From Octopus vulgaris (lineage: Eukaryota): a stretch of 64,000 bases of DNA. Numbering within the stretch: position 1 is the stretch's first letter; the number at the start of each line of letters is the position of its first letter. A program made the translations under genes and the position numbers. The stretch is taken from the NCBI GenBank assembly GCA_951406725.2, contig OX597840.1, positions 38,192,001-38,256,000 on the forward strand, read 5' to 3'. Below the pieces are notes generated by a model. That model worked only from the letters and a program-made list of their open reading frames with translations, was not told where the DNA came from and ran no database searches. This document shows, in pieces, positions 1 through 64,000 of the stretch.

Positions 1-57
<57 letters not shown>

Positions 58-468
58 CATATACACGCACACACATATGTAAATATATATTAATGCACAC
101 AAATAAGTGATCGTTTAAGACTATATTTATTTCCAAATTTGTGCGTGTATATATAACTATATGTGTATGTATATATATATGTGTGTGTGTATCTCTCTCG
201 ATATATGTATGTATATATGTATATATGTATAAATATACATATATATATATATATATATATGTTTGCATGTATATAGGTATAAGAATGTATACACATGTGT
301 GTATGTTTATAAGTATGTATATACCAATATAGATTTCTCTTCACCCATACAGACACACACACACAGGCACGCACACAAACCCACACACACGCCCAAATAT
401 ATCTGCACTCACGCACACACAATATATACAGTATATTGAATTCATTCGCGCTCTCTCACCTTGTCTCT

Positions 469-501
<33 letters not shown>

Positions 502-1200
502 TATGTACATATATAAACATACTTGTATTCTTATATACTAATACATATTGTGTGTCTTTATATACAGATACGTATGTGTGTAAATACGCATATATATGTA
601 TTTATATATGTATATTTATATACATATGTATGTATGTATATACATACATATATTTGTATACATACATATGTATGTATATTAATATATATATATATATATG
701 CATATATGAATGTATATGTATATATTCACGTATATAGGAATAGTAAACGTATGATTTAATAATGTATAGTGTGAGTTTCCGGTGTGAAACCGCCAACAGT
801 ACATACAACATTGACCGTTGTTTTTATACAGCAGCACAACGACGTAGATCTTATGTAGATTATGCATTTTATGTTAATGTGGATTTTATGCAAATGTGGA
901 TTTCATGTATATTCAAATTTTATGTAGATACGAATTATATTGAGGTGCGTATTTTCTGCATAACATATGTTCGTGTTTTGTATTTGTATATTTGTTTTTC
1001 TTAATAATGATCTGATCCTCTAACCAAAAGTGCTTCTCTGAAATTTGACCCCTAAATAGTGAAATATGAATAAATAGATACTTTTATCTAAATGCATATA
1101 TTAGTATACACACCTCGTTACGCTGACATATATTGAGAAGCAAAAACAATTATTAGCATCGGTTTAAATACGGTCGACGTGTGTATCTATAAAATGTAGA

Positions 1201-1286
1201 GCAGCCGAAGATTGCTCTACATTTTAAAAGTGATGTAATATTTGCATTGTTCAATTAAATGGAGTCGTATCAAACGATCGTACTGC
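1201..1286 (+). ncRNA. Degenerate hammerhead with long stem II (family X)
   Basis: GCAG|CCGAAGA|~60 nt|CAAA (G12C)-CGAUCG-UA|CUGC; 3' flank homologous to 17700-17820 and 37800-37925. Confidence 0.55.
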
Positions 1287-1465
1287 ATTACCTCTGGATA
1301 TCCTTGTTGCTTATTTTAATTGTAATCTCCCCATTTTGAATCATATGAATAATACCGTACTAAATTCTGGTGCCTTTAATTTAAGTACCATATTGAACTG
1401 AATCTATCTATCTATATATAATTTTTTTTTCTTCAGATTATTGTTTCCTTTGATTTTTCTCTAAC

Positions 1466-1521
<56 letters not shown>

Positions 1522-1939
1522 GTTCTCTCTCTCTCTTTCTCTCTCTCTCTGTCTCTCTCTCTCTCTCTCCATGTCTCACTGTCTATAACTCTCTTTCTAA
1601 TTCAAATCCATGAGGGTACGACCATGCTGATGCACACACGAATATTTAATTCGATGCTCTCTAAAAGTGGAAACACAAGATGAATTTATATTTGTGTAAA
1701 ATACATAATTCGTCATAGCTGTTGGCGCTGTTGAGTGAATGGTGGCTAAAAGTGACGGAGAACATAAGTCGCGATATTCAGCATCGAATTCCTGTGTTCA
1801 ATTCCGGACGATATTTAATTTCGTAATACTTGTGGGGCCGGTATCAGCAATTACCTTTAATCCTTCTAAAATCGATATATTTATGGTTTATGTTTGTATT
1901 TTTTAAATTATTAGACTGCGACCAGACTTAGGTAACGGT

Positions 1940-2134
1940 AGACTTCGGCCATGCTAGAGCACCGCCTTAAGTCGAGCATATCGCCTCCAGGATTTATTCT
2001 ATGTAAGGCTAGTACTTATTCTATTGGACTATTTTGCCGATCCGCTAAGTTACTGGGACGAAAATACACCAGCAACGAATGTCAAGCGACGTTGGGGAGA
2101 CAAATACAGGCACACAAAGATACACACGCCACGC

Positions 2135-2188
<54 letters not shown>

Positions 2189-2325
2189 GTATGTATATAT
2201 ATATGACGGTCTATTTTCATGTTTCCGTTTACCAAATCAACTCACAAGCCTTTTGTCGGCCCGACACTATAGTAGAAGATACGCAGTCGGACTGAACCCG
2301 GAACCATGTTGTTTGTAAGAAAGCT
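1940..2325 (-). mobile_element. SINE family B (internal TA/CA microsatellite)
   Basis: Homologous to 46200-46640. Confidence 0.8.
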
Positions 2326-3124
2326 ATGTATGTATATATATTTACTTGTATGGATGGATGTATAAATGTATTTGTAACAAGTTAATGTATTTGGTTAATG
2401 TAGTGTGTTTCTCCTTAAATATGTGTGCGTGTGTTTGTGTGTGCATGCGTCGAAGGGGGCGAATTAAACTACCTCGGCATCATAAATGGAAACATTTGTC
2501 AATTCCTTGAAATGCGTTAATTAATTTTGATCATAAGAGTAGTTATTAATATATTATAATTCAGGAAGTTATGATTTAGTTATTCTGTTCAGTTATTAAG
2601 CTTAATGAAAGAAATTTATTGATTAAAATTCACAGTATTTATATATATTGCATCAACTAAATTGGGAATACATACATCATACATAAGGCTTTACATTTCA
2701 ATTTCCTGCGAAAATGCCGCCAGTTCAATGTGTTCTATCCCGTTCTCAGCCGTTGTTCGCGAATTATATACCTTTTATCTTTTAACAGTTAGTTGTTTTT
2801 GTAATTAGACTGTGGCTATGCTGGGGCATCGTCTTCAAGAATGGAATAAATAGATCTCAGTGGAATAATTACCTATTTGTGTTTTGTTTTTATTTTACTG
2901 GTCCATATTCTTTATTATACTCTCGGCCCGTTTTGCAAAACTACCAACATACTTTGACGTAAACACACAGACAGTGCTTGTAAAGCGGTGGTGCAGGAGA
3001 CAAACACACGTTCAGACGCACACACACGTACTCACTCACACACACACACATAATTTACTTCATGTAGATATACTCCACAAAGACATAATACCCTAGTGCT
3101 TTTCGTGAGAAAGCATCGAATATA

Positions 3125-3320
3125 TATTTCTTTACTACCCACAAGGGGATAAACACAGAGGGGACAAACAAGGACAGACAAAGGGATTAAATCGGTTACA
3201 TCCAGTGCGTAACTGGTACTTAATTTATCGACTCCGAAAGGATGAAAGTCAAAGTGGACCTCGGCGGAATTCGAACTCGGAACGTAACGACAGACGAAAT
3301 ACGGATACGCATTTGCGGGC
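3125..3320 (-). mobile_element. SINE family A unit with 14-bp TSD
   Basis: aagcatcgaatata at 3111-3124 and 3321-3334; body gtcgacctcggcggaatttgaactc. Confidence 0.85.
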
Positions 3321-3849
3321 AAGCATCGAATATAGAAAGATGTATAGTGCTAAAAAACACATACGTGTAACTGCAGCAGAAACGGCGTCCAGTTATCATT
3401 TTACGCGTATAAAACCGAGTTTGAATAATAGCAACTCTATAAACGTTTTACAAATTCTGATCATGAGTGGTATTTTCAACTTATTACCAAACATCAACTT
3501 ATTTTCCACTAAATCATAAGACAAATTAAATTATTTAATTAAAACGATATTTATGTCATTGTCTCTCCACATTCCGTTTTCCTGTCAAAATTAATCTGAT
3601 TAACACTTATGCAAATTACTTGTTGATCTTCAATATAATTGCGTAACTTATTCAATGCGTATGGAAGCATTTATCCTCATCATACAACCACCCAATATAT
3701 ATATATATAGGCAGATAGATAGATAGATGGATAGAGCGAGAGAGATAGCTAAATTAGTTTTGTATAGAAAACACGGACTAGTGTTCACACGAATTTAAAA
3801 TAAAAATTTTAATTCTTCACACACGACTAGGTCCAAGCGGCAAGAGTGG

Positions 3850-4656
3850 GTATGAATTAAATATAAGCCCAGTTAGTATGGAAATAGTGCCAAAGATGAA
3901 TGGCAAAGTCGACCTCGGCGGAATATGAATTCAGAACGTAGCGGCAGACGAAATAATTATTTCTTTATGCTCACAAGGGGCTAAACACAGAGAGAACAAA
4001 CAAGGACAGACAAACGGATTGAGTCGATTATATCGACTCCAGTGCGTAACTGGTACTTATTTAATCGACCCCGAAAGAATGAAAGGCAAAGTCGACCTCG
4101 GCGGAATTTGAACTCTGAACGTAACGGCAGACGAAATAACACTAAGCCGAGGTCGACTTTGTCTTTCATCCTTTCGGGGTCGTTTAAATAAGTACCAGTT
4201 ACGCACTGGGGTCGATATATTCGACTTAATCCGTCTGTCTCTCCTTGTTTGTCCCTTCTGTGTTTAGCCCCTTGTGAGTAGAGAAGAAATAGGTATTTCG
4301 GCTGTCTTTTTATTTCTGAGGTCAAATTTCGCCTAGGTCGACCTTGCCTTTCATCATTTCGGGGTCGATAAATTAAGTACCAGTTGTGCACTGGGGTCGA
4401 TGTAATCGACTTAATCAGTTTGTCTGTCCTTGTTTGTCCTCTCTGTGTTTAGCCCCTTGTGGGTAGTAAAGAAATAGGTATTTCGTCTGCCTGTTCTGAG
4501 TTGAAATTCCGCCGAGGTCGACTTTGCCTTTCATCCTTTCGGGGTCGATTAAATAAGTACCAGTTACGCACTGGGGTCGATATAATCTACTTAATCCGTT
4601 TGTCTGTCCTTGTTTGTCCCTTCTGTGTTTAGCCCTTTTTTGGTAGTAAAGAAATA
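3850..4656. mobile_element. SINE family A arrays in opposite orientation (minus 3850-4140, plus 4146-4656)
   Basis: Repeated ~185-bp units ..ctttcatcctttcggggtcgat..ccagttacgcactgg..agccccttgtgggtagtaaagaaata. Confidence 0.85.
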
Positions 4657-5320
4657 GATATAATACATAAATAAATACATACATACGTGCATACATACAT
4701 ATATGCATACATGCATGGATACATTCAAACATACATGCTTACATATGTATACACAGAAAAACACATACACATAGACACACACAAACTGTAGACATACACA
4801 ATACAGATGTAATGATAGATATAAAATTCTAAAAGGCTGTGTCCTGTCGCTCATGACAGTCCTTCAAATAACGAGCGTGTTTGTGCTACCGTTCTCCAAT
4901 CATATTCCTTGTTATGTTATGAATACTGCATAAGCCTTCTTTACTTTTGCACCGGTGATCATTGATCATTCATGAAATCCGAGTGTGGTCTCATAGCCTC
5001 GGTGATACATTCATTAACATATATTCTTGAAGCAGAGTATGGATCCTTATATCTATTAGCTATTGGAAACGAGCAAAGCAAGGTTCGTTATGTTGCTTAG
5101 AAGTTGGTAAATAAAAAATAAAATGTTAGATGCGAGCCGATTATCTCCCGTTAACGACTGCATTCTTCGCCTTCTGAGAGCTCCGAGCAGATTTTATATG
5201 TTTTTAAGGAAAACTTTGTTCATTTGTATATGTATGATTGCGTGCGTGAGTGGGGGTATATATGTAAATATATATGTGTATGTGTGCGTGTATCTTTGTG
5301 TGTGTATGTATGTGTATGCG

Positions 5321-5352
<32 letters not shown>

Positions 5353-5463
5353 TATTTATATACACACACTTATTATAGTTCTATGTTTAAGAGATGAGGA
5401 ATAATGAACATTCTTTACGTTATTTATATTCAACAGATATTTGTCTTCATCTTGTTTGTTATT

Positions 5464-5509
5464 AACACAACGTTTCCACTGATATACCATCCAGCCTTCA
5501 TCAGGTGTC
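5464..5509 (-). ncRNA. Minimal hammerhead in PLE-derived short element (5375-5540)
   Basis: Minus strand: GACAC|CUGAUGA|aggcug..cagug|GAAACGUU|GUGUU. Confidence 0.75.
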
Positions 5510-5573
5510 TTGGGAAAAATTGGAACCTGCGTTCTCATTCATGTTGTTGTTGTTATTATTATCATTATGATTA

Positions 5574-5621
<48 letters not shown>

Positions 5622-5849
5622 TTATTATTCAGGTCACTTCCTGGAATTGAACTGGAAACTTGGAGTTAGTAGCCCGAGTTCTTAACGACGACTGGCTCAG
5701 TGACACCCAGCATGGTTTCGACCAGCTTTTACAGCTGTATGACTGGGTGTTGAGGCAGTTACTCAACAATTCAAAAGTTGACATTATATAACTGCACAGG
5801 GCCAAAGATCCCAGCAATGCCATCACACTTCAGGAAAAGTTACTGCACA

Positions 5850-6125
5850 ACCTGTGTTTCTGGGGCCCATTGTTCTTTTTTTTTATTATTATTCAACCAA
5901 AGAGCCTGAAGGAAGTACATAAAGGGGATGTAGGTGTTTGGACTCCAAAATTAGATCTCTTCCTGTCGAGGGTCCCAGATGAACCTACCTCGCGACAGGT
6001 AGTCCAAATGAGGGTAGCGATATCAAATCACTTATTCACCATATGCTACATATCAGAAACGACCCTCAATAATAACAGTGTAGTAAAACGGTGGCGTCCC
6101 ACCAAGGTCAGAGCTTTCATGTGAA
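5850..6125 (+). mobile_element. CR1-group LINE 3' end fragment
   Basis: KLDLFLSRVPDEP..RVAISNHL C-terminal motif. Confidence 0.6.
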
Positions 6126-6147
6126 ACTGTTTTACAAAATGTATATA

Positions 6148-6190
<43 letters not shown>

Positions 6191-6231
6191 CTATATATAC
6201 ATTTTGTAAAACAGTAAAATATATATTTTGT

Positions 6232-6285
<54 letters not shown>

Positions 6286-7047
6286 TATATATTTATATTA
6301 ATCTAACGCTTCCAAGACAGAGCCCTGTGGAACACCACTCAATGGTATATATATATATACAGACACACACAGACACGCATACAGACATAGATATATATAA
6401 CTATATATATGCGTGCATATGTCCGTGTGTGTATCCTACGTATATATATATACATCTCCATTCCCATGTATTTTCGCTTTTATCGTAGAAGTTTCGTTTG
6501 TGTATTTAAAAAGACACAAACTATACAACTATTCACCATGTTAAAATTAAAATGTCACCTTATCCCTGCTTTGTTTGACCCTCATTATTTATTTCAGCAA
6601 ACCCTAAAATCCATCACCTAACGAACTAACGATCTATGGAATCCACCTTGAATATACCCTGATTTAAATAACCATTTTGATGTAAAATTATACAGTATGT
6701 TCTGTCTTGGCTATCGTTTTTGTATTGTTTTGGCGTTTTTTTTTCAGGCAGATAAAACGATTAGGAATGTCTTTACTCTGTGATATATTCCGGCGTTTGA
6801 TAATTTCGGATTTTATCGTCATGCAATAACCATTAATTGGCGTAGCATCTCGTGATCTTCAACACTGTGTCTCTGTATGCATGTGCATGTTTGTGCGTGT
6901 GTGTATGTGTGTGTGTGCACGTGCATGTGGTGTATATCTATATTTCTGTAAATGCCTGTTATAGAACTTGTTTTTACGTGCGTAAGTTTATATCTTTCTG
7001 TTAATATATATGTATGTATATATATATATATTATATTAAATTATCTA

Positions 7048-7111
<64 letters not shown>

Positions 7112-7259
7112 GATAGATAGATATATATATATATATATACATATATCTATACACGTGTGTGTGTGTGAGAGTGTGTATGTTTGTGTGTTTGTGTGTGTGT
7201 TGGTTTGTACACTCCTTTATTTTTTGCAAGCCCTAAAGAAAAATTTGAAAAGCTTGAAA

Positions 7260-7296
7260 ATTATTATTATTATTATTATTATTATTAATATTATTA

Positions 7297-7340
<44 letters not shown>

Positions 7341-7470
7341 AGTATTATTATTATTATTATTATTATTAATATTATTATTATCATTATTATTATTATTATT
7401 ATTAATATTATTATTATTATTATTATTATTATCATTATTATTATTATTATTATTATCCTTAATATTAATA
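7260..7470. repeat. (ATT)n microsatellite
   Basis: Direct reading. Confidence 0.9.
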
Positions 7471-7959
7471 TTAGACCTATCCACATCATCTGATTTACTC
7501 GAATATTCTAGAATTCGTGTAGTAGATCACATGTATATGTATAGAGAGATATACACAGACACACACACACACGCACACGCGGGCAGAAGTACTTGTTTAT
7601 CTTTAAATACATACATCCACGCATACATTCAAACATACTTATATACAGAGAGAGAGAGAGAGAGAGAGAGAAACAGAGAGGGAGAGAGCGCGTAATGGTA
7701 CTGAACTCTCAGCCGGAGTTTGAGAAGTACAGAGTTCGTTTCCCTATGAAGGCTTGCTGGACCCTGCTAATGGGTATTTCCCTTACTTTCTAAGCTGTCT
7801 TTGCAGTGTGCACACACATGCATTCACGCACTCACAGACACACATTACGTACGTTCATATGTGTTTTAGTACCCGTTCACACAGAGATACACACACCTAC
7901 CACATAAGGGAAGAAACTCCTATTAAAACAGCACGCCTTCCCTCGAAGTGCAACGTATC

Positions 7960-8255
7960 TGCGAGTGCAGTGCTAAGCATAGGTCCGGGCAAGATTGTTT
8001 ATGGAAGACCAGCAATCGCCCATACATACCAGCCACCCCTCTCCCTGCCACTGATGTTATCCAAGGAAAAGGCAAAGGACGATACAGCTCGGCACCAGTG
8101 ATGTCGCAACTCATTTCTACAGTTGCCTGAACTGGAGCAACGTGAAATATAGTGTATTTGCTTAAGAACACAACACGCAGCCAGGTCCGCGATTCGAGCT
8201 CACAATCTCGCGATCGGAAGCTCAATGTTCTAACCACTGATCCATGCGCCTTCAC
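7960..8255 (-). mobile_element. tRNA-derived SINE family C
   Basis: Minus strand ggcgcatggatcagtggttag (A box), gagctcgaatcg (B box), gtgttcttaagcaaatacact core. Confidence 0.7.
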
Positions 8256-8295
8256 TATTATTATTATAATAATTATTATTATTATTATTATTATT

Positions 8296-8607
8296 GAGTG
8301 TGAGAGCAGTGCCATGCCATCAAAGTGACACTGGGGTAAAAATATACGAAGCCCAGTATACCCATCATGACTACCCGTCTGATAAGGGTACACCAGACAC
8401 ATGCATCACAACCATATGTGCGCGACATGGTGATCTCATATCTAGATGAACAGCATATGATATTGCAGGTGGGGCCCAGTTAGAATTTTCTTCAGGTCGA
8501 GTAACCCATCCCGCTCAAAAGATCCCTGAATAAGGGTTGTTTAAGGATATTGAGCAAAACACCCATGTTTCCAGAGGTGAATTATTCAAACCCCCAAAAC
8601 ACATGGC

Positions 8608-8610
<3 letters not shown>
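8296..8610. repeat. Unclassified interspersed repeat; inverted copy at ~26800-27155
   Basis: catgcatcacaaccatatgtgc..gcaggtggggcccag..ctgaataagggttgtt..cccatgtttccagagg matches 26900-27150 in reverse. Confidence 0.75.
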
Positions 8611-8636
<26 letters not shown>

Positions 8637-8642
<6 letters not shown>

Positions 8643-8708
8643 TCTATTGAATCGAACTCGGAATCTTAGGGTTAGTAGCCCGCGCTCTTAACCACTACGC
8701 CATATGCT
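8637..8708 (-). mobile_element. Very short tRNA-derived retro-copy with (TAA)n tail (second copy ~5628-5690)
   Basis: Minus strand tggcgtagtggttaagagcgcgggctactaaccc..gagttcgattc followed by (AAT)n. Confidence 0.65.
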
Positions 8709-8711
8709 CGT

Positions 8712-8960
8712 GGCATATTCTGTTTCTATTCCAGTTCTAAGCGCCTCTTCTAATTTCTTAACTAGGTCATCCTCTATTCTATTTCGGTCTAATGCTAGGG
8801 CCTTACTTTACCTGACCGATTCTGCTTTAATTGCTTTTTTTAAGGCATACCACCATCTGTTGTTGATGATGGCACCCGCCAGTGCTCTCTTAATCCGGTT
8901 CCTGTAAGCCTGGCGTGCCGTGAACTACGCATTCAGCTTCCAGTAACCGGGACCCTGCCT
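8712..8960 (-). mobile_element. L1/Tx1-clade LINE ORF2 fragment
   Basis: Minus strand GPGYWKLNA*..WWYALKKAIK..LEE, the post-endonuclease linker motif. Confidence 0.7.
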
Positions 8961-9034
8961 ATGTCTTATGTAGATAGATAGATAAACAGACAGATAGACT
9001 GACTAACAGAGAGACAGATAGCTAGCTAGTTAGC

Positions 9035-9096
<62 letters not shown>

Positions 9097-9622
9097 CAGG
9101 TAGAAGGATCAGAACCAGAAAGATGGTAAGAAGTCCATGACGTACTCCTATCGCAACGGAAAAGAGTCCGATAAAATAAGTACTAAACTAAAAAAAAACA
9201 AAAAACAAAACAAAACAAAACCATTCAAGGGTCGATTACTTCGTCTAAATATCACCAATGCTACCACACAGTATGGCCGCAATTCAATGATTGAAGCAAG
9301 TAAGAGATAAAAGAAGAGATCTTTTGAACATTTATTTGTATCCGGAATAATGCCAAAGTATTACATTACAGCTTTGCTTATTTCTTCTATTTTTTCTTTT
9401 TCTTTTTTACCTTCTTCTCTCTTATATTAACAAGGAAATGCAGATTCTGAATTCTTTTACTGAATATACATTTTAATAAGTTGCTTATCGTCTATGTTTT
9501 TCCTATGAAGATGTCCTTCTGGGAGTGTCTACATCAATTACTATGTTATAGCAAATCAGACTTTTTGTGTAGAGTCTATTCCATCTTCGCTCTGCTTGTA
9601 AATAAAGAAATAAACATGAATG

Positions 9623-9701
<79 letters not shown>

Positions 9702-9735
9702 GTGTGTGTCTATATATATACATACACACACAGAC

Positions 9736-9770
<35 letters not shown>

Positions 9771-10564
9771 TATATACACACCAACTCACCAGTATGTATA
9801 TATATGTATGTGTATATATTATGTATGAATGTATGTTTGGTTAAGAATTTCCAAACTCTGTATTGCGTTAAAAAAAACCCATAACTATGAAATAAAGACA
9901 GTTGTTGTTGTTGTTGTTTTTTTCTTCCATTTTTGCATTCATTTTCCTGCTTCAACAAAGTTGAATGTTTTGACTCTGATCAAGTTACATTTCGACTTTC
10001 TTTTTTTCTTGCTTGTTTCATTTCTTTTTATTCTTACGTATTTACATCATTTTTGAATTGTGATGACAGATAAGATACCTCCTGACCTTTCTTTATGTTT
10101 TTCTCGTTGTTGTTGTTACTCAAATACAAAAGATATGTCAATTTGCGAATGATTCCCAATATTTCTCCAAAGAAATTTCCTACCATAACGCAAAATATAT
10201 ATCACCTATGGCGAAATCACTTTCTTTTCTTATTCGTTTTCTTTTTTTAAATAACGAACAGAAGAATTTTGATATAAATATTTCTTGCTATTTCAATGCT
10301 TTAATAGAAAAACAGTATGGAATGTATGTGCATATATTTTAGAGAATATACAGTTTTCGGGAAAAAATTCTTTAGTATACTTAGAAATTCATAACAGAAG
10401 TCCAGGTCCATTTCACTTGGAATATTGCGGCACTGTCTTAGTACATTTACAATGTCTACTCTCGGATTGATTTGCTCTTTGAAAAGCTGGAAGTCAAATC
10501 TAAGATTCTCCTATGTGGACACTGGGTACACACATACATACCCCCACATATATATGTATATATA

Positions 10565-11720
10565 TGATAGAAATATATTACAAAAAGAAAATAGAAACTA
10601 CACGTGGAAATGTAAGGGGAAAGTAAGAAGAAAAAATAAGGCGAAAATTCACATTGGAAATCAAAAACAATGTAAAGGCATTTATTGACAAGTAACGATA
10701 CATATATACAATTAGATGAAATGAGATAGGAATAAAAGTAATGTCATTATTGTGAATTGCTAGAGAGATTTAAAAGCATACCGGTTTCGTCAAATTATTG
10801 ATCACTGCTTTGACTGCTCACCGATAACCGAACGGTGTCGGGTCTGCTAGACCATGAGTGAAATGATTATGTGTAAGGGAGACATGTAGTTCTGGATCTG
10901 GTGCAATTATGGTAGATATAATATTGTAATGTGAATGGTGTATGAGATGTATGGATGGTATTAATTGAAAGGTTAGTGGTGTTATGTATTAAGTTATGGG
11001 TTGATATTGAGTTGTGGTAGTTATTTATTGATGAAAGTTGCTTCTTTATTCATTCTTTGCTGTACTGAGGTATTCTGTGAACATTGATAGAATGGAAAAA
11101 TTAGGAACTTGGGATTAAGGTTCCTAGCACACCTTTCTATGTGTCCACTGACCTGTAACTGTCCCTATTGTGAGTGGCGGATTTGTCCTTTGTGAAGATC
11201 GCGGAGTGATATTCCTCTTTGGGCCATATAATAATTACAACACCCTAAGCATGTAATGGCATGGATTAGATTTTCCGAGGCACAGGTGAAAGATACTGGA
11301 AATAATTGTGCCAAATTATTTTATCCCGTGTTCTTATTCAGCAAATACGGTTCACATTTGAGCGGTGGGCATATTTCGCTCTACATCCAACTGCTTCGAC
11401 GTCTTCCTAATGACATGAATCAGATATCGCCATGAGGAGTTCAACTTCCAACAGTCAATAATTTCTACTTCACACCTCTTCTTTAGAGATACGACCCTGG
11501 GGTTGATTTCATTTATGATAACCTTAGATTTAGTTCGGATTTTAGAACCTTAATTCCATGAAAATCCTCTTTAGTGAGATTCTGGGTTTTTTTAAAATCC
11601 TTTTTAATTTCGTCAAGTTTCAGTATTCAAAGATACAAATATATGCTACTTCGACATTTCAGGATTTTTATATTCTCGCCATCAGATTGATCTATTGCAT
11701 CACTTTTTATGAGTTTTCTC
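10565..11720 (-). mobile_element. Decayed PLE 3' part (GIY-YIG remnant plus pLTR with hammerhead)
   Basis: Minus strand ~11292-11220 reads FTCASENLIHAITCLGCCNYYI, matching MNCKSRNLIYCIKCPNCEEIYVG of the intact PLE; ends at a TA repeat; 5' boundary uncertain. Confidence 0.7.
10775..10825 (-). ncRNA. Hammerhead with G3-C8 swapped core
   Basis: Minus strand: aucg|GUGAGCA|GUCAAA..UUUGAC|GAA-ACCGGU-A|ugcu; lies downstream of a decayed GIY-YIG. Confidence 0.65.
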
Positions 11721-11861
11721 GCTTCAACCCTAGCAACGCATATTTCCCGACTGGCAATGTCATTCCAATGTCACTATTAAATATTCATACACTTTACACC
11801 CAAGAATCGAGTTTGATTCTTGCCATTGCCATAAGCCTTTAAAATGCCCGTGAAAATAGGC

Positions 11862-11999
11862 TTATTATTATTATTATTATCATCATCCTCATCATCATCA
11901 TCATCATCATTATTATTGTTATCATTCTTCTTCTTCTTATTATTATTATTATTATTTTTGTTATTGTTATTATTATTACTATTATTATTATTGTTATTA

Positions 12000-12030
<31 letters not shown>

Positions 12031-12180
12031 TATTGTTATCATTATTGTTATCATTCTTCTTCTTCTTCTTATTATTATTATTATTATTGTTATTGTTATT
12101 ATTATTATCATTATTATTATTATTGTTATTGTTATTATTATTATTATTTTTATTATTATTATTATTATTATCATTATTAC
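11862..12180. repeat. (ATT)n/(ATC)n/(CTT)n compound microsatellite
   Basis: Direct reading. Confidence 0.9.
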
Positions 12181-12311
12181 AGTGTACATTTAAGCACATA
12201 AGAGAGGCCCATAACAGGACATCTGACGCGCTAGAAGGAGTAGTTAAACTCCAAACGACTATTAGGGGTAATTTCGAAAGGGAATGAAAAATAAAAACAT
12301 TTACCCTCGGT

Positions 12312-12384
12312 TTCCTGTACCATGGTTTCAAGCTATCTTTAGCAAATAAAATAATTTACTTGGCGAAGCTATCGTCAGTAGGAA
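12312..12384 (-). ncRNA. Hammerhead in element (~12183-12640) adjoining an (AAT)n tract
   Basis: Minus strand: UUCCUa|CUGACGA|uAGCU..AGCUu|GAA-ACCAUGGU-A|cAGGAA. Confidence 0.75.
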
Positions 12385-14649
12385 CGCCAAGATTAACATA
12401 TGAAGAGGAGGTGATACAAAACACATGTGCACCGCTTGCACCAAGGTGAACCCTACCAAGCAATCCCATGAGCAGGACCGCATTTACAAATCCCTTACAC
12501 ATACCAATCCCCAAGGCTTCCCAACATCTAACGCAAACCAATCCCCAAGGCTTACCAATTCCTAACACTTAGCAATACCCAATCCTTGCTTTGCACGTGT
12601 ATACTCACGTAGGTGCGCGTGAACAGGCCCAACCTGCATGAGTATTCGTGTGCGCGCACACACTTTTATACATGCCTACATGCATGCAAATATATATATA
12701 TATATATACATATAGACATGAACATATGAAGGAACACGCCTGTGTATATGTGTGAATGTGTACGCATGCATGTGTATGTATGTGTCTTTATCTTTTGTCT
12801 ATAAATTTATGCATATGTATGTATATATACAATGTATATATATGTATGTTATTAAGGTTCTCGTTTTTGTTAAATAAATAAATAAGTCAAAATAAGTCAA
12901 CATTCTAATAACTTAAAGTTGAAGAACCAACTAAATTGTTTCTCCATTTTCTCATTTGTATTATATTTATTGTGTTATGCATTGATTTATAAATAATAAT
13001 CTAGCGAATTCGCCAGGCAACCGCCTTCAAATGGAGCTTTATTTATTGACCAGTTGAAAAGTGAAAGTAGACCATGGAGCGATTTGAAATCAGGACGCAA
13101 GACGCTCGGAAGAAATCCATGAGTCATTACATCCAAATTTCTAACGACATTTCCATTTCACCGTCCATAGAAGAAAGTCTCAGATCCGAGCATAATTCCT
13201 TCGTTCCATTCCCCTAATTCCGGATATCCAGAAAAAATTTACAATGCTGACCTTTGTCCAGTCGCTAATGCATTCCATAAATAGAAAATTAAAATTCTTC
13301 GAGAATAAATGCCACACACTGCGCAGATATATCTTCACGAGTTTTAGCCATCAATCATGCACATCTTTGTGGCGAAAATTCGTGATCAAAATGAGTTATC
13401 AAAGAAGAAAATCATCCAAAGATGTTGTCACTTTTTTTTTCTTTTTTGCTGTGTGTATTGGTTGTTTATGAGGAATTTTACTGCTTAATGAATATTTCAT
13501 GAAAATTAGAATTTGCTTCATTCCTCTTCTTTGAGTCATTTGAAAGGAAGCAGTTTAAGAAATATCATAAATCGTGAATTCAGCTTGGTATTTCACAAAA
13601 CAGCATGTCTTTATGTTTAACCAAATAAAATTGATTTGTGAAGAGGTCCAAACAGTCGTTAAGTATCTCCGACACGAAACTTTTTTTTCATAACGTTTGT
13701 TTTATTTTATTTTCTTTATAAAAGAACCAACTAGCCGTGCCTACATCTTGCAGACTCTGTTTTATCTATTCAAATGCGAAGAATGAGCAAAAGGAATAAA
13801 TAGAATTTTAAAAAATACTCAAAAAATAAATTTCAAAATAAAGAAAGAAAAATATTTCATATTTTGAACTGAAATGATTGTTTTGTTGTTGTTTTCTTTC
13901 TTGTACTTAAAAAAATTGAAATATTTTTCTTTAGCTTTCATTTTACATTAAATGTCCGATTGGTTCTGATTATGAAAACGGGATTACTAGTAATCGATAT
14001 TTCACATGATTAATTTACATTCTAAGTGATAGTCCAATACAGAATTATAGTTTTATATAGCCTAATGTAGGATTTTAGTAATCTAGAGTCCGATATGTAT
14101 AATTCATACTTGCACCTACGAAACTTAGTAATGTTTGTGATACCGAAGTTCGGTTCCTGCAACAGTCGATTCTCCTATTGAAGTGTTGAGGATACGCCCG
14201 TATCAATGTATGTGCGGGTATGACTATATAAGTAAAAAACAGGCTTTGCAAGCACACGATTTCTGGTTCGGCCCCACAGTCTGGCACCTGGGGTAAGTAA
14301 GTGTCTTGTACTATAGCCATGAGTCGACCAATGCCTTCAGTAAATTTTATAGACTGAATCTAAAATAGTCTTATCTTATGTGTGTGTGTGTGTGTGTGTG
14401 TTTTCTGTGTGAAACAAAATAAAAAACAAGTACAAATGCGTGACCCTTACATCTAGTCTCCAATGTTCTTACTTTCACTCTGATCAAACAACTCTGAACA
14501 GAGGGGTACAAAGATGTGATAATCTCATCTTTTATTTGATAAACTACTACATCGCCTTCCATTTTCTATTTTGTCTGCAGGATATTTGATGTGAATTCGT
14601 GCGTCAGATCTTATTGGTCTTGGGACGATCATTACGCCAACAATGGCGC

Positions 14650-15490
14650 TTTCTACTATAGGCACAAGGCCTGAAAAATTGGGGGAGGTATAAGCCAATT
14701 AAATCAGCTCGATTAAACTGGTATTTAATTTATCGACTCCGAAAGGATGAAAGGCTAAGTCGAACTTCGGCGGAATTTGAACTCAGAATGTAGCGACGGG
14801 CGAAATACTGCTACGCATTCCGTCCAGCGGATTAGCTATTCTGCCTGCTTGCCGTCTACATTAAGCCAACAATAATAACACATGTACTAAAGCGGCGAGC
14901 TGGAAGAAACGCTAGAACGCCGGGCGAAATGCTTTGCGGTATTTCGTCTTCCGCTACGTTCAAATGCCGCAGAGGTCGACTTTTCCTATCATCCTTTTGG
15001 GGTCGATTAAATAAGTACCAATTACGCACTGGGGTCGATATAATCGACTTAATCTTTTGTCTATCCTTGTTTGCTTCTCTCTGTTTAGCCCCTTGTGGAT
15101 AGTAAAGAAATAGGTATGTCGTTTGCCGCTACGTTGTGAGTTCAAATTCCCCAGAGGTCGAATTTCCATTTCATCCTTCCGGGGTCGATTAAGTAAGTAC
15201 CAGTTACGCACTGGTGTCGATATAATCGACTTAATCTGTTTGCCTGTCCTTGTTTGTTCTCTCTGTGTGTAGCCCCTTGTGGGCAGTAAAGAAATATGAA
15301 ACTTTAGCGTGCTGGGCGAAATACTTAGTGGTATTCCGTCTGCCGTTACATTCTGAGTTCAAAGTTCGCCGAGGTCTATTTTGCCTTTCATCCTTTCGGT
15401 GTCGATAAATTAAGTACCATTTGCGTACCGGGATCGATCTAATCGACTGATCCCCTCCCGCCAAATTTCGGGCCTTTTGCTTAGAGTAAA
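14650..15490. mobile_element. SINE family A cluster (minus 14650-14860, plus tandem 14890-15490)
   Basis: Head ggcgagctgg..gttcaaattcc (A/B-box-like) plus repeated body. Confidence 0.85.
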
Positions 15491-16337
15491 AATGAATAAG
15501 AACACCTGCACCGATTCAATAACACTTCCTTACAGTAAGATCAGATCTTGCTGAGAGAGGGTAAGTTATTAAGTCACTGAAAAGGTCGCGACGGCAAGAA
15601 AAGGATTTTGACTAACAAACAACATATTGATTATTTAGCCAGCACATTTAACAAACGAGAAATTACTGTGTTTGTTAAATATTTAACCAGCTGACTAACA
15701 ATAAAAGGTGGCATTGCACCAGTGCGTGTGTTATCATTATTATTGGCGTAATGACCGTCCCAATACCACATTTCTTATTTTCGATATTTCTTTAGATTTT
15801 CATTTAAAGAGACTTCACACCTTTGCTTTCGAAGTCTGACGAACAGACACGATCGTCCCCACTGGATCCCGCAATTGCTAGGGCATGCAATTATTGACAG
15901 ACACGTATCTTATTTATAAAGACTCCAAAAGTATATTAAGCCTACGCAGCCAGAATAGAAGTGTATAGCTCAATATTCTCAGGCATTTTCTCTGTAAATT
16001 TAATAATTTCCCTTCACCCTCCATTATTTATTAATCATGTTTTTTTCTGCCCTCATAGCAGGATTGCTTTCGATCATAATTTTAAAGGAATGGAAATAGC
16101 AGGATTCTGAAAATGACAATAAGGGGATTTGCTTTCTCCTGTGGAAAGTAATGCAAAATCTAAATAAAATTGTGAATAGGGACATTTTCTTTTTTTGTCA
16201 TAAATTATATTCAGTTTTGAATTTTTAATAATTTTAGCAACGCCATGAACAACCTCGTGATTACTTATTTAAAGATACGACATTACAACGTAATCATCAC
16301 AGTGTCAGCGATGACAGCAATATTAGAATTGGCATTT

Positions 16338-16550
16338 AAGGCGGGGAGCTGACAGAATCGGTGGCGCATCAGGCTAAGTGCTTAGCGGCATTTCTTCCGT
16401 GTTTACATTCGGGGTTCAAATTCCGTGCGCAGTACAAATTAACCTTTCATCATTTCAAGATCGATAAAATAAGTACCAGTTGCGCACTGGGATAGAGTGA
16501 TCGACTTACACACGTTCCCGACATTGCCGGCCTTGTGCCAAAATTTGAAA
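16338..16550 (+). mobile_element. SINE family A-related copy with alternative tail
   Basis: ggcggggagctgacagaatcg..gttcaaattcc..gataaaataagtaccag..ccttgtgccaaaatttgaaac. Confidence 0.7.
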
Positions 16551-17614
16551 CATAACATAAGTATTTTCTCGAGCACTAATACCAGTGACAACCATATGGT
16601 ATTCAACAGTAATATTGATATGAAATCTTGATAGAAAACTAGGAATTTCGAAGAGTTGGGTGATAAGTCAATTACATCGACCCCAGCACTCGACGAGTAC
16701 TCATTTTATCGATACCGAAAGAATGAAGTCAAGTCAATTTCGGCAGAAATTCAACAGTAATTTTGTTTTCTAATTCTGGTACTAGGTCCACAGTTTTAGG
16801 GGATTTGTCAAGTCAATTAAATCGACCCTAGTGCTCAGCGGGTATTTATTTAATCCACTACAAAGCAACAAATAGCAAAGGCGACCCCTGCAGAATTAAA
16901 TTTGATATTACTTTTAAGAAAATAAAACAAACCTTCAACTCATCCTTCTAGTTTCATAGAATAAAATAAATGCTGAAGATACTATAATAATTGTAAACAT
17001 CTAAGAAGCAGTTTTATAAGATCTAGAGTACTTTCTTAATTAGAGTCGGTTTGATGATACGAATACAAGAAAAATCACGGAGGTTTCTTGCTGAAACGGT
17101 GACAATTTCGGATAGAAAATGATATGTCATGTGAAGGGCATGAAAATGCGACAAAAACAGGGCTGTTTGAAAATTATCTCAAAAATCTTACAGAATATTG
17201 CTTCCAACATTAGACACAATGCCATCAATGTCAATGGAGGGGTGGTTCGTTTACATTGATACTATTGCCCGAAAGGGCGAAAGGTAAATTTGTAGAACTC
17301 AGAAGGTAAAGACAGATGAAATGCCGTTACGCATTTTGCCCAGCTCGCCCAGAAGATTATAACTATTGTTTTCTAATCTTAGCACAAACCCAGCAATTTC
17401 AGGATAACTGGGACATATGTATGTGCCCTCATTCCTAAAACTAAAAAAATCTTATAGCAGTCAGATACAACCAGAGTGTTGATCAGTTAGCAACTGAACT
17501 TCACAACCTCATATGTTCCTAAAATTCATATCTACATCTTTATCTGTATATTCACCTTCTCTAAAATGTTATTACTTGGTTTGAAAGCTTTTATATTATT
17601 GGAAAACTTATATA

Positions 17615-17705
17615 AATTGGCTGAAGAGTACTCAGCACCTTAAATCTGCTGTAATACTTACAGCTTTTAATAAAATGTTGTAGTAAGAGACAATTGTACT
17701 AAATT
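17615..17705 (+). ncRNA. Degenerate hammerhead with long stem II (family X)
   Basis: aauugg|CUGAAGA|guacu..aguaa|GAGA-CAAUUG-UA|cuaaauu. Confidence 0.6.
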
Positions 17706-17827
17706 ACTGGAGTCATTCTTGTTGCTATTTTTGATTATAATCACCCCGCAAATTTTTATGGGTAACACCATACAAAATTCTGGTGCATCTAAATTAAGTA
17801 CCATATTCATTTGAATCTAAATTGTTG

Positions 17828-17866
<39 letters not shown>

Positions 17867-19072
17867 CAATTATCCTGAAATATATATATATATAATATTG
17901 GATCCAATAGCTACTTTTGTAATTGCTGTGCAGCACAGAAAGCTTGATGATACAAATCCAATGACCAAAGAGATTATACCTGTGGACATGCAGTTTTACC
18001 TGAGATAACGATTCATTAGTTAGGCACTACGTCATTGCATTTAGTTTTTAAACCAGTAACATATTATTCTATGACCGTTTGGTTGCTATTTCTACCATGA
18101 CGCGTGGCCACGTTGAGGCTGTTTTCTTATATTTTTACCTCCAACTATAATTTAGTCGATACTATATTAGGATCATTACCTTTTCGTTCACGTGACTTTT
18201 ATCATGAGCCCAACCATTGCCCTAAAATTTACAGTTTATTCCTGGCTTAAGATCCCATGAAAATCTCTTGTTGTTAAATTAAAAATTCTTTTTGATCTCC
18301 TATCAAGCAGAAGTAAATGGGATATTTGTTTATAACTCACACATACGAAAATAGACCCTTCTCCGCACATCACCAAATGAATATGCAGGATAGCAACAAA
18401 GAAATCATTAATGAACCCAAAGAGGAAAAATCATTTTGTTTTCTATGTGTATAAAATCAAATTTACACTTGAAGTATCTTCGTAATTTTTAGTTTACCGT
18501 TTGTATGTTAGTGTTTATTGTTGGTGTTTTTGCTTTCCTCATGTAATCAGGAAATATTTGGTTCTAAACTATTTCTTCACATCTTTTCAGGTAAACGATA
18601 AATTGAAGTATTAAGAATATTTCTTTTATCGGATAATCTATAATTTTCTTGAAAGGTTTTATAATAATATTTCAGTGTTTCTTTTTGCGGATTTTTGTTT
18701 AAACGTTTATGAAATTTAATAATAACTGTTCACACATAAATAATGGAATTAACGGAACTCGCTTCATGTATGAAATAAATGTTTGATAAATCTGGGCGTT
18801 ATAACAGGTTTTCCATTTATTTAGATATTTTATTTGTGGATTTCAATATATACATGTGTGTGTATGTGTGTTTGTGTATGTGTACATATAAACAATATAT
18901 GTATATATATGCATTTCTAAAGTACATATATACATACATTCACATGCATACTGCCACACATATTTATACACGAATATTTCGAATGATATAATCTGAGTTC
19001 TATAAAAGGCTTCAAAATAAGTTGGATTGTTATTTATAAAAATATGCGTTATTTTCATATATATATGTATAT

Positions 19073-19138
<66 letters not shown>

Positions 19139-19197
19139 GTATGTATATATATATGTATGTATATATGTATATATATACATATATATATATGTATGTG

Positions 19198-19239
<42 letters not shown>

Positions 19240-20070
19240 CATACATATATGAGTGTGTGTGTGCGTGTATGGAACCGTATGTATATATAGATATATGCAT
19301 ATATACGTACGATACACACGTATATATATATATATATATACATTCTTTTTATTTCTATCTATATAAATTTATATTGTTATTTTGTAATTCGCTCTCTGCC
19401 CTTTCTTCGTTTATAACCTTATATATTCTATCCAACGCATTTACATCTTTGCTTATTAAAAATGATTGACATCAACAAAAATTTAATATCTTCCAACATA
19501 ATTCAAGCATCGGGAATTTGTTATGCGTGCGTCCTTGGCTTCCATCATATATTTTGTATTCAAACATTTACTGTCTCTTCCTAACGATTTTCGCTCATCT
19601 CATACTCAAAATTCATGACATGGACGTCTTTATAAACACCAAATATCTCAGAAAGATTTGAAAATTAATTTACAATATGAAGGTGCCGTGCAGAGCCGAA
19701 GATTTCAGAAGTTCGCTTCACAACCGAGCATTCCAGCTAATTGTATGCTGCACAAGGTGATTATGTTTAATGTTTCTCCGGGACGTGAATGGAATTTGGT
19801 AATTTAGTTGCTAGAATTTTCAAAATCTTGTAAAACAGCTCTCTCTCTCTCTCTTTCTTTCCCTTTCAGTCTCTCTTCCCATCTCTCCATTCCTCCCTCT
19901 CTCTCACTATGTATATATATATTTATATATACATATATATATATATATAAAAATATAAAAATCTCTGACAAAGGATATTTACAACATTTCTAAAAATAAC
20001 CCAACAATTGCTGCTTCGGCCAGGGTCAAGATACAGGACTCTTGACCTGTCCAACAAAGCGTGATGCCTA

Positions 20071-20186
20071 AACCAATCAGCTCAACCAACCAATCAGCTT
20101 AAGTAATTGAGTGATACTACACACTGATTGGTCAGAATACAGTTTGCAAAACCTAGCACTCTGGAGCCTACCCAGCTGTATTTATA
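20071..20186 (+). promoter_or_regulatory. Putative Pol II promoter in pLTR: three CCAAT boxes plus TATA-like box (copy at +4271)
   Basis: CCAATCAG at 20073 and 20090, inverted CTGATTGG at 20124-20131, TATTTATA at 20179-20186. Confidence 0.6.
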
Positions 20187-20249
20187 GCACAGAATCACTC
20201 ATCTTGCTACAGTCAAAAATTGTGAAGCATGACTGTCAACACTACTACA

Positions 20250-20294
20250 TGAACCCGAAGATTGCAGAATTCAATGCATGAAAGTACTAGTTCA
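20250..20294 (+). ncRNA. Minimal type I hammerhead ribozyme (U4C core variant) in 5' pLTR
   Basis: UGAAC|CCGAAGA|u-UGCA-gaauucaa-UGCA-u|GAA-AGUACU (palindrome)-A|GUUCA. Confidence 0.8.
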
Positions 20295-20499
20295 ATCAGA
20301 ATGAATATTTAACATTCTACTATTTCATTTTATTTTACTCAATTATAATATATTATCTTATAATATATCATTATAAGATTGTAAATAAAACGTGAAAATC
20401 AGACAAGGTTGGAATTCTTTTTATTAATATATTCTTCTATACACAATCACACACACCCATATATATATATATCTATATTCCTATTGTGTATATGCCAAC

Positions 20500-21792
20500 A
20501 TGTCTGGAAAGCAACAAACAAAATTAACAGAATCCGAAAGAATTCTAATGGAAATTTCATCGAAATTATCAACACTCATCACGATGATTGACACACAATC
20601 CTCTATTTTAAAGGAAATAGAAAAACAGTCTACAGACGGAAAACTTGGAAATGAACACATAAACTCTGAAATTAAGAATTTAGCTGAAATGATACCAACA
20701 ATTATAAAATCTACAAGAGAAAGCCTACCACAACCTCCTTGGATGTCAGAAATAAACGAAAGAAATCTGGAAAAAGAGGCACACCGAAAAAGAGAAGAGA
20801 TACAGAAGACATGGAAAAAACTCCTTAACATAAGAAAACAAAACTTCTGGAAGGCATATAAATGCGAAAAATATGCTGAAATACATTCGAAATGGATATC
20901 TTTAGCGGCACCCATACTTCCTCGGAAGTACCTAATTAAAGAAATTGCAGGAGAACCAGAGGAAGAAACTAAACTTCGATGGGACCTTAGTTTGATAAAA
21001 TTCAGGACCGACATCTCCATTACCCTGTCTAAACAATCCCGCTACAAAGCCAAATACGAAGCTATCGATGATCAAATCAGAGATGAAATATCCAAACTAA
21101 CGACCGGCAATATAGCAGAAAAAATGCGAGAACTATGGATCAGAGATATCTCAAAAGAAGAAAGCAGATCAAGAAAGTTTTGGCAGCGGAAACAATTATT
21201 TCTCGACAAATATGCTACAAATTACGGTAAAGACACCAGAACTCCGAGAAATAGCATTAAAAGTGGACAACCTCACCAACGCAACATACACCAGAACACG
21301 TGGCAACATGAACACCCGTTTCACCACGAATCGAAGACGAACTACGGTAAGAACTCTTCCCATTTTGTATGCAAACACCCTAATGCACACAACATGAACA
21401 AAAATCACAAACAAAATAGATATTGTTTTGAACAAACCATTAGCAGTAGAGATAACAGGAGATCATTTTCAAGACCTCAACAGAGATTACCCACAAGAAA
21501 CTGGACAAAAAACCGATCTAGATCTAGAAGTAAACCCAGATCATTTCTCCAGGTGGTTAAAAACAATGCTAACAAGAAATTGAAAAGTAGCATACATAAT
21601 ACCAAAAACAAGACAGAAAACATAACGAAACCAAGTAAAGTACCACAACCAAAACGCAAAATTCATCAAGCAAACATCAACAGGAATATAAATCATAACC
21701 AGAAAAAAATCCATTTTTTTACGTCAGGACAACAAACACCGGAGAAAGAAAAAATCCAAGAGGAAACATACCCCAAACAACTGAACGTATAG
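20500..21792 (+). CDS. PLE ORF1, 430 aa: helical/coiled-coil-like N-half, basic low-complexity RS-containing C-half
   Basis: Long complex ORF starting (ccaacATG) just after the 5' pLTR; K/E/L-rich N-half; RSRSRSKPR and K/R/N/Q-rich C-half. Confidence 0.85.
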   Translation: MSGKQQTKLTESERILMEISSKLSTLITMIDTQSSILKEIEKQSTDGKLGNEHINSEIKNLAEMIPTIIKSTRESLPQPPWMSEINERNLEKEAHRKREEIQKTWKKLLNIRKQNFWKAYKCEKYAEIHSKWISLAAPILPRKYLIKEIAGEPEEETKLRWDLSLIKFRTDISITLSKQSRYKAKYEAIDDQIRDEISKLTTGNIAEKMRELWIRDISKEESRSRKFWQRKQLFLDKYATNYGKDTRTPRNSIKSGQPHQRNIHQNTWQHEHPFHHESKTNYGKNSSHFVCKHPNAHNMNKNHKQNRYCFEQTISSRDNRRSFSRPQQRLPTRNWTKNRSRSRSKPRSFLQVVKNNANKKLKSSIHNTKNKTENITKPSKVPQPKRKIHQANINRNINHNQKKIHFFTSGQQTPEKEKIQEETYPKQLNV

Positions 21793-24026
21793 ATCCTAAA
21801 ATAATTAATTTATCAAAAAGAGATCTTGACAATGATGAAATCCAACTTCTGTCAAAAGGACTGAAATTCACACCTACACCAACAGCCAACCACCAAGAAT
21901 TAAAGGAGGATATCCAAAAATTCTGTCGAAAATTACGACTTGTAGAATTCTTCGCTAACAAAAGTAATGAGATTGATGAATCCCTAGTAAGGAATAAATC
22001 AAATTTCACCCCACCAAAAGGAAGAAATAACTACCTTGACCAATACATTGATATCCTGTCTAAATTTCCCCTTAGACGCAATACCAATGTTAGGCCAAAC
22101 ATTAGCAAATCAGAGATGTCTGCATGTAAACGTATACAAAACGATCAAACAATAATAATTAAACAAGCAGATAAAGGTGGTGCAATTGTTATTATGGATA
22201 CCGAATACTATAAGGATTTGGTTGAAGACCAACTGAAGGATACAACCTTCTATTGTGAAATACCCGCAAATATAGACCACCACATCATGAAAAAGATCAA
22301 CAACCTGATTTCAACACACCACAACTCACTTACGGATAATGAAAAAGACTACATCACCAATTTTGAACCAAAACCCAGCAACTTCTACGGCTTACCAAAA
22401 ATACACAAATCAAAAAACATTCAACAGGCAGTAAAAGAACAAGAAAGTGAGTACATAAAATTATTACATCCAAAAGACCTAAAACTTAGACCTATTATAG
22501 CTGGTCCAGCATGCCCTACACACCGTCTAAGCAATTTTATTGACATTGTTTTGAAACCACTATGTACTTACATACCGAGTTTCATCAGGGATGACATCGA
22601 CTTCCTGTCCCATCTTCCCAAAACAACAGAAACAAATTCAGTTTTGCTAAGTTTTGATGTGGTAAGCCTCTACACCAATATTCCACACGATTTAGGAATA
22701 AAGGCGATTAAATACTGGTTAGAAAAACATAGAGAAGTGATTCCCAGCAGATTCACAGTGCCATTTATATTAGACACAGTCAAACTTATTCTAGAAAATA
22801 ACACATTCTTCTTCAATGGAAAGAATTACATCCAAATTAGAGGCACGGCGATGGGAACGAGGTTTGCTCCCGTTTACGCCAACTCTGTAATGGGATACTT
22901 AGAAGAACAACTCTACCAAGAGGTGGAGGTAAACTATGGCACTGGATTTAGAAAGTATATTGAAAAGGCATGGAAGAGATACCTAGACGACTGTTTCATA
23001 ATCTGGACAGAATCTCTAAATACTCTGGAAGAGTTCAATATCCTCCTGAACAACCTACACCCATCTCTCAAATTTACAAAGGAGATGAGTAGTACCAAAT
23101 TACCATTCCTGGATATAATGGTAATTAAAAAAGACACCACCATCACCACAGATATATACTATAAACACACAGACACACATCCATACCTAAATTTTAAGTC
23201 GTGCCATCCACCACATACAAAACGTAACATCCCATACTGCCTAGCCAGAAGAATTTGTACTATTGTAGAAGATGCAAATATCAGGAACAAACGCCTAATA
23301 GAACTAAGAGAATTTTTGCTCAAACAAAAATACCCATCTCTACTTATAGAAAATGGCATACAGCGGGCTATAAAAATACCTATACAACAACTTAGGACAA
23401 CCCAAGGAAGAGGAAAACAAGAACAAGTCATACCATTCATAGTGACCCACAACCCATGTCACCAGAATATCTTCAACATTGCCAAAGCAAACCTTCCAAT
23501 CATTGCCCAAAGTAATGAATTAAAAGACATAATCAAGGATCGAGCTATGGTGCTTAGTAAAAGACAGCCTAAAAACTTGAAAACATTACTAACAAAGGCA
23601 AAATTTGACCTCAGCAACAAAGACCAAACATTCACGGTATTTAAATGCAATGATAGCCGATGTGGCACATGCCAATTCATACATACCGGTCAATATATAA
23701 ACACAAAAACCGGGAAAATATTCACAAACGCGAATATGAACTGCAAAAGCAGAAATTTAATTTACTGCATCAAATGCCCAAATTGTGAAGAAATATATGT
23801 AGGTCAGACGGGAAACGCACTATTAGAACGCTCACGTGTACACCGGCAACAGATTAGAGACCCAGAGGTCCGTCAGATACCTTTGAGTAACAACCTAGCA
23901 ACATGTGGTCGGAAAATATATATAATATTTCCATTCTACAAATTACACAGCCCAAGTGAAATCGAGAGGAAAATCAGAGAAAAGAATTTTATTGATAAAT
24001 TCGAACCCAAGCTAAATAAGCAATAA
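21699..24026 (+). CDS. PLE ORF2: reverse transcriptase, Cys-rich linker, GIY-YIG endonuclease (frame open from 21699; first ATG 22116)
   Basis: KIINLS..LLSKGLKFTP upstream of the first ATG; KQADKGGAIV, FYGLPKIHK, LRPII, SFDVVSLYTNIP, GTAMGTRFAP, RYLDDCF, LPFLD, SCHPPH; CNDSRCGTC; NLIYCIKCPNCEEIYVGQT..R..H..E..N. Confidence 0.95.
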   Translation, partial: PEKNPFFYVRTTNTGERKNPRGNIPQTTERIDPKIINLSKRDLDNDEIQLLSKGLKFTPTPTANHQELKEDIQKFCRKLRLVEFFANKSNEIDESLVRNKSNFTPPKGRNNYLDQYIDILSKFPLRRNTNVRPNISKSEMSACKRIQNDQTIIIKQADKGGAIVIMDTEYYKDLVEDQLKDTTFYCEIPANIDHHIMKKINNLISTHHNSLTDNEKDYITNFEPKPSNFYGLPKIHKSKNIQQAVKEQESEYIKLLHPKDLKLRPIIAGPACPTHRLSNFIDIVLKPLCTYIPSFIRDDIDFLSHLPKTTETNSVLLSFDVVSLYTNIPHDLGIKAIKYWLEKHREVIPSRFTVPFILDTVKLILENNTFFFNGKNYIQIRGTAMGTRFAPVYANSVMGYLEEQLYQEVEVNYGTGFRKYIEKAWKRYLDDCFIIWTESLNTLEEFNILLNNLHPSLKFTKEMSSTKLPFLDIMVIKKDTTITTDIYYKHTDTHPYLNFKSCHPPHTKRNIPYCLARRICTIVEDANIRNKRLIELREFLLKQKYPSLLIENGIQRAIKIPIQQLRTTQGRGKQEQVIPFIVTHNPCHQNIFNIAKANLPIIAQSNELKDIIKDRAMVLSKRQPKNLKTLLTKAKFDLSNKDQTFTVFKCNDSRCGTCQFIHTGQYINTKTGKIFTNANMNCKSRNLIYCIKCPNCEEIYVGQTGNALLERSRVHRQQIRDPEVRQIPLSNNLATCGRKIYIIFPFYKLHSPSEIERKIREKNFIDKFEPKLNKQ

Positions 24027-24215
24027 TAATAATACTTAGCGATATTACTTCCACTGCTACGACCATGACCACTAACAACAACAACAATACTAAAGGTGAT
24101 CAAGACGAAGATAGCAGGAAAATTATCTTATTTAGGGTTAAAAGTTATATTGCCACCACCATCACCACTAGCAACAATAATTAAGGTGCTGACAATGATG
24201 ATGATGACAATTGAA

Positions 24216-24747
24216 ATATAAAAATATAAAAATCTCTGACAAAGGATATTTACAACATTTCTAAAAATAACCCAACAATTGCTGCTTCGGCCAGGGTCAA
24301 GATACAGGACTCTTGACCTGTCCAACAAAGCGTGATGCCTAAACCAATCAGCTCAACCAACCAATCAGCTTAAGTAATTGAGTGATACTACACACTGATT
24401 GGTCAGAATACAGTTTGCAAAACCTAGCACTCTGGAGCCTACCCAGCTGTATTTATAGCACAGAATCACTCATCTTGCTACAGTCAAAAATTGTGAAGCA
24501 TGACTGTCAACACTACTACATGAACCCGAAGATTGCAGAATTCAATGCATGAAAGTACTAGTTCAATCAGAATGAATATTTAACATTCTACTATTTCATT
24601 TTATTTTACTCAATTATAATATATTATCTTATAATATATCATTATAAGATTGTAAATAAAACGTGAAAATCAGACAAGGTTGGAATTCTTTTTATTAATA
24701 TATTCTTCTATACACAATCACACACACCCATATATATATATCTATAT
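24216..24747 (+). repeat. 3' pseudo-LTR of PLE
   Basis: Direct copy of 19945-20478, runs into (TA)n. Confidence 0.95.
24521..24565 (+). ncRNA. Minimal type I hammerhead ribozyme (U4C core variant) in 3' pLTR
   Basis: Identical to 20250-20294. Confidence 0.8.
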
Positions 24748-24769
24748 ATATATACATATACATACATTT

Positions 24770-24995
24770 ATTGTTTTATTCTTTTGCTTGTTTCAGTTGT
24801 TTCAGTCATTTGATGGATCACAGCCTTTAGTCGAACAAATCCATCCCAGGACTCATTCTTTCAAATCTATTTCTTATTCGGCTGCTCTCTTTTGTCAATC
24901 TGCTATGTTAAGTAGATGTAAACACACCAACATCGTTTGTTAAGCAATGATGGGGGGACAAACTCAAAGACACACAAATACATGCCCAAACATAC
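24770..24995 (-). mobile_element. SINE family B 3' half (degenerate partial copies also at ~2775-3010, 14215-14365, 58780-58880)
   Basis: cttgtttcagtcatttga..tagtcgaacaaat..aaacacacca.catcg. Confidence 0.7.
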
Positions 24996-24997
24996 AG

Positions 24998-25045
<48 letters not shown>

Positions 25046-25049
<4 letters not shown>

Positions 25050-25252
25050 CAAAATGGGACAAGAACGCGAAACATCCAGACAGACGATACAAAGAAAGCA
25101 AGGACGGGTCATTTGAAGTTTTCTTACCACAATCGCGTTCCGGATCATCTTTGCAATTTCGGCTGGTTATACTCGAGATTGCTCCAATCTGGCCAGTCCC
25201 TATTCTTTGTCACCTAAGTGTCTGGATGTTTTGCGTTCTCATCCCATTTTGC
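25046..25252. mobile_element. Short TA-embedded element with ~33-bp terminal inverted repeats
   Basis: caaaatgggacaagaacgcgaaacatccagaca vs tgtctggatgttttgcgttctcatcccattttg. Confidence 0.65.
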
Positions 25253-25274
25253 ATATATATATATATATATATGT

Positions 25275-25503
25275 ATATCTTTATTGACCACAGGGGGCTA
25301 TAGAGGGGACAAACAAGGAGAGACAAATAGATTAAGTCGATTACATCGACGCCAATGTGTAACTGGTACTTAATTTATCGAGCTCGAATGGATGAAAGGC
25401 AAAGTCGACCGCGGCGGAATTTGAACACAGGACGTAGCAGCAGACGAAATACCGCTAAGCATTTCGCTCGGTGAGCTAACGATTCTGCCAGATCGCCGCC
25501 TTA
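25275..25503 (-). mobile_element. SINE family A monomer
   Basis: Family consensus match including head. Confidence 0.85.
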
Positions 25504-26701
25504 TAATATCATGTATTGATGTGTACAACTTGACTCCTGTTAGAAACAGATTTCTTGATTTCTCGCCTTCATTTGGTGATGAACAGCGATTAACAGTGAA
25601 ATGGTAAATTTTTGTACTTTCCTCACAACATGTGACTCTAATGATGCTTCCATTGGCAATATATTTTTACGATCTTTCTTTAGTTACTTTTACATCATTT
25701 ATGTTTTCACCTGGAAATTTCTTTTAACAGGAATTTCTTGAATTATACCCCACGTTCAATATATATAAGTCTTCACTGGTTTATTTCCATGCTACAGACG
25801 ATTCAAGCATGGCAGTTAAAGTGACATAACGTTACCTGAGTTTATATTTAATCCGTTTAATTATGCTTTCGCCTTTTATGTTTGTCAGTAAAGTTATTCT
25901 TATATCATTTCCATACATTTTAGGTGAAAATCTTCGCTTAAATACATTAACAATATTTAAGGTCTACATTAAATATATATTGGCCAAAATTGATTTATTC
26001 GATGTCGTGTTTTCTTAAGACGATTGAAGTCTCCTATTTAAAGCAATCCGGTATAAAGTTATCTTCCATTTGGTCCGTTTTAATTATGGTTTACTGTTAG
26101 TTTTATATGGTTTTCTGTATATTTTATAGGCTTTCAGGTTACAATGTTTATTGGTTTGTGTGCTTGTAATTTATACATATGTTTACTATTCCAAGTTGAT
26201 TAGTGTTGGACTTATTCCACTTTATATATATTTACAACTTGTTTTGACTATGTTCAATAAATTGTGGTCAATAAACCCAGTTCACGAGTTCGTTTTAATG
26301 GTTCTCCTTTTTACGTTCTATAATTCTTGTGGTCTTCATGTCAGTTTTAATGAGATTCTTCCCGATTCTACGTTTTATGTTAAAGTTATGATTAATTCTA
26401 TTTCTGTATTGGACCGATAAGCAGGTGTAAACAAGATAGACATATTGCCCTAGAATTTAGTACCTGATTCTGTTCTTGTCTATTTATTTCAAGACAGTGT
26501 CTTAATGCAATTAACACCACGGGATTAAGAGGTAAGCCTGCTACCAAAACCATCGTAATTTCCACGTGGCAGTAGAAAATGGTACATGTAGCTTTCAGAT
26601 AATTTGGTTACTAAGGAGGGCGGAAAATTCATAGAATGGCTATGAACGTTATTTACATTATTTGCATTTGACGGATATTTGTCCTCATCTTGTTTGTTGT
26701 T

Positions 26702-26750
26702 AACACACCTTTTCGGCTGATTTACCTCCCCCCAGACTTCATCAGGTGTC
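26702..26750 (-). ncRNA. Degenerate hammerhead, same family as 5464-5509, followed by an inverted partial copy (26756-26787)
   Basis: Minus strand: GACAC|CUGAUGA|agucug..cagcc|GAAA..|GUGUU; the plus strand then reads gaaggctggagggtatatcaaccgaaacgttg. Confidence 0.65.
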
Positions 26751-27691
26751 GTGGGGAAGGCTGGAGGGTATATCAACCGAAACGTTGCTCAATACCACAG
26801 TTTATCTTGTCACTTCTTTGACCTCAACAAGTTGAGCATGTCCCTTAGTGGTTGACGATATGTGCATCCCTGATCATGAGCAGAAGTTGTGCGGGTGCAT
26901 CATAGCCATGTGTTGAGAGGAATTCTTGTGGGTTTGAATATTTTGCCTCTGGAAACATGGGTGTTTTGTTCAAGATCATTGAACAACCCTTATTCAGTGA
27001 CCCTTTGAGAGGATGGGCTACTCAGCCTAACGAAAATTCTGGGCCCCACCTGCAAGGTTATGCACTGTTTATCATGATATGAGACCACTATGTCGTGCAC
27101 ATATGGTTGTGATGCATATGCCTGGTTTACTCTTATCAGATGGGTAGTGATGATTGCTAATATCCAACTATCAGAGGCCTATCCACGAGAAAGTGTGTGA
27201 AGAGAGGTTTAACGTAGGTACAATTTATGAAAATAAAAACCTTCACAATCTATAAAGCTTTTCAACAAGTATAACTCTTACAAGAATTATCATCTCGAAT
27301 GAAGGGTAATCAAAGAATATCATTGTATGGGGTAAAATATACTGCAAAAACCGCCATAAACTAGGAAGCCAAATATGCATAAAACGAATATAATAATACA
27401 CGAAATTAGCTTCATGAAGGATAACTAAGAAAGCACTCGAACATAAAGCACAACATCTTCACCATCTTCAGTTGCCACACTGATATCATTATGCTTTTGA
27501 CACCTCAGCAATACCGTTGGATACGATTGTGTCAAAAACATTAAAAATAATCTCTACTGGGAATTGATAGACACGAAGCAGGGTCTAAATATTTGCACAA
27601 CATTTCCATTAGGTCTACACCTACTTACCGTTACAAAACGCATATATCCAAATCTTGGTAATTTCATCTCATTACATTTCCGTGCAACCTC

Positions 27692-27776
<85 letters not shown>

Positions 27777-28329
27777 GCGTGTTTGTTTAATTTGGAAGAT
27801 CGAGATGAATGGGAAAAACGTGTGGAAACAGTTTTGTGGCCTCCAGAGGGACGACCTAGATAGATGGAAAGATTAAGCTGATATTTTACTAATAGTAGTT
27901 TTGAAGGTTAATCTCATATCTGTTTTGAATTCTACGCAAATTTTAAAATCCTTTTAGCATTAAGATTATAATGCGTTTTAAAGAATACCTAACGCTATTT
28001 ATTTTGAAGCAAATCGAACAAATGAATTATATATTCTTTAAATTGAGAACTCAATCTTAATATAATTTTAAGACGGAGCTGCCTTGAAATAATAGGTTAC
28101 AGACTTGGAGTTTTGAATTGTAGGTAAATTATGCAACAGAGGCATCCACATACTATTGGTCCATACAACAAGGCTAGCGATGATAAAAGGGAAATTATTA
28201 AGTGGTAAGTGGTGAAATAGAAATAGGTCACGTGCCTATGAAACGAACGTCATTATCATTCGTCTGGGAAGAATTTATATCTGTGTATGAGTCTCTCTTT
28301 ACACACACACACACATATATATATATATA

Positions 28330-28374
<45 letters not shown>

Positions 28375-28376
<2 letters not shown>

Positions 28377-28640
28377 GGAAAGTTTACGGAAATGAACAAA
28401 AGATGAAGGCAGGTGGTGTACAAACAATCATACGTATTAGTATAGCACTCAGGAATATATATATATATATATATATATATGTTGATTCGCTAGCCTCTGC
28501 ACGCATTTTTTTCTTTCCTTGTTTCTTTCTGTGTTTCTTTCTGTGTATCTTTCTGTTGAAGAGGGTAGGCTCGAAACGTAAGAGGCGCCATACTAATACA
28601 ATTGTTGGTTTGTATTCCACCTGCCTTCGTCTTTTGTTTA
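28375..28640. mobile_element. Family Y TA-embedded element in inverted arrangement; other copies at 40015-40105 and 43615-43805
   Basis: caaaagacgaagacaggtggtgta..tattagtatagcgctc motif shared by all copies; inverted at 28582-28640. Confidence 0.75.
28549..28584 (+). ncRNA. Degenerate very small hammerhead (family Y)
   Basis: cuuu|CUGUUGA-a|gagg-guag-gcuc|GAAACGUA|agag; homologous to 43709-43744. Confidence 0.5.
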
Positions 28641-28658
28641 TTTTCATAAAGTTTCTCG

Positions 28659-28728
<70 letters not shown>

Positions 28729-29679
28729 TACGTATATGTGGAGGCGCAATTGAATCTTTAATGTGATAACATCTACTTCCTTGCGAGAAAGTAAACTTTC
28801 ATTTAATCCAGATATCATTGACATGAAGAGTATACACTTCGATGGATGTTTACCTCTACCGAGGTAGGTTCCATTCGGAATAAGGCATATGTAGCTCGGA
28901 TCTTATTTACTCCATTCTGTAACGCTTTTATTCTTAGTCACAGACCCGGCAACCTTGGTTGCCTAACGTGAAATATGAAATGAAGTTTATTTCAGTCTTT
29001 CGTACTTCGGTACAAAAAATTCTACAAGATTCCGTCTCAGTAAGCCATTAGTTTCATTGACAGTTTTTTAATATTACTACGAATTGCTTGAAGCTAACGT
29101 TCTTCCTACACCTCGAACCCTGGATCATACATTATAGATGGATATATATATAGGTAGATATAGATATATCTACCTATTTTGTTTTGGTGTCTCGCTATGC
29201 CACATACGACTATGAGGATTTACCTTCCTAATGTAATTCGTTTTTTATCCAAACTTCTTCTCAAACCTTCTATAATGTAATACATGTCTTTGGTGTGGTA
29301 ATTGTACGCGGTTGAAGAAGGCTGTTGACCTACATGTTATATCAATTATGCATTGATATAAATTGCTCAATAAAGCCAGAAGCATATGTACCGCAAACTC
29401 CTTTGCATCCTGTTTTTTCTTTTGGTAAATATATAGGTATATAGATAGACAGAGAGATAGATAGAGATATACAGGTATATATATGTAGATAGATAGAGAT
29501 AGATAGATAGATAGATAGATGGATGGATGGATGGATGGATGGATGGATGGATGGATGGATGGATGGATGGATGGATGGATAGATAGACAGACAGACAGAC
29601 AGAGAAGTATATGGTTATGTCTTATCCGTCAATATTCCAGAGTGTATCAGTATTTCTGTGTGTGTCTGTCTGTCTAAGT

Positions 29680-29726
<47 letters not shown>

Positions 29727-29884
29727 GCATAAGTATGTGGATATAAATAAATGGCATATGCCCATATTATGCAAAGTGTACAAATATATATACATATATA
29801 GCATATATATACATACACACATACATATATTCACACACACACATATGTAAATAATAACGATGACAAAGATATCGATAATGATAA

Positions 29885-29951
<67 letters not shown>

Positions 29952-30333
29952 GTAATAATAATAATAATAATAATGGTGAAGATGACGACGATGATGGTGG
30001 GGATAATCGCATTAAACAGTTCTCTAGAGACGTTAAGCTCTATGGTGAATGCGCGTGACTATTGTATATCTTTGAGATCTCTTCAAATGCCGCTGGACCA
30101 CAATGCGGAACGATAATAATCTTCTCGCAAAAAGCTACGGAAAAATTATAGGTTAACTGAAAATATATCATCAATGGATTTCACCTATATTCTCAGGAAT
30201 CACGTTTTTGTATTTATTGTCGTAAAATCTATCCACGCTGAGTGTTTTTAGCAAATATTTCTAGCATCACCCTAAAATATATATAGCGTGGTAAAGCCAC
30301 GTGTATTTTTCTTTCAAGTTTAGAGGAAGGAAT

Positions 30334-31270
30334 AAGGCGGTGAGCTGGCAGAACCGTTAGCACGTCGGGCGAAATGCGTAGCCACATTTTTCGTCTGCCG
30401 CTACGTTCTGAGTTCAAATTCCACCGAGGTCGATTTTGCCGTTCATTTTTTCGGGGTCGACCAATTAAGTACTAGTTACGCACTGGGGTCTATGTAATCG
30501 ACTTAGTCCGTTTGTGTCTCCTTGTTTGTCCCCTCTATGTTTAGCCCCTTGTTGGTAATAAAGGAACCGATAATAATTTTCTCGCAAAAAGCTAGGGAAA
30601 AAATTATAGGTTAACTCAGAACGTAAAGAGAGACGAAATACGCTAAGCATTTCGCCCGGCGTGCTAACTTTTCTTATTTCGTTATTGCCTACAAAGGGCT
30701 AAAATTAGAGGGGACAAACGAGGACAGACAAAGGGTTAAGTCAATTACATCGAACCCAGTACGTAACTGGTACTAAATTTATCGACATCGAAAGGATGAA
30801 AGCCAAAGTCGACCTCGGTGGAATTTGAACTCACAACGTAAAGACAGATGAAATACTTATTTCTTTACTACCCACAAGGGGCTAAACACAGAGAGAACAA
30901 ACAAGGACAGACAAACGGATTAAGTCGTTTACATCGACACCAGAAACTGGTACTTTATTTAATCAGCCACGAAAGGATGAAAGGCAAAGTCGATCTCGGC
31001 GGAATTTGATCTCAGAACGTAGCGGCAAACGAAATACCTATTTTTACTACCCACAAGGGGTTAAACACAGAGGGGACAAACAAGGACAGACACACGAATT
31101 AAGTCGATTACATCGACTCCAATGCGTAACTGGTACTTAATTTATCTACCCCGAAAGGATGAAAGGCAAAGTCGATCTCGGCGGAATTTGAACTCAGAAC
31201 GTAACGGCAGACGAAATACAGCTAAGCATTTCGCCCGGCGTGCTAACGTTTCTGCGAGCTCGCCACCTTA
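30334..31270. mobile_element. SINE family A: plus monomer (30334-30563) and minus tandem array (30614-31270)
   Basis: Family consensus match. Confidence 0.85.
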
Positions 31271-32052
31271 GTTGTACCTAAATAACGATATTCCTTCCAT
31301 ACAACACAAACGCTTATTCAAATTTAAAAGTTTCTTTATTTGATATATTTAAATATTTGCTTAATCCTAGACTCAACTAACATTCCACTGTTAATACGAG
31401 TTATTTAATTATTGTAAAATCTAACTATTTCCTTTTCAACCATCAATTTATTAAGCTTCGTTAATTGCTTCAGTTTTCAGTGTAGTTAACTTTATTACAT
31501 ATTCCTCCATTTCTAATTGAACAAGTTTAGATTCCAAACAACTGATACAGACAAGACAAGACTCATTTTATTTCATTTTCGATTTATTTTAATCCAATTT
31601 AATTTCGTCCTGTAATAATTTCTACGAATTTATATCGCACTATATTCATTTCGTAAACCTACTTAATTTGCCAACGTATTTTTTCCATCAACGCATATTT
31701 AATTAGTACATTTTTGGTACATATACCAAAACTTGCTCAATGATGATAAATCGTTTAAAGAAAAACATACATAACAAATATTGCAAGTTGTTATTACTTA
31801 AAATGTGACTTTTATACAAAATTCTTGGCTAAACTATGTATCAGACTCGTTTACAGAAAAATCAAGAGCCATCTCCCGACTCTATCTTCGTCGTCGTCGT
31901 TGTTATCCTCATCTTATTTCACCTACTTTTCGATAAATGTATTAAATATTCCTCAGTCTCTCTCACACATTAATGTTTGGTGTTTTTTTTTATAAAATAT
32001 AATAATAGAGAATTACATTAAATTACAGGAGTGTTCAGTATAATGCTCGACG

Positions 32053-32096
32053 ATGATAATAATAATAATAATAACAAGAAGAAGAAGAAGAATGAT

Positions 32097-32155
<59 letters not shown>

Positions 32156-32174
32156 TAAGAAGAAGAAGAATGAG

Positions 32175-32218
<44 letters not shown>

Positions 32219-32286
32219 TAATAATAATAACAAGAAGAAGAAGAAGAAGAAGAATGATGTTAATAATGATAATAATAATAATAATG

Positions 32287-32329
<43 letters not shown>

Positions 32330-32348
32330 TAAGAAGAAGAAGAATGAG

Positions 32349-32404
<56 letters not shown>

Positions 32405-32406
32405 TA

Positions 32407-32441
<35 letters not shown>

Positions 32442-32443
32442 AA

Positions 32444-32488
<45 letters not shown>

Positions 32489-32507
32489 GAAGAAGAAGAA
32501 GAATGAT

Positions 32508-32542
<35 letters not shown>

Positions 32543-32586
32543 GAAGAAGAAGAAGAATGATGTTAATAATAATACTAATGATAATG

Positions 32587-32642
<56 letters not shown>

Positions 32643-32663
32643 GATAAGAAGAAGAAGAATGAT

Positions 32664-32698
<35 letters not shown>

Positions 32699-32703
32699 GA
32701 ATG

Positions 32704-32767
<64 letters not shown>

Positions 32768-32940
32768 TAAGAAGAAGAAGAATGATGATGATAATAGTAA
32801 TAATGACAATAATAGCAAGAAGAAGAAGGATGATAATAACAATAATAATAATAATAATAATAATAATGATAGTAATAATACTACTAATAATAGTAATAAT
32901 AATAATTATTATTATGATATGGAGAAGACTGATGATGATG

Positions 32941-33011
<71 letters not shown>

Positions 33012-33012
33012 T
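32053..33012. repeat. Compound (AAT)n/(AAG)n higher-order microsatellite
   Basis: Unit (aat)n-aac-(aag)4-7-aatgatgtt repeated about 10 times. Confidence 0.9.
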
Positions 33013-33262
33013 ATAATTCCTATCATAGTAGGTGCATTAGGCATGATAAAAAAATATTCAGACAAATACATAACAAAAACACCAGGACTTACAAACACAT
33101 ATAACATACAGACAATTGCACTACTAGGCAATGCACACATCCTACGCAGAACACTTTCCATACAATAACCATCAAAGCATCACAACAAATCACAGCACAT
33201 ACCCAAGGCACACACAGATGCGCTCGGTAGTGAAGTGAAAGCAAGCTATAAAAATAAAACTA

Positions 33263-33268
<6 letters not shown>
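33012..33268 (+). mobile_element. 5'-truncated R4/Dong-clade non-LTR retrotransposon in (TAA)n
   Basis: IIPIIVGALGMI..IQTIALLGNAHILRRTLS* is a typical RLE C-terminus; short 3' UTR; (AAT)n on both sides, the known Dong-type target. Confidence 0.85.
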
Positions 33269-33318
<50 letters not shown>

Positions 33319-33356
33319 GGAGAAGACTGATGATAATAATAATAATAATAATAATG

Positions 33357-33401
<45 letters not shown>

Positions 33402-33511
33402 GTAGTAGTAGTAATAATATTAATGATGATGATGATAATAATAAGAAGAAAAAGAAGAAGAAGAAGAAGAAGAAGAGGAGAAGAAGAAGAGCAACAACAA
33501 CAAAAACAATA

Positions 33512-33545
<34 letters not shown>

Positions 33546-33686
33546 CGTGTGTTAGTGTGTGTATATGTCTAGTTGTAACTTTACAAAGAAAAACACAAAT
33601 TTACAGAGTCGTAATTAAATTGCGAATGAAATATCTGATAAGATAGAGATGCATTTAATACATATCAAAAACATTCCAAATCTGAA

Positions 33687-35274
33687 AGTGACTCGATATC
33701 TTCATTGTAAGAGGTTTAATCAAATAATGTTAAATCGAGATTCAAATCTTCAGAAATAGCATTAATTTCAAAGAGTAAATAATTGAAAATGCCAAAGCCG
33801 GAGAACATGTGATAATTCTTCTATTGTAATTTTGGGCGGTTCCGAAATCCAAGATAACTGACATAATTAGCAGAGATAACCATGTATGAAGGAAACAATC
33901 TAATCCGCTGTATTGTTCCAGAATCTCTGGTCTTGAGACAGTCTTAGCAATCAATATTGTTCAGCTGATTCTTCTAATTTCAGTTGTGTGTTAAGCAGTG
34001 AGCTGGCAGAATCGATGCCACACTTGCAGAAATGCTGAGCGGCACTTGGGCCAGAATTATTATTTCTTTTATTGCCCACAAGGGGCTAAACATAGAGGGG
34101 GGACATACAAGGACAGACACACGGATTAAGTCGATTCTATCAACCCCAGTGCGTAACTGGTACTTATTTAATCGACCCGAAGGGATGAAGGTCGAAGCCA
34201 ACCTCGGTGGAATTTGAACTCAGAACGTAGCGTCAGACAAAATTCCTGTTTCTTTATTACCCACAAGGTTTTAAACATAGAGGGGACAAACAAGGGCAGA
34301 CAAACGGATTAAGTCGATTCTATCAACCCCAGTGCGTAACTGGTACTTATTTAATCGACCCGAAGGGATGAAGGTCGAAGCCAACCTCGGTGGAATTTGA
34401 ACTTAGAACGTAGCGGCAGACAAAATTCCTGTTTCTTTATTACCCACAAGGTTTTAAACATAGAGGGGACAAACAAGGGCAGACAAACGGATTAAGTCGA
34501 TTACATCGATCCCAGTGCGTAAATGGTACTTAATTTATCGACCCCGAAATGATGAAAGGCAAAGTCGACCTCGGCGGAAATTAAACTCAGAACGTAACGG
34601 CAGACGAAATACCTATTTCTTTACTACCCACAAGGGGCTAAACAGAGGGGACAGACAAGAACAGACAAACGGATTAAGTCGAGGTCGATAAATTAAGTAC
34701 CAGTTACACACTGGTGCGTAACTGGTACTTAATCTATCGACCTCGAAAGGATGAAAGGCAAAGTCGATCTCGGCGGAATTTGAACTCAGAACGTAACGGC
34801 AGACGAAATACCGCTAAGCATTTCGCCCGGCGTGTTAAAGATTCTGCCAGCTCGTCACCTTCTTGTGCCAGAATTTAAAACGAAAACTGTGCATCTGATT
34901 CTCCTTATTTCACTAGATTCATGGCTGCGATCTGAGAGAATCGTTAACAAACCCGAGGCAAATTCTCACCGGTATTTTATCCATCTTTATGTACAGTGTT
35001 CGAATTCCGCCGTGGTTGACTTCGCATTTCAATTTTCCAGAGTCGATAATAAAAAGGCATGTATGCTTCCTTCATACATGGTTATCTCTGCTAATTATGT
35101 CAGTTATCTTGGATTTCGGCACCGCCCAAAATTACAATAGAAGAATTATCACATGTTCTCTCGCTTTGGCATTTTCAATTATTTGCACTTTGAAATTAAT
35201 GCTATTTCTGAAGATTTGAATCTAGATTTAACATTATTTGATTAAAACTGTTACAATGAAGATATCGAGTCACT
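33687..35274. repeat. 208-bp inverted repeat pair (33687-33894 and 35067-35274) enclosing a SINE array
   Basis: Near-identical reverse complements; both arms translate FLHTWLSLLIMSVILDFGTAQNYNRR on opposite strands in the ORF track. Confidence 0.9.
33992..34862 (-). mobile_element. SINE family A tandem array (about 4.5 units), preceded by a plus-strand head fragment
   Basis: Repeated units; adjacent units share private variants (aagggatgaaggtcgaagccaacc). Confidence 0.85.
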
Positions 35275-35312
35275 CTTAGAGAGTCAGGGGTCAGTGTGCC
35301 TATATCGAAAAG

Positions 35313-35655
35313 GGATATTTTCGGTTTGAACAGCAGGGTTACTGTTAGCTAGGGTTAGGGGTGGGGGAAGGGTATCTTTTTTCTTCACAAATGTAATTAA
35401 ACCCAATCTGTTTCTTAAAGGAGGGTCACATTCATACGGCACAGAATGCTTTTTAACTCAATAGACGTCACTGATTGGTTGAAATTGCAGAAATTGAAGA
35501 AAAATACAACAAATATCTTACAAACTATAGAATTTTCTCAATAAAGCCAAGAGAAAAAGATGTTTTATAAACACATTCTACCAGTATACGAAGTTTAAAA
35601 TTTTTTAGTTACCTAGAAATCATGTTAAAAACTGCCGTTCAAACCGAAAAGAACC
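35313..35655. mobile_element. MITE with GG-terminal TIRs and 8-bp TSD (Merlin-like)
   Basis: ggatattttcggtttgaacagcag vs ctgccgttcaaaccgaaaagaacc; TSD tcgaaaag at 35305-35312 and 35656-35663. Confidence 0.8.
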
Positions 35656-36252
35656 TCGAAAAGTGGTTTCTTCAGTAGAGTTAGTTTGGTTGCGTGATAT
35701 CTCTACAAAAGCAGGATCTCCCTATGCCTTGTGTACCTGTACTGTTTTACTTGTATTTTTATTTTTCTCTTTACCATTATTTTTATTTCATCATTGTTGC
35801 AGTCAAAATGACTGAAACAAATAAAATAATAGAAGAATATATACCTACAATCAAACACCCATCACGCATTATTTCGAGGAATTTTAGAATAAAATGTAGA
35901 ACGCTGAAGAATACCAATAACAATGTGGCGTTAATACGAATTTTACTGTCGACACGATTGCCAATCAATATTCACAAAATACATATAATAAGTTATACTT
36001 CTGTGAAATACGAAGTGTGTATTTGCAATTCGTGACTGACGGATCCGTTAACATATCTGCTTAAATTATATTTGAACTGTAAGTTCCTTAATTTGCTTCC
36101 GGCAAAAGAAAGAAGATTGTGACATTGAAATGCACTCAGTTACCACAAACAGAATCGTCAAAGTCTATTCGTATAATACGTTTTGTTCTAATAAGTTTGC
36201 CTCGAGTTGTTTGTGATTCAGCTACTCTCATAATATTATATATGTATACATA

Positions 36253-36291
<39 letters not shown>

Positions 36292-36493
36292 ATATGTATA
36301 TATGAGTGTGTATATATATATAGGAAAATGTATAAATGTATATATATGTATATATATATATATTATATTAAATTAGAGATAAAACCACTATTAGGCAAAT
36401 CATACAATGAAAAACTCAAGCCAATGCATAGGATTAATTAATTTATATTATTTTAAATATATATCAAAATTATTAAAAAAAGAGAATGAGTAT

Positions 36494-36560
36494 AACACTA
36501 CGATCGTTTCATGGCTGTCCAATTCTTAAAATTTAGGGTTACAGTCATTCTTCAGGTGAT
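36494..36560 (-). ncRNA. Canonical-core hammerhead in TA-flanked PLE-derived element (36370-36565)
   Basis: Minus strand: aucac|CUGAAGA|AUGACUGU..ACAGCCAU|GAA-ACGAUCGU-A|guguu. Confidence 0.85.
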
Positions 36561-36617
36561 TTATATTTATATATATATGTGTGTGTGTGTTTGTGTATCT
36601 GATAAGATGTAAATATA

Positions 36618-36831
36618 TATTTCTTTATTGGCCACATGGGGTTAAACATATATTGGACAAACAAGGAAAGACAGGGGGATTAAGTCGATTACATCGACCC
36701 CAGTGATTAACAGGTACATATATAAGCGACCCTGAAAGAATGAAATGCAAAGTCGACCTTGGCAGAATTCGAACTCAGAACGTAACTGCAGATGAAATAC
36801 CGCTAGACATTTCGCCCGGCGCGCTAACGTT

Positions 36832-36834
<3 letters not shown>
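36618..36834 (-). mobile_element. SINE family A monomer
   Basis: Family consensus match. Confidence 0.8.
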
Positions 36835-36903
<69 letters not shown>

Positions 36904-37156
36904 ACAAAATAATAAATAAAACATATACATATATATACATATATATATATACGTACCTACATCTACATGTATATATACATGCATATATGGGTATAGGACA
37001 CCAAAAAAAAAACCTCGAACACGATGAGAAACGGAAACATAAATACAAAAACAAGGAAATGGACACTTTTCTTCAACAACGAAAAAATAGAGTACAAGAC
37101 ATACAACACAAGGAAAATTCCCCTTCTTCAGCCGCCTCCGTTTCATCTACTCCCAA

Positions 37157-37191
<35 letters not shown>

Positions 37192-37239
37192 TTATATCGT
37201 AAACGTATCGGAGACTCTAGTCTCAGGAATGAAGACGGC

Positions 37240-37590
37240 AGAGGTATGCAGTCAGATATGTATGGAGGACCCTAGAGGGGTTGGTACCAAGTACTATACT
37301 AACTCCCAAACTGGACGTCGCTGCACTGTTGCTAAGGTCCCAATTATCCTATTCAAGGTGAGGATTTGCACGACAGTAGTTGGTAATCCAAGGGCCTGCA
37401 GCTATTTAATGCTTTGCCAAAAATTTCAGGGATCTTCAAAGAGTAGTGGTAGGTGTTTTCAAGAAACAACTTGATCACCCGTTATCCAATTAAAAGGATG
37501 AATCTATATCAAGACAAGAAACTCAAAAGATGTTGACAGTGCTCCAGCATGGCCACAGCCTTAGGACAGAAGCGTATAAACAAGTAAATA
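37240..37590 (+). mobile_element. CR1-group LINE 3' end fragment
   Basis: GLQLFNALPK..FKKQLD..DE; 3' UTR gtgctccagcatggccacag. Confidence 0.6.
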
Positions 37591-37605
37591 TATAGATATA
37601 CATGC

Positions 37606-37650
<45 letters not shown>

Positions 37651-37925
37651 TATAACCAAGAATAAAGCAACAAGAATGGATCAGTATTTTAGTACAATTG
37701 TTTCATACTAAGAATATTGTTATTTAAAGCTGCAAATATTACAGCAAATATTTGCTGTAATATTTGCAGCTTTAAATAAAAATGTTTTCAGTATGAAACA
37801 ATTGTACTGAATTACTGATCCATTCTTGTTGCTTTTTTCTTGGTTATAATCATCCCATATATTTTTATGGTTTATACCATAAAGAATTCTGGTGCATCTA
37901 AGTTAAGTACCATATTCATTTGAAT
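37651..37925. mobile_element. Family X PLE-derived element with a 198-bp loopless palindrome (37651-37848)
   Basis: Centre aaat|attt at 37749/37750; right arm plus extension homologous to 17645-17820; TA-flanked. Confidence 0.8.
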
Positions 37926-39905
37926 TCATTTGAATGTTACTTGTTTTGCTGAAATTATATATATATATATATACAAGTATGTGTGTTGTGTCTGTGTGTG
38001 TTTGTGTGCGTATACCTGCAACTTCCCATTTCGCCACGAGAACCTTATACTGCAGGACGATTGAAACAAGATGAATAATGATTTATTATAAGTCAAATAT
38101 AGATACAAAACAGTTGCTAATTGTTTTTTTGTTTTTTTAACAATTATTTTGGGGATGGAATGTGTTACCTTTTCTTGTGGTATCAGTCAAATTTAGGCCA
38201 CATATCCTGTTTGTCGCTCAGATTATATAGAGTCTGGGGTGAAATCATGCTTTGCAGAAGGTATATATTTTGGGGTCAACTTTTAGGCAGAGTGAATTAG
38301 TCTTCCATCATAATATGATGAATGTAAATACCAGTGAAAAAACGTAAACAATAAAACCAACTAGAGTTTAGGGTACCTGATATCAGATATATATATAAAC
38401 TTTCAGTTATTGTAAAGGTACCTTTATATGAGACAGTGTCACTGGTTGGCGATTACCAGTCGTTGGTTCTCTTACAAAATTCATAAATCTTTAGGCTTTG
38501 GCTTAAGTTACTGAGACAATTTTTGTAAACCTTCCTCCTGATAGACGAGGAAGTTAATGCCAGCCATAAACTTCGATTAGATGACTAAATAGTTCGCCTG
38601 CAATGAATAGACTGGTTACGTAAAAATAACATAAAATATTGGATTTATGCAATATTTATCACATATAGCGAGGATGGTCAATTTGTTCGCATGTAGTTTG
38701 GTGCAAAAAATCGATAGAATCTCGTATAAAATAGAGAATAAATGTATGATTAATAAATATACTAACAAATAATCACATAGACGGACCTTAATGAAGTTTA
38801 AATGTGGTTTGATCAAAACTATATTTGCAGTTTAGATACCGAGCGATCGAATCGATTTATACAATCTGCCACTATCTCTTTACGACCGATCAGCAGAAGA
38901 CAATTACACGGGCCACTTTTGAGAAAAGGGGAAATTGTATATATACGCACATACATGCATATATGTGTGTATGTGTGTATCTGTGTGTGTTTTTGTGTGT
39001 ATATATGTATATATATATAAAACTATATATATGCATACATATATATTTATATACACACATATACATATATCCATACAAATACATGTATATATGTATAAAT
39101 ATATATGTATATATATATATTTATATATATATATATAAATGTAAATATAAAGATACACAAACACACACACACATACACACACACATACACATATATATAT
39201 ATATATATATAATGCACATATCTATATATGAATATATATACAAACATCGATACATATATATGTGCATATAAATACACGTGTATCTATATCTATATATATA
39301 TATATATATACACACAAACACATAAATATCTATATGTGTATCTATCTATAGATTTCTTCCTCAGTCTGTGTGTGTTCGTATATATATATATATATATGCA
39401 TGCATGTATGTATGTATGTATGTATGTATGCATATATATATACATGTATGTCTATCTATTTATTTCTCTGTCTATCTATATCAAAATCTATATCTATGTT
39501 TATATATATATACATATACATGCACTCGTGGCTAACAGAGCACATTAACGCGTGTGTAATGGACAAGATATTAAATCCGTTCATGAGTGGTTAATGCGGA
39601 TCGAGTTTTTCCTTTCAGTGGTATACAACGACGTCTTTTAAGTCAGCGAATTCCATTGACGTCATCTTTAGAGGCGACCATTATATAGCAAGACCATTTC
39701 CAAGATACAGTTCAATTAATAAAAAGGAATATTAATACGATATAGAACATATTTTAGTGGGCTTCAGTCTGCACATCGTTTGTGTGTGTGTATGTTTTTT
39801 TTCTAGTCAAAATGAAGGTATGTAGAAAATCACATCATATATATATATATTTACACATATATGGATTCATATCCTCCCCCTCCCCCCATATATATATATA
39901 TATAT

Positions 39906-40000
<95 letters not shown>

Positions 40001-40107
40001 TTATATATATATATAGGGAGAGAGTTCACGAAAAAACAAAAGACGAAGACAGGTGGTGTAGAAATTTAGAAATTAAACAGAATGATTAGTATAACGCTCA
40101 GGAATAC

Positions 40108-40138
<31 letters not shown>

Positions 40139-40214
40139 TATGTAGGTGCTCATTATAAATGTATATACACTTAAGCACACACACACACAAACACACATAC
40201 ACACACATACACAG

Positions 40215-40272
<58 letters not shown>

Positions 40273-40529
40273 TACAAGTCTTTATGTGTATGTTTTTCTA
40301 TAGGCACTCAGTCTGTTTGGTTGCTAGGTACATAGTTATATAGACAGGTAAGTAATGAGGTAAACAGGTTTATATATCTTGTGCGTGTGTTTCTTTGTAC
40401 TTATTCATATATTTGTGATGGGTCATAGAGTCCGTGTAAATATCACTTTACTGGAGAATATAGTGTAGAATTATTTAGCTATATATTACTTACGAATAAG
40501 TGAAAAAAAAACATAGTTATTACGTGTAA

Positions 40530-40906
40530 TCTCTCTATATATAAACGGCAGTTTGTCTGTGTGTGTTTCTGTGTGTCTGTTTTCTCGTACCCTCACTCTG
40601 ACCACGGCTTTCAACCGATTCTGATGAAACTTGACACACACATAGCCCAATGTCATAATTCAAAACTAACGCAGCGAAAATTTTGAAAAGTTCCCCCAGT
40701 TCTGAAAAAAATCGATAAATTCGACATGGGGTCGAGAATAAAAAAAAACAAACCACAGACTGTCTAGGGGACGCAACTCAACCTTTTTTTACTCTCAAAA
40801 AAAAATTTACCATCATTTTTTTTTCCATTTTTTGCCTATAACTCTCTAAAGATGCTTTATAGTTATTTCCCTTACAAACCTGAGCAACGCCGGGCGATAC
40901 TGCTAG
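40530..40906 (+). mobile_element. Non-autonomous Helitron
   Basis: A|TC start (tctctctatatataaa), subterminal hairpin cctgagcaacgccggg, CTAG|T end, no TSD. Confidence 0.8.
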
Positions 40907-41114
40907 TGTATATATATAAGTCATTTTGTCAGAAGCATTATGAGAAATGGAGAACGACGCACAATAACAGGCACTTGTTGCTAACCAGAGTTTTGAAAGA
41001 GTGTTGTAGTTGATAAGGGGTAAAGTGTGTTTCAGGTTTTTGGTTGAAGGTTTACTCTCAGCATGCACATTCCTCATAACGATTTCGATGGCTTCAGCGG
41101 TTTAATAATTATGT

Positions 41115-41499
41115 CGTGGCACTTCGTTGGTTACGACAAACAGGGTTCCATTTGAGCCGATCAACGGAACAGTCTGCTCATGAAATTAACGTGCAAGTGG
41201 CTGAGAACTCCGCAGACATCTGTGCCCTTAACGTAGTTCTCGGGGTGATTCAGCGTGACATAGAGTGTGACAAGGCTGGCCCCTTTGAAATACAGGTACA
41301 ACAGAAACAGGAAGAAAAGCTGAGAAAAAGTTGTGGTGAAAGAGTACAGCACGGTTCGACACTACCTCCTGCCGGAGCCTCGTGGAGCTTTAGATGTTTC
41401 CGCTCAATAAACACTCACAACGTTCGGTCTGGGAAGCGAAACCGCGATCCCACGACCGCGAGTCTACTGATCTAACCACAGGTCCATTGCATCTGCACT
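41115..41499 (-). mobile_element. tRNA-derived SINE family D with 10-bp TSD
   Basis: Minus-strand head tggacctgtggttag..ggtttcgcttccc; ataattatgt at 41105-41114 and 41500-41509. Confidence 0.75.
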
Positions 41500-42195
41500 A
41501 TAATTATGTAGGGGGAATACGATTAAATATGCCGTTATATCAGAGGAATGGTGAGTAAAGTTTATTTGTCTTCGTTAACCTATTCCTTGTAGAAACTGGA
41601 GCGCAAGCAGTTTTGTTTGGTATATACCTGTATAACGCCTGAAGTTTCACTCGTACCAGATATGCTCCTGATAAACCTCCGAGTCTTGCGGCTGCAGCCT
41701 TTGTTTCTTTGGAGGAAATATTTCGGATGTTAGGTTCAAACAAAGGAGAAAAGCGAGGGCTGTAGCATATTACCTGCCTTCTCCATCTATTCCACCAATA
41801 TACGATTTAGAGGGGGGGCAGTCGGTTTAGTGGAGATCTTACCTAGGAAATTTGGTATGGCTCTTAAGAAAGGTGTCTACCTTAGTCTTAAGTTTAGCTA
41901 GTAATGAAAGCACCATCTGGTTTACTGACTTTTAAGGCGTTTGTTTTTGCTATTCTTATAATTTCTTATGTTCCTCGGTAGATATAAAATTATGCATACG
42001 GGTGGGGTGTATATTAGGTCATGCCCTTTTCTTAACATTTAATTTAACATATAAATTCCAAGGCAGTGTGTCGTGTATGATAATTTAAAGACTTAAATCG
42101 CTTATGGAATAATGTCAATCGGGCTGCTAAACATGTGTACGCTATATACAAAAACAATGTAACCATAGAGCGCATACGTATATATGTATGCCTAA

Positions 42196-42258
<63 letters not shown>

Positions 42259-42275
42259 TATACATATATATTATT

Positions 42276-42317
<42 letters not shown>

Positions 42318-42819
42318 CACACACAGATAGATACACACAAACACATACGCACACTCATGGAAACATATTCACGCACACTGCCAAGGTAAGGGAGACGAGT
42401 GTAAACGATAGGAAGTTTTTGAAATACGTGTTAGGAATGGAAGAACAAAAGAGATTGTAAGATGTCAAGATAAGTGAATGCATGAGACGTTCACGATATG
42501 TTTCGCAAATGAATGCACGCGAACAACATTCATTAAAATCTTTTCTTGTGTGAATATGAGAGTATATTGAGGATAACAGGTTCAATAAAAGTCTTCCTAT
42601 TGAAAGTAACGCGTACACTCAATGTCTTTGAGGCGCTATCAGTCTTCAGTCGTAGAAGTAGAGACACTGTGGAGCATTTGTACGAATTCATAACTTTCTA
42701 TTTGTCATGCGGTATACATATATTTATAAACATATGTGTGTGTGTGTGTGTGTATGTGTGTAGGATTGCACGTATAATTACGCAGATATATCACACACTC
42801 ACATATATGTATATGCTTC

Positions 42820-43053
42820 TTGCAGAAACGTTAGCACGCCGGGCGAAATGCTTTGCGGTGTTTCGTCCACCGTTACGTTCTGAGTTCAAATTCCGCCGAG
42901 GTCGACTTTGCCTTTCATCCATTCGAGGTCGATAAATTCAGTACAAGTTACACAATGAGGTCGATATAATCGACTTAATCCGTCTGTCTGTCTTTGTTCG
43001 TCCCATCTATGTTTAGCCCCTTGTGGATAGTAAAGAAATATCTATTTCGTCTG
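42820..43053 (+). mobile_element. SINE family A monomer
   Basis: Family consensus match. Confidence 0.8.
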
Positions 43054-43708
43054 TCTTTTCTTGCTGTTGGATGGGAAATGTTGGAAATGTGGTAACTGTC
43101 GATAGACTTCAAGCCGCAGCTTTATCGAAAGCAGAACCAATAACATTGACAGAGTTGCGCTATTGGACTGCCAGGTGGGAGAAATTCAGCAGCCTCATCA
43201 CGAATCAGAGATTATCTTAAGCAAATATAATATATAGTAAATCTCTGAACGAGGTATAAACAGTAACTGCGCGACAACGTGAAGTATATTTGCCATCTAA
43301 ATGTGGCCAACCACTAAGGGTGGATGTTACTATATCTTGTAACCCAAGGAGAACATCTCCAGCTGTGCCCTATCGGTATATGCAAAGGGAAACCATCCTT
43401 CCCATCGTCGACCTGACGTGATACGCTCGGACCCGGGTTTCTGAGTATTTAACCGTCATCAGCCCACGACAATCAACAATCTTCGATGCGAACGGATCCC
43501 AATGCAAATACATATATAATTTTCCCAGTGACTTTTCGTCAGTGATCGCGAAAAAGGGAAAACAAGCATACAGGCACAGGCTCATTTGTGTGTGTGTATA
43601 TATATATATATATATAGGGAGAATTCACAAAAAAACAACAAAAGACGAAGACAGGTGGTGTAGACAAAAAACAGATGTATTAGTATAGCGTTCGGGAAGT
43701 AAAAAAGT

Positions 43709-43744
43709 CTTTAATGATTCGAGCTAACGCTCTTCCTCAGAAAG
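43709..43744 (-). ncRNA. Degenerate very small hammerhead (family Y)
   Basis: Minus strand: CUUU|CUGAGGA-a|GAGC-guua-GCUC|GAAucauu|AAAG. Confidence 0.55.
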
Positions 43745-43832
43745 GAACACAGAAAGAAACGAGGAGAGAAAATAAAAAATGTGTAGTGGCTAGCGATCTA
43801 TCATATATTTATATTCACACGCAATCATGCAT

Positions 43833-44067
43833 TTATTTCTTTATTGCTCACAAGGGTCTAAACATAGGGGGGGACAAACAAGGACAGACAAAAAGACTAA
43901 GTCGATTAGATCGACCCCAGTACGTAACTGGTAATTAATTTATCGAACCTGAAAGGATGAAAGGCAAAGTCTACCTCGGTGGAATTTGAACTCAGAACGT
44001 AACGGGAGACGAAATACTGGTAAGCATTTCGCCCGGCGCGCTACCGTTTCTGCCAGCTCGCCGCCTT
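43833..44067 (-). mobile_element. SINE family A monomer
   Basis: Family consensus match including head. Confidence 0.85.
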
Positions 44068-44575
44068 TTGCACACATACATTTGTACTCTATGAAGGAGT
44101 ACATCCAGTACTCGTTTACTCACGAGTTTTCTGAATAAAGGCTAAATTAATGAGTAGCGGCAGGCAGTTATCTCCACTGCACATTCATATCTGACTTGGT
44201 TGAACATGAGGAACTTCAGAATAAAGTACACTAAGTACACACGAAATGCTTTACATAAATGTCAATTTTAATAAGAATATATTCTGATATTTTTGTAATT
44301 CATGTTGCACAAAATTAAATACAGCGAGGAACGAGAGACTCACGGGAAATGCTTAAAGGAAAAGATCCCAACGGCGAGGTATCAATTGACAGGTAGGAAA
44401 TAATTGCCGAGAAAATTAGAATATACGAAATATTTATGAAAATTTGAAGGAAATAACAATAAGTCTTTTAACTTATATATATATTACAGCCAACAATGAT
44501 ATATTATAAATTTTGTGTGTGTGTGTCTATATATATGTATGTATGTATGTATATTTATATTTATATGTATGTATG

Positions 44576-44624
<49 letters not shown>

Positions 44625-45590
44625 GTGTATATGTTTATATATATAGGGAGAGAGAGGATGTGACGCTAAATTGTCGCCATTTTAAATTTAGTGCACGTGC
44701 ACTGTTTGATTTTGGATTTTGTCGACAACACAGAATAGTAGAGTCAGTTGGGCACCGTCTGTGACAAAATATTCACCGTGACGCAGTTCACTTTGGCAGA
44801 ACTTTGGCCTTTGCGCCGGAGATTCCAATACGAACATTTCAGAGTGTTTGGGTGTCAATCTGAGGGCGGTGAAGGGAATTCAGAAAGAGTTAGATACGTC
44901 TTATTGTTATTACGAATGTGTTTGGATCGATGACAAGTGACTTCTACTTTATGCCTGCATTCATTTTCCTACACGGCTTCAGACTCAACACGGAGGTCTA
45001 CATCAAGTGCTTGGAGGAGATAGTGCTGACCTCGGTCAAGGGAGGGACTACTGGAACACCCGATGTCAGGCTGCAGGACTCTAGACCATGACACACAGGC
45101 AAGAAAACCCAATCATAGGTAGCCGGACAATTTCTGCGACCAGAGCAAACCTAACATCTGGCCACCTAACTCCTCGGACTGCAATCTCCTCGAGGATTAT
45201 GTGTTAGGCACAGTTGAACGAGGGAACTAGAAATCACCTTGTAACACCAAAGATGAACTGAAAGTAAGGATTATTGCAGCATCCACCAACTTAAACAAGG
45301 AGGTTGTCAAGGATGGTTGCAAAAGTCGTCTGTCGGCCATGGTTTCAAGCCAAAAGCAGTTTCATTGAACGAATATACTCTATAGCATTTCAAGATATGT
45401 TTATGCAATTTTAGTACATATAACAGTTAAAATGAGATGTCAGTACTATTTTCGGAGATGTACTTGCATAGCGAGTGACTTGTTCTCAGTTCGTGTGCTG
45501 AAACGAAAACAATTGAAGCGTGGAAGGTGTTTGTAAGCCATTTAAGAAACACACAAAAGCCGTTCGATTTACTTCAATATTTAAGTTTAA

Positions 45591-45641
45591 TTTGTCAAAA
45601 TATTTTCGTCGCTATAAGACCGCGACCTGTTCACTGACAAA
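45591..45641 (-). ncRNA. Hammerhead with G3-C8 swapped core, left arm of palindromic element
   Basis: Minus strand: UUUGUCA|GUGAACA-g|GUCGC-ggucuuaua-GCGAC|GAA-AAUAUU-U|UGACAAA. Confidence 0.75.
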
Positions 45642-45671
45642 AGTCCGTGCAAAAAAGATACAGCACGGATT

Positions 45672-45722
45672 TTTGTCAGTGAACAGGTCTCGGTCTTATA
45701 GCGACGAAAATATTTTGACAAA
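45672..45722 (+). ncRNA. Hammerhead with G3-C8 swapped core, right arm of palindromic element
   Basis: Same as 45591-45641 with one stem II mismatch (GUCUC). Confidence 0.7.
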
Positions 45723-46199
45723 TTAAACTTAAATGTTGAAGTGAATCGAACGGCTTTTGTGTGTTTCTTAAATGGCTTACAAACACCTTCCACGTTGCAA
45801 TTGAGTACTATTTTCATATTTGCGTTAGTTAGACGGCAATTTGTTCACCACGCCCTGTATATATATGTTACGAAGTGGTGTGGTGTATGGCATTGCTTCT
45901 TGGGCACCGTGATGGTGGTAATACTGTTCTTGTAGAGGCATGAGGTATATCGTCGGTGAGAACATTTATAGGCTCCTTGTTGTGCGCAGCTGGGAGCTGC
46001 GAAGCTTCTAACAATGCAATTTCTAAGATTCCTATCTTTTCTAAAAAAGCAGGAGAGGCGGTGTAGAAAAAGATAGGGGCGGTTGGTGAGACAAATGCGA
46101 GAGCTTTGGGTGAGTTTGTCCTACTTGCCGCATAACCATCCTGTGCCTCGTATGTACGTTTATGTATATTTGAAAGTAAACATATATATATATATAGTG

Positions 46200-46360
46200 C
46201 ATGAGTGGCTGTGTGGTAAGTAGCTTGCTTACCAACAACGTGGTTTCGGGTTTAGTCCCACTGCGTGGCATCTTGGGCAAGTGTCTTCTGCTATAGCCCC
46301 GGGCCGACCAATGTCTTGTGAGTGGATTTCTTAGACGGAAACTGAAAGAAGCCTGTCGTA

Positions 46361-46421
<61 letters not shown>

Positions 46422-46636
46422 GTATGTGTGTGTGTCTGTGTCTGTCCCCCTAGCATTGCTTGACAACCGATGCTGGTGTGTTTACGTCCCCGTCACTTAG
46501 CGGTTCGGCAAAAGAGACCGATAGAATAAGTACTGGGCTTCCAAAGATTTAGTCCCGGGGTCGATTTGCTCGACTGAAGGCGGTGCTTTAGCATGACCGC
46601 AGTCAAATGACTGTAACAAGTAAAAGAGTAAAAGAG

Positions 46637-46640
<4 letters not shown>
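46200..46640 (+). mobile_element. SINE family B, full length
   Basis: A-box-like gtggctgtgtgg, B-box-like gggtttagtccc, cttgggcaagtgtctt core, internal (TA)n, (gtaaaaga)n tail. Confidence 0.9.
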
Positions 46641-46730
<90 letters not shown>

Positions 46731-46814
46731 CTTTACTCTTTACTCTTATATATATAGATATGTGTGTGTGTGCATGTGTGTGTTTGTGTGTGTGTTTGTG
46801 TGTGTGTGTGTATG

Positions 46815-46848
<34 letters not shown>

Positions 46849-47590
46849 AATATATCTATGCATGTATATACATTTATTTATATATATACATATAGGTGTA
46901 TATTTTTATACATGTATGCAAACCTCTATATATATATATATATATAAATAGGTGAAAGAATTATCCTATGTTTATCGTCAGATGTCTTCTTCTATATAGG
47001 AGCGTCCACTTCCCAGTTATCCAAGAGAATTTCAAACCATTATTCAACATTCAGAGATAGTAAAAAACGACATAGTACAGGGCTAAGTAAATTAGTTTGC
47101 CGTCTTTAAGACAACAATATAATTTTCAAGTTAGATTGGTTCATACTGTCTATATCCTTTCCTTTTGATAAGGGCAGGAGATTTTGCAACATTTGTAACT
47201 CTGAACTCTTCCATATTCTCTTCTCTAAGGTTCCCCTAGTAAACACACTCATAGAAAAATCATACAAATGTAAACACTGGCAGAAACATACTTTCTACTC
47301 ATATAAATGATAATGATAGTCACTGTGGTTTGAACAATTAGCTTCTCGTCTACCCCACTTCAATAGCGAAATTCTTTCCTAAGCCTTCGAACATTCTTTC
47401 AATCAATGCACCCTTCCCTCTCCACTTGTTCCCTACCTATTATTCCTTTAACCCTTCTCTTCCTACTATCTATCTTCGACGTCAATTCTTCTAACTGTTT
47501 TTTTAGAAAAAACAATCATCATCGCTTTGTTTACCATGTAGGCAGTCATCGAAATGTCTGTTTGTCTTGTTGTCAAGAGAGGCGCCCTTT

Positions 47591-47672
47591 CTTTCCTGAT
47601 GAGAAGATTGCATAAGGCACCCTTTAATCCTTTGGAATGAAAACATGTTGTCTTCGAAACATATGCCGAGAG
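47591..47672 (+). ncRNA. Hammerhead (U16.1C) at the 3' end of a TA-flanked decayed element (~46950-47725)
   Basis: CUUUC|CUGAUGA|GAAGAU..GUCUUC|GAAA-CAUAUG-CC|GAGAG. Confidence 0.7.
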
Positions 47673-48074
47673 TAAAGGAATTTTATTAACATCTTCGTTC
47701 GACTACATTCTTTCATTTATTATATATATATAGCGTGTGTATATATCTAAGCTTATATACAAACACATATATATTTTTACACACTCTTACATACATACAA
47801 TATATATATATATATATATGTACGAATATATTGCTGTCTCTATATATATGTTGTGTGTGCGCGCGTCTGTTTCCGGGTATATATCCGCTTGTATGTCTCG
47901 AAGCATGTACATAGATTGCGTACGTAAAGCGGATCGTGAGTGTAAATCAATTGTTATCGGTAACTCATGTTTCAAAATAATTCTACTGTTGGAAGCCAGA
48001 ATTGCGTGATATGCCTTCTCAGTGTGAGATTAATACTCTTAAACGTCTGCACTGATCTACCGACACTAAACAAC

Positions 48075-48149
<75 letters not shown>

Positions 48150-48295
48150 TATATATATATATATTTATGCATATATATATATATTTATGCATATATATAT
48201 ATATATTTATGCATATATATATATATATTTATGCATATATATATATATATTTATGCATATATATATATATATATATATATATCTTTATAGGAATA

Positions 48296-48340
<45 letters not shown>

Positions 48341-48558
48341 GCATACTCAGAGATAAACCGAGTTACAGACTTAAGACGCTATGGAAATAAGTATATACGT
48401 ATACACGCATACACACGCACATATATATGCAGAGAAAGAGAGAGAGAGAGACAGATTCCTAAGTATGTAATATATATAACATACCAATATCCATATCCAT
48501 GCACACATGAATATTTATGTCTATCTTTCTGAATATGTATGTGTATAGACACACACAC

Positions 48559-48594
<36 letters not shown>

Positions 48595-48809
48595 ATGGGT
48601 GTGTGTGTGCGTGTGTGTGTATGTATGTATGTATGTATAAATATGTGTGTATGAAAGCGAATCTAAATGAGATACATTTTATATATAACGATATATGTGT
48701 GTATACCTGTGTAACGTGTATTTTCATTGATATAATTATCATTATCATCATCATTATTATCATCATCATTATTATTATTATTATCATCATCATCATTATT
48801 ATTATTATT

Positions 48810-48892
<83 letters not shown>

Positions 48893-49553
48893 TATTATTA
48901 TTATTATTATTATTATGAATATCATTAGTTTTATTATCGTCACCACCATCGTAATCATGAGTACCGTCTTTATTATTACAAACGAAGGAAATTAATTGAT
49001 AAACAAACAAGCAGGCAAAACCGAAATACCTGTAATCAATACGTTGGCAGATTTAGAGAAGCAGTGAAAAGATAAATTTGAAATTGAGATATGGAAAAGT
49101 CGCTGACGATCATCCGGGTAACTTTCCTTCGATAGACGCCATTTCGTTTCAGTTGTACGTGATCTGTTGGTGTCTTGTTTTGCGTGTTGATTTACCACTG
49201 ATTGTCACGTAAGATTATATATAACAATGTAACTTGGTAAGGATTGAATGAATGCGTTTGTCATTATCTTCCTTTTGTATGTGAATCTCTGTGTGTATGT
49301 GTGTGTCTAAGTGTGTGTCGGTGTGTGTGTGTGCGTGTGAGTGAGCGATTATCTGTAGGGATGTTAGGAGGTTTGCGTCGCTTTCCTTGTATGTATGTAT
49401 GCATATATGTATGTATGTATGTATGTACATATGTATACATGTATTTATCTACATATGATATATATTGTATATGTATATAATTTACAAATATACATATGCA
49501 TACATACATACATGCATATACATACATATATATGTATGTTTCTATCTATATAC

Positions 49554-49601
<48 letters not shown>

Positions 49602-50534
49602 ATATATGTATAAATATATATATGAGCACACATGTACATAGATATTCGTATACATGCTTCTATATATGTATGCATTATATACAAAAACGCACATCCCCCA
49701 TATATATGTATATATATATATATACAAACATGCGTATATATATATATATATATGTATATATGCATGTATGTATGCAGGTACATACGCGTATGTATATACT
49801 ATTGCATTTCTGCTGGATTGTTTCAGTTGCTACATTCGGTTATTCCATCTCTTTACATTTTCCGTAAAATAGATTCTTTTAACAATTCAAAATAAATTAA
49901 TGTCAAGAGAAAAATTTGCTTTACATCTCTGCAGAATTAACTGTTTCGCCGTTGAATGCGATCACAACATGTACTAAATACTCAACATACATGCAAATAC
50001 ATTTCAACAGCCCAAACACAACCCCCCACACACACACGTAATCATCAACATACATGTATATATTTCTATGTTTATATAAGTATGCCCGTGGTGTGTGTGT
50101 ACGTGCGATATCTCGTGTTTATATGTATGTCGATACCACACGTATACACACATGGGACTATAGACATGTACATGTGTATTTGAATAAAATTTGTTTAAAA
50201 GACTCGTAGTATGCTGTACAATTCTCATTCGCATGGATTGGTTACCCAATATCATCATATGGTGGGAATACCCCGATTACTGTATATACAACTCTAATTC
50301 CACCGTACCTGTAGGTTTGAATTGAAGATACAATGCATTATACATAGAGAAAATAGATCGAACAGCCTTTGTTCCATTTCACTGCAATCGAATAATCACT
50401 TGCATTACACTGGGATAAAGTTCTCTGTTATACACACACACATGCACACATACACACACACATACACACACACAAACACAGACACTTCAATCACTTTTTG
50501 CACACGCACACGCACACACACACACACACATGTA

Positions 50535-50747
50535 TTACTCTTTAACTCTTTTACCTCTTTCAGTCATATGACTGTGGTCATGCTGGAATGACGCCTTTAG
50601 TCGAACAAATCAATCCCAGGACTTATTCTTTGTAAGGATACTACTTATTCTATCGGCCTCTTTTGCCGAACCGCTAAGTACGTAAACACACCAGCATCGG
50701 TTGTCAAGCGATGTTGGGGACAAAACACACACATAGACGTATACACG

Positions 50748-50823
<76 letters not shown>

Positions 50824-50985
50824 CGACGGGCTTCTTTCAGTTTCCGTCTACCAAATCCACTCACAAGGCTTTGGTCGGCCCAAGACCATAATAGAAGACA
50901 CTTGTCCAAGGTGCCACGCAGTGGGACTGAACCTGGAACCATGTGGTTGGTAAGCAAGCTAGTTACCATACTGCCACTCCTGCCT
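50535..50985 (-). mobile_element. SINE family B
   Basis: Reverse complement of 46200-46640. Confidence 0.9.
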
Positions 50986-52369
50986 ATGTATATGTATATG
51001 CCTGCTCTACAAAGACACAAGCATATGCATGTACGCAAATGCATGTATTTTTGTCTTCTTTTATACGTGGCATTGCTAATCTATATATGTATACTCACTC
51101 ACACGCATTTAACTGCTATGAGCAGCAGTATCGAGTAGCATCATCAATAACTCATATCAAATTCCCTTTCCTAAAGAGAATCTCAAGATTCTATTGAGCG
51201 CCATTGTTTTTTCCTTTCCCTCTGTACATCTAAATCCGATGAAGTTCCTAATATGTCAATGACCTTTGTAGTCCCTCTGAGAGTGAAGAGATTGATCTTG
51301 CAATTTATAGGAGTTGAACTGTGCTGTGGAAACAACTTCAGGGAACAGAGATATCAATTTCTGTTTATGTGGCACTTGTCAAGATTGAAATTATTGTTCT
51401 AGTGCATCCTAACTACTTAAACTATATACCCTTGTTTATATTATTCTAGATTCAAGCTTATACGACTTATGTTTCTTAATCTGAAGAACGCATCACCTTT
51501 ATAATCACGTCAGTGCTGACGGGTACCTAAATAGCGTTGAAGAACAATAATGCGGATGGACAAGTATTACAATATGAAAGTCCAAACGTTTATCGTTTAG
51601 AATAAGCCAACAGACATTATTCATTTGGTATATAAGTATATACTTTACAAGGTAGTGTTTATTTGAGAGAAAGACGACTAAATACGTGAAAATGAGGTTG
51701 CTCAACCTTTCTAAAGCTATAATCACCAATATTAAGTTTCATCTGCTCTGAACAGATTGTATATTGAAGAACTCCATTCGGGTCTATTCTTACATATACA
51801 CCGTATCATAAGGTAGTCCATCTCATTATGTTGTCAATCTACTTCGTTCAAGTTTTCCTCTTAAACATTTGCTATAAGTCATCCCTTGTAGCTAGAGTCT
51901 TTTCATACTTTGTGTTCTTGAAATGTGACCAAAGTACAAACGACCAGTTTATGTCTATTAGTAATAGTGTTTCGTCAAGTATCTTCTAGATTGAACTTTG
52001 ATCGTTATCCATGTCTCTGCATGTCCAAGTTTCTTATTTCATCAGGTTACAACAAATAACAGGGAATATTCGAGAATTTCTATACAAATTCTTATAGCAA
52101 CATTCTATATATATTTTTTTTACCAATCGCCACGTTCTTCTCTAGATAGTGGTGTCCTGTTGAACCCCCCTCAAAGAAAACGCCAAACAGACATTAAGCA
52201 AATGCCGCTCAACCACCATATCAAGTGCTCTGGCTATTCTCTTAATCCACTAGCAAATGCTTTCATGTTATATTTCAATCATAACTATTTTATCGAAGCT
52301 AGATCGATGGAAAGGCATAGCTGGACGTACCGGTATTTGATCAGAGAATGCATTGAGACAGAACAATCT

Positions 52370-52782
52370 ATTTTACTCTTTACTCTTTTACTTGTTTCAG
52401 TCATTTGGTGCGGCCATGCTGGAGCACCGCCTTTAGTCGAGCAAATCGACTCCGGGACTTATTTTTGTAAGCCCAGTACTTTTTCTATCGGTGTTTTGCC
52501 GAACCGCTAAGTGACGGGGACCTAAACACACCAGCATCGGTTGTCAAGCAATGCTAGGTGGACAAACACAGACACACAAACATATACACACACATACATA
52601 CATATATATATATACATATATACGACAGGCTTCTTTCAGTTTCCGTCTACGAAATCCGCTCACAAGGCATTGGTCGGCCCGAGGCTATAGCAGAAGACAC
52701 TTGCCCAAGGTGCCACACAATGGGACTGAATCCGGAACCATGTGGTTGGTAAGCAAGCTACATAACACACAGCCACTCCTGC
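52370..52782 (-). mobile_element. SINE family B
   Basis: Reverse complement of 46200-46640. Confidence 0.9.
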
Positions 52783-53335
52783 GCCGCAAAATATTTCATT
52801 CCGTATAATCTGAGAGTTCTGCGAATTCCCCGCCTGAAATTTATCTACATAAAAAACACCAACACACAGTGCCACCGATGAGTTTCCATCTTCCAAGTTC
52901 TGCAGAAATGATAGAATAATTGCCACTTCTCAAAGACATCTACTTAAACGATCTCTAACGAGTACTTCAGCCGAAACACACTCGCTTCATCGACGGCAAA
53001 TGGTAATCCAATCTACTACAATTACACCGTAATATATTAGCAAAAGGACCATCGCAGTGTAGTATTTGCTATAGAATATAAATCTAAATAGTCAGGACTA
53101 TACAAATGTTTAAACAAAGATATGCTCCGTCAAGCCTGACCTTCTCCAAAGCTCAAAAATCGACAAGAATTCAACAGCCATTTTATGAATTTCGTTACAA
53201 CATCCCACATTCGTGTGTATGTGGAAAGATGTGTTAATGTGTGTCTCTGGTTGTGTGTATATACTCGTTTAGGAACATATGTCTGTATGCATGTATGTAT
53301 GGATGTATGCATGGATTGTATATATATATATATAG

Positions 53336-53405
<70 letters not shown>

Positions 53406-53788
53406 CTTTATATATATTTATGCATACATATATATGTATATATATATGCATATATATATTTATACATAAATATATATGTATGAATTTATACATACATATA
53501 TACACACACATATATATATACATATTTATTTATGGATATATACATATATGTATGTATATATATACATACATATATACACATATACATATATATATATATT
53601 CTATACATATATATATATGTATATATACATATACATATTTATACATTACATATATATACATATATATATACATATGTAAGAGATATATACTTCAAATTAT
53701 TACTATAAACAAATGAAAAGGTCGTAGCAATTCATAAAAATAACCACCGCCACCCCCAACACCACATCCAACACCAACACCTGCAGCG

Positions 53789-53827
<39 letters not shown>

Positions 53828-54372
53828 GCAACAACGACAACAACAACAACAACAACAACAACAGCAACAACGGCAAAAAAAAACAACCAAAAATCATTAC
53901 ACAAAAATTTAAATTTTAAATTCGAATTCCTGTGTTGTTATGAAATCCAAAAATGAAGAAATCATCTCCGTTAATGCCATTGTGCGATTCTGTTTTATTC
54001 TCACGTTGCAAATACGAGCTTCAATCGATGTTATTTTAAATTGTCACAATTCAGGGAATCATGAATACGTTCTAGTCGAGTTAAAATCCATTCTAAATGA
54101 AATCTCTTTCAATAGAAAATTAGAAATAGGAAAATACTAGTGGTATGTTAAAAACTGATTATATAAAAAATAATATATATATATATAAATATATATAGTA
54201 TATCCACTATTTATGGTAAATATTTTATATATTTCCTGTTTATTATAATGTAAACACCAAAAGAGAAAAATAATGTAGTAACAAACATGAAAACTGGGGA
54301 GTAAATATAAAAGAAATAGAACAATTATACATAAAACATGGCGCCAATGATAATAATATTGCTAATGAAAAT

Positions 54373-54440
<68 letters not shown>

Positions 54441-54926
54441 TAAAATAATAATAACAATAATAATAACAATAATAATTACAATAGTAATAATAACAATAGT
54501 ATTAATAATAATAATAATGATATTAATAAAACTGATAATGGTTGTGGATACTATAAATATATTTAGCTGATTGTAACCTTAACGTTTGATCTTAGAAATC
54601 TTCAATTAAGGATGTAGCGATATTTGTGTACAAAACTTTTCCTCACTTTCCCTCTCTCTCTCTTTCTAACTCTCACAGACAAAAACATACGCGTACGAGC
54701 TAGATTATATGTATGTATGTATGTATGTATGTACATACGTTTACATGTATATGTATGTATATATAAATATACATATATAAATATATATAATCATACATCT
54801 ATAAATATATATGTATGTGTGTGTGTGAATATATATATATATGAATACATACATTCACAGACGCATGCACCTGTACATATATATATATACACGTACACAC
54901 TAATAAATACATACAGACACACACAA

Positions 54927-55001
<75 letters not shown>

Positions 55002-55054
55002 GATAGATAGATAGATAGATAGATATATAGATAAATTGAGATATAGATAGACAG

Positions 55055-55121
<67 letters not shown>

Positions 55122-55210
55122 TAGATATAGATAGATATAGAAAAATATATAGATTGATAGATATAGAAATATAGAGGGATAGAAAAATAGATAGATCGGT
55201 AGATAGATAA

Positions 55211-55259
<49 letters not shown>

Positions 55260-55291
55260 CAGGAAGATAGGTAGATACATACATACATACA

Positions 55292-55323
<32 letters not shown>

Positions 55324-55584
55324 CTATACTAGTAGAGGTATGTGCAAAAGTTGGAATGGAAAGGAATACCTTATCTAACCAGGAGCCTTGTCGGATCTCA
55401 TGCACTCGTATGCGCTCCATTAAAACACCGGTAGTTTCTTATATTCTGTAAAACCAGCAGACAGAACATCGCAATACACGGACACAAACTCAAAGATTTA
55501 CACTCGTATTTTATCTCGTACGATCCTGCCTATCTCAGAAAATACCAAACCTTCCCAAACTTGACGTCGAACTTCAGCAAAGCA

Positions 55585-55998
55585 TACTCTTTTACTCTTT
55601 TTCTTGTTTCAGTCATTTGACTGCGGCCATGCTGGAGCACCGCCTTTTATAATCGGGCAAATCGACCCCAAGACTTATTCTTTGCAAGGCTAGTACTCAT
55701 TCTATCGGTCTCTGTTGCCGAACCGCTAAGTTACGGTTACATAAACACACCAGCATCGGTTGTCAAGCGATTTTGGGGGGGGGGGGGCACACATACACAC
55801 ATACACACACATACACACATATATATATATACATAAATACGACGGGCTTCTTTCAGTTTCCGTCTACCAAATCCACTCAGAAGGCTTTGGTCGGCCCGAT
55901 GCTATAGCAGAAGACACTTGCCCAAGGTACCACGCAGTGGGACTGAACCCGGAACCGTGTGGTTGGTTCAAGCTACATACCACACATCCACTTCTGCG
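55585..55998 (-). mobile_element. SINE family B
   Basis: Reverse complement of 46200-46640. Confidence 0.9.
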
Positions 55999-56131
55999 CA
56001 TGGTGTCTAATGGTTTCTAATAAGTTTGATTTCAGAGTGTATCAGGTTGAAAATTAAATTTCTCTATCTGATACTCTCTGAAGGACTGCGAATGCAATGT
56101 GCTCAACTCCTTCCCCCAGAATAAAAATTGT

Positions 56132-56350
56132 TAACAAGAGCACTAAGAGAGCGCAAACCTCCGCCAAAGCAACACCAACGTCCTCTCAGCGATTAACCAA
56201 AGATGATTTCTAAAATGAGAATATCTAAAATAAACTCGATTGCTCTCGCAAACGTGAGTACTAAAAATGGACCCGACCGCTCTCAAAAATTAAGTAATAA
56301 TAAAAAAAAACCGGAAAAATAGTCAAGAATCCTTTTTCGGTGCCGGATAC
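56132..56350 (+). mobile_element. Possible Helentron-associated (HINE-like) element end
   Basis: tt|aacaagagcactaagagagcgcaaacctccgcc start resembles HINE/DINE-like termini; extent uncertain. Confidence 0.4.
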
Positions 56351-57195
56351 TTACTTCATATACATTTCATTACTTATTATTATTTTTTATTATTTGAAAT
56401 ATTTTAATATACAAGCTGTGTTCACGTGAAACACATTTGCGCATTGTAGCAATTCAAATTTGTCTGCAAATCTTTTGAATAGTTATTATACATAATAGGT
56501 GACATATACATGAAAAAAATATTTGCAGAGTGATTGGAACCAAATTTGATATTTATTGGTGCTATTTGATTCTTTATCTGTAGAATGTCTAATAGCAGAC
56601 ATTTTACACGATTTCCTACATGTAAAGTGTTGTTTCTCTTATTAACAACTAAAAAAAAGAAACACATAATTATGAATTCGTGATACAAATTGTTTTTGCT
56701 ATTTCCGACCATCCCGAATCTACGATAAAATACACTTGGCCCACGTACAACATCATGTAAATAGCATGAAACCAAATTTGAGGGGAAGAAAATTTTTACT
56801 ACACAGGCCCCCATGTGCCATTTGTTAAGGGCTGCTGAAGCTTGCCATGCTGCAATAAATGCAACACTCACCATATACTTCTCAAACCAACTCATTCCTC
56901 TAAATATAGTTAACTTATTTATCTACAAAATTATACGCGTTTTCCATCTTTGTAGGACAGAGTACACACCACCAGCATTTTTTTGGATTGCTGTTTTCAA
57001 TTTATAGCCAGAGATGTGTGAGATTCCATGGTGTTATATGAAGCCAAAGTTGTAAAATCATTCCGAAATAAAATAACCATTATTCTACTGACGTCATTTA
57101 GAGCTGGCCTATGTGTTTTCTCACGCAACTACTATACAAAGAGATTTGCGTCTGTTCAAGAGGGATCACGCGACAGTATCCGAGGTTATGGAGTG

Positions 57196-57269
<74 letters not shown>

Positions 57270-57288
57270 TGTATATGTATATATATAT

Positions 57289-57381
<93 letters not shown>

Positions 57382-57549
57382 ATATATGAGTGTATGTAAT
57401 TTAACACACTCAGCAGTAAAATTTCGACTAACTTCTTATTTTGTTTTCCTAAAAAAGAAAATGACTCTTCCCAGACACAATAGATTATGCTTCAACACAC
57501 AAACTCATGTAAAGAATGTTGCAAACCAAATCCCAAAACGAAATATATA

Positions 57550-57609
<60 letters not shown>

Positions 57610-57886
57610 TAAAAACGGTAAGATAACAAAAGAAAGAAAGAGACCTCAATAAAGAGATGGTGGTGTGGATTTCCACTTCGGAATCCGAAACACAGAGTTA
57701 TATCTTGGCTACCGAATAATTGTCACATATTATTTTACAGATAATATATATATATATATATAGTGAAAATATGTTTTTACTGGATTGCTTGGAAGTACTC
57801 AGGTCGAACCCGTGACGTTAGACATTATATAACTTGGTATAAAAAGAAACAAAAATTTAGATATTCATTTATATGTATATAAATGC

Positions 57887-57920
<34 letters not shown>

Positions 57921-58267
57921 ATTTATATATGTATACGCATTCATATTCACATATACGATTCTGTTTAATATCTTCTTACACTAAAATTCAGTTAGGAAGC
58001 AGACACGGTGAGAATGAACCCAAAACCACGTCGTTTGAAAGGGAGTTCCTTACCGAAACTGCAACACCTGCGCATATACGTATGTTTAAATTAATCCGCA
58101 ATCATTACTGCAAACAGGAGCAGATTCTATTCGTGAATTGAATGCTAACGCAATTGTAAATAAAATTATTTTATATATACTTACGTCTATAATTGCACAG
58201 GAAAGAAACTAGCGATATTATATAATTTGCAGATTGCTATCAGCAAGAACAAAAAATAATAATAATG

Positions 58268-58335
<68 letters not shown>

Positions 58336-58912
58336 TGATAATTACCCTTTTTGATGTTTTTCTGTAATATTTCACTAGTAAATCAAAAACATTTCTTTCA
58401 ATCCTATTAAAGTTAGATCTTGTTCTGAAAATGTTTTCGGAATTACTTTTTCGTTTATGTAGGGGTAACGTAATTACAATTTCATTGCATTCTAATTTTT
58501 TCAGCGTTTTCTCATGTTTCCCGATTATATTTAGCTTAGAACTCACTCGATATATTAGAGAAATCCGGAAGCCTTATCCGACATACGCATTTTCCCAAAT
58601 TTGCTTATATCTGGAATGTTTGTAATCTTTCCTCATTTTTTCCGACAATTTGTGAAACAGAAATAAAGATTTAGATTGCAAGTTATTTAACGCTCAGCGA
58701 ATATTTCCTTTAAAAGAGAAAATATATGCAGGCGGTAGGCGCAGCCGCGGCAACTTGATCAGAGGTTCTCACTCTAGGCTCACACCGATGTCTTTGGCAA
58801 GTCTCCTCCACTATGACCCCGGGGAAACCACTCTCTGGTGAGAGAATATGGTAGAGGGAAACTGAAAGAAGCACATCGTGTATGTATGTACATACATACA
58901 TACATACATACA

Positions 58913-58999
<87 letters not shown>

Positions 59000-59361
59000 A
59001 AAACCTGTTCATACAAATGTACAGACCACACGTTAATATACAAACTTGACCACTTCAGAAGCTATACTGAGGAGATACTTAGACCCCTTGCGACATGTTT
59101 CCCCCCTTCGTCCATTCACAATATCCCTTCAAAAGCTAATTTGAATAGCGAAAACCGGTTGTAAATTAACTACATCCATAAAATATGTATCTATCTAAAA
59201 AAATTCTTTATAAAAAGATATTAACTCTGTCAAACGAAGGTATTTCCCTTCCACTCTCTATAAATGTTTTCCACATATTTTTAACTCATAATTTTGCTAC
59301 GTGTTCTATACTAAATCTCCAGTTTTGGGGTTTCTTTTATAAGTTTATGTATGTATGTATG

Positions 59362-59400
<39 letters not shown>

Positions 59401-59524
59401 GTGTATATATATATAAATATATATATATTATGTATATATAGAGATATATGTATGTATATATATGCATATATATGTATATATATATATATGCGTGTGTGTG
59501 TATACATATCTCTCTCTCTCCCTC

Positions 59525-59589
<65 letters not shown>

Positions 59590-60235
59590 ATATATATATA
59601 CATATGTGTGTGTATGTATGTGTGTGTGTATCAGTAATTAAAAAGGTGGTTTATTAGCAATGAGAATATAAAGGGAAAATATATAGATGTCTGACAAGTG
59701 ACGGAGTGTGCCGGCCAGCCCCTTTTATGCTAAAAGTAGGGTTAAGATAACCCTCAAACCGGAAATCACTCTAACTCAATGACTGACAAAGGTAGGTAAG
59801 CCCGTATCATATGAAGGCGGATCGCGATTTCGAAAATTTTTTTGACGCTTTAGTACTCATCAGCGACTTTTCAATCAGATTTTTTAAGCTCAGATTCCTC
59901 TATCAATGCTATTGGAAAGTCCCCATAAGTCATATGCAAATATTCCAAACGGTGTAAGTATAAGCTAGTAATTAAAAGGGTGCCTTATTAACAATTAATT
60001 GCTTGTACCTACACCGTTTGGAATGTTAGCATATGATATAAACGTTTTTTCTCATATGATTGATAGTGGAAGTTGAGAATATCCATGGACGTGGAAAGCC
60101 GCTTTTGAATATTAAGGGGTCAACAACAATATCGTGATCCGACTTTATAGGATAGGGGCTTACCATCCTTTCTGGCTTTGGAGGTAAATTATCTATTATT
60201 TTAGCAGTGACCTGCATTAATCTCCGCACGCACTG

Positions 60236-60314
<79 letters not shown>

Positions 60315-60346
60315 TATAATACACACACACACACACAGACCACACG

Positions 60347-60449
<103 letters not shown>

Positions 60450-61239
60450 TTACATATATTCTATACATACATAAACATGGAGACTTTTTTTCCAGATTTC
60501 GTTCTAGATTTTCGTGATTTTGTTTCGTGAAAGGTTCCAAGTGTTGCGTTCGTATACGTACAGAGAAAGTACAAGCAACCTTGTGAACGTCTCAACAGTT
60601 GGCATGAATTACGAAGGAGCCAGTTTAGAGAAGAATGACGTTTTTGATATTCTCTTTGAATTCCTAACTACACGCACGCCAATTATCCTCATGTCGGTGA
60701 ATCGCCACGCTACAAATTGAAGATGTTTCATTTTTCTCTCATATAAGAGACCCCTGCGGATCACACACTCCCACAATCACAACTACAGAAAAATGTGTAC
60801 AAACATCCACCATATATAAAATTAAACATCTAGAATATATAAGTAATACGAGTAAAGATACGTTATATAGATATTAGATATGTGAATATCAAATATGTTT
60901 TTCTTAGCCGATATTTACAGTGATAGCATATTTCTGATATGCAGAATTTCGTATCTCTGCTAATAGGCTGCTCGATATTATATATATATATATATATATA
61001 TATCTTTTACTACCTCTTACTGTCTTTTCTATTATCAGTAAAATCTTTTTTCTCTGCTTTTTCTTAAGCAATGTATGAGCGTCATTATACGTAAGCGACC
61101 TTTTATTAACGGTTTGTTAAGAGCTTTTAAGTGTATCATATATATAAATCTACATAAATATATTTTGGAACACACTTGGTTATATATATTTTACATGCGT
61201 GTATGTACGTCCAGCATCTATATTCCCGTTCATTCATGT

Positions 61240-61276
61240 AATATATATATATATATAATATAATATAACATATATT

Positions 61277-61312
<36 letters not shown>

Positions 61313-61375
61313 ATATAACATATATTTATTATATATATATATATATATATATAATATAATATAACATATATTTAT

Positions 61376-61406
<31 letters not shown>

Positions 61407-61451
61407 ACATATATTTATTAATATATATATATATAATATAATATATATATT

Positions 61452-61493
<42 letters not shown>

Positions 61494-61575
61494 ACATATA
61501 TTTATTATATATATATATATAATATAATATAACATATATTTATTATATATATATATATAATATAATATGTATATA
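61240..61575. repeat. AT-only minisatellite built on (TA)n
   Basis: Unit ataatataatataacatatatttatt(at)n repeated about 6 times. Confidence 0.85.
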
Positions 61576-61608
61576 TATATATATATATATAATACACATA
61601 CATATATT

Positions 61609-61652
<44 letters not shown>

Positions 61653-62398
61653 TTATATATATATATATATTATATGTGCATATATATATTTACTTGTGTG
61701 CAGGTATTTCTGTATAATTATGCACACACGCACACTGAAGATAAAAATATGCAGAGAAAATTGTATATCTGAATACGCATAATTGTATGCATATATTTAT
61801 ATGTATGTATTTGTGTACGTGCGTGTGTGCGTGTGTGTATGAGTGTGTGGTGTATGAGTGTGTATATTTGTGTATGCGTGTGTATTTGTGCGTGTATACG
61901 CGCTATAGGACACATGGTAATGTTTCTGTGCCAGTGAATGATTGCAAACGGTAAGCCTCCGCTCGGAAGTTACAACAGAATGAAAAGGAGGAAGAGGAAA
62001 ACGACGGGAAAGAAGCAGCCGAAGATGTATGTGAGAAGGAAAATATGATAAAAGATAATAAATATATAAATAAATATGTAAATAAACTATCTTATGAATG
62101 GACTTTGGCTGTTTGGCTGATTGCTTTGCAGGCAGGTTTCTTTCGTCTCACATATTAAATTTCGCAGACTTAGAATAGTTTAAAAGTTGTCACCGAATAA
62201 ACCAATTTCTTCGCAAACTACGTGTTTTGTGTGAACAGCTATATGCCTGGCAGCACACGAAGAAATGAAATCTTTATTTAGATGAAAGCGAACTACACAG
62301 TTCGAAAACCCTTCGAGATGTGAATGGCGATATTCGTTGCCTTGGAAATAGGCGACAGTAATTTATATGAAAATCATATACGATGTAAGAAAAATCTA

Positions 62399-62525
<127 letters not shown>

Positions 62526-62584
62526 TAATAATGATAATTTCTCTCGAATAGAAATTTATGAATGTGTTTATATGTGCATTATAT

Positions 62585-62646
<62 letters not shown>

Positions 62647-62711
62647 GAATATATATATATATATGTGCATGCGTATGTGTGTGTATGTAGATGTATACAT
62701 AAATTGTATAC

Positions 62712-62747
<36 letters not shown>

Positions 62748-63868
62748 ATGTGTGAGTGTATGTATGTGTGTAGGGGGAGATATGTAGATTCATATGCAAT
62801 TCAACAGTTCCTTTGATATGAATAAGCACATTTGGCAACTTATTAAAGGGCCGCATGCTGTGTGAAGTATGCAGTAATATTGTTATTATTAAAAAGTTAC
62901 GCGGTGCCATATTTGCTGAGAATGAGAGCGAAATGTCCTTGCTACTTTTCAATTTTGTGTCAATAAGATATGACTTTAAATATTATTAATGCCTTGTTTT
63001 AATTACATTCAATTTTGCATGGCAGAAAATGGATGATATTACCAAATGTATGAAGATGGAAGCGGAAATCACATCGCCGTATCTTGCAGTAGTTTCTAAG
63101 CTTTCTTTAAGGTTTAAGTTCTAATTTTCTCGCTGGTTAATTCATCTCACTTTGAGGCAAATGACGAGATACAAGGTACGGCAAATTTACCACTTTTCCG
63201 TAAATTGTTCAACATCGTACTGGATTTAGAAGGGGATTAACTTTTACCTGAGTTCATCGATCCAGTTCAGGGGATTTGGCCATTTACCTGGATCAAAGTA
63301 ACACATCAACATCATATGTCCGAATCGAGTGATGAGACGTAAATATCTAAACCTGGGCTGTTGGTCTTTCTATGACTGAAATCTCTCATCTGCATCTGCG
63401 ACGAGTACAGATTATTAAAGTAATTCACGCAGTTGACAGACTCTTGTCGTCATCCGCTCAGCGTCCAGTAATATTCACCATTGACTCAGTAAGTTCCTCT
63501 GCCAAAATAGTTACATCCACATTGCTGAATCTGATGATTTCCACATACCATGTTTTTGTTTGGTTCCACGCTATTTACTATTTAGTAAGGATCCTGACAA
63601 GCTGTTACAACTCATTGTTGATGTAAACCTGAGAAGTGTAGTGGCTAAAAGTTGCTGCGACGCCCCCTCAAAACTTGCACATTCTGAACAAGGGTCCCAG
63701 TGCCAGATGCATGTTAAAGTCATACCAGACTAACTGACTACTTGGTAAAATTATTAATTATTAATTAAATAATTGATTAATTTATTAATTTATTTTACCC
63801 TTTATTACATATATACGTATATATATGTATGTATGTATGTATGCATGTATGTATGTATGTATATATGC

Positions 63869-63905
<37 letters not shown>

Positions 63906-63906
63906 C

Positions 63907-63950
<44 letters not shown>

Positions 63951-64000
63951 GCATGCACATATTTATCGAAAAGTGCAAAGAATGTCTTCGGTTGCTATGG

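What the first reader, a model, noticed from the sequence alone, without database searches (positions are those of the whole stretch)
10775..10825. Second, unrelated PLE family with the same G3-C8 hammerhead core
Seen: GUGAGCA core, 6-bp stem II GUCAAA/UUUGAC and GAA-ACCGGU-A, downstream of a decayed GIY-YIG on the same strand. The stems share no sequence with the 45591 motif. Inference: two separate families with the same double change argue for selected covariation over decay, and the GIY-YIG remnant ties the variant to PLEs. Stem I is imperfect in this copy.
Basis: partly seen in the sequence, partly recalled or inferred. Interest (0 to 1): 0.7.

Follow-up and report, generated by a model that had tools for sequence, protein, structure and literature searches.

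The report
Swapped-core hammerhead in Penelope-like retrotransposon
This stretch is a broken copy of a jumping gene whose tail carries a hammerhead-shaped, likely self-cutting RNA in which a central base pair is flipped from the usual C-G to G-C, and in most sister copies to A-U, so standard searches would miss such RNAs.

Summary
The family's hammerhead lies 16 nt further on: core GUGAUCA (10805-10799), short stem II, palindrome ACCGGU, cut predicted after 10779, and a good stem I (94.9% of cells paired). It is still G3-C8, and within the family it covaries: of the first 100 of 186 pattern matches, 84 are A3-U8, 11 G3-C8, 5 mismatched, none C3-G8. The element is a Neptune/Nematis-type Penelope-like retrotransposon; this copy is truncated with stem II broken. 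The 45.6-kb motif is a separate G3-C8 repeat with no open frame found, so independence is unproven. Related elements carry U3-A8 and C3-G8. Natural U3-A8 and engineered G3-C8 are published; I found no natural G3-C8 or A3-U8, but four key papers were not held. Cleavage is untested. The scan noted purine-3 hammerheads before, on other DNA of this genome (e1-9866753).

The parts
10548..11291 (-). 5'-truncated, decayed copy of a Penelope-like element (family A): end of the GIY-YIG frame, 3' UTR and terminal repeat
   Evidence: Extent shared with many genomic copies; 9.2% diverged from the family majority against a mean of 5-6%; other copies continue upstream into RT
11006..11281 (-). Decayed GIY-YIG endonuclease remnant, two internal stops
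   Evidence: (E 1.4e-10 to the intact window PLE protein)
10815..10821 (-).
10816..10829 (-). Upstream arm (ATCGGT-G-YGC in the family) that can pair with ACCGGT in cis; predicted alternative type III fold with G17 at 10819, or an inhibitory helix
   Evidence: Folding only; no compensatory change seen
10806..10815 (-). Stem I, 5' arm (family ATTCAAAGCA; one change in this copy)
10799..10805 (-). Hammerhead core positions 3-9, GTGATCA (G3 at 10805, C8 at 10800); ATGATTA in the A3-U8 subfamilies
10789..10798 (-). Stem II (family GTAA-TT-TTAC, 3-4 bp); broken in this copy at 10798 and 10791
   Evidence: G at 10798 in 45 of 50 other copies, T at 10791 in 48 of 50
10780..10788 (-). G12-A13-A14 and palindromic stem III ACCGGT (predicted dimer helix)
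10768..10779 (-). A17 (10779; predicted cut on its 3' side) and stem I 3' arm
   Evidence: cleavage not tested
45591..45641 (-). Family B hammerhead (GTGAACA, one inserted G, 5-bp stem II, AATATT, U17, 7-bp stem I), the comparison motif
45672..45722 (+). Inverted second copy of the family B hammerhead

Best explanation
This is a decayed copy of the 3' end of a Penelope-like retrotransposon whose family carries a hammerhead-shaped RNA with core pair 3-8 as G-C or A-U instead of C-G, and that RNA likely cleaves itself as a dimer. Shown: the element, the conserved core, stems I and II, the palindrome, and the two paired states. Inferred: in transcripts with two terminal repeats the ACCGGU palindromes pair to build stem III; position 8 acts through its 2'-OH and needs only to be held by a Watson-Crick pair to position 3, so G3-C8 is tolerated; the cut would fall after GUA (10779) and trim multimeric transcripts, possibly slowly and with help from the element's protein. 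A source element later changed G3-C8 to A3-U8 and kept spreading, which points to selection on the pair. This particular copy has lost stem II and is probably inactive.
For: Family register pairs 94.9% of cells; pair 3-8 is GC 17, AU 14, other 1 of 32 (I picked 33 of 59 loci to include both states). A pattern with N at 3 and 8 gives 186 matches against 0 for the reversed control; first 100 rows: AU 84, GC 11, AG 2, AC 2, UC 1, CG 0, GU 0 (my count). The two groups differ in majority base at only 10 of 730 columns, two of which are 3 and 8; given a change at 3, a complementary change at 8 by chance is about 1 in 100 (my arithmetic, post hoc). With columns 3 and 8 removed, 13 of 14 A3-U8 copies sit in one subgroup nested among G3-C8 copies (weak support). 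A3-U8 lineages went on to change loop II and an indel in stem I while the other core positions stayed. Contigs of four runs from three coded organisms show only the A3 and U8 letters as alternatives at these places. RT, CX4CxxC linker and GIY-YIG lie upstream in other copies. Literature passages: C3G/G8C partly restores cleavage in a PLE hammerhead (PMC11167929); the G:C swap is the one rescued double mutant in a full pairwise scan (PMC9901934); the 2'-OH of position 8 is the acid (PMC11300833); palindromic dimers are typical of PLE hammerheads (PMC4209133).
Against: No cleavage data. The covariation is probably one evolutionary event copied many times, so the Fisher value overstates it, and the tree needs 4 label changes, not 1. 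In PMC9901934 all other core double mutants, which would include A3-U8, had low activity in a type III construct. Only 1 of 33 alignments in a sample chosen by downstream sequence begins at the predicted cut, while 13 begin 8-29 nt upstream of the core, so mostly uncut RNA was copied; PMC11167929 likewise found cleavage unnecessary in vitro. One late A3-U8 subfamily has an A-C mismatch in stem II. The sister family D reads GCA instead of GAA in 26 of 28 copies yet has intact frames, so relatives may spread with a crippled core. Monomer folding does not favour the type I stem I (mean probability 0.28-0.38).
Confidence: 0.68

Rival explanations
1. The 3-8 pair is kept for the fold, for example as a shape recognised by the element's RT or as the boundary of the terminal repeat, while cleavage is negligible or dispensable.
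For: 13 of 33 alignments start just upstream of an uncut core and 1 at the cut; family D has A13C and a weak stem I; family C has U4C and a U-U closing of stem II; HHR mutants did not affect insertion in vitro (PMC11167929).
Against: The 3-8 pair forms in the catalytically arranged core (PMC3884650 introduction), and family A keeps every other core base, a non-G base at 17 and the palindrome.
Confidence: 0.17
2. The same core works as a monomeric type III hammerhead cutting after G at 10819: upstream ATCGGT pairs with ACCGGT, TGC/GCA closes stem I, and a purine at 3 avoids the C3-G17 trap.
For: Minimum-energy fold of a natural A3-U8 copy is this junction; G at 10819 in 44 of 48 copies; stem I of this fold is more complete in A3-U8 copies (2.89 of 3 pairs against 2.41); C3-G17 trapping, and a G3-C8 variant more active with G17, are stated in PMC3884650 (the latter as data not shown); 2 of 33 alignments begin at 10819-10818.
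Against: Ensemble probabilities only 0.13-0.37; no compensatory change in the upstream arm; about half of the G3-C8 copies have a C-A mismatch at 1.1; I saw no such arm in family B (G3-C8, U17) or family D; copy starts are spread on both sides of 10819.
Confidence: 0.1
3. The double change is neutral drift in one source element of a family whose ribozyme was already dead.
For: One event; both changes are transitions; no activity data.
Against: Two of 10 group differences in 730 columns hit exactly 3 and 8 and stay complementary; four repeat families in this genome each keep a Watson-Crick 3-8 pair, in four different states.
Confidence: 0.04
4. The first reader's register (GUGAGCA with 6-bp stem II) is a functional, selected ribozyme.
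For: In this copy alone the 6-bp stem II forms in the minimum-energy fold.
Against: Unique to one decayed copy; stem I only 4 of 7 pairs; fails on the family alignment; its letters are replaced in most contigs of four runs.
Confidence: 0.01

Closest known systems
Minimal and palindromic type I hammerheads of metazoan PLEs (Cervera and De la Pena 2014, PMC4209133; main text parts 1-2 of 4, supplement file 2 parts 1-2 of 3 read)
   Same: In the terminal repeat, downstream of RT and GIY-YIG, sense strand; type I; short palindromic stem III for dimers; G10.1-C11.1; natural covariation at 3-8 is reported there (U3-A8 in Schistosoma).
   Different: Position 3 is a purine (G3-C8, A3-U8). All 56 rows of their Fig. 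S3 have C3 (53) or U3 (3), though their descriptors could not find purines. Family A lacks the extra base after A9 and has a 3-4 bp stem II and longer stem I.
Natural core variants of Perreault et al. 2011 (PMC3088659; passages and section 8 read)
   Same: Covariation of the 3-8 pair in nature; short stem II; weak palindromic stem III.
   Different: Only U3-A8 is named in the text read; figures and supplements not seen.
Engineered C3G/G8C hammerheads (PMC11167929, PMC9901934, PMC8495972; passages read)
   Same: Same G3-C8 pair; partly active, including in a Poseidon PLE hammerhead.
   Different: Laboratory mutants, not natural families; A3-U8 not shown active in those passages.
Neptune/Nematis PLE clades (Craig et al. 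2021, PMC8557442; passages read)
   Same: RT followed by CX2-5CxxC linker and C-terminal GIY-YIG with internal cysteines; inverted partial copies; TA-rich flanks; hammerhead near the 3' end.
   Different: Clade not placed by a tree with named references; described there as having canonical hammerheads.

Membership tests
Hammerhead ribozyme | Core U4 G5 A6, A9, G12 A13 A14, A15.1-U16.1, non-G at 17 | tested here: met
   Each present in 48-50 of 50 other family copies, and in the window copy
Hammerhead ribozyme | Canonical identity C3 and G8 | tested here: not met
   0 of 51 aligned copies and 0 of 100 listed matches; no Rfam hammerhead match in 10700-10900 or in 8 A3-U8 loci
Hammerhead ribozyme | Watson-Crick pair between 3 and 8 | tested here: met
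   31 of 32 distinct rows; 95 of 100
Hammerhead ribozyme | Three helices around the core | tested here: met
   Family: stem I 94%, stem II 94% of cells paired, palindromic stem III. In the window copy stem II is broken.
Hammerhead ribozyme | Site-specific self-cleavage | not testable with these tools
   Only contigs were available; copy ends give little support
EN+ Penelope-like element (family A) | RT followed by C-terminal GIY-YIG endonuclease | tested here: met
   Frames in L002, L004, L019, L024, L046; 44% and 60% identical to intact relatives C and D, which score RVT_1/GIY-YIG in Pfam. The family A fragments themselves had no Pfam hit (0 of 4).
EN+ Penelope-like element (family A) | Terminal repeat with hammerhead, solo and inverted partial copies | tested here: met
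   a full-length family A copy with two repeats was not recovered
Neptune/Nematis clade | CX2-5CxxC linker before GIY-YIG plus cysteines inside it | tested here: met
   CGRPNCGTC and CLGC in translated copies; feature from PMC8557442
Neptune clade specifically | Placement in an RT tree with named references | not tested
PLE (family B, 45.6 kb) | Linked RT/GIY-YIG frame | tested here: inconclusive
   None joined to the repeat in 65 loci searched with one Neptune-like protein; it behaves as a roughly 200-bp solo or inverted repeat

The most novel reading that the evidence does not exclude
One genome's Penelope-like elements use all four Watson-Crick pairs at hammerhead positions 3-8, and in this family the purine at 3 enables a two-way ribozyme: one core that cuts after GUA as a dimer or after GUG (G17) as a self-contained type III monomer, which would be a natural G17 hammerhead made possible by a core swap.
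Probability: 0.12. Interest if true: 0.78.

Novelty: new variant of a known kind. Interest (0 to 1): 0.5.

Why it matters
Hammerhead searches fix C3 and G8 (sometimes U3-A8), so purine-3 families are invisible to them: here 8347 matches to a G3-C8 descriptor against 207 for the control, and no Rfam hammerhead hit. A natural G3-C8 to A3-U8 switch inside one transposing lineage is evolutionary evidence that the pair, not the base identity, is what matters, which so far rests mainly on mutants and on U3-A8. It also gives a ready natural series (C-G, U-A, G-C, A-U) for the open question of whether PLE hammerheads need to cleave at all.

Tried and rejected
Rfam: window-wide scan was swamped by TA-repeat microRNA models (150 of 486 rows shown); local scans gave no hammerhead. 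Pfam on 4 family A fragments: 0 hits. Search for an open frame belonging to family B: none in 65 loci; the frame near it in L153 belongs to family D and is separated by simple repeats. Expression: no RNA holder listed, so nothing is concluded; contigs cannot show cleavage ends. Copy 5' ends as a footprint of cleavage: 1 of 33 at the type I site, 2 of 33 at the G17 site, inconclusive. Protein search of 1.84 billion representatives gave many unnamed relatives and no clade name. No genome-wide count was made for a C3-G8 descriptor; canonical families were seen only in sampled loci. Literature searches for natural G3-C8 or A3-U8: searches found none; Lunse 2017, Arkhipova 2017, Przybilski and Hammann 2007 and Martick and Scott 2006 were not held, and supplements of PMC3088659, PMC8557442 and file 1 of PMC4209133 were not seen, so the novelty claim is provisional. 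R-scape was not available.

Full report
Observation. On the minus strand the window reads GTGAGCA, GTCAAA...TTTGAC, GAA, ACCGGT, A at 10821-10779, about 200 nt downstream of a decayed GIY-YIG frame (11281-11006). The stretch belongs to a dispersed repeat in a 2.8-Gb genome (1001 candidates, 40 scored, best other hit 88%). The window copy spans 10548-11291. The host looks like an octopus from genome size and repeat content and from earlier notes; I did not test this.

The register is wrong. A pattern for this version with one mismatch allowed finds only this place. On alignment A1 (33 of the 59 loci, chosen to include both states) that structure pairs 71.3% of cells, like shuffles. A second register pairs 94.9% (0 of 500 shuffles as high, a control that ignores kinship): stem I ATTCAAAGCA/TGCTTT-T-GAAT, core GTGATCA at 10805-10799, stem II GTA(A)/(T)TAC, GAA, palindrome ACCGGT, A17 at 10779. 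In the window copy this stem II is broken at 10798 and 10791, so the copy itself is probably inactive.

The core pair covaries. In the true register position 3 is still G and 8 is C, but many copies have A and U. Patterns with N at both places gave 29, 38 and 186 matches against 0 in reversed controls. Of the first 100 rows I count A-U 84, G-C 11, A-G 2, A-C 2, U-C 1, and no C-G or G-U; two G-U copies appeared in another sample. The G-C and A-U groups differ in majority base at 10 of 730 columns, including 3 and 8. With those two columns removed, 13 of 14 A-U copies fall in one subgroup nested among G-C copies, though the tree needs 4 label changes and most forks are weak (38 of 51 copies with at least 300 aligned bases). 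I read this as one compensated switch from G3-C8 to A3-U8 in a source element, followed by further spread and loop II changes. It is one event, so copy counts are not independent evidence. Contigs from four runs of three coded organisms show the same two alternative letters and no others at 10% or more.

The element. Other copies continue upstream into RT, a CX4CxxC linker and GIY-YIG, the anatomy given for Neptune and Nematis PLEs (PMC8557442, passages). Family A fragments had no Pfam hit, but they are 44% and 60% identical to two intact relatives, whose proteins score GIY-YIG above its cut-off, and RVT_1 just under it for family C. Family C, present in this window (775-aa frame 21699-24026; at least 150 copies at 99%), is flanked at 20255 and 24526 by a hammerhead with C3-G8 and U4C. 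Family D carries U3-A8, a 4-bp stem II and the same ACCGGT-A, but GCA for GAA in 26 of 28 copies shown and a weak stem I (28 of 30 loci). Canonical C3-G8 motifs also occur (window 5504 and sampled loci), so the swap is family-specific.

The 45.6-kb motif (family B) is a young repeat of about 200 bp, often in inverted pairs: 4048 exact matches, and 97 of the first 100 are G3-C8; no alternative letter at 3% or more at 3 or 8 in four runs. It makes up about 98 of the first 100 of the 8347 matches to a generic G3-C8 descriptor (control 207). The A3-U8 descriptor gave 483 against 275. B shares no DNA similarity with A, but I found no frame joined to it in 65 loci, so whether G3-C8 arose twice is open.

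Mechanism. Most likely two terminal repeats pair through ACCGGU to complete stem III and cleave after GUA, as proposed for PLE hammerheads (PMC4209133). Position 8 acts through its 2'-OH while paired to position 3 (PMC11300833), and the G3-C8 swap partly rescues activity, also in a PLE hammerhead (PMC11167929; PMC9901934). Against a need for cleavage: in 30 loci chosen by downstream sequence only, 13 of 33 alignments begin 8-29 nt upstream of the core and 1 at the predicted cut; core double mutants other than the G:C swap had low activity in PMC9901934; family D spreads with A13C. A bolder option: upstream ATCGGT can pair with ACCGGT in cis, giving a type III fold with G17. A purine at 3 would avoid the C3-G17 trap described in PMC3884650. 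Folding probabilities are only 0.13-0.37, no compensatory change supports it, and I saw no such arm in B or D, so I give it about 10%.

Known and new. PLE hammerheads, natural U3-A8 (PMC3088659 section 8; PMC4209133) and engineered G3-C8 are in print. All 56 rows of the 2014 alignment have C3 or U3. Eight searches showed no natural G3-C8 or A3-U8, but four relevant papers were not held and several supplements were not seen. PMC6765202, PMC6155905, PMC10085705, PMC8495972 (passages) and bioRxiv 10.64898/2026.07.22.740005 (part 1 of 5 and a term search) added no such report.

Noticed in passing
window 20250-24565 (+): Complete young Neptune-like PLE: terminal repeats about 4.27 kb apart, each with a hammerhead that has U4C and a U-U closing of stem II; a 454-aa frame (20428-21792, no Pfam hit) overlaps the 775-aa RT/GIY-YIG frame in another phase, although PLEs are described with a single ORF.
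   Followed up: partly
L160-L188, about 900-1070 nt after the endonuclease match: Family D PLE keeps a hammerhead-like motif with U3-A8 but GCA in place of GAA in 26 of 28 copies, while 784-aa frames are intact.
   Followed up: partly
window 5455-5515 (-): Canonical C3-G8 minimal hammerhead of another repeat family (ACGT palindrome), also in L130 and L131.
   Followed up: no
L220-L223, near the centre: Repeat with an A3-U8 core in which ACAGA after GAA can pair with upstream TCTGT, followed by G and only 4 nt before the core: another possible purine-3/G17 arrangement lacking stem I.
   Followed up: no
L226-L228, near the centre: Repeat with ATGATTA core, long stem II and an upstream GTCC/GGAC hairpin; possible type III A3-U8 hammerhead with one extra base.
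   Followed up: no
L192, L195, L207, L214, L215, L219: An A3-U8 subfamily has a roughly 23-nt duplication of the stem I arm and part of the core; several of these copies also shortened the 3' arm so that stem I still pairs.
   Followed up: partly
window 45450-45803: Family B head-to-head inverted pair forming a long hairpin; thousands of copies, many beside TA repeats, no partner frame found.
   Followed up: partly
window 28556 (+): Possible decayed minimal hammerhead with U3-G8 and ACGT palindrome, weak stem I.
   Followed up: no

What the first reader, a model, noticed from the sequence alone, without database searches (positions are those of the whole stretch)
20250..24565. Paired U4C hammerheads 4271 nt apart could excise a unit-length (possibly circular) PLE RNA
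Seen: identical minimal HHRs with a palindromic AGUACU stem III in both pLTRs, both downstream of the TATA-like box. The core is CCGAAGA (U4C) with a U-U at the base of stem II. The same CCGAAGA core occurs in an unrelated motif at 1205. Established: minimal PLE HHRs cleave mainly as dimers through palindromic stem III, and HHR-flanked retrozymes circularise. Inference: the two pLTR copies could dimerise in cis and release a 4271-nt uncapped RNA containing both ORFs. U4C may slow cleavage enough to allow translation.
Basis: partly seen in the sequence, partly recalled or inferred. Interest (0 to 1): 0.7.

Follow-up and report, generated by a model that had tools for sequence, protein, structure and literature searches.

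The report
Variant hammerhead in young Penelope retrotransposon
This is one copy of a young, very abundant jumping gene whose end repeats carry a predicted self-cutting RNA with an unusual letter, and the way its copies are built shows copying well past one unit length, likely from an RNA circle as proposed in 2014, though neither cutting nor the circle has been shown.

Summary
In detail: identical minimal type-I hammerheads (core CCGAAGA, U-U at stem II base, palindromic AGUACU) lie 4271 nt apart in the pLTRs of a two-ORF Neptune-like Penelope element. The 1205 motif is only a hairpin. U4C is not copy-specific: 1119 of 1131 matches have C4. It is derived: 88 of 100 listed copies of an older sister subfamily have U4. 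The excision-and-circle idea is already published (PMC4209133). New indirect support: 26 of 31 full-length passes run on past the transcription start, none of 32 stops at the cut site, and units within arrays are nearly identical, so the template behaved as a seamless more-than-unit RNA. Against obligatory cutting: 17 of 96 sampled copies start at the transcription start and span the site uncut; at most two copies begin at the cut. 'U4C allows translation' has no support. Extras: a splice donor inside stem III joins host exons, and a conserved slippery site likely joins ORF1 to the RT. New variant of a known kind.

The parts
19945..20478 (+). 5' pLTR (5'-truncated second pass of the unit plus tail)
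   Evidence: exact repeat 19945-20470 = 24216-24741; family 3' end at 20478
20073..20131 (+). three CCAAT-type boxes (20073, 20090, reversed 20127); promoter role inferred
   Evidence: read from sequence
20179..20186 (+). TATA-like box TATTTATA
   Evidence: sequence; 30 nt before the 5'-end pile-up
20208..20213 (+). likely transcription start
   Evidence: 17 of 96 sampled copies begin at 20205-20220; RNA-like contigs begin at 20209 in runs X10, X13, X14
20250..20294 (+). minimal type-I hammerhead 1: core 20255-20261 with C4 at 20256, U-U 20262/20279, stem III palindrome 20283-20288, predicted cut 20289|20290
   Evidence: C4 in 1119 of 1131 matches
20283..20289 (+). 5' splice donor AAA|GUACUA inside stem III; the predicted cut lies 6 nt into the intron
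   Evidence: two contigs (runs X10, X18) leave the element after 20283 and go on into host sequence preceded by pyrimidine tract + CAG
20423..20478 (+). tail: two family 3' ends (likely RT start sites) at 20432 and 20478, both AT-rich and joined to (TA)n
   Evidence: 3' ends exactly at 20432 in 29 and at 20478 in 37 of 96 copies
20500..21792 (+). ORF1, 430 aa, no Pfam match
   Evidence: 4 relatives at 41-53% identity
21714..21720 (+). slippery heptamer U_UUU_UUU in the ORF1/ORF2 overlap; -1 frameshift predicted (1175-aa fusion)
   Evidence: 7 T in 99 of 100 listed of 182 copies; T_TTT_TTA/G in 6 of 8 scorable close relatives; length
21699..24026 (+). ORF2: RT, CX4CxxC linker, GIY-YIG endonuclease; first Met only at residue 140; this copy has Asn at the last position of the CCHH motif
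   Evidence: four RNA-like runs read another base at 23892
24216..24749 (+). 3' pLTR with tail
24521..24565 (+). minimal hammerhead 2, identical to 1; predicted cut 24560|24561
19908..19944 (.). (TA)n target, left flank (right flank 24750-24765); no target duplication discernible

Best explanation
This is a recent insertion of a young, abundant Neptune-like Penelope retrotransposon whose pLTR carries a minimal hammerhead with a subfamily-wide U4C change, and whose long copies were likely written from a seamless more-than-unit template, most likely a 4271-nt RNA circle that would form when the two hammerheads pair and cut. Steps: (1) transcription likely starts at 20209, behind a TATA box (inferred from copy ends and contigs). 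(2) Many RNAs stay uncut: copies running from the tail to 20209 span the site (shown). (3) ORF1 is translated, and the RT-endonuclease is likely made by a -1 frameshift at 21714-21720 (conservation shown, slippage inferred). (4) In a minority of RNAs two hammerheads would pair through AGUACU, probably helped by protein, cut, and be ligated into a circle (inferred, untested). (5) The enzyme nicks (TA)n and likely primes inside the RNA at 20432 or 20478 (copy ends shown; mechanism as in PMC11167929). On a circle it would run on past the transcription start, rebuild the upstream promoter and give tandem or head-to-head arrays. U4C most likely lowers an already slow rate without being needed for anything.
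For: Promoter lies upstream of the start, so a start-to-tail RNA cannot rebuild it. Of 31 full-length passes (29 insertions) reaching the 5' hammerhead, 26 run past the start, 2 stop at 20205-20220 and 3 at 20221-20262 (13 of 30 loci; 18 of 60 loci); p = 2e-7 against even 50% stopping. None of 32 passes stops at 20288-20290. Loss rate before the start (60 to 18 copies over 1518 nt) and after it (14 to 5 over 1125 nt) is similar, about 8-9e-4 per nt (my arithmetic). Units within arrays differ by 0 and 1 substitutions, between loci by 6-20. One insertion holds 3.1 + 2.9 units head to head; its 5 full units differ by 0-4, from other loci by 7-17. Locus-specific variants sit in both pLTRs (window 20338C, L045 20061A, L043 12-nt deletion). 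Cofold of two hammerheads gives the double-hammerhead pairing, -17.0 against 2 x -5.3 kcal/mol. U4C and U10.1-U11.1 each occur in natural hammerheads that retain activity (PMC3088659). The circle model is proposed in PMC4209133.
Against: No cleavage, RNA end or circle was observed; all RNA data were contigs only guessed to be RNA. Only one copy starts exactly at 20290 (L059) and one at 20288 (L091) among 10 candidates, against roughly 2 per position expected from neighbouring truncations. One unit of the large array differs from its neighbours at two sites (20903, 21435), where it has the commoner alleles, which suggests a switch between RNA molecules or later conversion. One copy's match ends at 20289 but resumes after a replaced stretch (L107), so it is no clean cut end. 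For the anole element the hammerhead was dispensable for insertion in vitro and no reads ended at its cut site (PMC11167929). Two core deviations together (U4C, U-U) on a minimal motif may leave no useful activity; U4C 'considerably decreases activity in vitro' (PMC3088659).
Confidence: 0.45

Rival explanations
1. The hammerhead is nearly dead or idle in this subfamily. More-than-unit copies arise because the RT, on reaching the capped 5' end of an uncut RNA, jumps to the repeated pLTR at the 3' end of the same or another RNA, as in LTR strong-stop transfer.
For: Copies span the cut site uncut; no cut-site ends. A slight excess of second-pass stops at the start (2 of 28 in 16 nt, about 0.4 expected). 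A mosaic unit in the large array. Hammerhead not needed for insertion in vitro (PMC11167929). Naiads amplify without canonical hammerheads (PMC8557442 passages).
Against: The jump would have to succeed about 90% of the time, up to three times in a row on each arm. The motif's palindrome and stems are intact in both subfamilies, though the two are too close (about 7-10% apart) to show long-term selection.
Confidence: 0.3
2. Long copies come from read-through transcripts of existing tandem arrays or of host introns; no circle and no jump.
For: Arrays of 2-3 units exist. Units in a young array would also be near-identical.
Against: An n-unit parent predicts about 1/n stops at the start; 2 of 31 would need arrays far longer than any listed. 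Loci carry many different haplotypes, so there is no single master. Second-pass 5' ends do not recur. Each round would shorten the array, so something must regenerate length.
Confidence: 0.15
3. U4C was selected because slower cutting keeps capped mRNA for translation, or shifts the balance between cutting and splicing at the overlapping donor.
For: C4 marks the youngest and larger burst: 1119 C4 matches with median 0% divergence from their own majority, against 358 sister matches at 1.6%. The donor overlaps stem III.
Against: The U4 subfamily also amplified and also left uncut copies. C4 travels with three other changes, so hitch-hiking suffices. Canonical minimal hammerheads are already very slow (PMC4209133). 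Four upstream AUGs lie 5' of the cut, and self-cleavage can promote cap-independent translation (PMC13725137, abstract), so cutting need not hurt translation.
Confidence: 0.1

Closest known systems
Minimal hammerheads of metazoan PLE pLTRs (Cervera and de la Pena 2014, PMC4209133; parts 1-2 of 4 read, one supplement file searched)
   Same: type-I minimal motif in both pLTRs, palindromic stem III, dimer requirement, proposed excision, ligation to a circle and more-than-unit reverse transcription
   Different: core has C4 and a U-U closing pair instead of U4 and G10.1-C11.1; a used splice donor lies in stem III (in D. virilis the intron's 3' end abuts helix I)
Neptune clade of EN+ PLEs (Craig et al. 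2021, PMC8557442; Introduction, passages, supplement part 54; Fig. 1 itself not seen)
   Same: RT, CX2-5CxxC linker with long spacer, C-terminal GIY-YIG, (TA)n targets, tandem and inverted insertions
   Different: canonical EN+ PLEs are described as single-ORF; this family has two ORFs in -1 overlap. The Fig. 1 legend mentions an ORF1 separated by a frameshift with a pseudoknot without naming the clade; no such structure is predicted here
PAc, Poseidon of Anolis (Frangieh et al. 2024, PMC11167929; parts 1-2 of 4 read)
   Same: two internal RT start sites downstream of the hammerhead (tail), AT-rich targets, extension on both strands
   Different: other clade, single ORF whose start lies inside the hammerhead; here the hammerhead is 205 nt upstream of ORF1
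Natural U4C and U10.1-U11.1 hammerheads (Perreault et al. 2011, PMC3088659; section 8 and passages)
   Same: each deviation has been seen in nature with residual activity
   Different: there in viroid or full-length motifs with tertiary contacts; here both together in a minimal dimer-type motif fixed in over 1000 copies
Metazoan non-LTR retrozymes (bioRxiv 10.64898/2026.07.22.740005, part 1 of 5 read; PMC7229834 search listing only)
   Same: type-I hammerhead per unit, tandem copies, circular RNA model
   Different: non-coding and short; this element is autonomous, 4271 nt, and no circle is shown

Membership tests
EN+ Penelope-like element | direct pLTRs from partial tandem structure | tested here: met
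EN+ Penelope-like element | RT plus C-terminal GIY-YIG endonuclease | tested here: met
   GIY-YIG above Pfam cut-off, RVT_1 E 2e-6 just below it; 593 relatives at E<=1e-30
EN+ Penelope-like element | CCHH motif in the endonuclease | tested here: met
   C..C between GIY and YIG and first H present; last H is Asn in this copy, but four RNA-like runs read the base giving His and relatives have H
EN+ Penelope-like element | tail beyond the hammerhead and head-to-head inverted insertions | tested here: met
EN+ Penelope-like element | single ORF (canonical description) | tested here: not met
   two ORFs in -1 overlap in 10 of 12 units compared, the other two broken; 99 of 100 listed junctions as in the window; hence filed as a two-ORF variant
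Neptune clade | CX2-5CxxC linker with Neptune-type long spacer before GIY | tested here: met
   CNDSRCGTC at ORF2 residue 650, compared by eye with Fig. S2 rows
Neptune clade | (TA)n insertion preference | tested here: met
   3' junctions into (TA)n in most of 96 copies
Neptune clade | RT phylogeny with named Neptune references | not tested
   no full reference sequences were fetched; no tree built
Minimal type-I hammerhead | CUGANGA box | tested here: not met
   CCGAAGA in this subfamily; CUGAAGA in 88 of 100 listed sister copies
Minimal type-I hammerhead | GAAA box, A15.1-U16.1, H17, stems I and II | tested here: met
Minimal type-I hammerhead | G10.1-C11.1 closing pair | tested here: not met
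   U-U in both subfamilies
Minimal type-I hammerhead | palindromic stem III allowing a double hammerhead | tested here: met
   cofold pairs AGUACU with AGUACU; a prediction only
Minimal type-I hammerhead | self-cleavage | not testable with these tools
   only contigs were available
Retrozyme | short and non-coding | tested here: not met
   4271 nt with two ORFs
Retrozyme | accumulates as circular RNA | not testable with these tools
   the cyclic 4301-nt contig in run X1 arises from any repeat-flanked unit

The most novel reading that the evidence does not exclude
An autonomous animal retrotransposon that replicates through a 4271-nt protein-coding RNA circle made by a double hammerhead with two non-standard core positions, whose pairing palindrome is also a used splice donor, so each transcript either cuts and circularises or splices into host exons, while the RT is made by a -1 ribosomal frameshift.
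Probability: 0.3. Interest if true: 0.75.

Novelty: new variant of a known kind. Interest (0 to 1): 0.45.

Why it matters
What the hammerhead does in Penelope-like elements is still open: the circle model dates from 2014, and the one in vitro study found the ribozyme dispensable. This family makes the question testable. It has over 1000 near-identical copies, sequence held in RNA-like runs of several studies, a natural U4/C4 pair of sister subfamilies, and copy statistics that already require a seamless more-than-unit template. The donor inside stem III means solo pLTRs can act as first exons for host genes. The conserved -1 site would revise the single-ORF picture of endonuclease-bearing PLEs.

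Tried and rejected
DNA search of the genome with the 96-nt hammerhead region found nothing because common words are skipped; patterns were used instead. Rfam gave microsatellite noise; no hammerhead among the rows shown. Motif at 1205 and CCGAAGA at 19696, 62019, 63991: no hammerhead descriptor match. U4C as a private mutation: rejected. U4C as ancestral: rejected. ORF split as an error of this copy: rejected. In-frame fused copies: about 11 of 150 listed; 12 inspected units carry four different indels in A runs or nearby, so they are not one lineage. Splicing as the route to ORF2: no joint inside the element in 8 runs; by hand, the only leader AUG in frame with ORF2 via the AG at 21725-21726 meets a stop at 20279. 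Back-splicing at the stem III donor would not give a seamless circle (AA, not AG, precedes it). Cyclic contig in X1: uninformative. No RNA holder was on record as RNA. No pLTR was found in 150 kb upstream or 20 kb downstream of the C27 host exon in this assembly, so the source copy of that chimera is not located; it was not sought for the C20 exon. No stable stimulatory structure 3' of the slippery site (z -1.3 here; -2.2 to +1.0 in 7 relatives). No fused ORF1 relative of 754-2150 aa (weak evidence). ORF1 alignment found nothing in metagenomes. Papers not held: Lunse et al. on PLE hammerhead variants and the Terminon paper; they may already cover U4C, U-U or the frameshift. Searches for prior print: hammerhead+U4C gave 1 paper; PLE frameshift searches gave 0, 0, 1, 2 and 1 listed papers, none describing it for Neptune in the text I saw (the paper was seen as a listing only).
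Full report
Observation. The window holds a 4805-nt element, 19945-24749, in a (TA)n tract. Its ends are an exact 526-nt repeat at a spacing of 4271. Each repeat carries a minimal type-I hammerhead with core CCGAAGA, a U-U pair under a 4-bp stem II, GAAA, and the palindrome AGUACU before A17. Predicted cuts are 20289|20290 and 24560|24561. The stretch between them holds ORF1 (430 aa, no Pfam match) and ORF2 (RT and GIY-YIG). The CCGAAGA at 1205 is the loop of a plain hairpin without the other hammerhead boxes; 6 such 7-mers occur in the window, about 3.6 expected.

Family and the U4C change. A 38-nt pattern with position 4 free has 1131 matches in the genome and 0 for the reversed control; only 12 have another base, all T. 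Laying other runs showed a linked set of differences including T at 20256. A pattern for that sister form has 358 matches, and 88 of the 100 listed have U4. The sister differs at four positions in 100 nt and is older (median 1.6% against 0% from its own majority; 28 and 30 copies). The dominant contig of a run from another organism label has U4. So U4C is derived and fixed in the youngest subfamily; U-U is shared by both. Both deviations have natural precedent (PMC3088659, section 8 and passages).

Where copies begin and end. In 96 hammerhead copies from contig C1, 3' ends fall exactly at 20432 (29) or 20478 (37), with a few more near these or one or two units on, and run into (TA)n. These lie 143 and 189 nt downstream of the cut, like the two internal RT starts of the anole element (PMC11167929). 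5' ends pile up at 20205-20220 (17 of 96; by my sorting all among 84 first passes), 30 nt behind TATTTATA, and RNA-like contigs start at 20209. These short copies span the cut site, so their templates were uncut. Two patterns built to catch 5' ends at the cut gave 3 and 7 candidates genome-wide; one starts at 20290, one at 20288, the rest are local changes. Ten further sister-type candidates were point changes or, in one case, an inversion joint a few bases upstream; the non-A pattern was not run for the sister. There is no enrichment at the cut in either subfamily.

More-than-unit copying. The promoter-like boxes lie upstream of the start, so an RNA from start to tail cannot rebuild them. I followed copies that reach the ORF junction: 13 of 30 and 18 of 60 reach the 5' hammerhead. 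Of these 31 passes, 26 run past the start, 2 stop at it and 3 just before it. In one search the loci end only 11-27 nt beyond the start; longer loci confirm most. The 60 loci were picked among hits with an open ORF2 frame of about 775 aa, leaving out three close inverted pairs. None of 32 passes stops at the cut. The loss rate is similar before and after the start. Units within two arrays differ by 0 and 1 substitutions, against 6-20 between loci. One insertion on C23 has 3.1 and 2.9 units head to head; five full units differ by 0-4. The template therefore behaved as seamless. A circle explains this most simply, and hammerhead cutting plus ligation is the obvious way to make one; two copies cofold into the double-hammerhead pairing. 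This is the model of PMC4209133, repeated in PMC6765202. It is not proven. Efficient jumping between pLTRs gives the same DNA, and one C23 unit differs from its neighbours at two sites where it has the commoner alleles. The first-pass against second-pass difference in stopping at the start is not significant on its own (17/84 against 2/31, p 0.09). The cyclic contig of run X1 says nothing either way.

Translation argument. Nothing ties U4C to translation. The U4 sister amplified and left uncut start-to-tail copies (14 of 30). Canonical minimal hammerheads are already slow (PMC4209133). Four AUGs lie upstream of the cut, and cleavage can itself support cap-independent initiation (PMC13725137, abstract only).

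Splice donor in stem III. A contig of run X10 covers 20209-20283 and continues in other sequence; a contig of run X18 also leaves after 20283. Each continuation occurs once in the genome, directly after a pyrimidine tract and CAG. The donor is AAA|GUACUA, so the predicted cut is 6 nt into the intron, and splicing would destroy the ribozyme. This rests on 2 contigs in 8 runs laid; the parent pLTR of the first was not found nearby in this assembly. No splice inside the element was seen.

Two ORFs. ORF2's first Met is residue 140, after its conserved N-terminus. The overlap carries U_UUU_UUU in the ORF1 frame, unchanged in 99 of 100 listed copies. Three ORF1 relatives at 41-43% identity end as separate ORFs with IHFL at the same place; a fourth is a longer partial match. 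Among 80 metagenome loci, 9 at 44% identity or more had the RT N-terminus; one lacked upstream sequence, and 6 of the other 8 have an upstream ORF in -1 overlap with T_TTT_TTA or T_TTT_TTG in frame. One locus at 31% has it too. The heptamer occurs 0 times elsewhere in 2608 upstream codons. More distant loci mostly have a long in-frame N-terminus or other layouts. A -1 frameshift giving 1175 aa is likely (about 0.85); no stimulatory fold is predicted here, and the ORF1 stop lies 69 nt on, against 30 nt in four relatives. I found no description for Neptune in five searches, but the Fig. 1 legend of PMC8557442 mentions a frameshift-separated ORF1 without naming the clade, and I could not see the figure. 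Earlier notes of this scan report the same feature many times.

Classification. Endonuclease-bearing Penelope-like element, Neptune-like by linker and target (no tree). The host is an animal; the closest named RT relatives are from bivalves. This copy has Asn at the last CCHH position and may have a weakened endonuclease.

Verdict. The U4C tuning idea and the 1205 link do not hold up. New variant of a known kind; interest 0.45.

Noticed in passing
window 5463-5509, minus strand: Another minimal hammerhead with a canonical CUGAUGA core and ACGU palindrome beside an (ATT)n tract; probably a remnant of a different Penelope-like family.
   Followed up: no
window 1191-1225: Perfect 13-bp hairpin with a 7-nt loop (z -6.3); not a hammerhead; may be the end of another repeat.
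   Followed up: partly
window 23892: This copy has Asn at the last position of the endonuclease CCHH motif; four RNA-like runs read another base here.
   Followed up: partly
G000:C23:4574209-4599733 (L306-L308): Single head-to-head insertion of about six units; one unit is a mosaic at two sites and one hammerhead has C3U.
   Followed up: partly
L097:1501 and L185 (minus strand, about 1530): Host exons spliced to the pLTR first exon in runs X10 and X18; the genes were not identified.
   Followed up: partly
L309, L310, L311, L314, L306 and others: About 11 of 150 listed copies have ORF1 and ORF2 fused in frame through different small indels, mostly in A runs; slippage during copying or assembly error.
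   Followed up: partly
L328, L332, L334, L341: ORF1 stop lies exactly 30 nt after the slippery heptamer in 4 of 7 relatives, 69 nt in the window.
   Followed up: no
L408: Copy mixing young-subfamily alleles (C4, loop C) with a sister allele at 20306; intermediate or recombinant.
   Followed up: no
proteins P0010, P0013, P0026, P0072, P0097, P0115: Close RT relatives labelled as bacterial gill symbionts, on short contigs; likely host DNA in those assemblies.
   Followed up: no
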